Assembly (NCBI GenBank): GCA_964457265.1
Contig: CAYWEI010000001.1
Span: forward strand, 1-43,238
From: an uncultured Candidatus Saccharibacteria bacterium
Lineage (GTDB): Bacteria > Patescibacteriota > Minisyncoccia > Phycocordibacterales > Phycocordibacteraceae
Direction of reading: 5' to 3'
DNA: 43,238 bases
The notes under the pieces are model-generated. The model saw nothing but the letters and a program-made list of their open reading frames with translations. It made no database searches and had not been told where the DNA came from. Of this stretch, positions 1 to 43,238 are shown piece after piece; the stretch's first letter is position 1, and each line of letters opens with the position of its first letter. A program made the position numbers and the translations under genes.

Positions 1-1
1 A

Positions 2-2494
2 GATGCGCTTGCGAAATTTCAAGCATCAGTTGGTTTAGAAGCAGTGGGGCAAGTTGGGCCGAAGACACTCGCACTGTTGAATGGTTCGGCGGTCAACACG
101 ACAGCTTCTGCTATTTCAGAACGCCCGCTTTATCTAGGTACGCGCGGTGCGGATGTATCTGCGCTTCAGCAATTCCTGAAAGATAAAGGTTTCTATGCTT
201 ACCCGGAAATCACCGGTTACTATGGTCCCGTCACTGAAGCAGCGGTAAAAACGTTCCAGCTTGCAAACGGACTTGAAGCGGTTGGGTATGTCGGACCGCA
301 GACGCACGCGAAGATTACGGAAACAATCGGAACTTCCTCATCTTCAACAGAAGTAACAACGCCGACAACTCCAATTCGCCGCGGAGGAAGAGGGGGCGGC
401 GGAAGTTCACCCGATACCACTGCTCCGGTTATTTCGTCTGTTTCTTCGGGTACTCCGAGCGATACTGTCGCGACGATAACGTGGACAACGGACGAAAACG
501 CTGATTCGCAGGTGGAATACGGCGCTACTACTGCATACGGAGCAACAACCACGCTTGATACGACACTCGCAACCTCGCACAGCGTTTCTCTTACAGGTCT
601 TTCACAAACCACGACTTATCATTACCGTGTGCGCTCGGTAGATTCTTCGAGCAATGTCACGTACACAAGTGATCCCACATTTACGACGAGTGCGACACCT
701 GACACGACCGCCCCCGCCCTTTCTTCGATTTCCTCAGGCACTCCGAGTAACACGAGTGCCACAATCACTTGGACGACTGACGAGGCGGCCACATCTTTTG
801 TTGAGTACGGCGCTACAACTTCATATGGTTCCGCAACGACTTCTTCATCCTTAGTCACAAGCCATCAATTTGTTCTTACCGGCCTCACCGGCGAAACTTA
901 TCACTATCGCGTGCAGTCAACAGACAGCGCAGGCAACTCAACCACATCTGCTGACCAGACATTTACAATACCTTGGATGTCTATTAGCTCTATTCTCGAT
1001 CTGGATCTTGCGAATAGTAGGTATTGGTACAACAGTCAAACATATCCTAACCAAGCCTCTGCTCTAGCCGCTTTGGAAGGAACTACATCTGGAATAACCT
1101 GGACGATTAGCCCCAAAATAACTGGCGCCGAACTCATCGCGAATCCGACATTCGATATAGACATTGCCGGATGGTCGGTCAACACGGGCTATGAGGGCAA
1201 TACGGCTCTCAGTTGGGATGCGGGACGGATAAGGAACACTGTGCCTGGCACCGGCCAGTCGCGTTTCAATTCGCCGTGGGCTTCGGTTATCAGCAAGGCA
1301 TACTTGGTCGCCGCGAAGCTAGCCGAATCAACTCCTGATACGAACGGCACGTTCTTTGTGTTCAAGTCAGCTGGCGGCGGGACCAGTCAAGGCGGGGTGA
1401 ACTTCGGCAGCGAAGGCACGTCCGTCTCCGCTTACTTCGGCGGCGTTTCCACCGCAATGAACCTCTCCCCGGTCTCAAATATCAACTCTGCGCGCGTGGA
1501 GCACTACGATGACTTCAGTGTCAAGGAAGTGATACCTCTCATTGGTCATAATTATCTGGCCTTTGCGGGTACAGTTACGGGTACAACGCCAAGCGCTGTG
1601 AGCGGAAGCAAGGTTGTATTTCAGGCCGACGTCAACAGCGAGCGTGACCGCGTACAGCTAGTCTGGGATAGTTCAAAGCATCTTCGTCTTATTGTGACCT
1701 TCGAAAACACTGAACAAGCGAATCTTGACCTTGGTGTCGTAGAGGTATCGACTCCGTTCGAGGTGACATTTTCTAGCTCCGCGAATTCATTTAAAGCTAA
1801 TTTGAATGGAAGCGGAATCGTAAGTGATACCTCAGGAAGTCATCCAGGCCTAGCCTTCATACGCATCGGTAGATCATATACAGGAGAGACGTGGGATGGT
1901 GCGATCAGTAGAGTGACCTTGTTTGCCTCTGCCCTAACAGATACACAAATGGTTGATCCAGAAAAGGCCCTTATCGCATTTGGAGATAGTACTGCGGCCG
2001 CAAGCGGTGCATCGGGGAGTTCGGCCTATTGGTACAATGTTTTGGCGACTGGTTACAATCCGGACAAGTCAGTAACAAGTAGCGGAGTTGGCGGAGAAAG
2101 CTCGACACAAATGCTGGCCAGGGTAACATCTGATACCACTCATCGTGAATGGACGACCATTTTCATGGACTATCCAAACACCTGGGAATCATCGTCTACT
2201 TGGATTTCCAATATGAAGTCTGCAGTTGCCTTGCTCAGCACATCTAGATGGTTTGTCATGCCACCTGCTCAGGATGTTCCAAATACATCGAAGACTAATA
2301 TCGCGGAAGTGCAAGCACTTCTACTCAGCGATACATATTTCAGCGGACACACACTTGCAGCCACAGAACAGGCCGCTTATTTAGCAGCAGTCTCCGGAGC
2401 CGAAACGCGATCGGATGGGTTGCATTTTAACGATAGCGGGCAAGCCATACAGGCGAATTACATCAAGGCGTTTTTTGATGCTGCTGGGTGGTAG
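2..2494 (+). CDS. Large secreted/cell-surface modular protein, 5' end outside the window. Domains: two PG_binding_1-like, two FN3/purple-acid-phosphatase-N-like repeats, a ConA/laminin-G-like central region, and a C-terminal SGNH/GDSL-like hydrolase.
   Basis: The frame is open from base 2 (DALAKFQASVGLEAVGQVGPKTLALL), so the GTG at 44 is internal. A second PG-binding motif reads LQQFLKDKGFY..GYYGPVTEAAVKTFQ. Tandem ~96-aa repeats at nt 413-700 and 701-970 each carry ITWTTDE..VEYG..YHYRV. A GDS motif (IAFGDSTAAASG) and DGLHFND lie near the C-terminus. Confidence 0.8.
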   Translation, partial: DALAKFQASVGLEAVGQVGPKTLALLNGSAVNTTASAISERPLYLGTRGADVSALQQFLKDKGFYAYPEITGYYGPVTEAAVKTFQLANGLEAVGYVGPQTHAKITETIGTSSSSTEVTTPTTPIRRGGRGGGGSSPDTTAPVISSVSSGTPSDTVATITWTTDENADSQVEYGATTAYGATTTLDTTLATSHSVSLTGLSQTTTYHYRVRSVDSSSNVTYTSDPTFTTSATPDTTAPALSSISSGTPSNTSATITWTTDEAATSFVEYGATTSYGSATTSSSLVTSHQFVLTGLTGETYHYRVQSTDSAGNSTTSADQTFTIPWMSISSILDLDLANSRYWYNSQTYPNQASALAALEGTTSGITWTISPKITGAELIANPTFDIDIAGWSVNTGYEGNTALSWDAGRIRNTVPGTGQSRFNSPWASVISKAYLVAAKLAESTPDTNGTFFVFKSAGGGTSQGGVNFGSEGTSVSAYFGGVSTAMNLSPVSNINSARVEHYDDFSVKEVIPLIGHNYLAFAGTVTGTTPSAVSGSKVVFQADVNSERDRVQLVWDSSKHLRLIVTFENTEQANLDLGVVEVSTPFEVTFSSSANSFKANLNGSGIVSDTSGSHPGLAFIRIGRSYTGETWDGAISRVTLFASALTDTQMVDPEKALIAFGDSTAAASGASGSSAYWYNVLATGYNPDKSVTSSGVGGESSTQMLARVTSDTTHREWTTIFMDYPNTWESSSTWISNMKSAVALLSTSRWFVMPPAQDVPNTSKTNIAEVQALLLSDTYFSGHTLAATEQAAYLAAVSGAETRSDGLHFNDSGQAIQANYIKAFFDAAGW

Positions 2495-2729
2495 TGTTCA
2501 CCCCAATCCCATCCAATTTTCCCAATAACCCGGCACGGATTCCTTCTCTCCCGTGCAGGATTTTGAATTTCCGGAATGCATTTTACCCCCCTCCAAATTC
2601 AGAAATCAGGAAGACATTTCAGCCCGCCATAGTCCTCGTTTGGCGGGCTGGGCGAGTGCCGAGGCTCTGCGAGGCGCGAGATGGGCTAGTTGCTCTCAAA
2701 ATAAGTTCGAGCGAGGGTAAGTAATTCCT

Positions 2730-2773
2730 CACAAATGCAAAAACCGCCAACTCTGGCGGTTTTTGCATTTGTG
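2730..2773 (+). terminator. Perfect 20-bp stem, 4-nt loop hairpin. The inner core is AAAAACCGCCA-actc-TGGCGGTTTTT, which looks like a bidirectional intrinsic terminator.
   Basis: cacaaatgcaaaaaccgcca / actc / tggcggtttttgcatttgtg read directly. It lies between the surface-protein gene and the MFS gene. Confidence 0.5.
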
Positions 2774-2883
2774 ACCTCAAGCAAAGCTGGGAGCTTTGCG
2801 ACGGGGAATGATGCAGCGGAATACCCGGCGAGCCAGGACGTTCTGCGGGCAAGACAGGCGTATGATAGAGTCACTTTCACCGT

Positions 2884-4188
2884 ATGAAAATATTCTATTC
2901 TCTCCTGGCGAATACCGGGCTCGCATCCGTCACTAATTTCACGGTCTGGTTCGCGCTCACGTTCTTCGTCTTTCTCGAGACTGAGTCCGTATTCGCTACA
3001 GGCATGATCTCGGGAATATACCTGACCCTTACGATGCTCTCCGGCTTCTGGTTCGGGAGCCTCGTAGATCATCATCCTAAGAAGCTCATGATGATGCTTT
3101 CCAGCATCGCTTCGCTCGCGTTCTATGTCTCATGCTTCCTGCTCGTGCTCACCCAGCCGGACGGTTCATTCGGTGATGTAACGAATCCGTCCCTGTGGAT
3201 ACTTATCGTCCTTCTGCTCATGGGCGTCGTCGCAGGGAATATCCGCACCATCGCGCTGCCGACGCTCATTACAGCGCTGATTCCGGAAGAGAAACGCCCG
3301 AAGGCGAATGGTCTCGCCGGTATGGTGAGCGGCATATCATTCGGCGTAGTGTCGGTCATCAGCGCGTTCCTGGTCGCCTATGCAGGCATGTACGGCGTAT
3401 TGCTGTTCGCGATAGGGCTTACGATCCTCGCTATCATCCATCTGCTCTTCATTCCGGTCCCTGGAAAGCCGGTCGTTGCGGGCGAACCCGTCGAAGAGAA
3501 GAGGATCGATATCAAGGGTACGATTGCCGTCCTTGCCGGCATCCCGGGCATATTCGCGCTCATCTTCTTCACCACGTTCAATAATTTCCTTGGCGGCATA
3601 TTCATGGCACTCATGGATGCGTACGGTCTCTCGCTCGTATCGGTGCAGAACTGGGGGATTATTCTCGGCGTACTCAGCTTCTCCTTCATGCTCGGGGGCG
3701 CGGTAATCGCGAAGTGGGGACTCGGTAAGAATCCGCTACGCGCCATGATGATCGCGAACCTGGTCATCTGGTCCGTCTGCGCGCTGTTCACTATCCAGGC
3801 ATCGGTCGCGCTCCTCATCATCGGCATGTTCCTCTTCATGTGCGTAAGCCCGTTCATCGAGGCGGCCGAGCATACGGTTATCCAGAAGGTAGTCCCTGCG
3901 GAACGTCAGGGACGCGTGTTCGGTTTCGCGCAAAGCGTCGAGCAAGCGGCGTCGCCGGTGACCGCATTCATCATGGGGCCGCTCGCGCAATTCGTGTTCA
4001 TCCCGTTCATGACGGCAGGTGCCGGGGTCACGCTTATCGGTGACTGGTTCGGCACTGGCCCTGATCGCGGCATAGCACTCGTCTTCACTCTTGCGGGTGT
4101 CATCGGCATCATAGGAACGGCTCTCGCTTTCAACTCTTCCTTCTATGGGAAGCTTTCGGTCCGCTACCTCTCAGGACCCTCGGAGTAG
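2884..4188 (+). CDS. MFS transporter (DHA3/MFS_3-like, about 12 TM segments)
   Basis: 434-aa ORF, hydrophobic throughout. The N-terminus reads SVTNFTVWFALTFFVFLETESVFATG..GSLVDHHPKK, typical of enterobactin/macrolide-exporter-like MFS proteins. Confidence 0.8.
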   Translation: MKIFYSLLANTGLASVTNFTVWFALTFFVFLETESVFATGMISGIYLTLTMLSGFWFGSLVDHHPKKLMMMLSSIASLAFYVSCFLLVLTQPDGSFGDVTNPSLWILIVLLLMGVVAGNIRTIALPTLITALIPEEKRPKANGLAGMVSGISFGVVSVISAFLVAYAGMYGVLLFAIGLTILAIIHLLFIPVPGKPVVAGEPVEEKRIDIKGTIAVLAGIPGIFALIFFTTFNNFLGGIFMALMDAYGLSLVSVQNWGIILGVLSFSFMLGGAVIAKWGLGKNPLRAMMIANLVIWSVCALFTIQASVALLIIGMFLFMCVSPFIEAAEHTVIQKVVPAERQGRVFGFAQSVEQAASPVTAFIMGPLAQFVFIPFMTAGAGVTLIGDWFGTGPDRGIALVFTLAGVIGIIGTALAFNSSFYGKLSVRYLSGPSE

Positions 4189-4195
4189 GAAGAGG

Positions 4196-5023
4196 CTATC
4201 GGTACTGGCGCAGCCACATGCCCAGGGTGCCGAGGGGAAGATAGCGACCTATGCGGGTCCGTCGTATGGACAGGGCGAGCGCGCGGGTACCAAGCCTGGT
4301 CCCGATACGATCGGCGAGGGTGCGCATGTAAGCGCCGCTTCCGCAGCGAACGCGAAGGGTAAGAACGGTGAATGAACGTTTAGGTAGTGCCTCGAGCAAT
4401 TCATCCCATGCGGTGCGGATGACGTCCTGCCTGAAATCAGCCCCGAGTACTTTGGAGGGCTCCGTACTCCGCGGCGCGCGGGCGAGCAGCTCGTGGATGC
4501 GTTTTCCCATAGTCTCTCTCGAAAGATTCGAAATCGTCATTAAGCGTATCGAATGAATGGTCTCGTCATGCTCGGGAATCGCGATAGTATCGAGCGTTCC
4601 TTCTAGCGCGTATTGGAAGAGCGGCTTGCCATTCACGGTCTTCGATGAGAAGGCAGGATAGGGGACCGTCTTCGTGCCGGTTTCAGAACGAAGCACGCTG
4701 CGCAGCTGTCCGTTCGAGGGCGCGGCGTTCCTGTCTGCATATTCAGGCATACCGAGCACGTCGCCCGTATCGCTTGAGATATCCAGCAGCACTTCGATCC
4801 GGTATTCCTTATCAAGTGCGTGATAGGCCTTCTGCCGCTTGCACTCGTCCCCGAGGAGAACGAGAAGCTTGCCCTCGGCCATGGGATCAAGGCGGCCGGC
4901 GTAGCTGGCCGGAACGTTCGCGTGGTCAGGATTCCGAGCTTTCCAGGCCTCTATCGCCTGAAGCGGGGTCCGCCCGACTTCTTTCCAGAGAACGACGAGT
5001 TCTTTACGCCGCGTGCTCGCCAT
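4196..5023 (-). CDS. truB: TruB-family tRNA pseudouridine synthase
   Basis: Catalytic-Asp motif YAGRLDPMAEGKLLVLLG and an N-terminal GRTPLQAIE. The ATG at 5023 overlaps the upstream MFS stop by 20 nt. Confidence 0.7.
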   Translation of the reverse strand: MASTRRKELVVLWKEVGRTPLQAIEAWKARNPDHANVPASYAGRLDPMAEGKLLVLLGDECKRQKAYHALDKEYRIEVLLDISSDTGDVLGMPEYADRNAAPSNGQLRSVLRSETGTKTVPYPAFSSKTVNGKPLFQYALEGTLDTIAIPEHDETIHSIRLMTISNLSRETMGKRIHELLARAPRSTEPSKVLGADFRQDVIRTAWDELLEALPKRSFTVLTLRVRCGSGAYMRTLADRIGTRLGTRALALSIRRTRIGRYLPLGTLGMWLRQYR

Positions 5024-6263
5024 GACCAGTTATACGATTTGAGGTATCTCTAAGCAGGAATACGAAGGTAAGGAACGCGAGGAAGAGGAGCACGCTACCG
5101 GCAACGATAGGAGTCGAAGGAAGGAAGCTCGCCGCGAGGTAGCCACCAATCATCGGTGGGATAGTCTGAGCAAGTGCCTGCACGCTTGCGGCGATGCCGA
5201 GCACCTCGCCCTGTTTGCGCGGGTCTCCCGAGCGGCTTATGAGCCCATTAAGATTCGCCATGATAAGGCCCATGCAGACGGCCTGGGGAAGCGTGATCGC
5301 ATAGAGCATCCAGCTTGATTCGACGAGGACGAAACTTAAAACGGTGGCAGAAACGCCAAGGAGCGCCACCGAGATAATCGCGTAGGGCGAGAAACGCTTG
5401 CCGACGAATCCGGTCACGACTGCTTGCGTGAGCGCGATACACACGCCCACGAATGCGAAGTAGTCGCCGATGTTCCCTTGGGAGAAACCGAACTTGAAGA
5501 TCAGGTACGCACCGAAGAAGGTAGTGTAGAAGGTAAAGCCGCTATGGAAAAGAAAGGTCACGCTGAAGAGCTTGCGAAGCTTCGGCAGAGCGAATGCCTT
5601 CCCGATGTTCATGATTGACTGGAAGAAATGGAATGCGTGGTGGGTTTTTTCCTTCAGTGTCTCATTGAAGAGGAAAAGGACTGCGAGCATGTTGAGGAAC
5701 GCAAGGATTGCTGCGAACCAGAAGGGAGTCGCAGCATCGAACCAGGAGATAAGCGTCGGGTCGGAAAGCTTGCCGCCGAGGAACGGGCCGATAACAAAGC
5801 CCATACCGAACGCCGCTCCGATGATGCCGAAGCTCCGAGCGCGTTTTTCGGGTGTCGTCGAGTCAGCGATAGCTGCTTGAGCGACGCTGATGTTTCCGCC
5901 TGTAATGCCGTCGACCGCACGCGATATGAAGAGCAGTGGAATATTCTTCGTGATGATTGCTATCGCGAACACGACATACGAAAGCGAGGTGCCGAGCAAG
6001 GAGACGGCGAGCACCGGCTTGCGACCGACACGGTCAGAGAGCTGGCCTAGGAGCGGAGTCGCGATGAACTGCATCAGCGGGTAGATAGCGGTTAAGAAGC
6101 CAAGGAGTACGTAGCCCTCCGCTATCGTGAGCGAACTGAGATGATATGGGTAAGTCGGATCGGTGAGCAGGAGCGGAATCACCGGAATGAGAATACCGAT
6201 GCCGAGCACATCGACTAATACGATGCAAAACACTATGAAAAGGGGACTTTTGAATTTGTGCAT
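5004..6263 (-). CDS. MFS transporter, DHA1/TetA-like
   Basis: MFS motif A is present (GQLSDRVGRKPVL) with about 12 TM segments. The start is placed at MHKFKSPLF (ATG 6263) rather than the longer track ORF. Confidence 0.8.
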   Translation of the reverse strand: MHKFKSPLFIVFCIVLVDVLGIGILIPVIPLLLTDPTYPYHLSSLTIAEGYVLLGFLTAIYPLMQFIATPLLGQLSDRVGRKPVLAVSLLGTSLSYVVFAIAIITKNIPLLFISRAVDGITGGNISVAQAAIADSTTPEKRARSFGIIGAAFGMGFVIGPFLGGKLSDPTLISWFDAATPFWFAAILAFLNMLAVLFLFNETLKEKTHHAFHFFQSIMNIGKAFALPKLRKLFSVTFLFHSGFTFYTTFFGAYLIFKFGFSQGNIGDYFAFVGVCIALTQAVVTGFVGKRFSPYAIISVALLGVSATVLSFVLVESSWMLYAITLPQAVCMGLIMANLNGLISRSGDPRKQGEVLGIAASVQALAQTIPPMIGGYLAASFLPSTPIVAGSVLLFLAFLTFVFLLRDTSNRITGHGEHAA

Positions 6264-6359
6264 GATGTATTGATAGCACTGAGGGGAAGAGGAAATTGAA
6301 AACCGCTTCTCCGGACGAGTGAATGCCGGAGCAATCACTCGTCCATCGAAACGGTTATC

Positions 6360-6728
6360 TCAGTGCAGCGGACGCGATGCAGAGCATCGCGAAGGAACGA
6401 TCGATTCGACGGGACGCCGAATGATGTCGACATTGATTCCCAGATGCTCGTACACGAGTTGCGCGAACATCCAGGTCTCGTATTCGAGCGTAGTTCCTTT
6501 GCAGATGTAGTTGCGGAGTTCGCTGCTGCAGACTGTAGTCGAGATGACGAATTCGTGAGTCTTCGCGATCAGCTGGAGCTCTTGCTCGCTCGCCATGCGG
6601 AGAGCGAGAAGGCGTTCCTGCGTGATCATCGCGTGGCCTTGTCTCGTCAGGGCCAGGCGCAGGTTGTGAAGCCTGCTGCGATCCACTGGATCATCGTCTC
6701 GGATAATGAAGCCGTCAAACTTTAGCAT
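6360..6728 (-). CDS. Hypothetical protein (122 aa)
   Basis: The start MLKFDG is preceded by AGAGGT 7 nt upstream. The sequence looks like a real protein, unlike the R/D-rich antisense ORF 6363-6725. Confidence 0.5.
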   Translation of the reverse strand: MLKFDGFIIRDDDPVDRSRLHNLRLALTRQGHAMITQERLLALRMASEQELQLIAKTHEFVISTTVCSSELRNYICKGTTLEYETWMFAQLVYEHLGINVDIIRRPVESIVPSRCSASRPLH

Positions 6729-6823
6729 TCGGGGTACCTCTGAGCTTGAGTAAGCTCCTCGGGACACCCCACCATCGGTGAAAGGTCTATCGCCCTCCTA
6801 GGCGATTTATACCACAGAAACCC

Positions 6824-7282
6824 TTAAGAAAGAAGGGAATCTACCACTGCTTTCACCTCGCCTCCGTCAGCCTGTCCCTTTAGATCCTGCATGAGAGCGC
6901 CGATGAACCGGCCCATGTCCTTCTTCTCGGAAATGCCCATCGCTGCCATCTTCGCTTTGGCGAGCGTCTCGATTTCCTCGCGACTCATCTGTACGGGCAG
7001 GAATGTCTCGATGACGGCGAGTTCCTCTATCTCTGGAGCTGCGAGTTCGGGGCGGCCGCCATTCGTGAACTGCTCGATGGAGTCCTTGCGCTGGTTTGCC
7101 GCGCGCTTGAGCACGACGAGCGCATCCTCATCGCCGAGGAATTCGTCCGGCTTGCGCTTCTTGGCTACCACTTCGTTGGTCATGAGGGTGACGATAGAGC
7201 GGAGCGTGCGCAGGCGCACCTCGTCTTTAGCACGGAGCGCTTCTAGGATGCCTGCTTTAAGGTTTTCGTGGATCATGCTCAA
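6824..7282 (-). CDS. GatB/YqeY domain protein
   Basis: LKAGILEALRAKDEVRLRTLRSI...DMGRFIGALMQDLKGQADGGEVKAVV is the typical YqeY layout. Confidence 0.85.
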   Translation of the reverse strand: MSMIHENLKAGILEALRAKDEVRLRTLRSIVTLMTNEVVAKKRKPDEFLGDEDALVVLKRAANQRKDSIEQFTNGGRPELAAPEIEELAVIETFLPVQMSREEIETLAKAKMAAMGISEKKDMGRFIGALMQDLKGQADGGEVKAVVDSLLS

Positions 7283-7602
7283 AATCGTACCATCTTCTTC
7301 GGGCTATACGTAATCGGCTTTTCCTTCGGAGCCAGCTGATAGTTCTCATGGAGATAGATGAGATCTTTGCGCACCTCTTCGGCGAATGCCGCTTGCTGAG
7401 CGATCGTCTTTGCCATCTCAGAATCGGGAGCGCAGGATTCCGCGGTCTCTTTCAGGAAACCGACGACGGTCGCGAGGAAGGGGAAGTAATCGCCTTGCTC
7501 CAGATGGAACTTAAGCCGCTCAAGACGCGCATCATCACTCGCGTCATGAAGCAGCCAGAAACGTGATAAGCAGGATGCGTATTCTTTATCCATATATCTC
7601 AT
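7279..7602 (-). CDS. Hypothetical protein (107 aa)
   Basis: The ORF overlaps the downstream YqeY start by 4 nt and sits 2 nt downstream of radC, suggesting an operon. No motif recognised. Confidence 0.45.
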   Translation of the reverse strand: MRYMDKEYASCLSRFWLLHDASDDARLERLKFHLEQGDYFPFLATVVGFLKETAESCAPDSEMAKTIAQQAAFAEEVRKDLIYLHENYQLAPKEKPITYSPKKMVRF

Positions 7603-7604
7603 GC

Positions 7605-8354
7605 TCAGACGCGATAAGACGCGGGCACCGATGCATAACTGGCCTTCGTGACGATGACGTGATCGACGAGTTCTATGCCGAGCAGGGCGCCTGCCTCGAT
7701 CAGCTGCCTTGTCACGTCCACGTCCGCCTGGGACGCATCGGTCACTCCGGAGGGATGGTTGTGCACGAGTATGACCGCTGCAGCCGCGTATTCCAGTGCC
7801 GGGCGGAATACTTCCCGGGGATGCACCATGTTCGAATCGAGCGTCCCTATGGATATCACCTCATCGCGGATGACCTTGTAGTGCCCGTTGAGATAGAGGC
7901 CTCGCAGATGTTCCTTCGGGAGCGTGCGCATGTCGACGACGTATTCGAAGACATCCCGGGCGGTGCGGACGACGGGCGCGCCTGCTTCGTTCTTCGCGAA
8001 GAAACGCCGGCCCATCTCGCTCGCGGCTATTATCTGCATCGCTTTCCCTACAGGGATGCCTACTTCGCGGGCGAAGCGTTCAGGATCGGTCTCCTGCATC
8101 AGGTTCCTCTCGCCGTACTCGGTCATTATGCGGTGGGCCATGGCCAGCACGCCTTCTCGCGTAGTTCCGGTCGAAAGAAGCACGGCGAGCAGCTCAGGCG
8201 TGGAGAGCATGGAGGGACCTCCCGAAAGCAGCCGTTCGCGAGGACGTTCCTCGCAGGGCAGGTCATTGATGGTCAGGAAGTAAGTACGCTCGCCGTCGGC
8301 GAGCGTTAGTGGAGGGCGAGCGCGGGGGTACGGTGAGGAAGTGAGAGCAGTCAT
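7605..8354 (-). CDS. radC: RadC/JAB-domain protein (UPF0758)
   Basis: HhH-like ELLAVLLSTGT plus the JAMM motif HNHPSG..S.AD. Confidence 0.9.
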   Translation of the reverse strand: MTALTSSPYPRARPPLTLADGERTYFLTINDLPCEERPRERLLSGGPSMLSTPELLAVLLSTGTTREGVLAMAHRIMTEYGERNLMQETDPERFAREVGIPVGKAMQIIAASEMGRRFFAKNEAGAPVVRTARDVFEYVVDMRTLPKEHLRGLYLNGHYKVIRDEVISIGTLDSNMVHPREVFRPALEYAAAAVILVHNHPSGVTDASQADVDVTRQLIEAGALLGIELVDHVIVTKASYASVPASYRV

Positions 8355-8564
8355 ATATCCTCATACTACTGTGCGACGCCAGAGATTGCAGAAAAGAAAT
8401 CCCCAGAAGATTTTATCTTTTCTTTATCTTTTTTCTTCCTGCATTCCGGTCCTTATGGCTACGGCTGCATACCATTGCGGAATCCGGCCCAAGAAATAGC
8501 TGTTTTCCAGAGGAGAGGATCACTATCGGGTCGTCATCCCTGCTTGCTATACTTATGGACATAT

Positions 8565-11228
8565 ATGGAACCGATCATCTGGCACGCACTTTCCCCCGAC
8601 GCAGTCTCGAAGCGGCTCAACGTCGACCCCGCGCGCGGGCTCTCGCGCGAAGAAGCGGTCCGCAAGCTCCAGATAGGGGGGAATACGCTCCCCGAACCCG
8701 TACGAGACAGCTTTCTCATGCGGCTCCTTTCGCAGTTCGCAAGCCCCATAACGTTCGTGCTGGTGCTCGCTGCCTTGGCGACGGTATTCCTGGCTCACTA
8801 CACGGATGCCGCCGTCATCGCCGTGGCGCTTCTCGTGAATATCGTGATGGGCATGGTTCAGGAAGGGCGCGCATCCCGCGCCTTCGAGGCCCTTAAGAGC
8901 GGCGAAGCGAAGTTCGCCGTCGTGTTCCGCGACGGCGAACCGCTCAAGGTATCGGCCGATGAGCTCGTGCCCGGCGATCTCGTGACCTTGAGCGCAGGCA
9001 GCGCCGTCCCTGCCGATCTCCGTCTTATCGAGGTACACGGGCTGTCTATAAACGAATCAGCGCTTTCCGGAGAATGGATCGCGGTCGAGAAGGATACGGA
9101 CTCCGCTCCCGAAGGCGCTCCGCTCGTGGAGCGCAGCGGCATGGCGTATGCAGGGACCCTGGTCGCCGCCGGCGCCGGCAAAGGCATCGTGGTCGCCACG
9201 GGCAGCGGAACCGAGATCGGCAGCATCGCTCTTGAGCTCGGGAAGAAGGATGAGTCGGTGACGCCGCTCATGCGCGATATCCGCCAGGTGGCGCGGTTCA
9301 TCCTCATAGCGGTTGCGTTCGTGATGCTCGTCGTGATAGGGCTAGGCATATTCAGGGGACTTTCGTTCGAGGAGACGCTGTTTACTGCGATCGCGCTCGC
9401 GGTCGCGAGCGTGCCGGAAGGCCTTCCGGCTGCAGTGACCGTGGTGCTCGCGCTCGGGATGGAACGGATCCTCAAGAAGGGCGGGCTGGTGCGCAACCTG
9501 CTTGCGGCCGAGACTCTCGGGACTACCAGCATCATCCTTACTGATAAGACAGGAACCCTTACGGAAGGCCGCATGACCCTCGAGTACATGGTCGGCATGA
9601 GTGCCACGCACAGCGAGGCGCGCGCGGGCGAGCCGCGCGAACTGCTGCGGGCCGCGATCATCGCGTCGAATGCCTATGTCGAAGAGCGTTCCGGCACGCC
9701 CGGCGATGATGAGAAGGTCATCGTCCATGGCCGGCCTATCGAGCAGGCGATCGTGCTCGCCGGCCTTAAGAACGGCATCGCGCAGCAGGCATGCCTGATC
9801 GAGCGGCCTCGCGTGGACGAGCTGCATTTCGATTCCACGCGCCGCTTCGGAGGCATGCTCGTATCGGAGGATAGCGAGAAGCATATAGCGTATCTGACCG
9901 GCGCTCCGGAACTCATCATAAGCTCGGTCGGAAAGGTCGTCGGCGCGGAAGGAGAGGAGCATGAGCTTACGAATACTGACAGGGTCTACTTCGCGAATGC
10001 GCTCGCGATGGCAGCTAAGGAAGGGAAACGGGTCATCGCGGTAGCGCGCGTGGCGACGGAGCACCCGGCATTCCCCCAGGAAGATGCCCTCTCCGGATTC
10101 CTTGCCGGAGGGACGCTGCTCGGACTGCTCGTGTTCTCGGACATCATCCGTCCGGAAGCCAAGCTCGCGATACAGGATATGCACGAGGCCGGCGCACGCG
10201 TGCTCATGCTCACCGGGGACAATCCGGAGACTGCGTTTTCCATCGCGAGGACAGTAGGGATCGCAGATGCGCAAGACCGCGCGTATACGGGCGCGGAGCT
10301 CTCGGGTCTCACGGACGATGATCTGCTCCAGGTGCTCCGCGACCATACGGTGTTCGCGCGGGTCGCTCCTGCCGATAAGCTGCGCATCGCTGAGGTGCTC
10401 AAGAAAGCCGGCGAAGTAGTCGCCATGACCGGAGACGGAGTGAATGACGCTCCCGCGCTCCGCGCTGCCGCTATCGGTATCGCGCTCGGTTCGGGCACGG
10501 ACGTGGCCAAGGAGGCTTCCGATCTGGTGCTGCTCGATAACGGATTCTCGGTGATCACGGCCGCTATCCGCGAAGGCCGCCGCCTGCGTGATAATTTCAA
10601 GAAGATATTCGCGTACATGCTCTCGACGAACTTCAGCGAGGTGGCGCTGATAACTTTCTCGCTCATCATGGGCTTGCCGCTCCCGATACTCCCGACGCAG
10701 ATCCTGTGGTCCAATCTCGTGGAAGGCGGGCTCATGAATTTCGCGTTCGCGTTCGAGCCGCTCTATCCGGCGGCCATGAAGCGCAAGCCGCAGGACCCTG
10801 AGGTCGCGCGCGTGCTCTCGCCGAAGCTGATCAAGCTCATCGGGCTCGTGGGCACTATCACCTCGGTGCTCCTCATCGGCATGTATCTCATCCTGCTGCG
10901 CCTCGGCCTCCCGATCGAAGAGGTCCAGACGCTCATGTTCGTGGCGGTCTCGGTTAACTGCATCTTCATGGCCTTCTCGATGAAGAGCCTGTCGACGCCG
11001 CTCTGGAAGCTCTCGTTCTTCTCGAACAAGTTCCTCATTTTCGCGCTCATCGGCAGCGCGCTGCTCTTGCTCGCCGCTCTCTATGTGCCCGTGCTGCAGG
11101 CTCTCGTGCATGTAACGCCGCCGTCGATGCTCCAGATGGGAATCTTCGTCGGGTTCGGTCTCGTGAATCTCATCACGATCGAAGCCGCTAAATGGCTGCT
11201 ATTCATCCGCTCGGCGCCTGAAGCCTGA
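8565..11228 (+). CDS. Cation-transporting P-type ATPase (type II, Ca2+/Mg2+-like)
   Basis: DKTGTLT, TGDN and GDGVNDAPAL motifs are present with an N-terminal cation-ATPase-N segment. The start is placed at MEPIIWHAL (ATG 8565). Confidence 0.9.
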   Translation: MEPIIWHALSPDAVSKRLNVDPARGLSREEAVRKLQIGGNTLPEPVRDSFLMRLLSQFASPITFVLVLAALATVFLAHYTDAAVIAVALLVNIVMGMVQEGRASRAFEALKSGEAKFAVVFRDGEPLKVSADELVPGDLVTLSAGSAVPADLRLIEVHGLSINESALSGEWIAVEKDTDSAPEGAPLVERSGMAYAGTLVAAGAGKGIVVATGSGTEIGSIALELGKKDESVTPLMRDIRQVARFILIAVAFVMLVVIGLGIFRGLSFEETLFTAIALAVASVPEGLPAAVTVVLALGMERILKKGGLVRNLLAAETLGTTSIILTDKTGTLTEGRMTLEYMVGMSATHSEARAGEPRELLRAAIIASNAYVEERSGTPGDDEKVIVHGRPIEQAIVLAGLKNGIAQQACLIERPRVDELHFDSTRRFGGMLVSEDSEKHIAYLTGAPELIISSVGKVVGAEGEEHELTNTDRVYFANALAMAAKEGKRVIAVARVATEHPAFPQEDALSGFLAGGTLLGLLVFSDIIRPEAKLAIQDMHEAGARVLMLTGDNPETAFSIARTVGIADAQDRAYTGAELSGLTDDDLLQVLRDHTVFARVAPADKLRIAEVLKKAGEVVAMTGDGVNDAPALRAAAIGIALGSGTDVAKEASDLVLLDNGFSVITAAIREGRRLRDNFKKIFAYMLSTNFSEVALITFSLIMGLPLPILPTQILWSNLVEGGLMNFAFAFEPLYPAAMKRKPQDPEVARVLSPKLIKLIGLVGTITSVLLIGMYLILLRLGLPIEEVQTLMFVAVSVNCIFMAFSMKSLSTPLWKLSFFSNKFLIFALIGSALLLLAALYVPVLQALVHVTPPSMLQMGIFVGFGLVNLITIEAAKWLLFIRSAPEA

Positions 11229-11247
11229 TTGGTATACTAAGGTCACT

Positions 11248-12327
11248 ATGGATATCCTTACCGTCGCGATAGTCGTGCTCGTGCTCATCTTTGCCCAGGG
11301 CGTCGGCCTCTGGCTGGTGTTCCGCAGGCGCGAGAACGCGCTTCCGGCCAAAGACGATGGAGCAGGGCTCCTGCTCATCCAGAAGCAGATGGAGAACCTG
11401 GAGCGGGCGCTCGATACCCGCATGTCGGAATCCGCGCGCCAGATGCATGACACGATGCGGAGCCAGAACGAGAGCATGCGGAGCGCCAATAGCGATACGG
11501 CTCAGCTCATCCGCGAGATAACGACCGAGATCACCTCGGTCAAGGAGATCGGACGGGAGACCGGCAAATTCGCCGAGCAGCTGAAGAGCCTCCAGGATAT
11601 CCTCAAGAACCCTAAGCAGCGCGGCATCCTGGGCGAGTATTACCTCGAGACCGTCCTTAAGAACGTGCTCCCGCCCGGCATGTTCCAGATGCAGTATCCC
11701 TTCACGAACGGGGAGATCGTGGACGCGGCCGTATTCGTGAATGACAAGATAGTGCCGATCGATTCGAAGTTCTCGCTCGATAACTACAATCGGTTCGTGC
11801 ACGCGGAAGGTACCGAGCGAATAACGCTCGAAAAGGCGTTCGTGAACGATCTCAAGCTCCGTATCTCAGAGACCGCTAAATATATCCGCCCCGAAGAGAA
11901 CACCATGGATTTCGCGTTCATGTTCATACCGTCCGAGGGCATCTATTACGATCTGCTCACGAACCAGGTGGGGGCAGGGGAGGACGAGAACCTCATCCAG
12001 CGGGCCGCATCCAAGTACAAGGTCATCATCGTGTCACCGACCTCCTTCCTCGCGTATCTCCAGACGGTCATGCAGGGCCTGAAGGCGCTCCAGATCGAGA
12101 AGCAGGCCGAAGAGATCCAGAAGCGCGTGGGCGAGCTCGGGAAGCACCTAGGAGCCTATGAGGAGTTCTATAAGAAGCTCGGCGTCTCGCTCGGTACTGC
12201 CGTCTCTCATTACAATGCCGGGTATAAGGAGCTCGGGAAGGTGGACAAGGACGTCTACCGCATCGCGCAGGAGAAGATCGGCATCGATATCGCTCTGCTG
12301 GATAAGCCGGGGGCACAGGAAGAGTAG
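11248..12327 (+). CDS. rmuC: DNA recombination protein RmuC
   Basis: N-terminal TM segment, coiled coil, then the RmuC core QRGILGEYYLETVL..VDAAV..IPIDSKF. Confidence 0.85.
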   Translation: MDILTVAIVVLVLIFAQGVGLWLVFRRRENALPAKDDGAGLLLIQKQMENLERALDTRMSESARQMHDTMRSQNESMRSANSDTAQLIREITTEITSVKEIGRETGKFAEQLKSLQDILKNPKQRGILGEYYLETVLKNVLPPGMFQMQYPFTNGEIVDAAVFVNDKIVPIDSKFSLDNYNRFVHAEGTERITLEKAFVNDLKLRISETAKYIRPEENTMDFAFMFIPSEGIYYDLLTNQVGAGEDENLIQRAASKYKVIIVSPTSFLAYLQTVMQGLKALQIEKQAEEIQKRVGELGKHLGAYEEFYKKLGVSLGTAVSHYNAGYKELGKVDKDVYRIAQEKIGIDIALLDKPGAQEE

Positions 12328-12381
12328 AGGAGTATACTGGTCGGCAGGCGTTCTCTATCAGGGCGTCAGAAAGGGGAGGAT

Positions 12382-12642
12382 ATGAAAAAGGAGATCTCGA
12401 TAGAACAGGCTCTGTGGAATCTGGTCGTAATCGCCGTTCTCTTGTTCCTGGCGGCCATGGTGCTCGGGTTCTTCTACCTCAAGCATCGGTCAGATTCGGC
12501 GCTGTACGCACGGTCTCTCGAGTCCGTCGCGGCTGAGCAGACTGAAGAGCTCCGCATGAAGCGGGTACGTAAGCCGGCTATCTGCGTGACTATCACCGGG
12601 AAGGTGGTTCGCGTCGGGAAGAGCTGCGGCGTGAGAGTATAA
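12382..12642 (+). CDS. Small membrane protein, hypothetical
   Basis: GGGGAGGA SD upstream and one TM segment (LWNLVVIAVLLFLAAMVLGFFYL). Confidence 0.5.
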   Translation: MKKEISIEQALWNLVVIAVLLFLAAMVLGFFYLKHRSDSALYARSLESVAAEQTEELRMKRVRKPAICVTITGKVVRVGKSCGVRV

Positions 12643-12645
12643 GAA

Positions 12646-12676
12646 GGCCGCCTGGTTCAACCTGGCGGCCGTTTTC
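12646..12676 (+). terminator. Intrinsic terminator
   Basis: ggccgcc...ggcggcc stem followed by gttttctgct. Confidence 0.55.
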
Positions 12677-12750
12677 TGCTCCCGGTCCGGATAGCCGGGG
12701 TGCGGCCGGATACTTGCTTTTTAGCCCAAACCCTTTACTATAGGCCTATT

Positions 12751-13083
12751 ATGGAACTCGCAGTTATAAAGACAGGAGGAAAGCAGTATGTGGTGTCTCC
12801 AGGCGCTCTCGTTACCATAGAGAAGCTCGGCCGTGGGGAGGCTACTCTCGACCTCAAGAAGGGCGACAAGGTCACGTTCGACCAGGTGCTCATGACAGAT
12901 GACGGAACGACCGCTACGGTCGGAACCCCGATGCTCGCAGGCAAGATCGTGACGGGCACCGTCCAGATCGTGGGCCGCGCGAAGAAGGTAGAGGTGGTCA
13001 AGTACAAGGCTAAGAGCCGCTATCTCAAGCGCCGCGGACATCGTCAGCCGCACATCAAGGTTAAGATCGATACGATCTCCTAA
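12751..13083 (+). CDS. rplU: 50S ribosomal protein L21
   Basis: MELAVIKTGGKQYVVSPG...KYKAKSRYLKRRGHRQPHIKVKI. Confidence 0.9.
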   Translation: MELAVIKTGGKQYVVSPGALVTIEKLGRGEATLDLKKGDKVTFDQVLMTDDGTTATVGTPMLAGKIVTGTVQIVGRAKKVEVVKYKAKSRYLKRRGHRQPHIKVKIDTIS

Positions 13084-13091
13084 GAAGATTG

Positions 13092-13120
13092 AGACCCGGC
13101 CTTAAGGCCGGGTCTTGTCG
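13092..13120 (+). terminator. Intrinsic terminator after rplU
   Basis: agacccggcc-ttaa-ggccgggtct, a perfect 10-bp stem, followed by tgtcgttt. Confidence 0.7.
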
Positions 13121-13176
13121 TTTCCGGTAGAGCAGTGGTACCGTGCTATAGAACAGCAAGCATAAGGAGTTGTTCG

Positions 13177-13428
13177 ATGCCGCAGTTCCTCGTTGAAATG
13201 ATCGATCCCAGTCCAGGGAAGAATAAGACGCTCGCTCGGAAGCTCGTCACCGGCGAGCTTCCGAAACCTGGCGCCTCTTTCCGGCTCGAAGGGATCGGTA
13301 TGATCATCGCCCAAGAGGTCGAAGAGGCCTCAGGGTCCCGGAAGGCCATCGTCACGGTCCACGTCGTTCGCAAGATCGCTGACCAAGCTATCATGAAGCA
13401 CGGCTGGTCTGCGCTAGCGATGAACTAG
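13177..13428 (+). CDS. Hypothetical protein (83 aa)
   Basis: AAGGAG SD lies 7 nt before ATG 13177 (MPQFLVEMID). Confidence 0.5.
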   Translation: MPQFLVEMIDPSPGKNKTLARKLVTGELPKPGASFRLEGIGMIIAQEVEEASGSRKAIVTVHVVRKIADQAIMKHGWSALAMN

Positions 13429-13441
13429 CCGTGCCCAAGAG

Positions 13442-13475
13442 TCCCGGAGAGGCAAGCGCTTCTCCGGGATTTTTT
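13442..13475. terminator. Intrinsic terminator between convergent genes
   Basis: cccggaga...tctccggg stem followed by a tttttt tract. Confidence 0.65.
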
Positions 13476-13517
13476 ATTGCCACTAAGCGTAAGGTCCGTC
13501 CTTGCGCAGATGCTGCT

Positions 13518-14123
13518 CTAAGTTTCCTTCCGGTTCTGGAGCGCTGCCGAGAGGGTGGTGGAGTCGGCGTACTCGAGCTCAGCGCCTGTGGAAAGGCCTC
13601 GACCGAGCTCAGAAAGAAGAAGGGAGCCGCGGAGAGGCTGAAGCACTTCGCGGATGCGGTCCGCGGTGTGCTCGCCCTCGCTCGTAGCCGAGAGCGCGAG
13701 TACTATCTCACGCAGGCCTTCGCGGCTCTTAATCTCGACGACGCGGATGAGGTCATGCTCCCGGATGACTCCTTTGCCGGAGAGCGTGAGGACGCCGCCG
13801 AGCACGAAGTAACGGCCGCGATAGGTCCCGGCGCGCTCCACGGCGGCCAGGTCCTGGTCCTTCTCGACGAGCATGAGGAGGGAGTCGTCGCGGGACGGGT
13901 CGGCGCAATAATTGCAGAGGCCGTCCGCATTCGCGGCTGCGAAGCGCATGCACATCTGGCACTGGCGTATATCGGCGCCGATATTGAGGATGAGATCGGA
14001 GAGACGCGCCCGGTCCGAGGGCGTGACCGCGAGCAGGTGGTAGACGAAGCGCTTGGCCTGCCTCGGTCCGATGCCGGGGAAGCGGGTGAAGGCAGCGGTG
14101 AGGTCTTCTATGCGGTCTCTCAT
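13518..14123 (-). CDS. recR: Recombination protein RecR
   Basis: HhH FPGIGPRQAKRFVYHLL, C4 zinc finger CQMC..CNYC, and a Toprim region. The start is placed at MRDRIEDL, because the longer track ORF runs through a structured inverted repeat. Confidence 0.9.
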   Translation of the reverse strand: MRDRIEDLTAAFTRFPGIGPRQAKRFVYHLLAVTPSDRARLSDLILNIGADIRQCQMCMRFAAANADGLCNYCADPSRDDSLLMLVEKDQDLAAVERAGTYRGRYFVLGGVLTLSGKGVIREHDLIRVVEIKSREGLREIVLALSATSEGEHTADRIREVLQPLRGSLLLSELGRGLSTGAELEYADSTTLSAALQNRKET

Positions 14124-14142
14124 AGGACGGGTATTGAAACTC

Positions 14143-14249
14143 GGAGAGGCAGTACGATTTTGGAGTACGGAATATTTCTCTGCTGAGAAATTTCCTCCTG
14201 CTCGGACCGTCGTCCTGCGCAGAGCCTCCAAAATTCGTACTGCCTCTCC
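14143..14249. repeat. Nested inverted repeat: outer ~23-bp arms plus an inner ~11-bp hairpin
   Basis: ggagaggcagtacgattttggag (14143-14165) pairs with ctccaaaattcgtactgcctctcc (14226-14249). The inner hairpin is ggaatatttctc-tgct-gagaaatttcc. Confidence 0.6.
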
Positions 14250-14278
14250 TCGTTTCTTGCGTGAGTCGGGATCATAGA

Positions 14279-15637
14279 CTAGAACTCGTTAGCGAGATCG
14301 CCGTAGCCGGCCTTATCGATAGACATGAAGGAGGTCCGCTTCTGGTCGAACATGAGGTCTACTTTGCCGGTAGGGCCGTTACGGTGCTTCTCGATGAGGA
14401 TCTCAGCGATGTTCTGGCGCTCGCTCTCAGGGTTGTTCTTATCCTCGCGATGGATGAACATGACGACGTCGGCGTCCTGCTCGATGGAACCGGAGTCGCG
14501 GAGGTCGGAGAGGCGCGGCTTTCCTCCGCGCTGCTCGACGGCACGGGAGAGCTGGGAAAGGGCGAGGACCGGCACATCGAGCTCGCGGGCGAGCTGCTTC
14601 AGGGAGCGGGAGATCTCGGTGACCTGCTGGACCATCGAGTCGGAGTTCTTGGTGCTCGTAGGCGACATGAGCTGGAGGTAGTCCACGATGATGAGGCCGA
14701 TGCCTTGCTCGCGCTTCAGGCGGCGCGCCACGGCACGCATGGCGAGGATATTGTTGCCGGGCTTGTCATCGATATAGATAGGGGCCTTGGAGAGGGTCTC
14801 GAGCGCATCCCTGATCTTGGCGAAGTCCTCGTCTGCACGCACGGCTCCGGTGCGGATCTTCCAGGAGTCGACGAAGGCTTCTGCAGAAAGCATACGATCG
14901 ATGATCTGATCCGAACTCATCTCGAGCGAGAAGATGCCGACGGGCACGTTGTGCTGCACGGCCGCGTTGCGAGCGATGTCGAGCGCGAACGAGGTCTTAC
15001 CGACCGATGGGCGAGCGGCCAGGATGATGAGGTCTGATTTATGGAAACCGGAGAGGAGATTATCGAGCTCGGGGAATCCGGTCGGCGTGCCGCGGATAGC
15101 GCCGTCGTTCTTCGAGAGCTGCTCGATGCGGTCCCAAGTCTCATCTACCTTGTCCTTGATGGCGACGAACTTATGCGCTGCGGTGGCATTGCTTATGGCA
15201 TAGATGGACTTCTCCGCGTGATCGAGGACCTCTACTGAATCGCGGGATTCGTCGTAGGCGAGCTCGGTGATCTCATGAGAGGTGTCGATGAGGGAGCGCA
15301 TGAGGTGCTTGCGGGAGACGAGCTCCGCGTAGTGCGCGAAGTTGCCAGGAGTCGGCGCGTTGCCCGCGAGCTCTGCGATGTATGCGCGGCCGCCCACGCG
15401 CTCGAGCGTGCCTTTGCCGGAAAGCCGTTCTCCTATCGAGAGGATATCGATAGGCTCGCCGCGCTCGGTGAGCTCGCGCATGCACTCGAAGATAGCCTTG
15501 TGCTTGTCGGCATAGAACGAATCAGGCCGGACGAGGTCGGAAATATCGTGAAGCGCGTCAGGCTTAAGGAGGAGGGCACCCAGAAGCGCCCGCTCGGCAT
15601 CGAGGCTCTGGGGCGGTACGCGCATGACGGTGTCCAT
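14279..15637 (-). CDS. dnaB: Replicative DNA helicase DnaB
   Basis: PPQSLDAERALLGALLL at the N-terminus and Walker A ARPSVGKTSF. At 452 aa there is no intein insertion. Confidence 0.95.
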   Translation of the reverse strand: MDTVMRVPPQSLDAERALLGALLLKPDALHDISDLVRPDSFYADKHKAIFECMRELTERGEPIDILSIGERLSGKGTLERVGGRAYIAELAGNAPTPGNFAHYAELVSRKHLMRSLIDTSHEITELAYDESRDSVEVLDHAEKSIYAISNATAAHKFVAIKDKVDETWDRIEQLSKNDGAIRGTPTGFPELDNLLSGFHKSDLIILAARPSVGKTSFALDIARNAAVQHNVPVGIFSLEMSSDQIIDRMLSAEAFVDSWKIRTGAVRADEDFAKIRDALETLSKAPIYIDDKPGNNILAMRAVARRLKREQGIGLIIVDYLQLMSPTSTKNSDSMVQQVTEISRSLKQLARELDVPVLALSQLSRAVEQRGGKPRLSDLRDSGSIEQDADVVMFIHREDKNNPESERQNIAEILIEKHRNGPTGKVDLMFDQKRTSFMSIDKAGYGDLANEF

Positions 15638-15648
15638 TACCGTCTATT

Positions 15649-17124
15649 CTATCTTCCTTCCTTCCGGGTGACTATGGCTCCGTCCGGGCCGTCTTCCACA
15701 AGATATCCACTGCTCGCTATGTGGACACGCAGCGCATCGGATCTGGCGAAGTCCCCGTTCTGGCGGGCGATCTCGCGCTCATGAACGAGCGCCTGTATAG
15801 GCGAGGGGATTTCTACGGAGACTTTCGCCTGACCTCCGGAAAGCAGATCGAGGCCGAGCACGCTATCCGCGGTCTCGATTACGGCGAGCTGTTCTGCGCG
15901 GTCCATATCCTCGTCGCGTACGGTCTCCCAGAGAAGGGCGAGCGCCTGGGGAGTCGCGAGATCGTCGTGAAGCAGTGCGAGCATGCGACGGCTGGTGTCT
16001 GATACTTTCGTACGGCCCCGAGCTTCTGCCTTTATCTTTTCGGCCAGCCGGTAGAGGCGGGTGAGCGCGCCGTTGGCAGCTTCGAGTGCCTCCCAGGTGA
16101 ATGAGACCTGCGTGCGATAGTGGGCCTGCAGGAAGAAATAACGGAGCGCGAGGGGGCGGTACCCGCGCTCGATGATGTCGGAAAGATAGACGTCGTTTCC
16201 GAGAGACTTCGAGATCTTCTCGTCCGCGACGTTCACGAATGCCTCGTGCATCCAGAAGCGGGCGAGCGGCTTACCGTTCGCGCTTTCGGATTGCGCGATC
16301 TCATTATTGTGATGGACGGGAATGTGGTCGATGCCGCCGGTATGGATATCGAGCTCGACGCCGAGCAGCGCCTTCGCCATAGCGGAGCATTCGATATGCC
16401 AGCCCGGGAAGCCGAGTCCCCAAGGAGAGGACCATTCCTGCTCGCGCTTCACTCCCGGAGGGGTAAGCTTCCAGAGCGCGAAGTCCGCGGGCTGACGCTT
16501 CTCCTTATTCTCGGTTATCCGCCGGCCGATTCCTGCCAGCGCTTCCTCGCGTGAATGAAGGGGAGAGATATTCCCGAGCTTCCCATAGGCTGCGAACTTG
16601 CTGGTATCGAAATAGATGCCATCGAGCGTCTTATACGTGTACCCGCGCTCTTCGAGCGCCTTCACCATCGCGATCTGCTCCTTTATGTAGTCGGTGGCTC
16701 GCGGGAAGCGTATCTCGCTCGTATCGAGGCCGATGGCTTCGATGTCGTCGAGGAACATCTTCGTATACCGTTCAGCTATATCTCCGGCGCGGAGCCCTTC
16801 GCGCTTGGCGCCTACTTCCATCTTGTCCTCGCCCTCGTCGCCGTCGCTCTGAAGATGGCCGACGTCGGTTATGTTGATGACGCGCTTCACGCGGTATCCG
16901 GCCTGGCTAAGGACGCGCGCGATAAGGTCCGCGAACAGGGGAGCCTTGAGGTTCCCGATGTGCTGCTTGCTGTACACGGTCGGTCCGCAGGAATACATGA
17001 GCACGGAGCCTGCGCGGAGCGGACTGAAAAGCTCGCGCTTTCCGGTGAGGGTGTTGGCGAAGAAGACGGGAGCGCCTCTTTTCGCTTCAGGCTTGGGAGC
17101 GAATAGAGTGGGGAGCCAGGACAT
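15649..17124 (-). CDS. cysS: Cysteine--tRNA ligase
   Basis: MYSCGPTVYSKQHIGN (HIGH region) and KISKSLGN (KMSKS). Confidence 0.95.
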   Translation of the reverse strand: MSWLPTLFAPKPEAKRGAPVFFANTLTGKRELFSPLRAGSVLMYSCGPTVYSKQHIGNLKAPLFADLIARVLSQAGYRVKRVINITDVGHLQSDGDEGEDKMEVGAKREGLRAGDIAERYTKMFLDDIEAIGLDTSEIRFPRATDYIKEQIAMVKALEERGYTYKTLDGIYFDTSKFAAYGKLGNISPLHSREEALAGIGRRITENKEKRQPADFALWKLTPPGVKREQEWSSPWGLGFPGWHIECSAMAKALLGVELDIHTGGIDHIPVHHNNEIAQSESANGKPLARFWMHEAFVNVADEKISKSLGNDVYLSDIIERGYRPLALRYFFLQAHYRTQVSFTWEALEAANGALTRLYRLAEKIKAEARGRTKVSDTSRRMLALLHDDLATPQALALLWETVRDEDMDRAEQLAVIETADSVLGLDLLSGGQAKVSVEIPSPIQALVHEREIARQNGDFARSDALRVHIASSGYLVEDGPDGAIVTRKEGR

Positions 17125-17176
17125 GGAAGTATTCTACCGTATCGGAGCGAACGCATGATAGCCGGGAAGATCCCTG

Positions 17177-18094
17177 CTATATCCAGCGGTTCTTGCGAGC
17201 GATGAAGAGGAAGAGGAGGGCAGCGCCGAACATCAGGCCGGTGACGATCCAGAAATCTCCCGACTTGCCGATGATCGGCATATGGTCCGTCGCGTTCAGG
17301 GTGAAGATCGCGGCTACGAGCATCGGTGCGTAGCTTACGAATGAGAAGACAGTCAGGATCTGGATGATTCGATTCTGCGAGGCGGTGAGCAGCGAATCGT
17401 TCGTATTACGGAGTTCGCTCGCCATGGCACGGAGCGACGAGACGAGATCCGCGGCATGAGTACGCTCTGCTTCGATACGCGTCGCGTGCTCGTCGAAACG
17501 GGTACCGAAGAATGCGGGAGCACCGAGCATGGCGAGGAAATCCGCGAGAGGCTCCTTGTGACGGGCAAGCGCCGTCTCGAAGCGGAGAAGCACGCGGGTG
17601 CTCTCTGAGATCTTCCGGACCGCTGATCGCTCCTTGCGGGTGAATATGTCCCGCTCGATGCGCTCGAGCTTGCAGCCCGTCTGCTCGACCTCGTCGCTGA
17701 TGGCCCCATAGAGGCTATGCATCACGCGCGACAGGATCTCATCCGTCTTTATCTTTTTCGCGGTCCCGAGGAGCTCCTCCGCTTCGAATACCTTATGGAG
17801 GCTGTACAGCGGGTCGATCGTCTCATATCGCGCAGTGATCAGGAAATTCTTGCCGACGATGAAATCCACTTCTTGGATCCGCGTGCCGTCATCGCTGCCC
17901 GTGATAGGGAAATGCATGACCAGGTACGCGTAGCCCGGGAATGCTATGGCGAACGGGAAGGGGGTGGAAGTGGCGATCTCTTCCACGACACGCTCATCGA
18001 TCTCGAACTCCTCTATCACGTCGCGCACCTCTTCCCGCGTAGGCGACTCGAGATCGATCCATGTCACCGGACCGCGCGTATGTCGAATGATCAT
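17177..18094 (-). CDS. CorA-like divalent-cation transporter homolog with a non-canonical pore motif
   Basis: CorA-type architecture with two C-terminal TM segments. LTVFSFVSYAPMLVAAIFTLNATDHMPII aligns by eye to the CorA ...GIYGMNF..MPE region, but TLN replaces GMN. Confidence 0.65.
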   Translation of the reverse strand: MIIRHTRGPVTWIDLESPTREEVRDVIEEFEIDERVVEEIATSTPFPFAIAFPGYAYLVMHFPITGSDDGTRIQEVDFIVGKNFLITARYETIDPLYSLHKVFEAEELLGTAKKIKTDEILSRVMHSLYGAISDEVEQTGCKLERIERDIFTRKERSAVRKISESTRVLLRFETALARHKEPLADFLAMLGAPAFFGTRFDEHATRIEAERTHAADLVSSLRAMASELRNTNDSLLTASQNRIIQILTVFSFVSYAPMLVAAIFTLNATDHMPIIGKSGDFWIVTGLMFGAALLFLFIARKNRWI

Positions 18095-18172
18095 TGGATT
18101 CAGTATAGCGTGCGTGCGTAGCTGCCTTATCCTTCACGTGGGCATAAGAATCCTGCATGGTACAATTCATGC

Positions 18173-19450
18173 ATGAATGAGAATGACGGAGAGGAAGAAG
18201 CGGTCGTGACCGCGACAGGACGGAGCTTCGGGAAGCTCGCTAAGCTCGGCGTGGCTTTCGCTCTCGTCCTGGTGGTCGGATTCGCAGGCGGCATGTCCGT
18301 GAACGCGACGACGGCGAGCAAGATATTCGCGAAGGTGCCTCTCATGGGCGACAACCTCGACGCGACTCCGGACGCTTCTGCCGACCTGTCGGATTTCTGG
18401 AAAGCCTGGAACGCGCTCGACAACCGATTCGTGCAGACGCATGCCTCTTCGACGCTCCCGGGCTCTAAGGAGAAGCTCTGGGGCGCTATAGCAGGCCTTA
18501 CGGCAGCCTATGGAGACCCATATACCACCTTCTTCCCGCCAGCGGAGGCAAAAGTCTTCCAGGATGACATCAAAGGTAACTTCGTCGGCGTAGGCATGGA
18601 GATCGGCGTGAAGGACAATATCCTAACCGTTATCGCTCCGCTCAAGAATACGCCGGCAGAACGTGCCGGTCTCAGGCCCGGCGACGGCATCCTCGCCATC
18701 GACGATAAGTCGACGGAAGGGCTCGCGACCGACGAGGCGGTAAGGCTCATCCGTGGCGATAAGGGAACTACCGTCACGTTCACGGTCCTCCGCGATGGCG
18801 AGACCTCGAAGATAGCCGTCGTGCGCGACGTGATCGATGTCCCGACTATCGATAGCGGCCTCGATAAGGCCAGCGGCGTCTTCACTATCTCCCTCTATAG
18901 TTTCACTGCGAATTCCGGCCAGCTTTTCGCGAAGGCGCTCGCGGACTTCCGTGCCTCGGGATCGGATAAGCTCCTCGTGGATCTGCGCGGGGACCCGGGC
19001 GGCTACCTCTCTGCGGCTGTCCAGATCGCGAGCAACTTCCTCCCGGACGGCGCCGTCGTCGTGACCGAGGATTACCAGGGCAAGCAGGAGAATATCGTGC
19101 ACCGCAGCAGCGGCAAAGGCGGCGTCCCTGCCGGCACGAAAGTAGTCATACTCATCGATCAGGGATCCGCCTCCGCTTCGGAAATCCTCGCGGGAGCGCT
19201 CCAGGACGAGAAGGTGGCGACGCTCATCGGCACTCGCTCCTTCGGAAAGGGCTCGGTCCAGGAACTCGTGGATATAGAAGGCGCAGCCCTCAAGGTGACC
19301 GTCGCTCGCTGGCTCACCCCTGCAGGCCGTTCGATCTCCGATGGAGGCCTCACGCCTGACATAAAGGTGGAACGGACAAAGGAGGACTTCCTTGCCGGCA
19401 AAGACCCTCAGAAGGCTCGGGCCATCCAGTTCCTGACGACAGGCAAATAG
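18173..19450 (+). CDS. S41 carboxy-terminal processing peptidase (Ctp/Prc-like)
   Basis: N-terminal TM segment, PDZ domain (GVGMEIG..PAERAGLRPGD.I..ID), and catalytic region IDQGSASASEILAGALQD. Confidence 0.9.
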   Translation: MNENDGEEEAVVTATGRSFGKLAKLGVAFALVLVVGFAGGMSVNATTASKIFAKVPLMGDNLDATPDASADLSDFWKAWNALDNRFVQTHASSTLPGSKEKLWGAIAGLTAAYGDPYTTFFPPAEAKVFQDDIKGNFVGVGMEIGVKDNILTVIAPLKNTPAERAGLRPGDGILAIDDKSTEGLATDEAVRLIRGDKGTTVTFTVLRDGETSKIAVVRDVIDVPTIDSGLDKASGVFTISLYSFTANSGQLFAKALADFRASGSDKLLVDLRGDPGGYLSAAVQIASNFLPDGAVVVTEDYQGKQENIVHRSSGKGGVPAGTKVVILIDQGSASASEILAGALQDEKVATLIGTRSFGKGSVQELVDIEGAALKVTVARWLTPAGRSISDGGLTPDIKVERTKEDFLAGKDPQKARAIQFLTTGK

Positions 19451-19495
19451 CTATATATTTGCGAGATGAAGAGGGAACGGGTAGGATAGGCCTAT

Positions 19496-19921
19496 ATGAA
19501 AGTCGTACTACTCAAAGACGTGAAGAACGTGGGCAAGGCAGGATCTATCGTTGACTGTTCGGACGGGCACGCGCTTAACATGCTTTTCCCTCGCGGCATG
19601 GCGGCTCCCGCGACCGCGACGAACGTGAAGCAGGCCGAGCTCCGCGCTCAGCAGACCATCGACCGCAAGGAGCTCGATGAGAAGCTCATCGAAGCCCGTC
19701 TCGCCGTCCTCGCTGAAGAGCGCACCGTGATCACCAAGAAGGCGAACGACAAGGGTCATCTCTATGACGCGGTCGACGCGCGCGAGATCGCGAAGGCAGC
19801 CCAGCTTCCGGTAGAAGTCATCCGGCTCGAGAAGCCTATCAAGGAGCTCGGCGAGTTCGAGATCCCGGTATCGATGGGAGAGAATTTCGGAAAGATGACG
19901 ATCGTCATCGCAGCTGAGTAA
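19496..19921 (+). CDS. rplI: 50S ribosomal protein L9
   Basis: MKVVLLKDVKNVGKAGSIVDCSDGHALNMLFPRG. Confidence 0.9.
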   Translation: MKVVLLKDVKNVGKAGSIVDCSDGHALNMLFPRGMAAPATATNVKQAELRAQQTIDRKELDEKLIEARLAVLAEERTVITKKANDKGHLYDAVDAREIAKAAQLPVEVIRLEKPIKELGEFEIPVSMGENFGKMTIVIAAE

Positions 19922-19939
19922 GGTATAGCCTAAAGCAAG

Positions 19940-19969
19940 AAAAGCGCGCTACTTCGTGGCGCGCTTTTT
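19940..19969. terminator. Bidirectional intrinsic terminator
   Basis: aaaa-gcgcgctac-ttc-gtggcgcgc-ttttt. A- and T-tracts flank the stem on both sides. Confidence 0.7.
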
Positions 19970-19974
19970 GATAA

Positions 19975-20110
19975 TAGCAAAGTTCGCTCCACCGATGTAT
20001 CTTTTTGCATCCGTTTGACGGGTCCCCGCATAGTTTCATTGCGTCTCCCGTTAGTCGACTGAAACCACGCGTCCCGCCCGCACTCCTGAAAAAGTACACA
20101 TCGCTTCCGC
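19975..20110. repeat. Arm 1 of a diverged inverted pair of hairpin-forming elements (candidate structured RNA or foldback element)
   Basis: By hand alignment it matches the reverse complement of 20141-20275. Shared blocks are acgggtccc, agtttc, ctcccg, agtcg.ctgaaac, aaaaag and tac. Confidence 0.55.
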
Positions 20111-20140
20111 TTCTTTGCTTGGGTGTTAAAGAAAGTCACG

Positions 20141-20275
20141 GAGGCGAAGTACCTCTTTTTGTGTAGCGAACACGGGCCGTTCAGTTTCAGCCGACTTGCG
20201 GGAGGCGTGAGGAAACTGAACGTGGGACCCGTGGAGCGGAACAAAAAAGGTACTTCGCGGAGTGATCTTTCTGGA
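20141..20275. repeat. Arm 2 of the inverted pair; folds into a long imperfect hairpin
   Basis: gcgaagtacc (20144-53) pairs with ggtacttcgc (20249-58), tttttgt with acaaaaa, cacggg with cccgtg, and gttcagtttc (20179-88) with gaaactgaac (20212-21). Confidence 0.55.
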
Positions 20276-20278
20276 CAA

Positions 20279-20314
20279 GAAAAGAGCCGGATCCCTAGGG
20301 ACCCGGCTCTTTTC
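20279..20314. terminator. Bidirectional intrinsic terminator downstream of rpmA
   Basis: gaaaagagccggatccc-ta-gggacccggctcttttc, with one mismatch. Confidence 0.7.
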
Positions 20315-20327
20315 GGTAGGAGAGGCG

Positions 20328-20609
20328 TTACGCTGCTGCGAGGACGTCGACGACCTTCTTGATGACGGTGCGGCCATCGAAGTTGGTCTTGCGGCGGTTA
20401 CGGAAGGCGACCTTGCCCTCAGCTACGGCGTAGAGCGTGTGGTCACGGCCGACGCGGACGTTCTTCCCGGCTTCGATCTTCGTGCCGCGCTGGCGGACGA
20501 TAACCATGCCAGAGCGAGCTGCCTGGCCATCAGAAAGCTTTACCCCGAGAAATTTCGGTCCTGAGTCGCGCCCGTTCTTACTCGATCCTCCTGCTTTAGT
20601 ATGTGCCAT
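20328..20609 (-). CDS. rpmA: 50S ribosomal protein L27
   Basis: [35 protein letters not shown]. Confidence 0.95.
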
Positions 20610-20636
20610 GAATCAGATGCTATCCTTGAATGTAAG

Positions 20637-21059
20637 ATGACTATACCAGACCCCCGCGAGACGGGCAAGACGCTTCTGGGCCGTATCCCCGCGGATATCC
20701 TTATCATCTCCGTCCTTATCCTGGCATCCGTGGGTTCGTTCGGTCTCGGGGTCCTGGCAGGGAAGGATATGGCCAAGAACGCTCCAGCGAGCAGCCTGTG
20801 GATAGAGCAGCTTCCTGCGGCCGTGCGGAGCGGGGGAGGGCCGGCCGGGGCAGCTGCTGCCGTTCCGCGGGCACCGGTCACGGCTCCTGTCCCTGAAGGA
20901 CCCAAGGTATACGTGGCCTCGAAAAGCGGCACTAAGTACTACCTTCCGAGCTGCGGCTCGGTGAAGCGCATCAAGGAAGAGAATAAGGTCTGGTTCTCGA
21001 CTAAGGCAGAAGCCGAAGCAGCGGGCTATGAGCCCTCGACAGCGTGCCGGGGGTTGTAG
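20637..21059 (+). CDS. Membrane-anchored protein with a C-terminal Ada-like/'sunset'-type Cys domain
   Basis: One TM segment, an Ala/Pro-rich linker, then YVASKSGTKYYLPSCGSVKRIKEENKVWFSTKAEAEAAGYEPSTAC. The start is taken at MTIPDP. Confidence 0.5.
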   Translation: MTIPDPRETGKTLLGRIPADILIISVLILASVGSFGLGVLAGKDMAKNAPASSLWIEQLPAAVRSGGGPAGAAAAVPRAPVTAPVPEGPKVYVASKSGTKYYLPSCGSVKRIKEENKVWFSTKAEAEAAGYEPSTACRGL

Positions 21060-21068
21060 AATAGGAGC

Positions 21069-21680
21069 ATGATCGTCCTCGACGTCGAAACGACCGGGCT
21101 CGTCCCCAGTACCCATTCCATCGTGTCCCTAGGCGCGCTCGATCTCGATGATCCGACCAATCAGTTCTATGAGGAGTGCGGCGTCTGGAATGGCGCTGCG
21201 ATCGATGAGGATGCGCTCCGCATAAACGGGTTCGCTTTGAGCGAGATAGAAGGGGAGGGGGCGAGAGGGAAGCAGACGGAAGCAGGTCTCATCCAGAGCT
21301 TCATCGCCTGGGCGCTCGATCGTCCGCACGACCGGACCCTGGCCGCTCAGAACCCTTCTTTCGATCTGGAGTTCGTTCAGGCCGCGTGCAAGAGAGCGGG
21401 CATCGAGTGCCCGTTCGCTAAGCGCACGCTCGATATCCATACGCTGGTGTGGATGCATATGGTGTCTCGGGGCGAGAAGCCGCCTGCGAAGAACCATCAC
21501 TCCGCGATCAATCTCGACTTCGCGCTGCAGTATGTCGGGGTGCCTTCCGAGCCTAAGCCGCATAATGCGCTCACGGGAGCGCTATGCCATGCGGAAGTCA
21601 TAGCGCGCATAGCGTATAATAAGAAATTATTGCCCGACTTTAGCACCTTCGAACTACCATGGGAGACCAACCGCTCATAG
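21069..21680 (+). CDS. DEDDh 3'-5' exonuclease (DnaQ/RNase T-like)
   Basis: AGGAG SD upstream. ExoI LDVETTGL, ExoII AQNPSFDLEF, ExoIII HNALTGALCHAE. Confidence 0.8.
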   Translation: MIVLDVETTGLVPSTHSIVSLGALDLDDPTNQFYEECGVWNGAAIDEDALRINGFALSEIEGEGARGKQTEAGLIQSFIAWALDRPHDRTLAAQNPSFDLEFVQAACKRAGIECPFAKRTLDIHTLVWMHMVSRGEKPPAKNHHSAINLDFALQYVGVPSEPKPHNALTGALCHAEVIARIAYNKKLLPDFSTFELPWETNRS

Positions 21681-21682
21681 AT

Positions 21683-22450
21683 ATGCCGCAATCAGATGAC
21701 CTTTCCGTACCTGACGGAGCGTCGAAACAGGAACGCCATCGCCAGATGGGGACGGTGCTCGTGCGCGCTATCGAGGAAGGGAAGCATGACGTGCCGGAGA
21801 ATCCGCTGCCGCTCGTCTGCAAGCCTCAGAAACTGGAAAGCTGGCGCGTATTCAAGATCATGGCTGAGTTCGTGGATGGGTTCGATCTGCTCCGCAAGTA
21901 CGGGCTTGCCGCGACTTTCTTCGGGAGCGTGCGCACCCGTGCGGGCGATCGCTACTTCGAGGAAGCCAGTCAGCTCGCAGGGAAGCTCGCTAAGAGCGGC
22001 TATGCCGTCATAACCGGCGGAAGCGCGGGCATCATGGAGGCAGGGAACAAAGGAGCGAACGATGCAGGAGGATCATCGATAGGCCTCAATATCCGCCTAT
22101 CGGATGATCAGAGCCTCAATTCCCATCTCACTGACTCATTCACGTTCGATCACTTCTTCGTCCGCAAGGTCATGCTCGCGTTCGCGTCCGAAGTGTACGT
22201 CTACTTCCCGGGCGGATACGGGACCCTCGACGAGTTCACCGAGATCCTTACGCTCGTTCAGACGAAGAAGATCCATAAGGTGCCTATCGTGCTGTACGGC
22301 AAGGAATACTGGGATCCTATCGTCGAGCTGTTCCGCACGCATCTCTGCGCCAAGTTCCATACGATAGACGAATCTGACCTGGATCTGTTCGTCGTCGTCG
22401 ATTCCGTCGAGGAGGCGTACGAGCACATCATCGCTAATGTGAAATGCTAG
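21683..22450 (+). CDS. LOG family (TIGR00730-type) nucleotide 5'-monophosphate nucleosidase
   Basis: ITGGSAGIMEAGNKGA and PGGYGTLDEFTE motifs. The start is ambiguous between 21659 and 21683. Confidence 0.8.
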   Translation: MPQSDDLSVPDGASKQERHRQMGTVLVRAIEEGKHDVPENPLPLVCKPQKLESWRVFKIMAEFVDGFDLLRKYGLAATFFGSVRTRAGDRYFEEASQLAGKLAKSGYAVITGGSAGIMEAGNKGANDAGGSSIGLNIRLSDDQSLNSHLTDSFTFDHFFVRKVMLAFASEVYVYFPGGYGTLDEFTEILTLVQTKKIHKVPIVLYGKEYWDPIVELFRTHLCAKFHTIDESDLDLFVVVDSVEEAYEHIIANVKC

Positions 22451-22454
22451 GACT

Positions 22455-22613
22455 ATGGGACTCGATTACAGCCAGAAGCGTCTCGTTTCCGCCCCTCTGC
22501 GCAGGAAAGCCGGGAGCAAGAAGGCCCAGCGCTTGCAGATGTACGCATTCTTCACCGGCCTCATGAGCACCCTCATATCCCTTGTGCACTTAGTGATCAT
22601 TGCGCTGCAGTAG
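22455..22613 (+). CDS. Micro-membrane protein (52 aa), paralog A
   Basis: Basic N-terminus plus one TM segment. It shares YAF.TG..ST.ISL...VIIA with the next ORF. Below the track cutoff; read by hand. Confidence 0.5.
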   Translation: MGLDYSQKRLVSAPLRRKAGSKKAQRLQMYAFFTGLMSTLISLVHLVIIALQ

Positions 22614-22633
22614 GCGTGGTATCCTTCGGATAT

Positions 22634-22762
22634 ATGGCAAAACGCACTAAGAAGCGATCGCGAGCGCAGAAGATCGGCCTAGAGGTATATGCCTTCTGGA
22701 CGGGCTTCGCGAGCACCATCATCAGCCTCCTCCAGGTCGTCATCATCGCTACCAAGCACTAA
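22634..22762 (+). CDS. Micro-membrane protein (42 aa), paralog B
   Basis: MAKRTKKRSRAQKIGLEVYAFWTGFASTIISLLQVVIIATKH, a paralog of 22455-22613. Confidence 0.5.
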   Translation: MAKRTKKRSRAQKIGLEVYAFWTGFASTIISLLQVVIIATKH

Positions 22763-22767
22763 TCCTT

Positions 22768-23010
22768 ATGGATGCCGACGAGAATCCCGAGTCCGGTCTC
22801 GTGAGCATGACCACTATCGCCTATGCGATCCAGGCTCTCCAGAACGACCGCGAATCCCTTGAGAAGGAATTCGCCGCGAGCGGCTCAGCTGAGCTGGCCG
22901 ACCTGCTCGAAGAGTTCCGTGGCGCTCAGAAAGAGCTCAAGGACGTGTACGAAGAGCTGTATCTGAAATATCCCAACGACGTCCCGTACGGGATGCTGAT
23001 AGGAGAGTAG
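22768..23010 (+). CDS. Acidic helical hypothetical protein (80 aa)
   Basis: The ORF starts 5 nt after paralog B. It is E/D/L-rich and looks coiled-coil-like. Confidence 0.45.
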   Translation: MDADENPESGLVSMTTIAYAIQALQNDRESLEKEFAASGSAELADLLEEFRGAQKELKDVYEELYLKYPNDVPYGMLIGE

Positions 23011-23082
23011 AATTCCACGTAATGGAGATCTCACTGCACGTTTCTAACTGATGCGTCCAGCAGGGAAGCGGCAGCGGAAAAA

Positions 23083-23138
23083 TCCTAGAAAGCACTTCCC
23101 CGGAGGTGTTTTTTCTCTTTCGGGGGAGTGGTCCCTTT
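23083..23138 (+). terminator. CACTTCCCC module copy 1: 9-bp stem, 20-nt loop hairpin with T-tracts
   Basis: cacttcccc (23083-91) pairs with gggggagtg (23112-20, one G-U). An alternative short stem cacttc/gaggtg is followed by tttttt. ggga/tccc is followed by ttttctccttttt. Confidence 0.4.
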
Positions 23139-23229
23139 TCTCCTTTTTAGCGTTATCGAATACCCGATCAGAATATTCTGAGCCGACCTTGTCGTGGAAT
23201 ATTTCTACCGATACCTAAAGAGGAGAGTA

Positions 23230-23292
23230 ATGATGTCTATGGGAAGGAAGTCCAGAAAGCGTCTAAAAGCCCTTCCAGGGAAGTCCTGCTAA
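23230..23292 (+). CDS. Candidate 20-aa basic micro-ORF (MMSMGRKSRKRLKALPGKSC)
   Basis: Strong SD AGAGGAGAG lies immediately upstream. The coding sequence overlaps a GGGAAG/CTTCCC hairpin, so it could be RNA structure instead. Confidence 0.25.
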   Translation: MMSMGRKSRKRLKALPGKSC

Positions 23293-23480
23293 TGTGCGCA
23301 CAATATACCTTTTACGTAATACAGTCTGGAAATACTGACAAAGTGGGCCGTATCTCGTCTCGCTCCTCTGTGTCACTTCCCGACCGTTTTCTCTTGAAAA
23401 TGGATTCGTCTGTGCCTGCGCCCCGGGTGTAGAGATTCATCCTTATCTCTCTATGTCGATACATTTCTCTCTATAAAATT

Positions 23481-23535
23481 CTTCCTCTGCCACTTCCCCG
23501 ATTCTCTAAAATGGGAACTGGGGAAGTGCTACTTC
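23481..23535 (+). promoter_or_regulatory. CACTTCCCC module copy 3: mutually exclusive hairpin and intrinsic terminator (attenuator-like)
   Basis: cacttcccc (23481-89) pairs with ggggaagtg (23510-18), 9 bp. Alternatively gggaagt (23511-17) pairs with acttccc (23521-27), followed by ttttattt. Confidence 0.4.
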
Positions 23536-23679
23536 CCTTTTATTTCATGTGGAGTGGAACAGGATCGTAATTTTAAGGATAGTGGTGAATTGTCAGAACC
23601 TAGAGACAAATTGAGTTTCTTTCGATGGATGATCTGCAGATACTTTCAGAGGCAGTGCCGTAATGAGAGGTACTGTATC

Positions 23680-23710
23680 TGATACAAAGCGTCTTGGCCT
23701 AAAGCCAAGA
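23680..23710 (+). terminator. Intrinsic terminator
   Basis: gtcttggc-ctaaa-gccaagac followed by acttttatta. Confidence 0.5.
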
Positions 23711-23756
23711 CACTTTTATTATGTCGGGAAGAGATAATATAGAAATTTTACTTAAT

Positions 23757-24059
23757 CTACTTCAATAACTCATCCGCGCGTTCCCGTATAAGTCGCTCTA
23801 TCTTGCCCTTGAAGAATCCGAGAGCTCCCGGCAGCTCGCCGTCGAGCTCGATGGTAGGGGAACCGACAGTCATGGTTCCTTGAATCGAATAGCCTTTAAC
23901 CGAGAAGCTGAACTCCGCTGTCTTCCCTGTCCATTTCTCTTTCAGATCAGACACTAAGTTTCCGTACTCTTTCTTCGTTTCCGTAAGGAGCTTCTTGATC
24001 CGCTTCAAAGCCTCGGCCTCGGTAAGGTCGTGCTTGATAGACAGGTGTATCTTCGCCAT
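23757..24059 (-). CDS. Polyhydroxyalkanoic-acid-system (PHA_gran_rgn)-like small protein
   Basis: 100 aa. Pattern I.H.L...EA..R...L......E......W.G....F......G.SG...V....I.L...L....G.FKGKIE..I resembles TIGR02610/PF09650, from memory. Confidence 0.55.
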   Translation of the reverse strand: MAKIHLSIKHDLTEAEALKRIKKLLTETKKEYGNLVSDLKEKWTGKTAEFSFSVKGYSIQGTMTVGSPTIELDGELPGALGFFKGKIERLIRERADELLK

Positions 24060-24065
24060 GAGCGA

Positions 24066-25181
24066 TTACAGGACTTTTACGTAGTACGAAGCATCGCCAT
24101 AGAGCGTATAGGAAGCTCCGTTCTCAGTAGTGGGTGCTGCATACACCTCGATCTTCGAACCGATCTTGCCTTCGAGGTCGCCGATAGAATCGACGCCCTT
24201 GATCGAACCTACGGGAGGAATATTCATACGCATGCCGGTAAGCAGTATGACTTTCTTTCCATCGACGGTGACGCTGCATTCTCCGTCAGCAAAACAAGAA
24301 GTAGAGACCGCTTCTATCTTTCCAGTGAAGGTTACTCCAGATGGAGTCGTTGTCGCAGACTCCGTGGTCATGACGGCGCGAGTCTTCGGACCGAAGTATC
24401 CCGACGCCGGAACGATTCCGTGCGCGCTCTGGTATGCGGCTAGCGCGGCCTTGGTCAATGAGCCGAAGTATCCGGTTGCGCCCGCGGTTGCAAGGGACTT
24501 TGCCGCAGCTCCTGTGTCTTTTCCGATAAGGAAATTCTGGAGCCAGGTCACGTGAGTGCCGCGCATGCCCATCCAGAGGTCGGTAGAGGGGACTGGAGTC
24601 GCGATCGAGCACTCCCCTTCGGAAACGAACTCGGCTTTGTCGCTCTTGAGCGTGCAAGAGTTTCCATAGGTCTTTATGGTCCCGTCGAGAGCCTTTCCGC
24701 AGACTGGCTGGTAGATCATGGTGCACATCATCGGCTCCTCAGTAACCGGAACGAGCCCGAGACCCTCAAGCGCTTTTTCTGCCTCAGCTACCGTCTTGTA
24801 GCTCGTGTTGAGCGAGAGACTGTTCGTAGAGTACCCGTCAGTGCTATTCCCCGTTCCATAGATCGCCCACACGCTCCCCTTCTTGAAAGAAGAATAGCCG
24901 TCATCATAGCCGCAGGCTGCGGAACTGGAACGGGTGGTCAGGGTCACGGTATCCTCGAGCGTTCCTTTGTAGGTCGTGTCAACGGAAAAGGTCAGGTGGT
25001 ATTCCCCGTTAATGCTCTTATCCTGCGAAATGCCGGTGACGGTTCCCACGAACGCTATGTCCTTGCTCTCTAGATTCTCTTTAGCTGAAGGCGGCCAACC
25101 CGGCATGGGACTGCACGCGAGTGCGGGGGCCGCGAACGTCAGAGACACGAGCACGGCGAGCAGGAATAGGGTGTTTTTCAT
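24066..25181 (-). CDS. Secreted multidomain protein: TIMP/NTR-like N-domain, Kazal-like domain, PG_binding_1 domain, C-terminal beta-rich domain
   Basis: Signal peptide ends ..AAPALA-CSP. The bacterial TIMP-like pattern is C.P..P.....L...D.AFVG.V....Y..F.V...YKG.....V.L.T...SAACGY. Kazal-like YQPVCGKALDGTIKTYGNSCTLKSDKAEFVSEGEC. PG-binding THVTWLQNFL..GYFGSLTKAALAAYQ..GYFGPKT. Confidence 0.75.
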   Translation of the reverse strand: MKNTLFLLAVLVSLTFAAPALACSPMPGWPPSAKENLESKDIAFVGTVTGISQDKSINGEYHLTFSVDTTYKGTLEDTVTLTTRSSSAACGYDDGYSSFKKGSVWAIYGTGNSTDGYSTNSLSLNTSYKTVAEAEKALEGLGLVPVTEEPMMCTMIYQPVCGKALDGTIKTYGNSCTLKSDKAEFVSEGECSIATPVPSTDLWMGMRGTHVTWLQNFLIGKDTGAAAKSLATAGATGYFGSLTKAALAAYQSAHGIVPASGYFGPKTRAVMTTESATTTPSGVTFTGKIEAVSTSCFADGECSVTVDGKKVILLTGMRMNIPPVGSIKGVDSIGDLEGKIGSKIEVYAAPTTENGASYTLYGDASYYVKVL

Positions 25182-25512
25182 GGGTATATACATCGAATAA
25201 GCAGTAGCTATCTATACTGACGGTCTTCCTTCATATATCTTACATTCTTGCGGGGAACAGGTATCAGAAAATGAGATTGAGAACGATCGTGAGGACGATA
25301 CTGATAACGATGCTAGGGAGTACGAGGAACTTGATCTTCATAAATAAGCTTCTGCTGCGTTTTCTTGATAATGCCGCCTCCTTTATGTCTCCTTGCGGCG
25401 CGGATCGCTTTCAGTGGCTCTTTCTTCCGCTGCTTGCTGAAGCGGATCAATCGGGTGCCTGGAGAAGGGTCTTGCATGGAAATGAATACCCCTTAGGGTG
25501 TAGGCATATCCT

Positions 25513-26085
25513 ATGACAGAGCGCATGAAGAAATCCGAAAGCCGCTTGCCGAAAGAATGGTTCGCGCGCGACGCGACTATCGTCGCCCGCGAACTCCTCG
25601 GCAAGATCATTCGATATGGCGAATGCGCGGCCGAGATCGTGGAGACGGAAGCGTATACCACTGACGCTGCGTCTCATGGCCAGACGCTCACCGAACGAAG
25701 CCGGGTAATGTACGAGACGTACGGTCATTGGTACGTGTACTTCACTTACGGCATGCACTACTGCGTGAACGTGACGACTAATAAGGAGGGGGTGGGCGCG
25801 GTACTCATACGGGCGGCGGAACCTATCGACGGGCTCGCGCGCATGCAGGAACGCCGAGGCCTTACGGAGATCAGGAAGCTGTGCAGCGGACCGGCGAAGC
25901 TCTGCAAGGCCTTCGGAATAACGAAAGCTGAGAACGGATGGCCGGTCGAAGGCTCTTTCGCTATCCATGACGCTCCGCTTGTTCCGGATAGCGAGGTAGT
26001 CACGGGTCCGCGCATCGGCATCACCCGGGATACGGACCTTCCGTGGCGTTTCAGTATCAAGGGGAGCTCGTTCGTGAGCCGGTAG
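25513..26085 (+). CDS. mpg: DNA-3-methyladenine glycosylase (AAG/Mpg family)
   Basis: VARELLGKII...IVETEAYT..D.ASH......R..VM....GHWYVYFTYGMHYCVNV....GVGAVLIRAAEP. Confidence 0.9.
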   Translation: MTERMKKSESRLPKEWFARDATIVARELLGKIIRYGECAAEIVETEAYTTDAASHGQTLTERSRVMYETYGHWYVYFTYGMHYCVNVTTNKEGVGAVLIRAAEPIDGLARMQERRGLTEIRKLCSGPAKLCKAFGITKAENGWPVEGSFAIHDAPLVPDSEVVTGPRIGITRDTDLPWRFSIKGSSFVSR

Positions 26086-26129
26086 CTCCTGCGTACGCGA
26101 TTTCCCGGTCCGTGTGATATTTTCAGAGG

Positions 26130-26753
26130 ATGAAGACTATCGAATTCGCAGGATACGCGTGGGAGATCAAGGACAGTGACGGAAAGGTCGGTCCGGGTCC
26201 GAACGTATTCTCTGATGACGGTTCAGGAGTATACGTGGATGAAGAGGGCTTGCATCTTTCCCTATGGCAGCAGGACGGCGTGTGGAAGTGCTCTGAAGCG
26301 ATGCTCGCGTCCCCTCTCGGATACGGCACCTATCGAGTATCGGTCGCGACTCCCCTCTCCGTCATCGAGAAGCATGCCGTGTTCGCGGCGTTCCTGTACG
26401 AAGATGATATGCAGGAGATCGATATCGAGGTCTCGCCTGCCATGGTCGGCCGGGGGCTCGGACAGTTCGTGATCCAGCCAGGGTCGGTCCAAGGGAACGT
26501 GCTCGAATTCCCCGTGCCTCAAGGGGCCGCCATATACGAGATCGAATGGAAGCCCGAGGAAGTCATCTTCGCGGTATATGAGAGCGGATCCGAAGGAGCC
26601 ATACGAGTCGCCTCCGAGAGATACCCTGGACCCGGCATCATGTCGCCTGACGTCGCTCGTTTCATACTCAATCTCTGGCTCTATCGCGGGAAGAAAGCTC
26701 AGCATGAGCAGCGGGTAGTGATCAGCGATTTCTCGTTCACGCCGCTTCCGTAA
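26130..26753 (+). CDS. GH16-like / ConA-like beta-jelly-roll protein with no signal peptide
   Basis: EIDIE motif (QEIDIEV) matches the GH16 catalytic E-x-D-x-E. Beta-rich sequence, YEIEWKPEEVIF. Confidence 0.55.
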   Translation: MKTIEFAGYAWEIKDSDGKVGPGPNVFSDDGSGVYVDEEGLHLSLWQQDGVWKCSEAMLASPLGYGTYRVSVATPLSVIEKHAVFAAFLYEDDMQEIDIEVSPAMVGRGLGQFVIQPGSVQGNVLEFPVPQGAAIYEIEWKPEEVIFAVYESGSEGAIRVASERYPGPGIMSPDVARFILNLWLYRGKKAQHEQRVVISDFSFTPLP

Positions 26754-27510
26754 GCTTCGCGAGCTCTTTCGCGTTCTCGAGCGCGTAGCCGTGGAAGTCG
26801 TTATTGAAATAGACGTAGATCCGTTTCGTCTTCTTCGCGATCTTCCGTATGTATTCGTCCCACTCGCGAAGCTGTTCGGCAGAATAGCGGGAAGCGAACA
26901 GCTTCTCCGGACCATGCAGCCTGATATAGGCGATGTCGGCCGTGACTTCCCGGACGCCAGGATATCGCGAAGAATTCGCCGCGACGAGAGCGACGTTATG
27001 CTTCGTGAGAAGCGCGAACGTTTCCTCAGTGAACCAGCGGGCATGCCGGAATTCGATCGCGATATCAGGCGGAAATTTCTTCTTCCGGGCCGTCTTCGTG
27101 AAGAACGTCAGGAACTTGTCCATTCTTTTCAGATCGAACGCGAAGCTCGGGGGAAGCTGGATCACGATCGCGCCGAGCTTGCTCTCGAGCACCTGCGTCG
27201 ACTCCAGTATGTACTCGCACCGTTCTTTCACTTCAGGGGTAAGCTCAAGGCGGTTCACGTGCGTGATGAGCTTGTTCAGCTTCAGCGAGAAGCGGAAGTC
27301 TTCCGGGGTCATGCGGGACCAGGTCTTGTAAGTCGATTCCTTGCTGATGCGATAGAACGACGAGTTATTCTCGACGGTCGAGAAGTGCTCGGAAAAGAAT
27401 CTCAGCTCGTTATATCCCTGTATCTCTGCGGGATAGAAGATGCCGTTCCAATGGTCGTAATGCCAGCCGGATGTGCCGATGAATATATCCGCTCCTTTCC
27501 GTCTGGCCAT
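26737..27510 (-). CDS. DUF72 (YecE/UPF0759) family protein
   Basis: IGTSGWHYDHWNGIFYP... is the canonical DUF72 N-terminus. Confidence 0.85.
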   Translation of the reverse strand: MARRKGADIFIGTSGWHYDHWNGIFYPAEIQGYNELRFFSEHFSTVENNSSFYRISKESTYKTWSRMTPEDFRFSLKLNKLITHVNRLELTPEVKERCEYILESTQVLESKLGAIVIQLPPSFAFDLKRMDKFLTFFTKTARKKKFPPDIAIEFRHARWFTEETFALLTKHNVALVAANSSRYPGVREVTADIAYIRLHGPEKLFASRYSAEQLREWDEYIRKIAKKTKRIYVYFNNDFHGYALENAKELAKLTEAA

Positions 27511-27550
27511 GGTTACTCCCTAGTAAACAGGAGGAATCGTGAGGGATTAA

Positions 27551-27901
27551 TTAATTCGAGAGCGCGTCTGCGTCCTTCGCGCGGTTCACGGAAAGCGAGG
27601 CGATCTTCTGGCGCTCGAGAGTGAAATGGTAGTCGAAGGCGCTCGGGCTTCCGGGAAAGTCGCCGAACACGTCCGCAGTGACGGTGATGTCGGTGCCCTG
27701 CCGTATGACGTACTTAGGCATGACGGTAAGCCCGTCGTCCTTGTTCGCAGTCGCAATCCATATCCGGATATTCTCGATACCTACGATGTCAGTTCCTGCG
27801 TCATGGACCACGGCGCCAGGAGCGAAGCATCTGAGCATGGTCACGGGGTCGCGGTCATTCTTCGCCACGAGATAGGTGGAGATTACTTTAGGAAGTTCCA
27901 T
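27551..27901 (-). CDS. SnoaL/NTF2-like small protein
   Basis: AGGAG SD lies 8 nt before ATG 27901. The ~116-aa alpha+beta sequence (YLVAKNDRDPVTMLRCFAPGAVVHD) resembles NTF2-like folds. Confidence 0.45.
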   Translation of the reverse strand: MELPKVISTYLVAKNDRDPVTMLRCFAPGAVVHDAGTDIVGIENIRIWIATANKDDGLTVMPKYVIRQGTDITVTADVFGDFPGSPSAFDYHFTLERQKIASLSVNRAKDADALSN

Positions 27902-27912
27902 AGCGTAATCTC

Positions 27913-28614
27913 CTATTTGCGGCCCTGCTCGTACTCGGTGTAGTACTCGATTTTGATGTCCTCTACCCATTCGGTCCCGGGAATGATGCTGAGGACCTTC
28001 CCGAAGATCCGGGAATCCTCTTCGCGGACGACGATAGGATGATAGGTGCCATAGCTGTTCTCAGGGTTCAGATAGACCACCTCATCCACGCGGTCGAACC
28101 TCTTGATGACTGCCATGTTGCCCAGGATCGCGACCACGCGATCGCCATTCTCGACTTGTCCGGTCACCTCCACGATGACGTAGTCCCCGCTGTGGATGCC
28201 GGCGTCCTGCATGCTATCCCCTATCGCGCGGACCGCGGCGATATTCATGCTCGGGGTATGTCCCTTGATGAGGCTGCGTTCGACCATGATGTACTCGCCG
28301 AACTGGCTGTCCGCGAACACTTCCATGGCGTCGCAGCCGGCCGAAGCGATTACGGGTACCTGGATGAGGTCAGAGGACATCTGGCGCGCTACGCCTTCGA
28401 TGAGGGTGATGCCCCGGTGCTGGAAACGGTCGCGTTTGATGAGGCCCTTCTTCTCGAGTCCTTCGATGCGTTGAGTGACGCTGCGTAGCGAGCGGAGCTT
28501 GAGCATGTCGCGCATCTCCGTGATAGTCGGCGCCTGGCCATGCTTCTTCGTATGGCGCTCGATGATGGTGAGCGTCTCCTTCTGAGCGGGAGTGAGCGAT
28601 ACGAGCCGAGTCAT
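27913..28614 (-). CDS. lexA: LexA-type S24 repressor
   Basis: wHTH LTPAQKETLTIIERHTKKHGQAPTITEMRDML, a cleavage-site-like segment VPVIASAGCD, catalytic GDSM, and K in MAVIKRF. The start is placed at MTRLVSL. Confidence 0.85.
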   Translation of the reverse strand: MTRLVSLTPAQKETLTIIERHTKKHGQAPTITEMRDMLKLRSLRSVTQRIEGLEKKGLIKRDRFQHRGITLIEGVARQMSSDLIQVPVIASAGCDAMEVFADSQFGEYIMVERSLIKGHTPSMNIAAVRAIGDSMQDAGIHSGDYVIVEVTGQVENGDRVVAILGNMAVIKRFDRVDEVVYLNPENSYGTYHPIVVREEDSRIFGKVLSIIPGTEWVEDIKIEYYTEYEQGRK

Positions 28615-28648
28615 AGATGAATCATAGCACCGAGTCGCAGAAGGACAA

Positions 28649-28679
28649 CACACAACATGCTCATTTTTCCACACAACAT
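28649..28679. promoter_or_regulatory. Two 10-nt direct repeats CACACAACAT, 21 nt apart, in the lexA / exo-GIY-YIG divergent control region
   Basis: The repeats at 28649-58 and 28670-79 were read directly. Confidence 0.3.
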
Positions 28680-28729
28680 ACACAAGTTCGAAAATATTTA
28701 GTAAACTGTGTTCAGTCATCTCTGTACCT

Positions 28730-30187
28730 ATGCCTGCCCCGGACTCATCGACGATCGAAAGCCTCACGGGCGGCACCTATGCGGTCGTCGACGTCGAGAC
28801 GACCGGTACGAGCGCGACATACGGACAGATAATCGAGATCGGCATCATCCGTGTCGAGGACGGCATCATCACGGATACGTTCCAGACGCTCATACGGCCT
28901 TCGGGACCCTTGAGTCCCATCATAACGACGATAACGGGCATCGAGGATCATGACCTTACAGGAGCGCCCCGTTTCGAGCAGGTGTCGGGACGAATCGAAG
29001 AGCTCCTGCGCGATGCGGTCTTCGTGGCGCATAACGCACGATTCGATTACTCTTTCGTGAAGAGCGAGTTCAGGCGCCTAGGCATCCGCTGGAACGCGAA
29101 GACGCTCTGCACGGTTCGAGTCTCCCGTAGGCTGTATGCCCATGAGAAAGCGCACAACCTCGATGCGCTCATACGGCGGCACAGTCTCCCGATGGAGAAC
29201 CGGCACCGGGCATTCGATGACGCGCGGGCGCTCGTCGATTTCCTCGTGGCAGCCGGCAGGGATCACCCTATCGAGCGCGTCAAGGAAGCGATCGCGCACG
29301 TGCTAGGGAACCACACCTTGCCTCCCCTGCTCGATCCCGCTATCGTGAAGGACCTCCCGCACGCGCCTGGCGTCTATATCTTCTATGGGAAAGACGACGA
29401 AGTGCTCTATGTAGGAAAGAGCATAGATATCAGGACGCGCGTCCTCTCGCATTTTTCCGGAGACCATCTCTCGGGCAAGGAGCGCGTCATGTGCGAGGAA
29501 ACGTCCTACGTAGAGCATGAGGCGACCAGCGGCGAGCTCTCGGCGCTCCTCCGGGAATCTCTCCTCATCAAGGAGCTCCTGCCGCTCTATAACCGCAAGC
29601 TGCGCAAGGCTAAGAAGCTTGCGGTTATAACTTCGAGCATAGATGAAGGCGGCTATATGCGTGCCTCTATCGCGTATCATGACGGTGAGCTCGATGAATC
29701 GGATTTCGGGAATACGGAGGGCGTGTTCCGCACGAAGGCCCAAGGCACCCGATCGCTCAAGGAAGCCATGAAGGAATGGAATCTCTGCCCGAAGCTGCTC
29801 GGTCTCGAACGCGGGACGGGTCCTTGCTTTCCGTACCAGCTCGGGAAGTGCTCGGGAGCCTGCGTAGGCAAGGAAGCGGCACAGGCGTACAACGAGCGCT
29901 TCCGTCAGGCGTTCGATAAGCGGCGCATCCGGTCGTGGCCTTTCCAGGGTCCGGTCATGCTTCCTGAGGATCCGAGCGCCGACGAGGGCATCGTATACGT
30001 CATCGATCGATGGCGGATACTGAAGACGCTTTCCTATACCGCGGACGGCTACGACGAGCAGGAGATAGATTCGGAGTTCGACTACGATTCCTACAAGATC
30101 CTCAGCAAGCACCTGCTACGCCGGGACGTACGGGCGAAGCTGCTCCCCTACGAGAACGCGAAGATGGGAACCGCATCATTCGACTGA
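28730..30187 (+). CDS. DEDDh exonuclease fused to a GIY-YIG (Cho/UvrC-N-like) nuclease
   Basis: VVDVETTG, HNARFDYSF and HRAFDDA exonuclease motifs, followed by PGVYIFYGKDDEVLYVGKSIDIRTRVLSHF (GIY-YIG). Confidence 0.85.
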   Translation: MPAPDSSTIESLTGGTYAVVDVETTGTSATYGQIIEIGIIRVEDGIITDTFQTLIRPSGPLSPIITTITGIEDHDLTGAPRFEQVSGRIEELLRDAVFVAHNARFDYSFVKSEFRRLGIRWNAKTLCTVRVSRRLYAHEKAHNLDALIRRHSLPMENRHRAFDDARALVDFLVAAGRDHPIERVKEAIAHVLGNHTLPPLLDPAIVKDLPHAPGVYIFYGKDDEVLYVGKSIDIRTRVLSHFSGDHLSGKERVMCEETSYVEHEATSGELSALLRESLLIKELLPLYNRKLRKAKKLAVITSSIDEGGYMRASIAYHDGELDESDFGNTEGVFRTKAQGTRSLKEAMKEWNLCPKLLGLERGTGPCFPYQLGKCSGACVGKEAAQAYNERFRQAFDKRRIRSWPFQGPVMLPEDPSADEGIVYVIDRWRILKTLSYTADGYDEQEIDSEFDYDSYKILSKHLLRRDVRAKLLPYENAKMGTASFD

Positions 30188-30200
30188 GCAAGATAAGGAA

Positions 30201-30224
30201 AAGGACGGCGTTCATGCCGTCCTT
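30201..30224. terminator. Hairpin between convergent genes; T-tract on the minus strand
   Basis: aaggacggc-gttcat-gccgtcctt. Confidence 0.55.
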
Positions 30225-30246
30225 CCTGTCATCCTATGACTCAGCC

Positions 30247-31335
30247 TTAATACGCGAGAGTCCAGGTGGTTCCGCGGATCGGGAAGGACCCTGCGACCGT
30301 TCCGTCGGTATCAAGGGATGCAACGTCCAGCATGAGACTCTTGCCTGCGGATGCGGATGCGCTCTTGCTCACCATCGCCTTGATAGTGAAGATGCGGAAC
30401 TGTCCGGGCGAGAATGTCGCGGCGAGAGGGACGAACGCAGTGCCTGTCTTTCCGAATGGCGTCGATCCTTCGATTCCGCCGATGGCGCCTACCGACCCGC
30501 CTTTGTCGTCGCTGGTGGTGAATCCGATCACTGAGCCTACCGGGGCCGTGCCGTTCTGCTTGAGCACGATGCCGTTCATGGTCGAGGACTCCGTGCTCCT
30601 GTTCGTCACCTTGAGGTACGTGACAGGGACTGAGCTGCCGGCCTGCGCCGTGCCTCCGAACAGGAGCGGTATCATGGAGACCGAGAAGGAGGATGCGCTG
30701 TTCGCGACCGCCTTACCGATGGTGAGGTTGCCGGTGACGAGCGTATTCAGTTTCAGATCCTTCGCGCCTAGCACCTCCACTTTGTAGCTGCCGTCATCGA
30801 ACGACTCAGGCACCTTCACTTCCCACTTCCCTCTCTTCACTTTCACGTCCTTGCCAGAATACAGGATGTCATCTCCATCGCTGCTCCGGATGATGACCCG
30901 CACCGTCTTGGTGCCTTTCGCCGTACCCTTGAGGACAGGCTTCGATGCCGCAGTCGCGAGTGAAGCCTTGTCGATGGTGGCGTTCGCTAGATAGGCAGTG
31001 AACGAGCAGTCCGCCTTGCGGCTGCCGGAAGCGAAGCGATAGGCATAGACCGTAGTCTTCTTCGGCGTGAACGATGCGGTCCCGTCGAGAGTTATCGGAC
31101 CTTTCTGGGAACCAGTCGCGAGCTTGGCGTTCTTGCTCTCCCAATCGATGCGAACAGAATCGCCTTCGTTGATGAGGATCTTCCCTTTCTTAGCTATGTC
31201 GATCGTGCCGTTACGGGTGGTTACGGAAAGCGAGCATGAGGGAGCGCTTGATGCTGCCTGGGCTTGCGCTGGCACAATGAGTGCCGTGCACAGCACGAGC
31301 GTTGCGCCGAGAGCTGGGATGCGTGGGTATGGCAT
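30247..31335 (-). CDS. Secreted beta-rich (Ig-like) hypothetical protein
   Basis: Signal peptide ALGATLVLCTALIVPAQAQA. The start is ATG 31335 or the TTG at 31356. Confidence 0.6.
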   Translation of the reverse strand: MPYPRIPALGATLVLCTALIVPAQAQAASSAPSCSLSVTTRNGTIDIAKKGKILINEGDSVRIDWESKNAKLATGSQKGPITLDGTASFTPKKTTVYAYRFASGSRKADCSFTAYLANATIDKASLATAASKPVLKGTAKGTKTVRVIIRSSDGDDILYSGKDVKVKRGKWEVKVPESFDDGSYKVEVLGAKDLKLNTLVTGNLTIGKAVANSASSFSVSMIPLLFGGTAQAGSSVPVTYLKVTNRSTESSTMNGIVLKQNGTAPVGSVIGFTTSDDKGGSVGAIGGIEGSTPFGKTGTAFVPLAATFSPGQFRIFTIKAMVSKSASASAGKSLMLDVASLDTDGTVAGSFPIRGTTWTLAY

Positions 31336-31408
31336 GAGGAGTGAGGTTACGCACAAGACTACAAATAAACACTATAGCGGATGGGCGCTGCATGAATAAA
31401 AAAGCAAC

Positions 31409-31430
31409 GCGGCTCCCTCGCGGGAGCCGC
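31409..31430. terminator. Bidirectional intrinsic terminator
   Basis: aaaaaagcaac-gcggctccc-tcgc-gggagccgc-tttcagttttt. Confidence 0.65.
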
Positions 31431-31456
31431 TTTCAGTTTTTGTGATCTAAGGGAGA

Positions 31457-31690
31457 TTAGACTCCGCCGACCTGGTCGCCGACGATAGGATCCGATGCGT
31501 CCTCGATGAGCATAACGCCGCTGTGAACGCCTAGGTTCGGAGCGGTCATGAGCGCCTGGGATGCCGAAGCGGCTTCCGTCGTCCTGACCTCGCCGGTCGT
31601 GTTTACGTATGCGTACGTAGCCGCCATGGTGGCAGCCGGTACTGCGACGACTGCCGCAAGAGCGAAAACACTGAGAAGTACCTTTTTCAT
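31457..31690 (-). CDS. Small secreted protein (77 aa)
   Basis: MKKVLLSVFALAAVVAVPAATMA signal peptide. The longer track ORF upstream looks non-coding (AT-rich). Confidence 0.55.
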   Translation of the reverse strand: MKKVLLSVFALAAVVAVPAATMAATYAYVNTTGEVRTTEAASASQALMTAPNLGVHSGVMLIEDASDPIVGDQVGGV

Positions 31691-31737
31691 GTAACGTGAA
31701 TTAATTAGTCTTACTCGTATATGATACTCATTCATGC

Positions 31738-31781
31738 ATGAAGTGCTCATGAAGATTATGAAGTCTTCATTATTTATGAAG
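31738..31781. promoter_or_regulatory. Cluster of ATGAAG hexamers, including the 13-bp palindrome ATGAAGTCTTCAT
   Basis: Copies at 31738, 31749, 31758 and 31776, plus an inverted copy at 31765-70. Confidence 0.35.
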
Positions 31782-31802
31782 AAAGTCGTACAGAAAGAAC
31801 GC

Positions 31803-32063
31803 CTATGATTCGCTCGGAGTCTCCAGATGACGGGTGAAATGCTGCTTGATGGTAGCGTCGAGCGCACGGCTGAAATCGATCGCGTGCTTCGGCGAAAGGG
31901 CTATCTCCGAGACCAGCTGCCCGCTCTTGGTATTAGGCCGCACATACGCGAACTGGATGATGACTGAATCGTCGGAGACCGTGACCTGGGTGGCGTTCAC
32001 GAAGTGCGCTCTCGAATCTGCAGGCATGACGACGGATATAGGGTCTTTTTCTTTGTTTTCCAT
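31803..32063 (-). CDS. DUF3467-like small protein
   Basis: HFVNATQVTVSDDSVIIQFAYVRP resembles the DUF3467 core, from memory. Confidence 0.5.
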   Translation of the reverse strand: MENKEKDPISVVMPADSRAHFVNATQVTVSDDSVIIQFAYVRPNTKSGQLVSEIALSPKHAIDFSRALDATIKQHFTRHLETPSES

Positions 32064-32073
32064 AGGTACGTGA

Positions 32074-32271
32074 TTATGAGACGGTGTTCTGTATGGCCTT
32101 GAGGAACGTGGCTGCTGCGGAGACGATTATGTCCCAGCCATCCTTAACGTACATCCATACGAAGGCGAAGTTATCCTGCCCGGTCGGCGATTCGACGACA
32201 TGGCGTATGGATATGCCGAAATACGAAAGGGCGACGATGAGTATGAGGATCAGGATGATGAATCGGACCAT
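32074..32271 (-). CDS. Small membrane protein (65 aa)
   Basis: MVRFIILILILIVALSYFGI TM segment. This is the only protein-like part of the 275-aa track ORF. Confidence 0.5.
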   Translation of the reverse strand: MVRFIILILILIVALSYFGISIRHVVESPTGQDNFAFVWMYVKDGWDIIVSAAATFLKAIQNTVS

Positions 32272-32292
32272 GAAGGACAGTATACTACGCGC

Positions 32293-32970
32293 ATGACCGT
32301 CAAGAAGAGCGCTGGGAAAGAACGTAAGCCGAGCAAGCATGTGGCCGCGATGCTCCATTTCAAGGAAGCGGATCCTATCCTGCATGCTGCGGCTCTTCCC
32401 CATGCGGAAGAGTTGGGTAGGCGGAAGAGTCATCGGCGCAGCTACCAGCAGCTGTTCGAGGCGCTCGCAGGAGCGGTGACCGGGCAGCAGCTCTCGACGA
32501 AAGCTGCCGATACTATCTGGGGCCGCCTTAAGGCTGCCTGCGGCGGCGAGGTGACTCCGGAAGCGATCAGGAAGCTGCGTCTCCCTTCCTTGCGCAAGGC
32601 CGGGCTCTCGGCCGCTAAGGCGAAGTCGCTCAAGGAATTGTCGGCTGCGGTCCTGGCAGGCGCGCTCGACCTCTCTGCCCTCCGCAAGGTTCCTGAAGAG
32701 GAGGCTATCGCCAAGCTCTCTGCGATCTGGGGTATCGGCCGATGGACGGCGGAGATGTTCCTCATGTTCGCGCTCGAGCGCGACGATGTCTTCTCCCCGG
32801 GAGATCTGGGGCTCCGGCGAGCGATCGAGACGCTGTACGGATTGCCCAAGGATGTGCATATCCGCGAGCTCGAAGCTATCGCCGTGCGCTGGTCTCCGCA
32901 CCGTTCTTTCGCTTCGCGCGTCCTCTGGCGCGTCCGCGATGTGCCCTCGCCGAAGCCGCCTACCGACTAG
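32293..32970 (+). CDS. HhH-GPD DNA glycosylase (AlkA-like 3-methyladenine glycosylase II)
   Basis: LHFKEADPIL, GQQLSTKAADTIWGRL, IWGIGRWTAEMFLMFAL.R.DVFS.GDLGLRR. The start is ambiguous between 32293 and 32350. Confidence 0.8.
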   Translation: MTVKKSAGKERKPSKHVAAMLHFKEADPILHAAALPHAEELGRRKSHRRSYQQLFEALAGAVTGQQLSTKAADTIWGRLKAACGGEVTPEAIRKLRLPSLRKAGLSAAKAKSLKELSAAVLAGALDLSALRKVPEEEAIAKLSAIWGIGRWTAEMFLMFALERDDVFSPGDLGLRRAIETLYGLPKDVHIRELEAIAVRWSPHRSFASRVLWRVRDVPSPKPPTD

Positions 32971-33469
32971 TCCGCAAGTCCTCGAGCACTTCCCTCCAGG
33001 TAGTGACGGATGTCACGTGAGGGAGCACGTGCGCGAACTCCTCAGGGTTCTCGTCCAAGGACCGGAATCGGTACAAGTTCGGGACGATGCCGATGAGATG
33101 GCTGAGCACTTCGGCGCGGTCATCCACGAAATGGGTGATGCCGAGCTTGCTGCAGATACCTGCCTTCTCTTCCCGTTGCGAGCAGTTGAAGAAGAAATCC
33201 TTCGGTATGCCTGTCCGTCGGAAGAAATCATGATGCTCGAGCCATTCGATGGTACGGGCCGGTCCGTAGCTTCCGCTGCGGGAGACGAGGTACACGTTTC
33301 CGGCGAACCTTTCTCGGTTCAATTCTGCTAATGATTCGACAGCTCCCTCGATCATGGGAGTCTGCAAGTAGTTATCTGATCTGAAATCCAATTCTGTATC
33401 CGCGTACGGAATGAAATCGAGAATCACTCCTCCCACATCTACGCCCAGGATATCGGTCTTATTACTCAT
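32960..33469 (-). CDS. HAD-fold/nucleotidase-like protein with a degenerate motif I
   Basis: ILGVDVGGVILD occupies the position of DxDGV. THFVDD may be motif IV. Confidence 0.4.
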   Translation of the reverse strand: MSNKTDILGVDVGGVILDFIPYADTELDFRSDNYLQTPMIEGAVESLAELNRERFAGNVYLVSRSGSYGPARTIEWLEHHDFFRRTGIPKDFFFNCSQREEKAGICSKLGITHFVDDRAEVLSHLIGIVPNLYRFRSLDENPEEFAHVLPHVTSVTTWREVLEDLRTSR

Positions 33470-33530
33470 CCCGAAAGTATACCGTGAGGGCTTCACGATC
33501 CTTTAAGGCGCCCGTACGTACCATTCGCTG

Positions 33531-33683
33531 ATGATCCGCAAACTGAAAGATGGATACTATGTCCTATCAGAGACGGGACGGAATCTCGGCGGGCCGTACC
33601 TGACCCGGACGCTCGCGTTGCGCCGGCTGCATCAGGTGGAGTACTTCAAGAGAGAGAAGATCCTCCCCGGTGTATGGCGTTAA
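33531..33683 (+). CDS. Candidate 50-aa basic protein
   Basis: MIRKLKDGYYVLSETGRNLGGPYLTRTLALRRLHQVEYFKREKILPGVWR, read by hand. Its 3' end overlaps the convergent GNAT gene by 4 nt. Confidence 0.35.
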   Translation: MIRKLKDGYYVLSETGRNLGGPYLTRTLALRRLHQVEYFKREKILPGVWR

Positions 33684-34189
33684 GTATTTATCCAGAAATA
33701 GAGTGTCGATGGTCCCGCTTCCTTTATCTGGGCTTCTTTCTCGAAGACTCCGCCATTAGCTTCTATGATTTTTCTTGATCCAAGGTTAGTAGAGTCACAG
33801 GTAAGCAAGACACGCTCGAGCCCTAGCTCTTTTGCGTGCGGAAGCGAGCGACGCAGAATTTCCGAACCGTATCCTTTTCGCCGTTCCGCGGGTTTGATTT
33901 CGTAACCAATATGCCCGCCAATCTTTTTCAAGTACTCATTGAGTTCGTGTCTGATCCGAACCGTACCGATGTACTCCTCGTGGTCAATAAGCCACAGTGT
34001 TGTCTGGGGCACATACCCTTCTGGAAGATTCTTCCCTTCAGATTGGCTTAATTCAGTCTCTATGAAGTGCGTGAAGTTGGCAGAAATCTTATCGAGATTC
34101 TTATCAACCAGCAAACCTTCCTCGTGATAAGCGCTAAGCGCCTCGATATATGATTCTTTATAACGTTCAGAAGGAAGTAAAAGCTTCAT
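33680..34189 (-). CDS. GNAT family N-acetyltransferase
   Basis: RRKGYGSEILRRSLPHAKELGLERVLLTCDSTNLGSRKIIEANGG (motif A). Visibly lower GC than its neighbours. Confidence 0.85.
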   Translation of the reverse strand: MKLLLPSERYKESYIEALSAYHEEGLLVDKNLDKISANFTHFIETELSQSEGKNLPEGYVPQTTLWLIDHEEYIGTVRIRHELNEYLKKIGGHIGYEIKPAERRKGYGSEILRRSLPHAKELGLERVLLTCDSTNLGSRKIIEANGGVFEKEAQIKEAGPSTLYFWINT

Positions 34190-34245
34190 GTGACTTATTC
34201 CGCATTGTATACCTCTGCGAGTTTTGTGGTATCGAACCTTTTGTC

Positions 34246-35157
34246 TTAAGAAAGGTCTGAGTCACGCGGTTCATTTCCTATGAACGGCCGCGGTACCAGA
34301 GCCTTGAAGGCTTCCGGCACGAACTCGATCCTTACCTTCTTTCCGAGATCCATGGTCTCCCCGTCCAGTATGAGCGGTATCTCTTCATCCGCTTCGAGCG
34401 TAACTGCCTTCGTTTTCGTGACCATGACATGCTTGTCTTCGCGCCATTTGCCGAAGGCGCCGGATGCGGCCAGGCCCAGGACTTCTCCGGCATTCTCCAC
34501 CGTTATGACGGCAGCCTCCAAAGCTCGCTCCGTCTCCTCCATCTCTTCCGAGATGAGCGGACAGATGACGGTCACGGCGTCGGCTTCCCCGCGGTTCTCT
34601 TCCGAGAATCCATATTTCACTTTCGTGGCGAACATATTCTGGAATGCCACAGCGCCTTTCTCTGCCGCCGCTTGAAGATCGCCCTCGCGCAATGCCTCTC
34701 GTGCCTGCGCCCAGAGGGCAGGCCCTCCCGCGATAGCGGCGATAAAGAATTGGTACCCGTTGGCGCTGGCGCCCGACACGGATTTCACCTGAGGATGCGC
34801 GAGGGTCTCGCGGAGCGCTTCCTCCCAGGTGCGGTCCCCATAGAATGCCTTCGGAAGCATGTTCATGGTCCCGCCCGGGAGCGGGATAAGGAGCGGTCCG
34901 CTGCTGTCGCATGCTTCGGCTCCGGTCCGGATAGTCCCGTCTCCCCCGAGCACGATAAGGACATCAGGCTTCATGCGGACGGCTTCAGAGAATGCCTGCT
35001 CCATATGATCGGCTCCTCCGCACCAGAGCTTGGGGTCCGTGATGCCGGCTTCAGTCAGGAGTGCACGCACTTTCTCTTCGGAAGAGAGGTCGCAGCTCCC
35101 GCTGGCGGTATTGAGAATGGCGGCGATGCGCGCGGTAGAGAAATCGATGATAGCCAT
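34246..35157 (-). CDS. Diacylglycerol/lipid kinase family protein (YegS/BmrU-like)
   Basis: VLIVLGGDGTIRTGAEA and PLPGGTMNMLPK motifs. Confidence 0.85.
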   Translation of the reverse strand: MAIIDFSTARIAAILNTASGSCDLSSEEKVRALLTEAGITDPKLWCGGADHMEQAFSEAVRMKPDVLIVLGGDGTIRTGAEACDSSGPLLIPLPGGTMNMLPKAFYGDRTWEEALRETLAHPQVKSVSGASANGYQFFIAAIAGGPALWAQAREALREGDLQAAAEKGAVAFQNMFATKVKYGFSEENRGEADAVTVICPLISEEMEETERALEAAVITVENAGEVLGLAASGAFGKWREDKHVMVTKTKAVTLEADEEIPLILDGETMDLGKKVRIEFVPEAFKALVPRPFIGNEPRDSDLS

Positions 35158-35188
35158 AGGAAGAATATGTCAGGAGCCGAGTGAAGAC

Positions 35189-35755
35189 TTAAGTAAGCTC
35201 ATCGAACGAACGGAGGACCGGCCAGCGGCCGTCTCCTTTTCCGCCATCCCGGCGGATCTCGAGGATCTTCACATCGGGACATACGCGAGCGACGGACGCG
35301 AGCTGGAAGACGGCGTCATCTACGAATACGAATGGCCCGGCGTGGCCTTCGCACAGCCGCTTTATAGTCCGGCCTTTCTTCTGATGCGTGTACACGATGT
35401 CGTTCAAGGGAACGTCGGTAAGGGCATTCGTCACTTTCGCGGTGATGAATGCGCGGACTCCGTAGGTCACAATGGTGCATTCCTTGGGGTGGGCAGCGAA
35501 GAACGCGACGGCATCGGGATAGAGATAGCTCTTGAGTTCGTGTCCGCTGAACCCGAACCGTCCATGGCTGAGATACGTGCCGAGCGTCCGGCTGAAGATC
35601 CGCCGCTTGGAAAGAGCGCGCGCGGGGCTCACCGCTTCCTTGATGGCATCGCCTAGCTGGCTCGCGAGCTCACCGAGACCCGGGCGCTTCGCCACGGCCC
35701 GCTTGAAGGACTCCGTATCGAAGACGGTCCGATCGAAGTCGAAGAAATAATGCAT
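35189..35755 (-). CDS. HAD superfamily hydrolase
   Basis: FDFDRTVFD (DxDxT motif I) and VFVDD (motif IV). The start is placed at MHYFFDFD. Confidence 0.6.
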   Translation of the reverse strand: MHYFFDFDRTVFDTESFKRAVAKRPGLGELASQLGDAIKEAVSPARALSKRRIFSRTLGTYLSHGRFGFSGHELKSYLYPDAVAFFAAHPKECTIVTYGVRAFITAKVTNALTDVPLNDIVYTHQKKGRTIKRLCEGHAGPFVFVDDAVFQLASVARVCPDVKILEIRRDGGKGDGRWPVLRSFDELT

Positions 35756-35825
35756 GTTTCCAGGAGTATAAAGGTACGAACATGAAGAGATGCTGTGAAC
35801 ACAACCCCGGCTCTTCTGCGGTTCC

Positions 35826-36098
35826 CTACTCGATGTCGAGCTCGATGCCGCCCACCTTCTTCGCGGCATAATTGTAGAGGAAGGCGGTGACATACCCGAA
35901 CACCAGACCCATCACTCCGTAGAGGATCGGAAGGAAGGCGATGGCAGCGATGCCGAACCATCCATTGAGCTCCCCGCTCAATGCAGCGACTACCGAGATG
36001 AAGCTGATGATGGCTCCGCCGATAAGCCCTAGGATGGAGTACAGTATGCCGAACACTTTCGATAATGATTCAGGCGCGATGCGGGTGATCTTTTTCAT
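35826..36098 (-). CDS. Small two-TM membrane protein
   Basis: Two hydrophobic spans. Protein-like 90-aa ORF. Confidence 0.6.
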   Translation of the reverse strand: MKKITRIAPESLSKVFGILYSILGLIGGAIISFISVVAALSGELNGWFGIAAIAFLPILYGVMGLVFGYVTAFLYNYAAKKVGGIELDIE

Positions 36099-36132
36099 AG
36101 GATAAGTATATCACTACGAGCCTGAGAGATAA

Positions 36133-36160
36133 TTGACATACGTATAAAAATATGTAAAGT
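36133..36160 (+). promoter_or_regulatory. Sigma70-like promoter
   Basis: TTGACA (36133-38), 16-nt spacer, TAAAGT (36155-60). GAGGAGG SD follows, then ATG 36179. Confidence 0.5.
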
Positions 36161-36178
36161 AATCCGAGGAGGTGCACC

Positions 36179-36508
36179 ATGTCAAAAGAGACGCGTGCGG
36201 GCGGAAAGTATGCCGGCAGCCATAGTACCCTCATCCCTGCAGCGGTCATTGTCTGCGACATCGCAAGCAAATGCCCAGAGGTGACACGGATCTCGCTCGG
36301 TTACATAAAAACCGGGTTGAAATCAGCTAACGGGCACAGGCGCGTAAAGATCACTCAGGATGGCGCATCGATACTGCTTTCGATACGCGACAATACCTCG
36401 CATCAGGAAGTCCGCGTCTATGCTACGGATATCCCGGCCGCAATCGAGGCTATCGCAGAAGGAGCTCGCGATAAGAACCTCAGCGTCGCGCTTGCGACAC
36501 CGCACTGA
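36179..36508 (+). CDS. Hypothetical protein (109 aa)
   Basis: Strong promoter plus SD. No family confidently recognised. Confidence 0.55.
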   Translation: MSKETRAGGKYAGSHSTLIPAAVIVCDIASKCPEVTRISLGYIKTGLKSANGHRRVKITQDGASILLSIRDNTSHQEVRVYATDIPAAIEAIAEGARDKNLSVALATPH

Positions 36509-36517
36509 GGCACTCAT

Positions 36518-36562
36518 GCCGTCCACAACGAAAGGTCGTTGGAGGACGGCTTTTCTTATTTA
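36518..36562 (+). terminator. Intrinsic terminator
   Basis: gccgtcc..acga-aaaggt-tcgtt..ggacggc followed by ttttcttatttatt. Confidence 0.65.
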
Positions 36563-36621
36563 TTACCGTTTAGAAAGGGGGTGGCAATTTGGGACGATGT
36601 TGGAACGACTCTTACCACCTC

Positions 36622-37053
36622 CTAAGAATTACCCTCAAGTCCCTTCAAGGCTAGCGCGTATGCTTCTTCAGGATTAGTTGCTGCTTGCATATCCACTACG
36701 ATTCGCTCGAAATTCTCGAGATTACTTTTCAGCTCCGCTTCGTCCATGTTTTCTGCCGGCATTGTGTTTATTTCATAGAACGCATCTTCGAGGAGGTCGG
36801 CAACTCTACTTGCCGGATCGAGATTCGGAAGAAGGTCGCGCATTCCATTGAGCGCTGTATTCATAGGAACTAAATAAGCTGCCTGCATCTTCTGCTCAAA
36901 ATTCTCCGGTCCCTCCGTAGGACTTGGTGCACGAAATGATTCCATCGAGCTCATAAGGAATACGGTTAGGTTTAGATCATTAGTATACAGCGTGCCTGAT
37001 GCTGGCAGTCTGAGACGATGTTGGAACCGTCCTAGTAGTAACTCGGTTTTCAT
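36622..37053 (-). CDS. Orphan hypothetical protein, lower GC
   Basis: 143-aa ORF. An alternative start is MSSMESF at 36954. Bracketed by 25-nt direct repeats. Confidence 0.45.
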   Translation of the reverse strand: MKTELLLGRFQHRLRLPASGTLYTNDLNLTVFLMSSMESFRAPSPTEGPENFEQKMQAAYLVPMNTALNGMRDLLPNLDPASRVADLLEDAFYEINTMPAENMDEAELKSNLENFERIVVDMQAATNPEEAYALALKGLEGNS

Positions 37054-37071
37054 GAACCCTTATAAAAAAGG

Positions 37072-37098
37072 TGGGCGCCGCAGAGTGTGCGGCGCCCA
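37072..37098 (-). terminator. Intrinsic terminator of the lipoprotein gene
   Basis: tgggcgccgca-gagtg-tgcggcgccca. The minus strand is followed by ccttttttata. Confidence 0.7.
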
Positions 37099-37115
37099 TT
37101 CGAAGAGATAATGCG

Positions 37116-37601
37116 TTACAGGGTACGACTGAAGCGGTAAGTCCGCCACGCGCGGTCGTATGTGGCGCCGTCCTCAGGACACAGCACGCTCGTGAAATTA
37201 CTCCACCGTAGCGTATCCGTTTCCTCCGTTGTTAACCTGAGTTCAGTATCGCTTCCCCACCAAGGTTCGAGCGTGTAGCTCTTGTACCGACGGGAACTTT
37301 TTCCGAAGCGCTCGAATTCAGTGCTTTTGATGCGGTAGAGCCCGCCGTCCTTACTGCGCAGTAGGACGACACCTTCGTCGACATACTGGCAGCTATAGAT
37401 CGTGCCGTGATAGCTTATGCCGATCCTAATCTTAAATTTATCAATGGCATCGCGCTCTTTAGCATCAGCCACTTGCATCCGTGGCAATTTGCTATCGAGC
37501 AACTCAGCTCCCGGCGGTGGAGCAGGAGATTTCGGACCAGGGTCGTCGTTGCAGGCTGCAGCCATGAGCGACAGAATAGCAATTCCGGTTACCTTGCGCA
37601 T
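37116..37601 (-). CDS. Lipoprotein, hypothetical
   Basis: Lipobox LSLMAAAC followed by a Pro-rich linker. Confidence 0.65.
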   Translation of the reverse strand: MRKVTGIAILSLMAAACNDDPGPKSPAPPPGAELLDSKLPRMQVADAKERDAIDKFKIRIGISYHGTIYSCQYVDEGVVLLRSKDGGLYRIKSTEFERFGKSSRRYKSYTLEPWWGSDTELRLTTEETDTLRWSNFTSVLCPEDGATYDRAWRTYRFSRTL

Positions 37602-37634
37602 GAATCGGTTTCCTTGTTTTCAAGTCTATATATC

Positions 37635-37662
37635 ATAGTAGCATGTTATATAAAATTGTCAA
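37635..37662 (-). promoter_or_regulatory. Sigma70-like promoter for the lipoprotein gene
   Basis: On the minus strand: TTGACA, 16-nt spacer, TACTAT. Confidence 0.5.
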
Positions 37663-37754
37663 TCAACAAAACATATTGGCCCCGTTGGCTAATTACTCAC
37701 TGTCCATTTCGTATTCGTATGCTCTATTAGCTGGCAGAGTAAGTGCCGGACCTT

Positions 37755-39101
37755 CTACAGATACGACATCGGGTTGAGATATGCGTCCTTCGGCGCTACC
37801 GGCATGCTCGCGTTGGCGCACGGAGTGGTGGCACCGCGGTACTGCGCAAGGGTCATGATCTGGATGCCTGAAGCGACGTATACGCCGAAGTGGAGATGCG
37901 GACCTGTGGCGTACCCGGTCATGCCTGAGTTCCCGATGACTTGCCCCGTGGTGACCGATTGGCCGCTTGAGACGGCGATCGAAGAGAGGTGCGCGTAGAG
38001 CGTCGCGAGCCCGTTCGCATGCTTTATCACTACCCACTTCCCGAATGAAAGGCAGCCAGGGGCAGAGTCAGTGTTGCCGGTGCCGAGTACGGTGCCGCCG
38101 AGCGCTGCCTGAAGCGGGGTTCCCGTGGGCATGCCGATGTCGATGGCATTATGTCCCGAGCCGTTATAGATCTGCGCGTTCGCGGTCGCGAAGGCGGTGT
38201 TTCCGAAATACTGCGTGATGCAGTGGGAGTTGCCGAGCGCGCCTGCCTTCCCTAGACAGGACTGGGCGAATGCTGCGGAGTACGGCCACGCGAGGATGCC
38301 GGTCTGGGATGTGGGCGCTGCCCCCTGTCCCACTGACTTGAGGCTGTTCTCGAGGCTCGAGAGCTCGGCTTCGAACGCCTTCTGCTGGGCGCGCTTGTTC
38401 GCAATGATGGACTGGTAGCTGCTCTCCTGGTTCTTGGTCTGAGTGAGCAGCTTATCCTTTTCCGATTTGGCGATATCGAGCGACTTCTTCTGGTTGCTGA
38501 GCTCGCTCTGGAGCGAGGTGAGATCCTTCTTCTTGGTGTTCACGTCTTCATGCTGGTGCGTAAGAGCATCCTTTGCTGATGAGAGGTTCGCGACGCTCGC
38601 CTTGAGCGCGGAATTCATGGCGGCTGCGTCATCGACTCTTACCCAGGCGTCGGCAAGGCTATCGGCGGAGAAGATCTGCTCGATGAGAGACGCGTCTCCG
38701 ATCTCGGCCATATCGCGGAGAGAACGGCCGAGCGTGCGATGATCGAGAGCGATCAGCTGCTCGGTATCCTGGATGTCGTACGAAAGCTTCTCGAGCTTGA
38801 GATTGGTGTTCGATATATTGCTCTGGGTCAGATTTATCTGAGCGCTCGTCTGCTGGCGGGAGACGTCGAGCGTCTTTATCGCGGTCTGAAGCGTCTGCTT
38901 CTGCGTGCCGATGACGTTGAGCGTCTTCTGATATTCCGCGATCTCATCCTCGATAGCTTTGATCTTCGCGTTCTGCGCGTCGATCTGCGCTTTTATCTCG
39001 TCGGCAGTCTGCGCGAACGCATCGGCCGGAACTGCGCTCATGATGCCGAGCGCGCCCAGCAGAAGGAAGAAAAGTACGAGAGATGAGCGGAACTTCTGCA
39101 T
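37755..39101 (-). CDS. M23 peptidase with N-terminal coiled coil (EnvC-like)
   Basis: Signal peptide, long Q/K/E/L coiled coil, then HNAIDIG...YAHLS...GNSGMTGYATGPHLHFGV. Confidence 0.9.
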   Translation of the reverse strand: MQKFRSSLVLFFLLLGALGIMSAVPADAFAQTADEIKAQIDAQNAKIKAIEDEIAEYQKTLNVIGTQKQTLQTAIKTLDVSRQQTSAQINLTQSNISNTNLKLEKLSYDIQDTEQLIALDHRTLGRSLRDMAEIGDASLIEQIFSADSLADAWVRVDDAAAMNSALKASVANLSSAKDALTHQHEDVNTKKKDLTSLQSELSNQKKSLDIAKSEKDKLLTQTKNQESSYQSIIANKRAQQKAFEAELSSLENSLKSVGQGAAPTSQTGILAWPYSAAFAQSCLGKAGALGNSHCITQYFGNTAFATANAQIYNGSGHNAIDIGMPTGTPLQAALGGTVLGTGNTDSAPGCLSFGKWVVIKHANGLATLYAHLSSIAVSSGQSVTTGQVIGNSGMTGYATGPHLHFGVYVASGIQIMTLAQYRGATTPCANASMPVAPKDAYLNPMSYL

Positions 39102-40550
39102 CTATCCGAGTATATCAGAAAGCGCTTGGAGCGCGGAACTGATACGTTCTGTGGATTCCTTAGGACCGAGGATATAGATGAGGGTGAACGGATCAGGAGA
39201 GCGCTCGCTGCCGGAGAGAGCGTACCTGAGGGGCCAGAGCACGCCGCCGCGCCCGCCCTTCCCGAGTGCTTCCTGGCTATCCGCGAAGGTCATGAGATGC
39301 GTCTTAGCATCTTCCATCGAGACGTCCTCGGGAAGCTCCTGCACGAGTGCCAGGCACGTCCGAAGCGCTTCCTTGGTAAGGCCGTTGCGACCGGTCGGTT
39401 CCTTAGCGACGAGCATCGCCGCCTGGAGCTCAGGCTTCACGAATAGGCACGATAGCTCTCCGTCTAGCATGTTCCTCGCCTCGAGGAAGGTGTGCGAACG
39501 CTCTTTCAGGAGCGGCAACGCCTTGCGGAGTCGCTCGGGATCCGATACTGCGAAATCACCTCGTGCCATGAATGCCTCGTCAGAGAGCATGCGCATATGC
39601 TCGCGGTTCATGAAGAGCAGCTTCTCCTCGTCGAAACGTGCGCCCGACCTCTGCACGCGGGAGAGGTCGAATGCGCCTATGAGCTCGGGGATAGCGAATA
39701 TCTCCTGCTCGGTGCCCGGATTCCATCCGAGGAGCGCGAGGAAGTTCACCATAGCTTCCGGAAGATAGCCTTCCGCGCGGTATTCGAGAAGATCCTTCGC
39801 GCCATCGCGCTTCCCTAGCTTCTTCTTGCCATCGGCCGCGAGAATGACAGGCATGGTCGCGAATACCGGCGGAGCATGCTCAAGCGCGTCGTACAGCGAG
39901 AGGAATTTCGGCGTCGATGAGATGAACTCTTCGCCTCGCATGACGTGGGTTATCTTCATCTCGATGTCGTCTATGACATGCGCGAAGTTATACGTCGGAT
40001 AGCCATCCCCCTTTATGAGTATGAAATCGTCGAGCGCCTCCTCGCCGGCTGAGAGCGGGCCACGGATAGCATCGTCCCATTCGTAGCGCTTTATGACCGG
40101 CGTCTTGAATCTGAGGGTCCGGGTTCCGTCCCATTCCATCTCCGTTTCCGGGCGATGATTCCGGTAAAGGAAGGGTCGCTTCTCATCCTCGGCCTTCTGA
40201 CGGAAAGCCTCTACTTCCTCTTCGGTATAAGGGTCCGGATACGCGAAGCCGGCATCGAGGAGCTTGCGCGCGTATGTCCGGTAGGAATCGAGGCGGGCGG
40301 ATTGGAGATAGGGCGCGTACGGTCCGCCGATATCGATGCTCTCGTCCCACTCGATGCCCAGCCACTTGAGGCACTCCATGATATGGCCGATGGACCCCTC
40401 CACCTCGCGCGCCTTATCGGTGTCTTCGAGCCTCAGGATGAATTGGCCGCCGTGCTTGCGGGCGTAGAGCCAGGAATAGAGGGCGGTGCGGACGCCACCG
40501 ACATGCATGAAGCCGGTAGGACTGGGAGCGAATCGTGTACGGACGGTCAT
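39102..40550 (-). CDS. gltX: Glutamate--tRNA ligase
   Basis: RFAPSPTGFMHVGGVRTAL..RLEDTD and KLGKRDG. Confidence 0.95.
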   Translation of the reverse strand: MTVRTRFAPSPTGFMHVGGVRTALYSWLYARKHGGQFILRLEDTDKAREVEGSIGHIMECLKWLGIEWDESIDIGGPYAPYLQSARLDSYRTYARKLLDAGFAYPDPYTEEEVEAFRQKAEDEKRPFLYRNHRPETEMEWDGTRTLRFKTPVIKRYEWDDAIRGPLSAGEEALDDFILIKGDGYPTYNFAHVIDDIEMKITHVMRGEEFISSTPKFLSLYDALEHAPPVFATMPVILAADGKKKLGKRDGAKDLLEYRAEGYLPEAMVNFLALLGWNPGTEQEIFAIPELIGAFDLSRVQRSGARFDEEKLLFMNREHMRMLSDEAFMARGDFAVSDPERLRKALPLLKERSHTFLEARNMLDGELSCLFVKPELQAAMLVAKEPTGRNGLTKEALRTCLALVQELPEDVSMEDAKTHLMTFADSQEALGKGGRGGVLWPLRYALSGSERSPDPFTLIYILGPKESTERISSALQALSDILG

Positions 40551-40552
40551 AA

Positions 40553-41695
40553 TTATTTGCTCTCGTGGGAAAGAGAGATGCGGATCGCCTCTTCCGCGAT
40601 TATGTGAGCTGCGGCGGGGTTTGCGAACCCGGCAGCGCTGGCGCTCATGCGATTCGCGATGTCAGGAGTGCTGCTGATGCGACGTGCTTCGCTGGCGAGC
40701 ACGTGCGGCGTCATGTTCCCCTCCTCGAGCACGACGGCAGCGCCCGTCTGGGCATACGAGTATGCATTCGATCGCTGGTCATGGCTCACGGACTCAGGAA
40801 TCGGCACGAGGATCGCAGGCTTCGCCCAGATCGCGAGCTCGGTGATGGTGGTCGAGCCTGCGCGAGCGATGACGACATCAGCGGCGCTCGCGGACCGCAC
40901 GATGCTCTCTGCGTTCAGATACGGGTGCGGATGATACCGTCCCTTGTTCGGATTCTTGCTCAGGATGACGTTGGCGGTGCTCGAAATGCTTTCGTAGTGA
41001 TCCTTGCCGGTCTGATGAATCACGTTAGCGAAGGAGACCATATCGGAAAGCCCGTCGAGCACCGTCTCATTGATGCGCTTGGAACCCAGCGATCCTCCCA
41101 TGATGAGCACGGTAGGCACAGGGTCGAGCGCGAGAGCTGCCTTCGCCTCATCCTTGGGCGGGAGGCGCATGAGCTCCTTGCGGATAGGGATGCCTATCCT
41201 GGCTATCTTCCCGCGGACTTTCTCGGGAAACGAGGCGATCGCGCTCTCGAATGCGACACCGATACGCGTGGCGCTTTTCGCGACCAGGAGGTTGGCGCGT
41301 CCCGGACGGGAGTCCGACTCATGGATGATGAGCGGGAGCCGCAGAAGCGATGCGGCGAGCGCGGTCGGCACGCTCGCGTAGCCGCCCTTCGAGATAACCA
41401 CGTCCGGGTAAAGCTTGAGAAGAATGAAGAAGCATTTCATCACGCCGGTAAGCGTCACGAAGATATCGGTGAAATTAGAGAACGAGACATAGCGACGGAG
41501 CTTCCCTGCGGGTGCTTGGATGAAGATTATGTCGTTCGCGAAGAGGACCGCCTCGTCGTAGGGCTTGTCAGCGATGTAATAGAGCGTAGGAGTGAGCAGG
41601 TTCCGTTCGCTGCAAAGCTCTCGCACCGCTTGCGCGATCGCGATGATGGGATAGAAATGGCCGCCCGTACCGCCGCCCGTGAAAACGATTTTCAT
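40553..41695 (-). CDS. murG: Undecaprenyl-PP-MurNAc-pentapeptide GlcNAc transferase MurG
   Basis: MKIVFTGGGTGGHFYPIIAIA and a C-terminal GT28 region. Confidence 0.95.
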   Translation of the reverse strand: MKIVFTGGGTGGHFYPIIAIAQAVRELCSERNLLTPTLYYIADKPYDEAVLFANDIIFIQAPAGKLRRYVSFSNFTDIFVTLTGVMKCFFILLKLYPDVVISKGGYASVPTALAASLLRLPLIIHESDSRPGRANLLVAKSATRIGVAFESAIASFPEKVRGKIARIGIPIRKELMRLPPKDEAKAALALDPVPTVLIMGGSLGSKRINETVLDGLSDMVSFANVIHQTGKDHYESISSTANVILSKNPNKGRYHPHPYLNAESIVRSASAADVVIARAGSTTITELAIWAKPAILVPIPESVSHDQRSNAYSYAQTGAAVVLEEGNMTPHVLASEARRISSTPDIANRMSASAAGFANPAAAHIIAEEAIRISLSHESK

Positions 41696-41730
41696 AGCCT
41701 AATAGCTAGATACTAGCATAAGCCAGGCCT

Positions 41731-42834
41731 CTACGTGCGTCGTTTGGTCCGGTGCGCGGCGATGTTGAATATGATGCCCACGGTAGCGAGCGTAGCGAGG
41801 AGCGCGGTGCCTCCATGAGAGACGAACGGGAGCGGCAGGCCGGTGAGCGGCATGATGCCGAGCATGGCGCCGATGTTCATGAAGGCCGAGAGCGTGATGA
41901 GGAGCGTGAGGCCGGTCGCGGCGTACGAACCGAAGGCGTTGCTCGCTTGCGCGGCTATCGTGAAGCCGCGCGTGGCGAACGCGAGGAACAGGAGCACGAG
42001 CAAGACGGCGCCCAGGAATCCGAACTCTTCCGCGTAGACCGCGAAGACCGAGTCGCCTACCGGCTCCGGAAGATAATTGTATTTCTGGGCGCTCTGCCCG
42101 AACCCGCGTCCCAGGAGCTGGCCTGAACCGACGGCGATCAGAGACTGCTGGATCTGGTATCCGCTGCCGAGCCCGTCATGCTCGGGGTGTATGAAAGTCG
42201 CGACACGGCTCATGAGGTACGGGCGGGTAGCGACCAGTCCTCCGAGCACGATGAGCGCCATCACGAGCAGGATGGCGAAATCCCGCCACTTCGCTCCCGC
42301 GAGGAAATAGAGCGCGGCGGAAGTCGCTCCGATGATGAGCGTAGTCGACGTGTTCGGCTGCGCGAGAAGAAGCAAGGATGGAATGCCGACGATGAGGGCG
42401 AACGGGATGAGTCCGTGCTTGAAATCCTTAAGCTTGTCTTTCGCTTGCGCCAGGAAGAGCGCAAGCATCATTATCACGGCGGGCTTCAGGAACTCTGCGG
42501 GCTGCACGGTAATGGGCCCTAGTGCGATCCAGCGCGTAGCCCCTCCTGCGTGCATGCCTACGCCGGGGATGAATACTGCCGCCGTAAGCAGCAGTGCGCA
42601 TATATAGAATGGTATGACCGCCTTCTGGATCCATTCCGGCGGCGCGAACCTTATCCCTATGATAGCTATGACGCCCGGGATGAGGCCGAGCACGAGCTGC
42701 GTGATGGCGAGACGCCCTATCGAGGAGCCTTCGCGCGCAAGGAGCCCGAGAGCGGCCGAGAGGAATATGGCGGCCCCTCCGATGACGAGGATTGCGACGA
42801 TGAGGGCGAATACTCGGTCTCCGGATAATCTCAT
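41731..42834 (-). CDS. ftsW: FtsW/RodA/SpoVE (SEDS) family protein
   Basis: Ten-TM SEDS pattern: QPAEFLKP, GYQIQQSLIAVGSG, LPEPVGDSVFA, PFVSHGGTA. Confidence 0.9.
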   Translation of the reverse strand: MRLSGDRVFALIVAILVIGGAAIFLSAALGLLAREGSSIGRLAITQLVLGLIPGVIAIIGIRFAPPEWIQKAVIPFYICALLLTAAVFIPGVGMHAGGATRWIALGPITVQPAEFLKPAVIMMLALFLAQAKDKLKDFKHGLIPFALIVGIPSLLLLAQPNTSTTLIIGATSAALYFLAGAKWRDFAILLVMALIVLGGLVATRPYLMSRVATFIHPEHDGLGSGYQIQQSLIAVGSGQLLGRGFGQSAQKYNYLPEPVGDSVFAVYAEEFGFLGAVLLVLLFLAFATRGFTIAAQASNAFGSYAATGLTLLITLSAFMNIGAMLGIMPLTGLPLPFVSHGGTALLATLATVGIIFNIAAHRTKRRT

Positions 42835-42875
42835 GTGTGTCTATTCTATATCATCGAGGCCGGAATGAACGAAAC

Positions 42876-42899
42876 GCAGCTGCCAGTGATGGCAGCTGC
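42876..42899 (-). terminator. Hairpin terminator
   Basis: gcagctgcca-gtga-tggcagctgc, a perfect 10-bp stem. Confidence 0.5.
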
Positions 42900-42908
42900 T
42901 CCTAGGTT

Positions 42909-43190
42909 TTATGAGGTCAGGGACTCGATGGCTTTCAGGAATGATTGGCGAGTCTCCGGGCTCGTCCCTTTCGGCAGGTCGATCAGGAGCTCGCTTTCAT
43001 GGCGTGCGACGATCTCAAGCGGACCGATGCCCGGAAGATGCTTCGCGAACAGTTCCTGGAGGACGCTATCCCTCGGGAAAGTCACCTTGCCTGCCTGTCT
43101 CGGGTTGAGGCGCCATCGCGTACTGTCGCTCGCGACTTTCTTCAGGTCTTCCTGGATCCTTGGCTCGTATTTCAGTCTAAGAGCACGCAT
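42909..43190 (-). CDS. Hypothetical protein (93 aa)
   Basis: AAGGAGG SD lies 7 nt before ATG 43190 (MRALRLKYEP). Confidence 0.5.
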   Translation of the reverse strand: MRALRLKYEPRIQEDLKKVASDSTRWRLNPRQAGKVTFPRDSVLQELFAKHLPGIGPLEIVARHESELLIDLPKGTSPETRQSFLKAIESLTS

Positions 43191-43238
43191 CGGTACCTCC
43201 TTTCGGCTAAAGATGCTTGGCGCCACTATATACTCCTG

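Follow-up and report, generated by a model that had tools for sequence, protein, structure and literature searches.

The spacer between the convergent ribosomal-protein genes rplI and rpmA holds two inverted copies of a hairpin element, and the hairpin has been maintained through compensatory change between the copies. Our leading reading, to which we assign a probability of about 0.45, is that the spacer contains two paralogous small structured RNA genes that lie back to back and face outward. Transcription of copy 1 would run along the minus strand from ~20110 down to ~19936 and that of copy 2 along the plus strand from ~20140 to ~20318, with each predicted RNA spanning ~175–180 nt and comprising a 3–6-nt leader, a rod-like hairpin of ~115 nt, a tail of ~20 nt, and an intrinsic terminator of its own. 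The whole module of ~355 nt would have been inserted beside the ancestral rplI/rpmA terminator in this lineage. We infer transcription of the module, as well as the start sites and the roles of its RNAs.

Two inverted arms in the rplI/rpmA spacer

The locus belongs to a genome of the Parcubacteria (Paceibacterota; Candidate Phyla Radiation, CPR). The left flank is rplI (ribosomal protein L9; 19496–19921, plus strand; Pfam matches to L9_N and L9_C), and the right flank is rpmA (ribosomal protein L27; 20328–20609, minus strand; Pfam match to L27, E = 2e-30). The spacer between these convergent genes measures 406 nt. This length is unusual because gaps elsewhere in this compact genome, as judged from a rough gene map of the window (the whole 43-kb stretch of DNA that was analyzed), are mostly below 100 nt. 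A second convergent spacer, at 14125–14265, also holds a very stable long hairpin; kinship of the rplI/rpmA arms with this hairpin was considered and rejected, as the alignment score is at chance level.

Arm 1 occupies positions 19975–20110 and arm 2 positions 20141–20275. Local alignment of the plus strand of arm 2 with the minus strand of arm 1 gives a score of 57, compared with 18 in the wrong orientation and 16.0 ± 2.4 (maximum 29) for 1000 dinucleotide shuffles, and the arms are thus inverted copies of a hairpin element rather than one simple palindrome, as the original prediction had held. The copies agree in 89 of 142 alignment columns, or ~65% of aligned bases, which is the low end of the two-thirds to three-quarters that had been claimed. 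The claim that the apical sequence is conserved in inverted orientation is borne out by the 24-nt motif GTTTCAGYCGACTNNCGGGAGNCG, which occurs exactly twice in the 43-kb window, once per arm and on opposite strands (GTTTCAGTCGACTAACGGGAGACG at 20042–20065 on the minus strand and GTTTCAGCCGACTTGCGGGAGGCG at 20184–20207 on the plus strand), against a chance expectation of zero even when three mismatches are allowed. The 3′ tail is also conserved: GGAGCGAACUUUGC... (19972–19990, minus strand) and GGAGUGAUCUUUCUGG... (20259–20278, plus strand) fall in alignment columns 123–142, where the copies are 60% identical, and on the outward strands they share the consensus GGAGYGAWCUUU within a tail of ~20 nt that is followed by a terminator.

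The element is confined to these two copies in everything that we searched. A repeat search, a motif search allowing up to three mismatches, and a covariance model built from both arms (R1, run with filters off) found no third copy in the 43 kb, and no copies were found in eight loci of relatives. A 29-nt match at 31659–31687 was rejected as chance, as it falls where a small gene encodes its signal peptide. The core motif has no match in IMG/VR, one match among 185,579 GTDB species-representative genomes, and one in the JGI metagenomes; the latter two were rejected, as neither forms a hairpin, each falls within coding DNA of high GC content, and about one chance match is expected for 20 specified bases. 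Two further gapped motifs had no match in IMG/VR, these motif scans being ones that demand exact matches and that diverged homologues could escape, and blastn against phages and plasmids returned no match. A survey of the literature on structured RNAs or MITEs in CPR bacteria found nothing relevant. The original prediction had staked itself on homologous copies or covariation; no homologues emerged from these searches, and covariation between the two copies is clear (see below).

The spacer does not read as protein. An open reading frame of 104 aa (19930–20244, minus strand) spans both arms; a Pfam scan of it gave no match, and an exhaustive HMMER search against 1.84 billion representatives returned only two spurious multi-stretch matches to repetitive proteins. 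A six-frame pseudo-protein query of the spacer against 5.8 billion proteins gave no match at E values up to 10. Together with 1-nt indels between the copies, which shift any shared reading frame, these results lead us to reject a protein-coding reading, in agreement with the earlier view that no open reading frame is convincing. The earlier statement that no known RNA family is recognizable likewise holds: Rfam 15 gave no match in the whole window at the gathering threshold, and a search of 19800–20450 at E values up to 10 gave only terminator-driven or spurious matches, the best of which was Thr_leader, whose 24 bits fall short of its threshold of 55. Searches for tRNA and tmRNA genes were negative.

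Hairpin folding, compensatory change, and strand preference

Hairpin 1 extends from 19991 to 20104, with the minus strand as its presumed sense, and hairpin 2 from 20144 to 20258, with the plus strand as its presumed sense by homology with the minus strand of arm 1; the two score 149.7 and 162.7 bits, respectively, with R1. Arm 2 folds stably on both strands (plus, −62.4 kcal/mol, z = −6.2; minus, −53.9 kcal/mol, z = −6.9) and ranks third in stability among 8620 windows of 140 nt across the 43 kb. Arm 1 reaches −51.0 kcal/mol (z = −4.3) on the minus strand but only −29.9 kcal/mol (z = −1.2) on the plus strand. The proposal that each arm folds on itself is thus upheld for arm 2 on both strands, and for arm 1 convincingly on the minus strand only. 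Each hairpin is ~115 nt long, within a unit of ~115–135 nt, and contains 38–44 pairs, interrupted by a purine-rich 3 × 3 internal loop, a GGGA bulge, and the conserved apical motif.

The copies differ at 38 hairpin positions (23 transitions and 15 transversions), and the pattern of these differences follows the pairing. The RNAalifold consensus of the two sense strands has 38 pairs, with eight compensatory changes, five one-sided changes to or from G·U, and no broken pairs. We also projected the minimum-energy structure of arm 2 itself (44 pairs) onto arm 1, a choice that avoids circularity. In this projection 93% of cells pair, compared with 40–48% in controls in which the partner was slid by one to three columns, and there are eight double changes in the true register versus none or one when slid. 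Arm 1 retains 38 of the 44 arm 2 pairs. When the observed 38 substitutions were placed randomly on arm 2 in 2000 trials, the simulated neutral copies kept 27.9 ± 2.7 of the 44 pairs (maximum 37) and folded at −30.9 ± 5.6 kcal/mol, compared with 38 pairs and −46.6 kcal/mol for arm 1 (P = 0.006). The hairpin is maintained through compensatory change between the copies, the covariation evidence being one comparison of two paralogous sequences. Unpaired positions are less conserved overall than paired ones (50% versus 72%). Templated correction in DNA quasipalindromes can also yield changes that look compensatory, a point to which we return below.

The pairing further points to a preferred strand. 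The minus strand of arm 1 contains 37 Watson–Crick pairs and five G·U pairs with no opposed A·C, whereas the two kinds of opposition are about equally frequent in the neutral simulation (6.4 G·U versus 6.1 A·C); the excess of five to zero reaches only P ≈ 0.03. The plus strand of arm 2, with 43 Watson–Crick pairs and one G·U pair, is nearly all Watson–Crick and carries little information on strand. The consensus fold energy is −45.9 kcal/mol for the sense pair (arm 2 plus, arm 1 minus) and −26.2 kcal/mol for its reverse complement. Because of the G·U and A·C counts and this difference in consensus energy, the data favor the outward-facing strands as the probable RNA sense strands, or at least favor one specific single strand. 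Full-length models of the sense RNAs fold modularly into hairpin plus terminator for both copies.

Insertion, terminators, and competing explanations

As had been anticipated, a terminator with both A- and T-tracts sits beside each arm. The left bidirectional intrinsic terminator (19940–19968, both strands) consists of an A-tract, a GC-rich stem, and a T-tract, with 13-nt stem arms that are 92% complementary, and it would end both rplI on the plus strand and the predicted arm 1 RNA on the minus strand. It is absent from the relatives. The right bidirectional intrinsic terminator (20279–20314, both strands) has 18-nt stem arms that are 94% complementary, and blastn matches it to two relatives, L004 (85% over 62 nt) and L002 (Parcubacteria bacterium C7867-004). 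It corresponds by homology to the one terminator that the relatives have and is the ancestral rplI/rpmA terminator. Read in the sense direction, each copy of the element ends in an intrinsic terminator with its T-tract.

In three relatives, the rplI/rpmA spacer is short and holds one bidirectional terminator: 65 nt in L002, 60 nt in L004, and 78 nt in L013, whose L9 proteins are, respectively, 87%, 83%, and 72% identical to the one encoded here. These short, one-terminator spacers suggest that the segment ~19923–20278 (~355 nt), which consists of the left terminator, both arms, and the centre, is a lineage-specific insertion; alternatively, a module of ~355 nt was lost from the relatives. At this junction two other relatives, L005 and L010, carry unrelated genes for secreted or membrane proteins, and a further one, L003, has a different downstream gene; the rplI/rpmA junction is a variable spot in the clade. 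The notion that the spacer is a remnant of the junction genes of relatives (207, 243, and 122 aa) was rejected, as similarity is absent.

When the insertion edges are placed against the empty sites of L002 and L004, a 9-nt direct repeat, CAAGAAAAG, is found at both (19936–19944 and 20276–20284). The inverted repeat starts at ~19972 on the left, 27 nt inside CAAGAAAAG, with 30 nt of the left terminator in between. The repeat is a weak hint of a possible target-site duplication, and chance is a plausible origin because both copies sit within terminator A-tracts. An independent Logan assembly of the same strain (contig L001) confirms the left junction, with 99% identity across 115 nt, carries the left terminator with one loop mismatch, and breaks inside arm 1. 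For the right junction, the sole contig found (L011) begins within rpmA, and the exact L27 protein is not on record. An assembly artefact was rejected, as the arms are 35% divergent.

The centre of the module (20105–20143) contains a quasi-palindrome, TTCTTT (20111–20116) and AAAGAA (20128–20133), together with the weak promoter that had been proposed, TTCCGC (20105–20110) and TAAAGA (20127–20132) separated by a 16-nt spacer. This sequence is present just as described, but it fails as a promoter: in a sigma-70 scan of 19850–20400 no site passes, TTCCGC-16-TAAAGA included, and neither strand of 20105–20143 has a TAnnnT box. Many other genes in the window carry clear −10 boxes (TATAGT, TATACT, TAGAAT), often 7–14 nt before the start codon, and TAAAGA is missing the final T that these boxes have. 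The ~30-nt centre thus offers no credible promoter for the divergent transcription that the original prediction placed there, and such transcription would follow from structure and terminators only.

The same locus can be read, with lower probability, as a DNA-level foldback or the relic of a nonautonomous mobile element (MITE-like, or a strand-specific single-stranded DNA hairpin element) that entered the ancestral terminator at its A-tract; on this view the hairpins would be DNA structures or recognition sites rather than RNA genes. A MITE or foldback origin had been raised as an alternative from the start, and the empty site in relatives, with their short spacers and single terminator, lends it weight, as do the presence of CAAGAAAAG at both edges of the window-specific segment, a junction that varies in the clade and has received other genes in L005 and L010, a centre in which no promoter was found, and an independent assembly that breaks inside arm 1. 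What it lacks are dispersed copies, since none beyond the two was found in the 43 kb, the species genomes, the JGI metagenomes, IMG/VR, phages, or plasmids; moreover, CAAGAAAAG is separated from the inverted repeat on the left by terminator sequence and may have arisen by chance in A-tracts. The stems covary, unlike the constant terminal repeats that a transposase binds, and the poor folding of the arm 1 plus strand means that the copies have not conserved a symmetric cruciform. We consider a mobile relic unlikely, while ranking it first among the alternatives.

Next in rank, and also unlikely, is a role in cis at the 3′ ends of the rplI and rpmA transcripts, which converge and are highly expressed. 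The arms would then serve as back-up terminators, insulators, or blocks to 3′ exonucleases and, on read-through, would pair with each other into an imperfect duplex of ~130 bp, resembling the function of enterobacterial REP/BIME elements. Such a part would sit between convergent genes, as the arms do, and would need no promoter of its own. Folded as a single transcript, the whole spacer indeed forms the inter-arm duplex (−186.4 kcal/mol, z = −10.7, on the minus strand; −203.4 kcal/mol, z = −12.1, on the plus strand), a T-rich stretch follows every hairpin in either orientation, and the very stable long hairpin of the second convergent spacer (14125–14265) is in keeping with a role of this kind. 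However, a strong terminator already precedes the hairpins for each gene, and the relatives manage with one spacer of 60–78 nt. Pairing within the arms is near perfect (0–6 broken pairs), whereas complementarity between them is only ~65%, which argues that the individual hairpins are the probable selected units. The G·U pattern, in addition, favors the arm 1 strand that is distal for rpmA read-through, and a mere stability element would leave the conserved apical motif, bulge, and tail unexplained.

Quite improbable is a functionless quasipalindromic insertion whose hairpins have been kept near perfect by templated (strand-switch) replication correction without selection: templated mutagenesis in quasipalindromes is an established source of “compensatory” double changes, and an orphan sequence with negative homologue and promoter searches would suit this origin, but a very compact genome would then have retained ~355 nt of nonfunctional insert. 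Correction at the DNA level would not be expected to give five G·U against no A·C, and repair templated by the hairpin has no means of preserving the conserved asymmetric apical loop, GGGA bulge, and tail, which are unpaired.

Returning to the reading as a pair of RNA genes, the sense strands are rich in GGA, with eight and seven occurrences per 143 nt against a background of ~3 and with no UCC. Windows that reach eight or seven GGA make up only 1.6–3.8% of the total, and the enrichment is modest relative to dinucleotide shuffles (P = 0.03 and 0.10). Both copies keep five GGA/GGAG motifs where pairing is weak or absent, namely in the 5′ leader, the apical loop (CGGGAG), the 5-nt bulge (GGGA), the 3 × 3 internal loop (CGGA), and the 3′ tail (GGAG). 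With low confidence, these motifs might make the RNAs decoys that bind a GGA-recognizing protein such as CsrA, or they might instead pair with pyrimidine-rich, CCUCC-like sequences; the motifs are reminiscent of the GGA decoration of Csr/Rsm sponges or of a set of Shine–Dalgarno-like decoys. A tblastn search with E. coli and B. subtilis CsrA found no csrA in the 43-kb window; csrA expression is reported generally among ultra-small groundwater prokaryotes (PMC9938205), which makes the CsrA decoy idea only plausible. The most far-reaching version, a new class of rod-shaped CPR small RNA whose exposed GGA/GGAG(G) would titrate a CsrA-like regulator or the anti-Shine–Dalgarno end of 16S rRNA, and which would provide a minimal-genome organism with a translational decoy gained as a mobile module of two genes, strikes us as very doubtful.

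Comparison with known systems

The noncoding RNAs of CPR bacteria are almost uncharted, and a noncoding insert of ~355 nt with visible structural selection is conspicuous in a compact genome. If transcribed, the module would supply a pair of lineage-specific regulatory RNAs to an organism that has very few regulators, and it would illustrate how small RNA genes can arrive by insertion at a terminator. A DNA-level foldback would instead indicate that hairpin elements can invade even genomes of ~0.7 Mb. As an orphan element with two copies in one lineage, it is of limited practical value for now.

The flanking stems at 19940–19968 and 20279–20314 are like the bidirectional intrinsic terminators found between convergent genes. 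The arm hairpins are unlike terminators, having far longer stems, internal loops, and no U-tract directly after the stem. 6S RNA is a long hairpin with a large central single-stranded bubble; it was rejected here, as the internal loops are small (3 × 3, 3 × 2, and a 5-nt bulge) and no 6S match was obtained at E values up to 10. Integron attC sites belong to a cassette array, and the base of their hairpin carries R″/R′ core sites (RYYYAAC ... GTTRRRY). This identity was also rejected, as the hairpin bases GCGAAGTACC/GGTACTTCGC and CGATGTGTAC/GATACATCG have no core sites and there is no cassette array.

Among the repeat families, REP units are ~20–40 nt long, occur in tens to hundreds of copies, and are associated with a RAYT transposase, and the palindromic units of REP/BIME typically lie in transcribed 3′ regions. 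The arms resemble the proteobacterial REP/BIME/REPIN elements and ERIC-type imperfect palindromes in forming an inverted pair, in lying between convergent genes, and in being variably present between relatives; they differ from REP/BIME/REPIN in the size of the unit (~115–135 nt) and in having only two copies in the 43 kb and the databases searched, the search for a RAYT having covered the ten Pfam-scanned neighbour genes. With MITEs and foldback elements, of which Correia, RUP, and Nezha are examples, the module shares the character of a short noncoding insertion with extensive inverted symmetry, an empty site, and a candidate 9-bp repeat at its edges. Unlike MITEs, it is not multicopy in the sequences searched, its candidate duplication does not flank the inverted-repeat ends, and its arms form hairpins of their own with covarying stems.

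Among RNAs, the Csr/Rsm sponges (CsrB, RsmY, and RsmZ) present GGA in the apical loops of many short hairpins. The predicted RNAs are like these sponges in GGA density (~5–6 per 100 nt), in conserved unpaired GGA, in their terminators, and in being paralogues, as such sponges often are. They are unlike them in having a single long hairpin, whose bulge and internal loops hold the GGA, and in the lack of csrA in the window. Paralogous, terminator-ended small RNA genes are known as pairs such as PrrF1/PrrF2, OmrA/OmrB, and 6S-1/6S-2. As in those pairs, the copies here are adjacent, diverged, intergenic, and noncoding, with a conserved structure, a length of ~175 nt, and a Rho-independent terminator for each. 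The arms differ from them in standing back to back, inverted and ~30 nt apart, with no recognizable promoter and no Rfam match, and the body is one long rod-like hairpin, whereas the RNAs of such pairs combine short stem-loops with a seed that is single-stranded. No described family includes the element, which in kind is an orphan bacterial small RNA or hairpin element.

The rplI/rpmA junction in related genomes

The spacer between convergent rplI (+) and rpmA (-), at 19922–20327 of the window, is a hot spot of lineage-specific insertions in the clade of the source organism. At this junction, three rplI loci of related genomes carry unrelated inserted genes: a gene for 243 aa in L005 (3637–4368), one for 207 aa in L010 (1131–1754), and one for at least 122 aa in L003 (3504–3869). 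The products of all three have signal-peptide or transmembrane-like features, and a Pfam search revealed no domain in any of them.

Stable hairpins elsewhere in the window

A second long hairpin, extremely stable, is found at 14125–14265 in another convergent spacer, which is flanked by an ORF at 13431–14186 (+) and dnaB at 14282–15637 (-). It is predicted to fold into a closing stem of ~26–30 bp with two small hairpins on top, with folding energies of -70.7 and -71.9 kcal/mol (z of -8 and -10), and ranks first in stability among 140-nt windows of the whole 43 kb. Its sequence is unrelated to the two inverted hairpin copies in the rplI/rpmA spacer (19975–20110 and 20141–20275), and a search with the covariance model built from those copies gave no match at this site.

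The second-ranked of these 140-nt windows, 2661–2800, surrounds a palindrome at 2729–2774, perfect over 21 bp and with a loop of 4 nt (TCACAAATGCAAAAACCGCCA / TGGCGGTTTTTGCATTTGTGA), which is probably a bidirectional terminator.

Small ORFs, a direct repeat, and a low-GC stretch

Two neighboring small ORFs, 22455–22613 and 22636–22762, encode predicted peptides of ~42–52 aa, in which a basic N-terminus, similar in the two, precedes a hydrophobic helix (...YAFFTGLMSTLISLVHLVIIALQ; ...YAFWTGFASTIISLLQVVIIATKH); gene calling in relatives yields ORFs of 51–52 and 40 aa at the equivalent position. The largest apparently noncoding region of the window, ~750 nt at 23010–23757, contains no ORF >55 aa and gave no Rfam match at E up to 1; the GC content of 23001–24000, which covers it, is 0.455, compared with 0.55–0.60 in the surroundings. 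Around an ORF at 36622–37053 (-) lies a 25-nt direct repeat, TGGCAATTTGGGACGATGTTGGAAC, the copies of which (36582–36606 and 37003–37027) are 88% identical and spaced by 421 nt.

Start-proximal -10 boxes

Canonical -10 boxes (TATACT, TATAGT, TAGAAT) are observed at many genes across the window, for example 17177–18094, 30247–31356, 41731–42834, and 14279–15637 (all -). As these boxes end only ~7–14 nt upstream of the start codon, the sequence suggests that leaderless or very-short-leader mRNAs are common in this organism.
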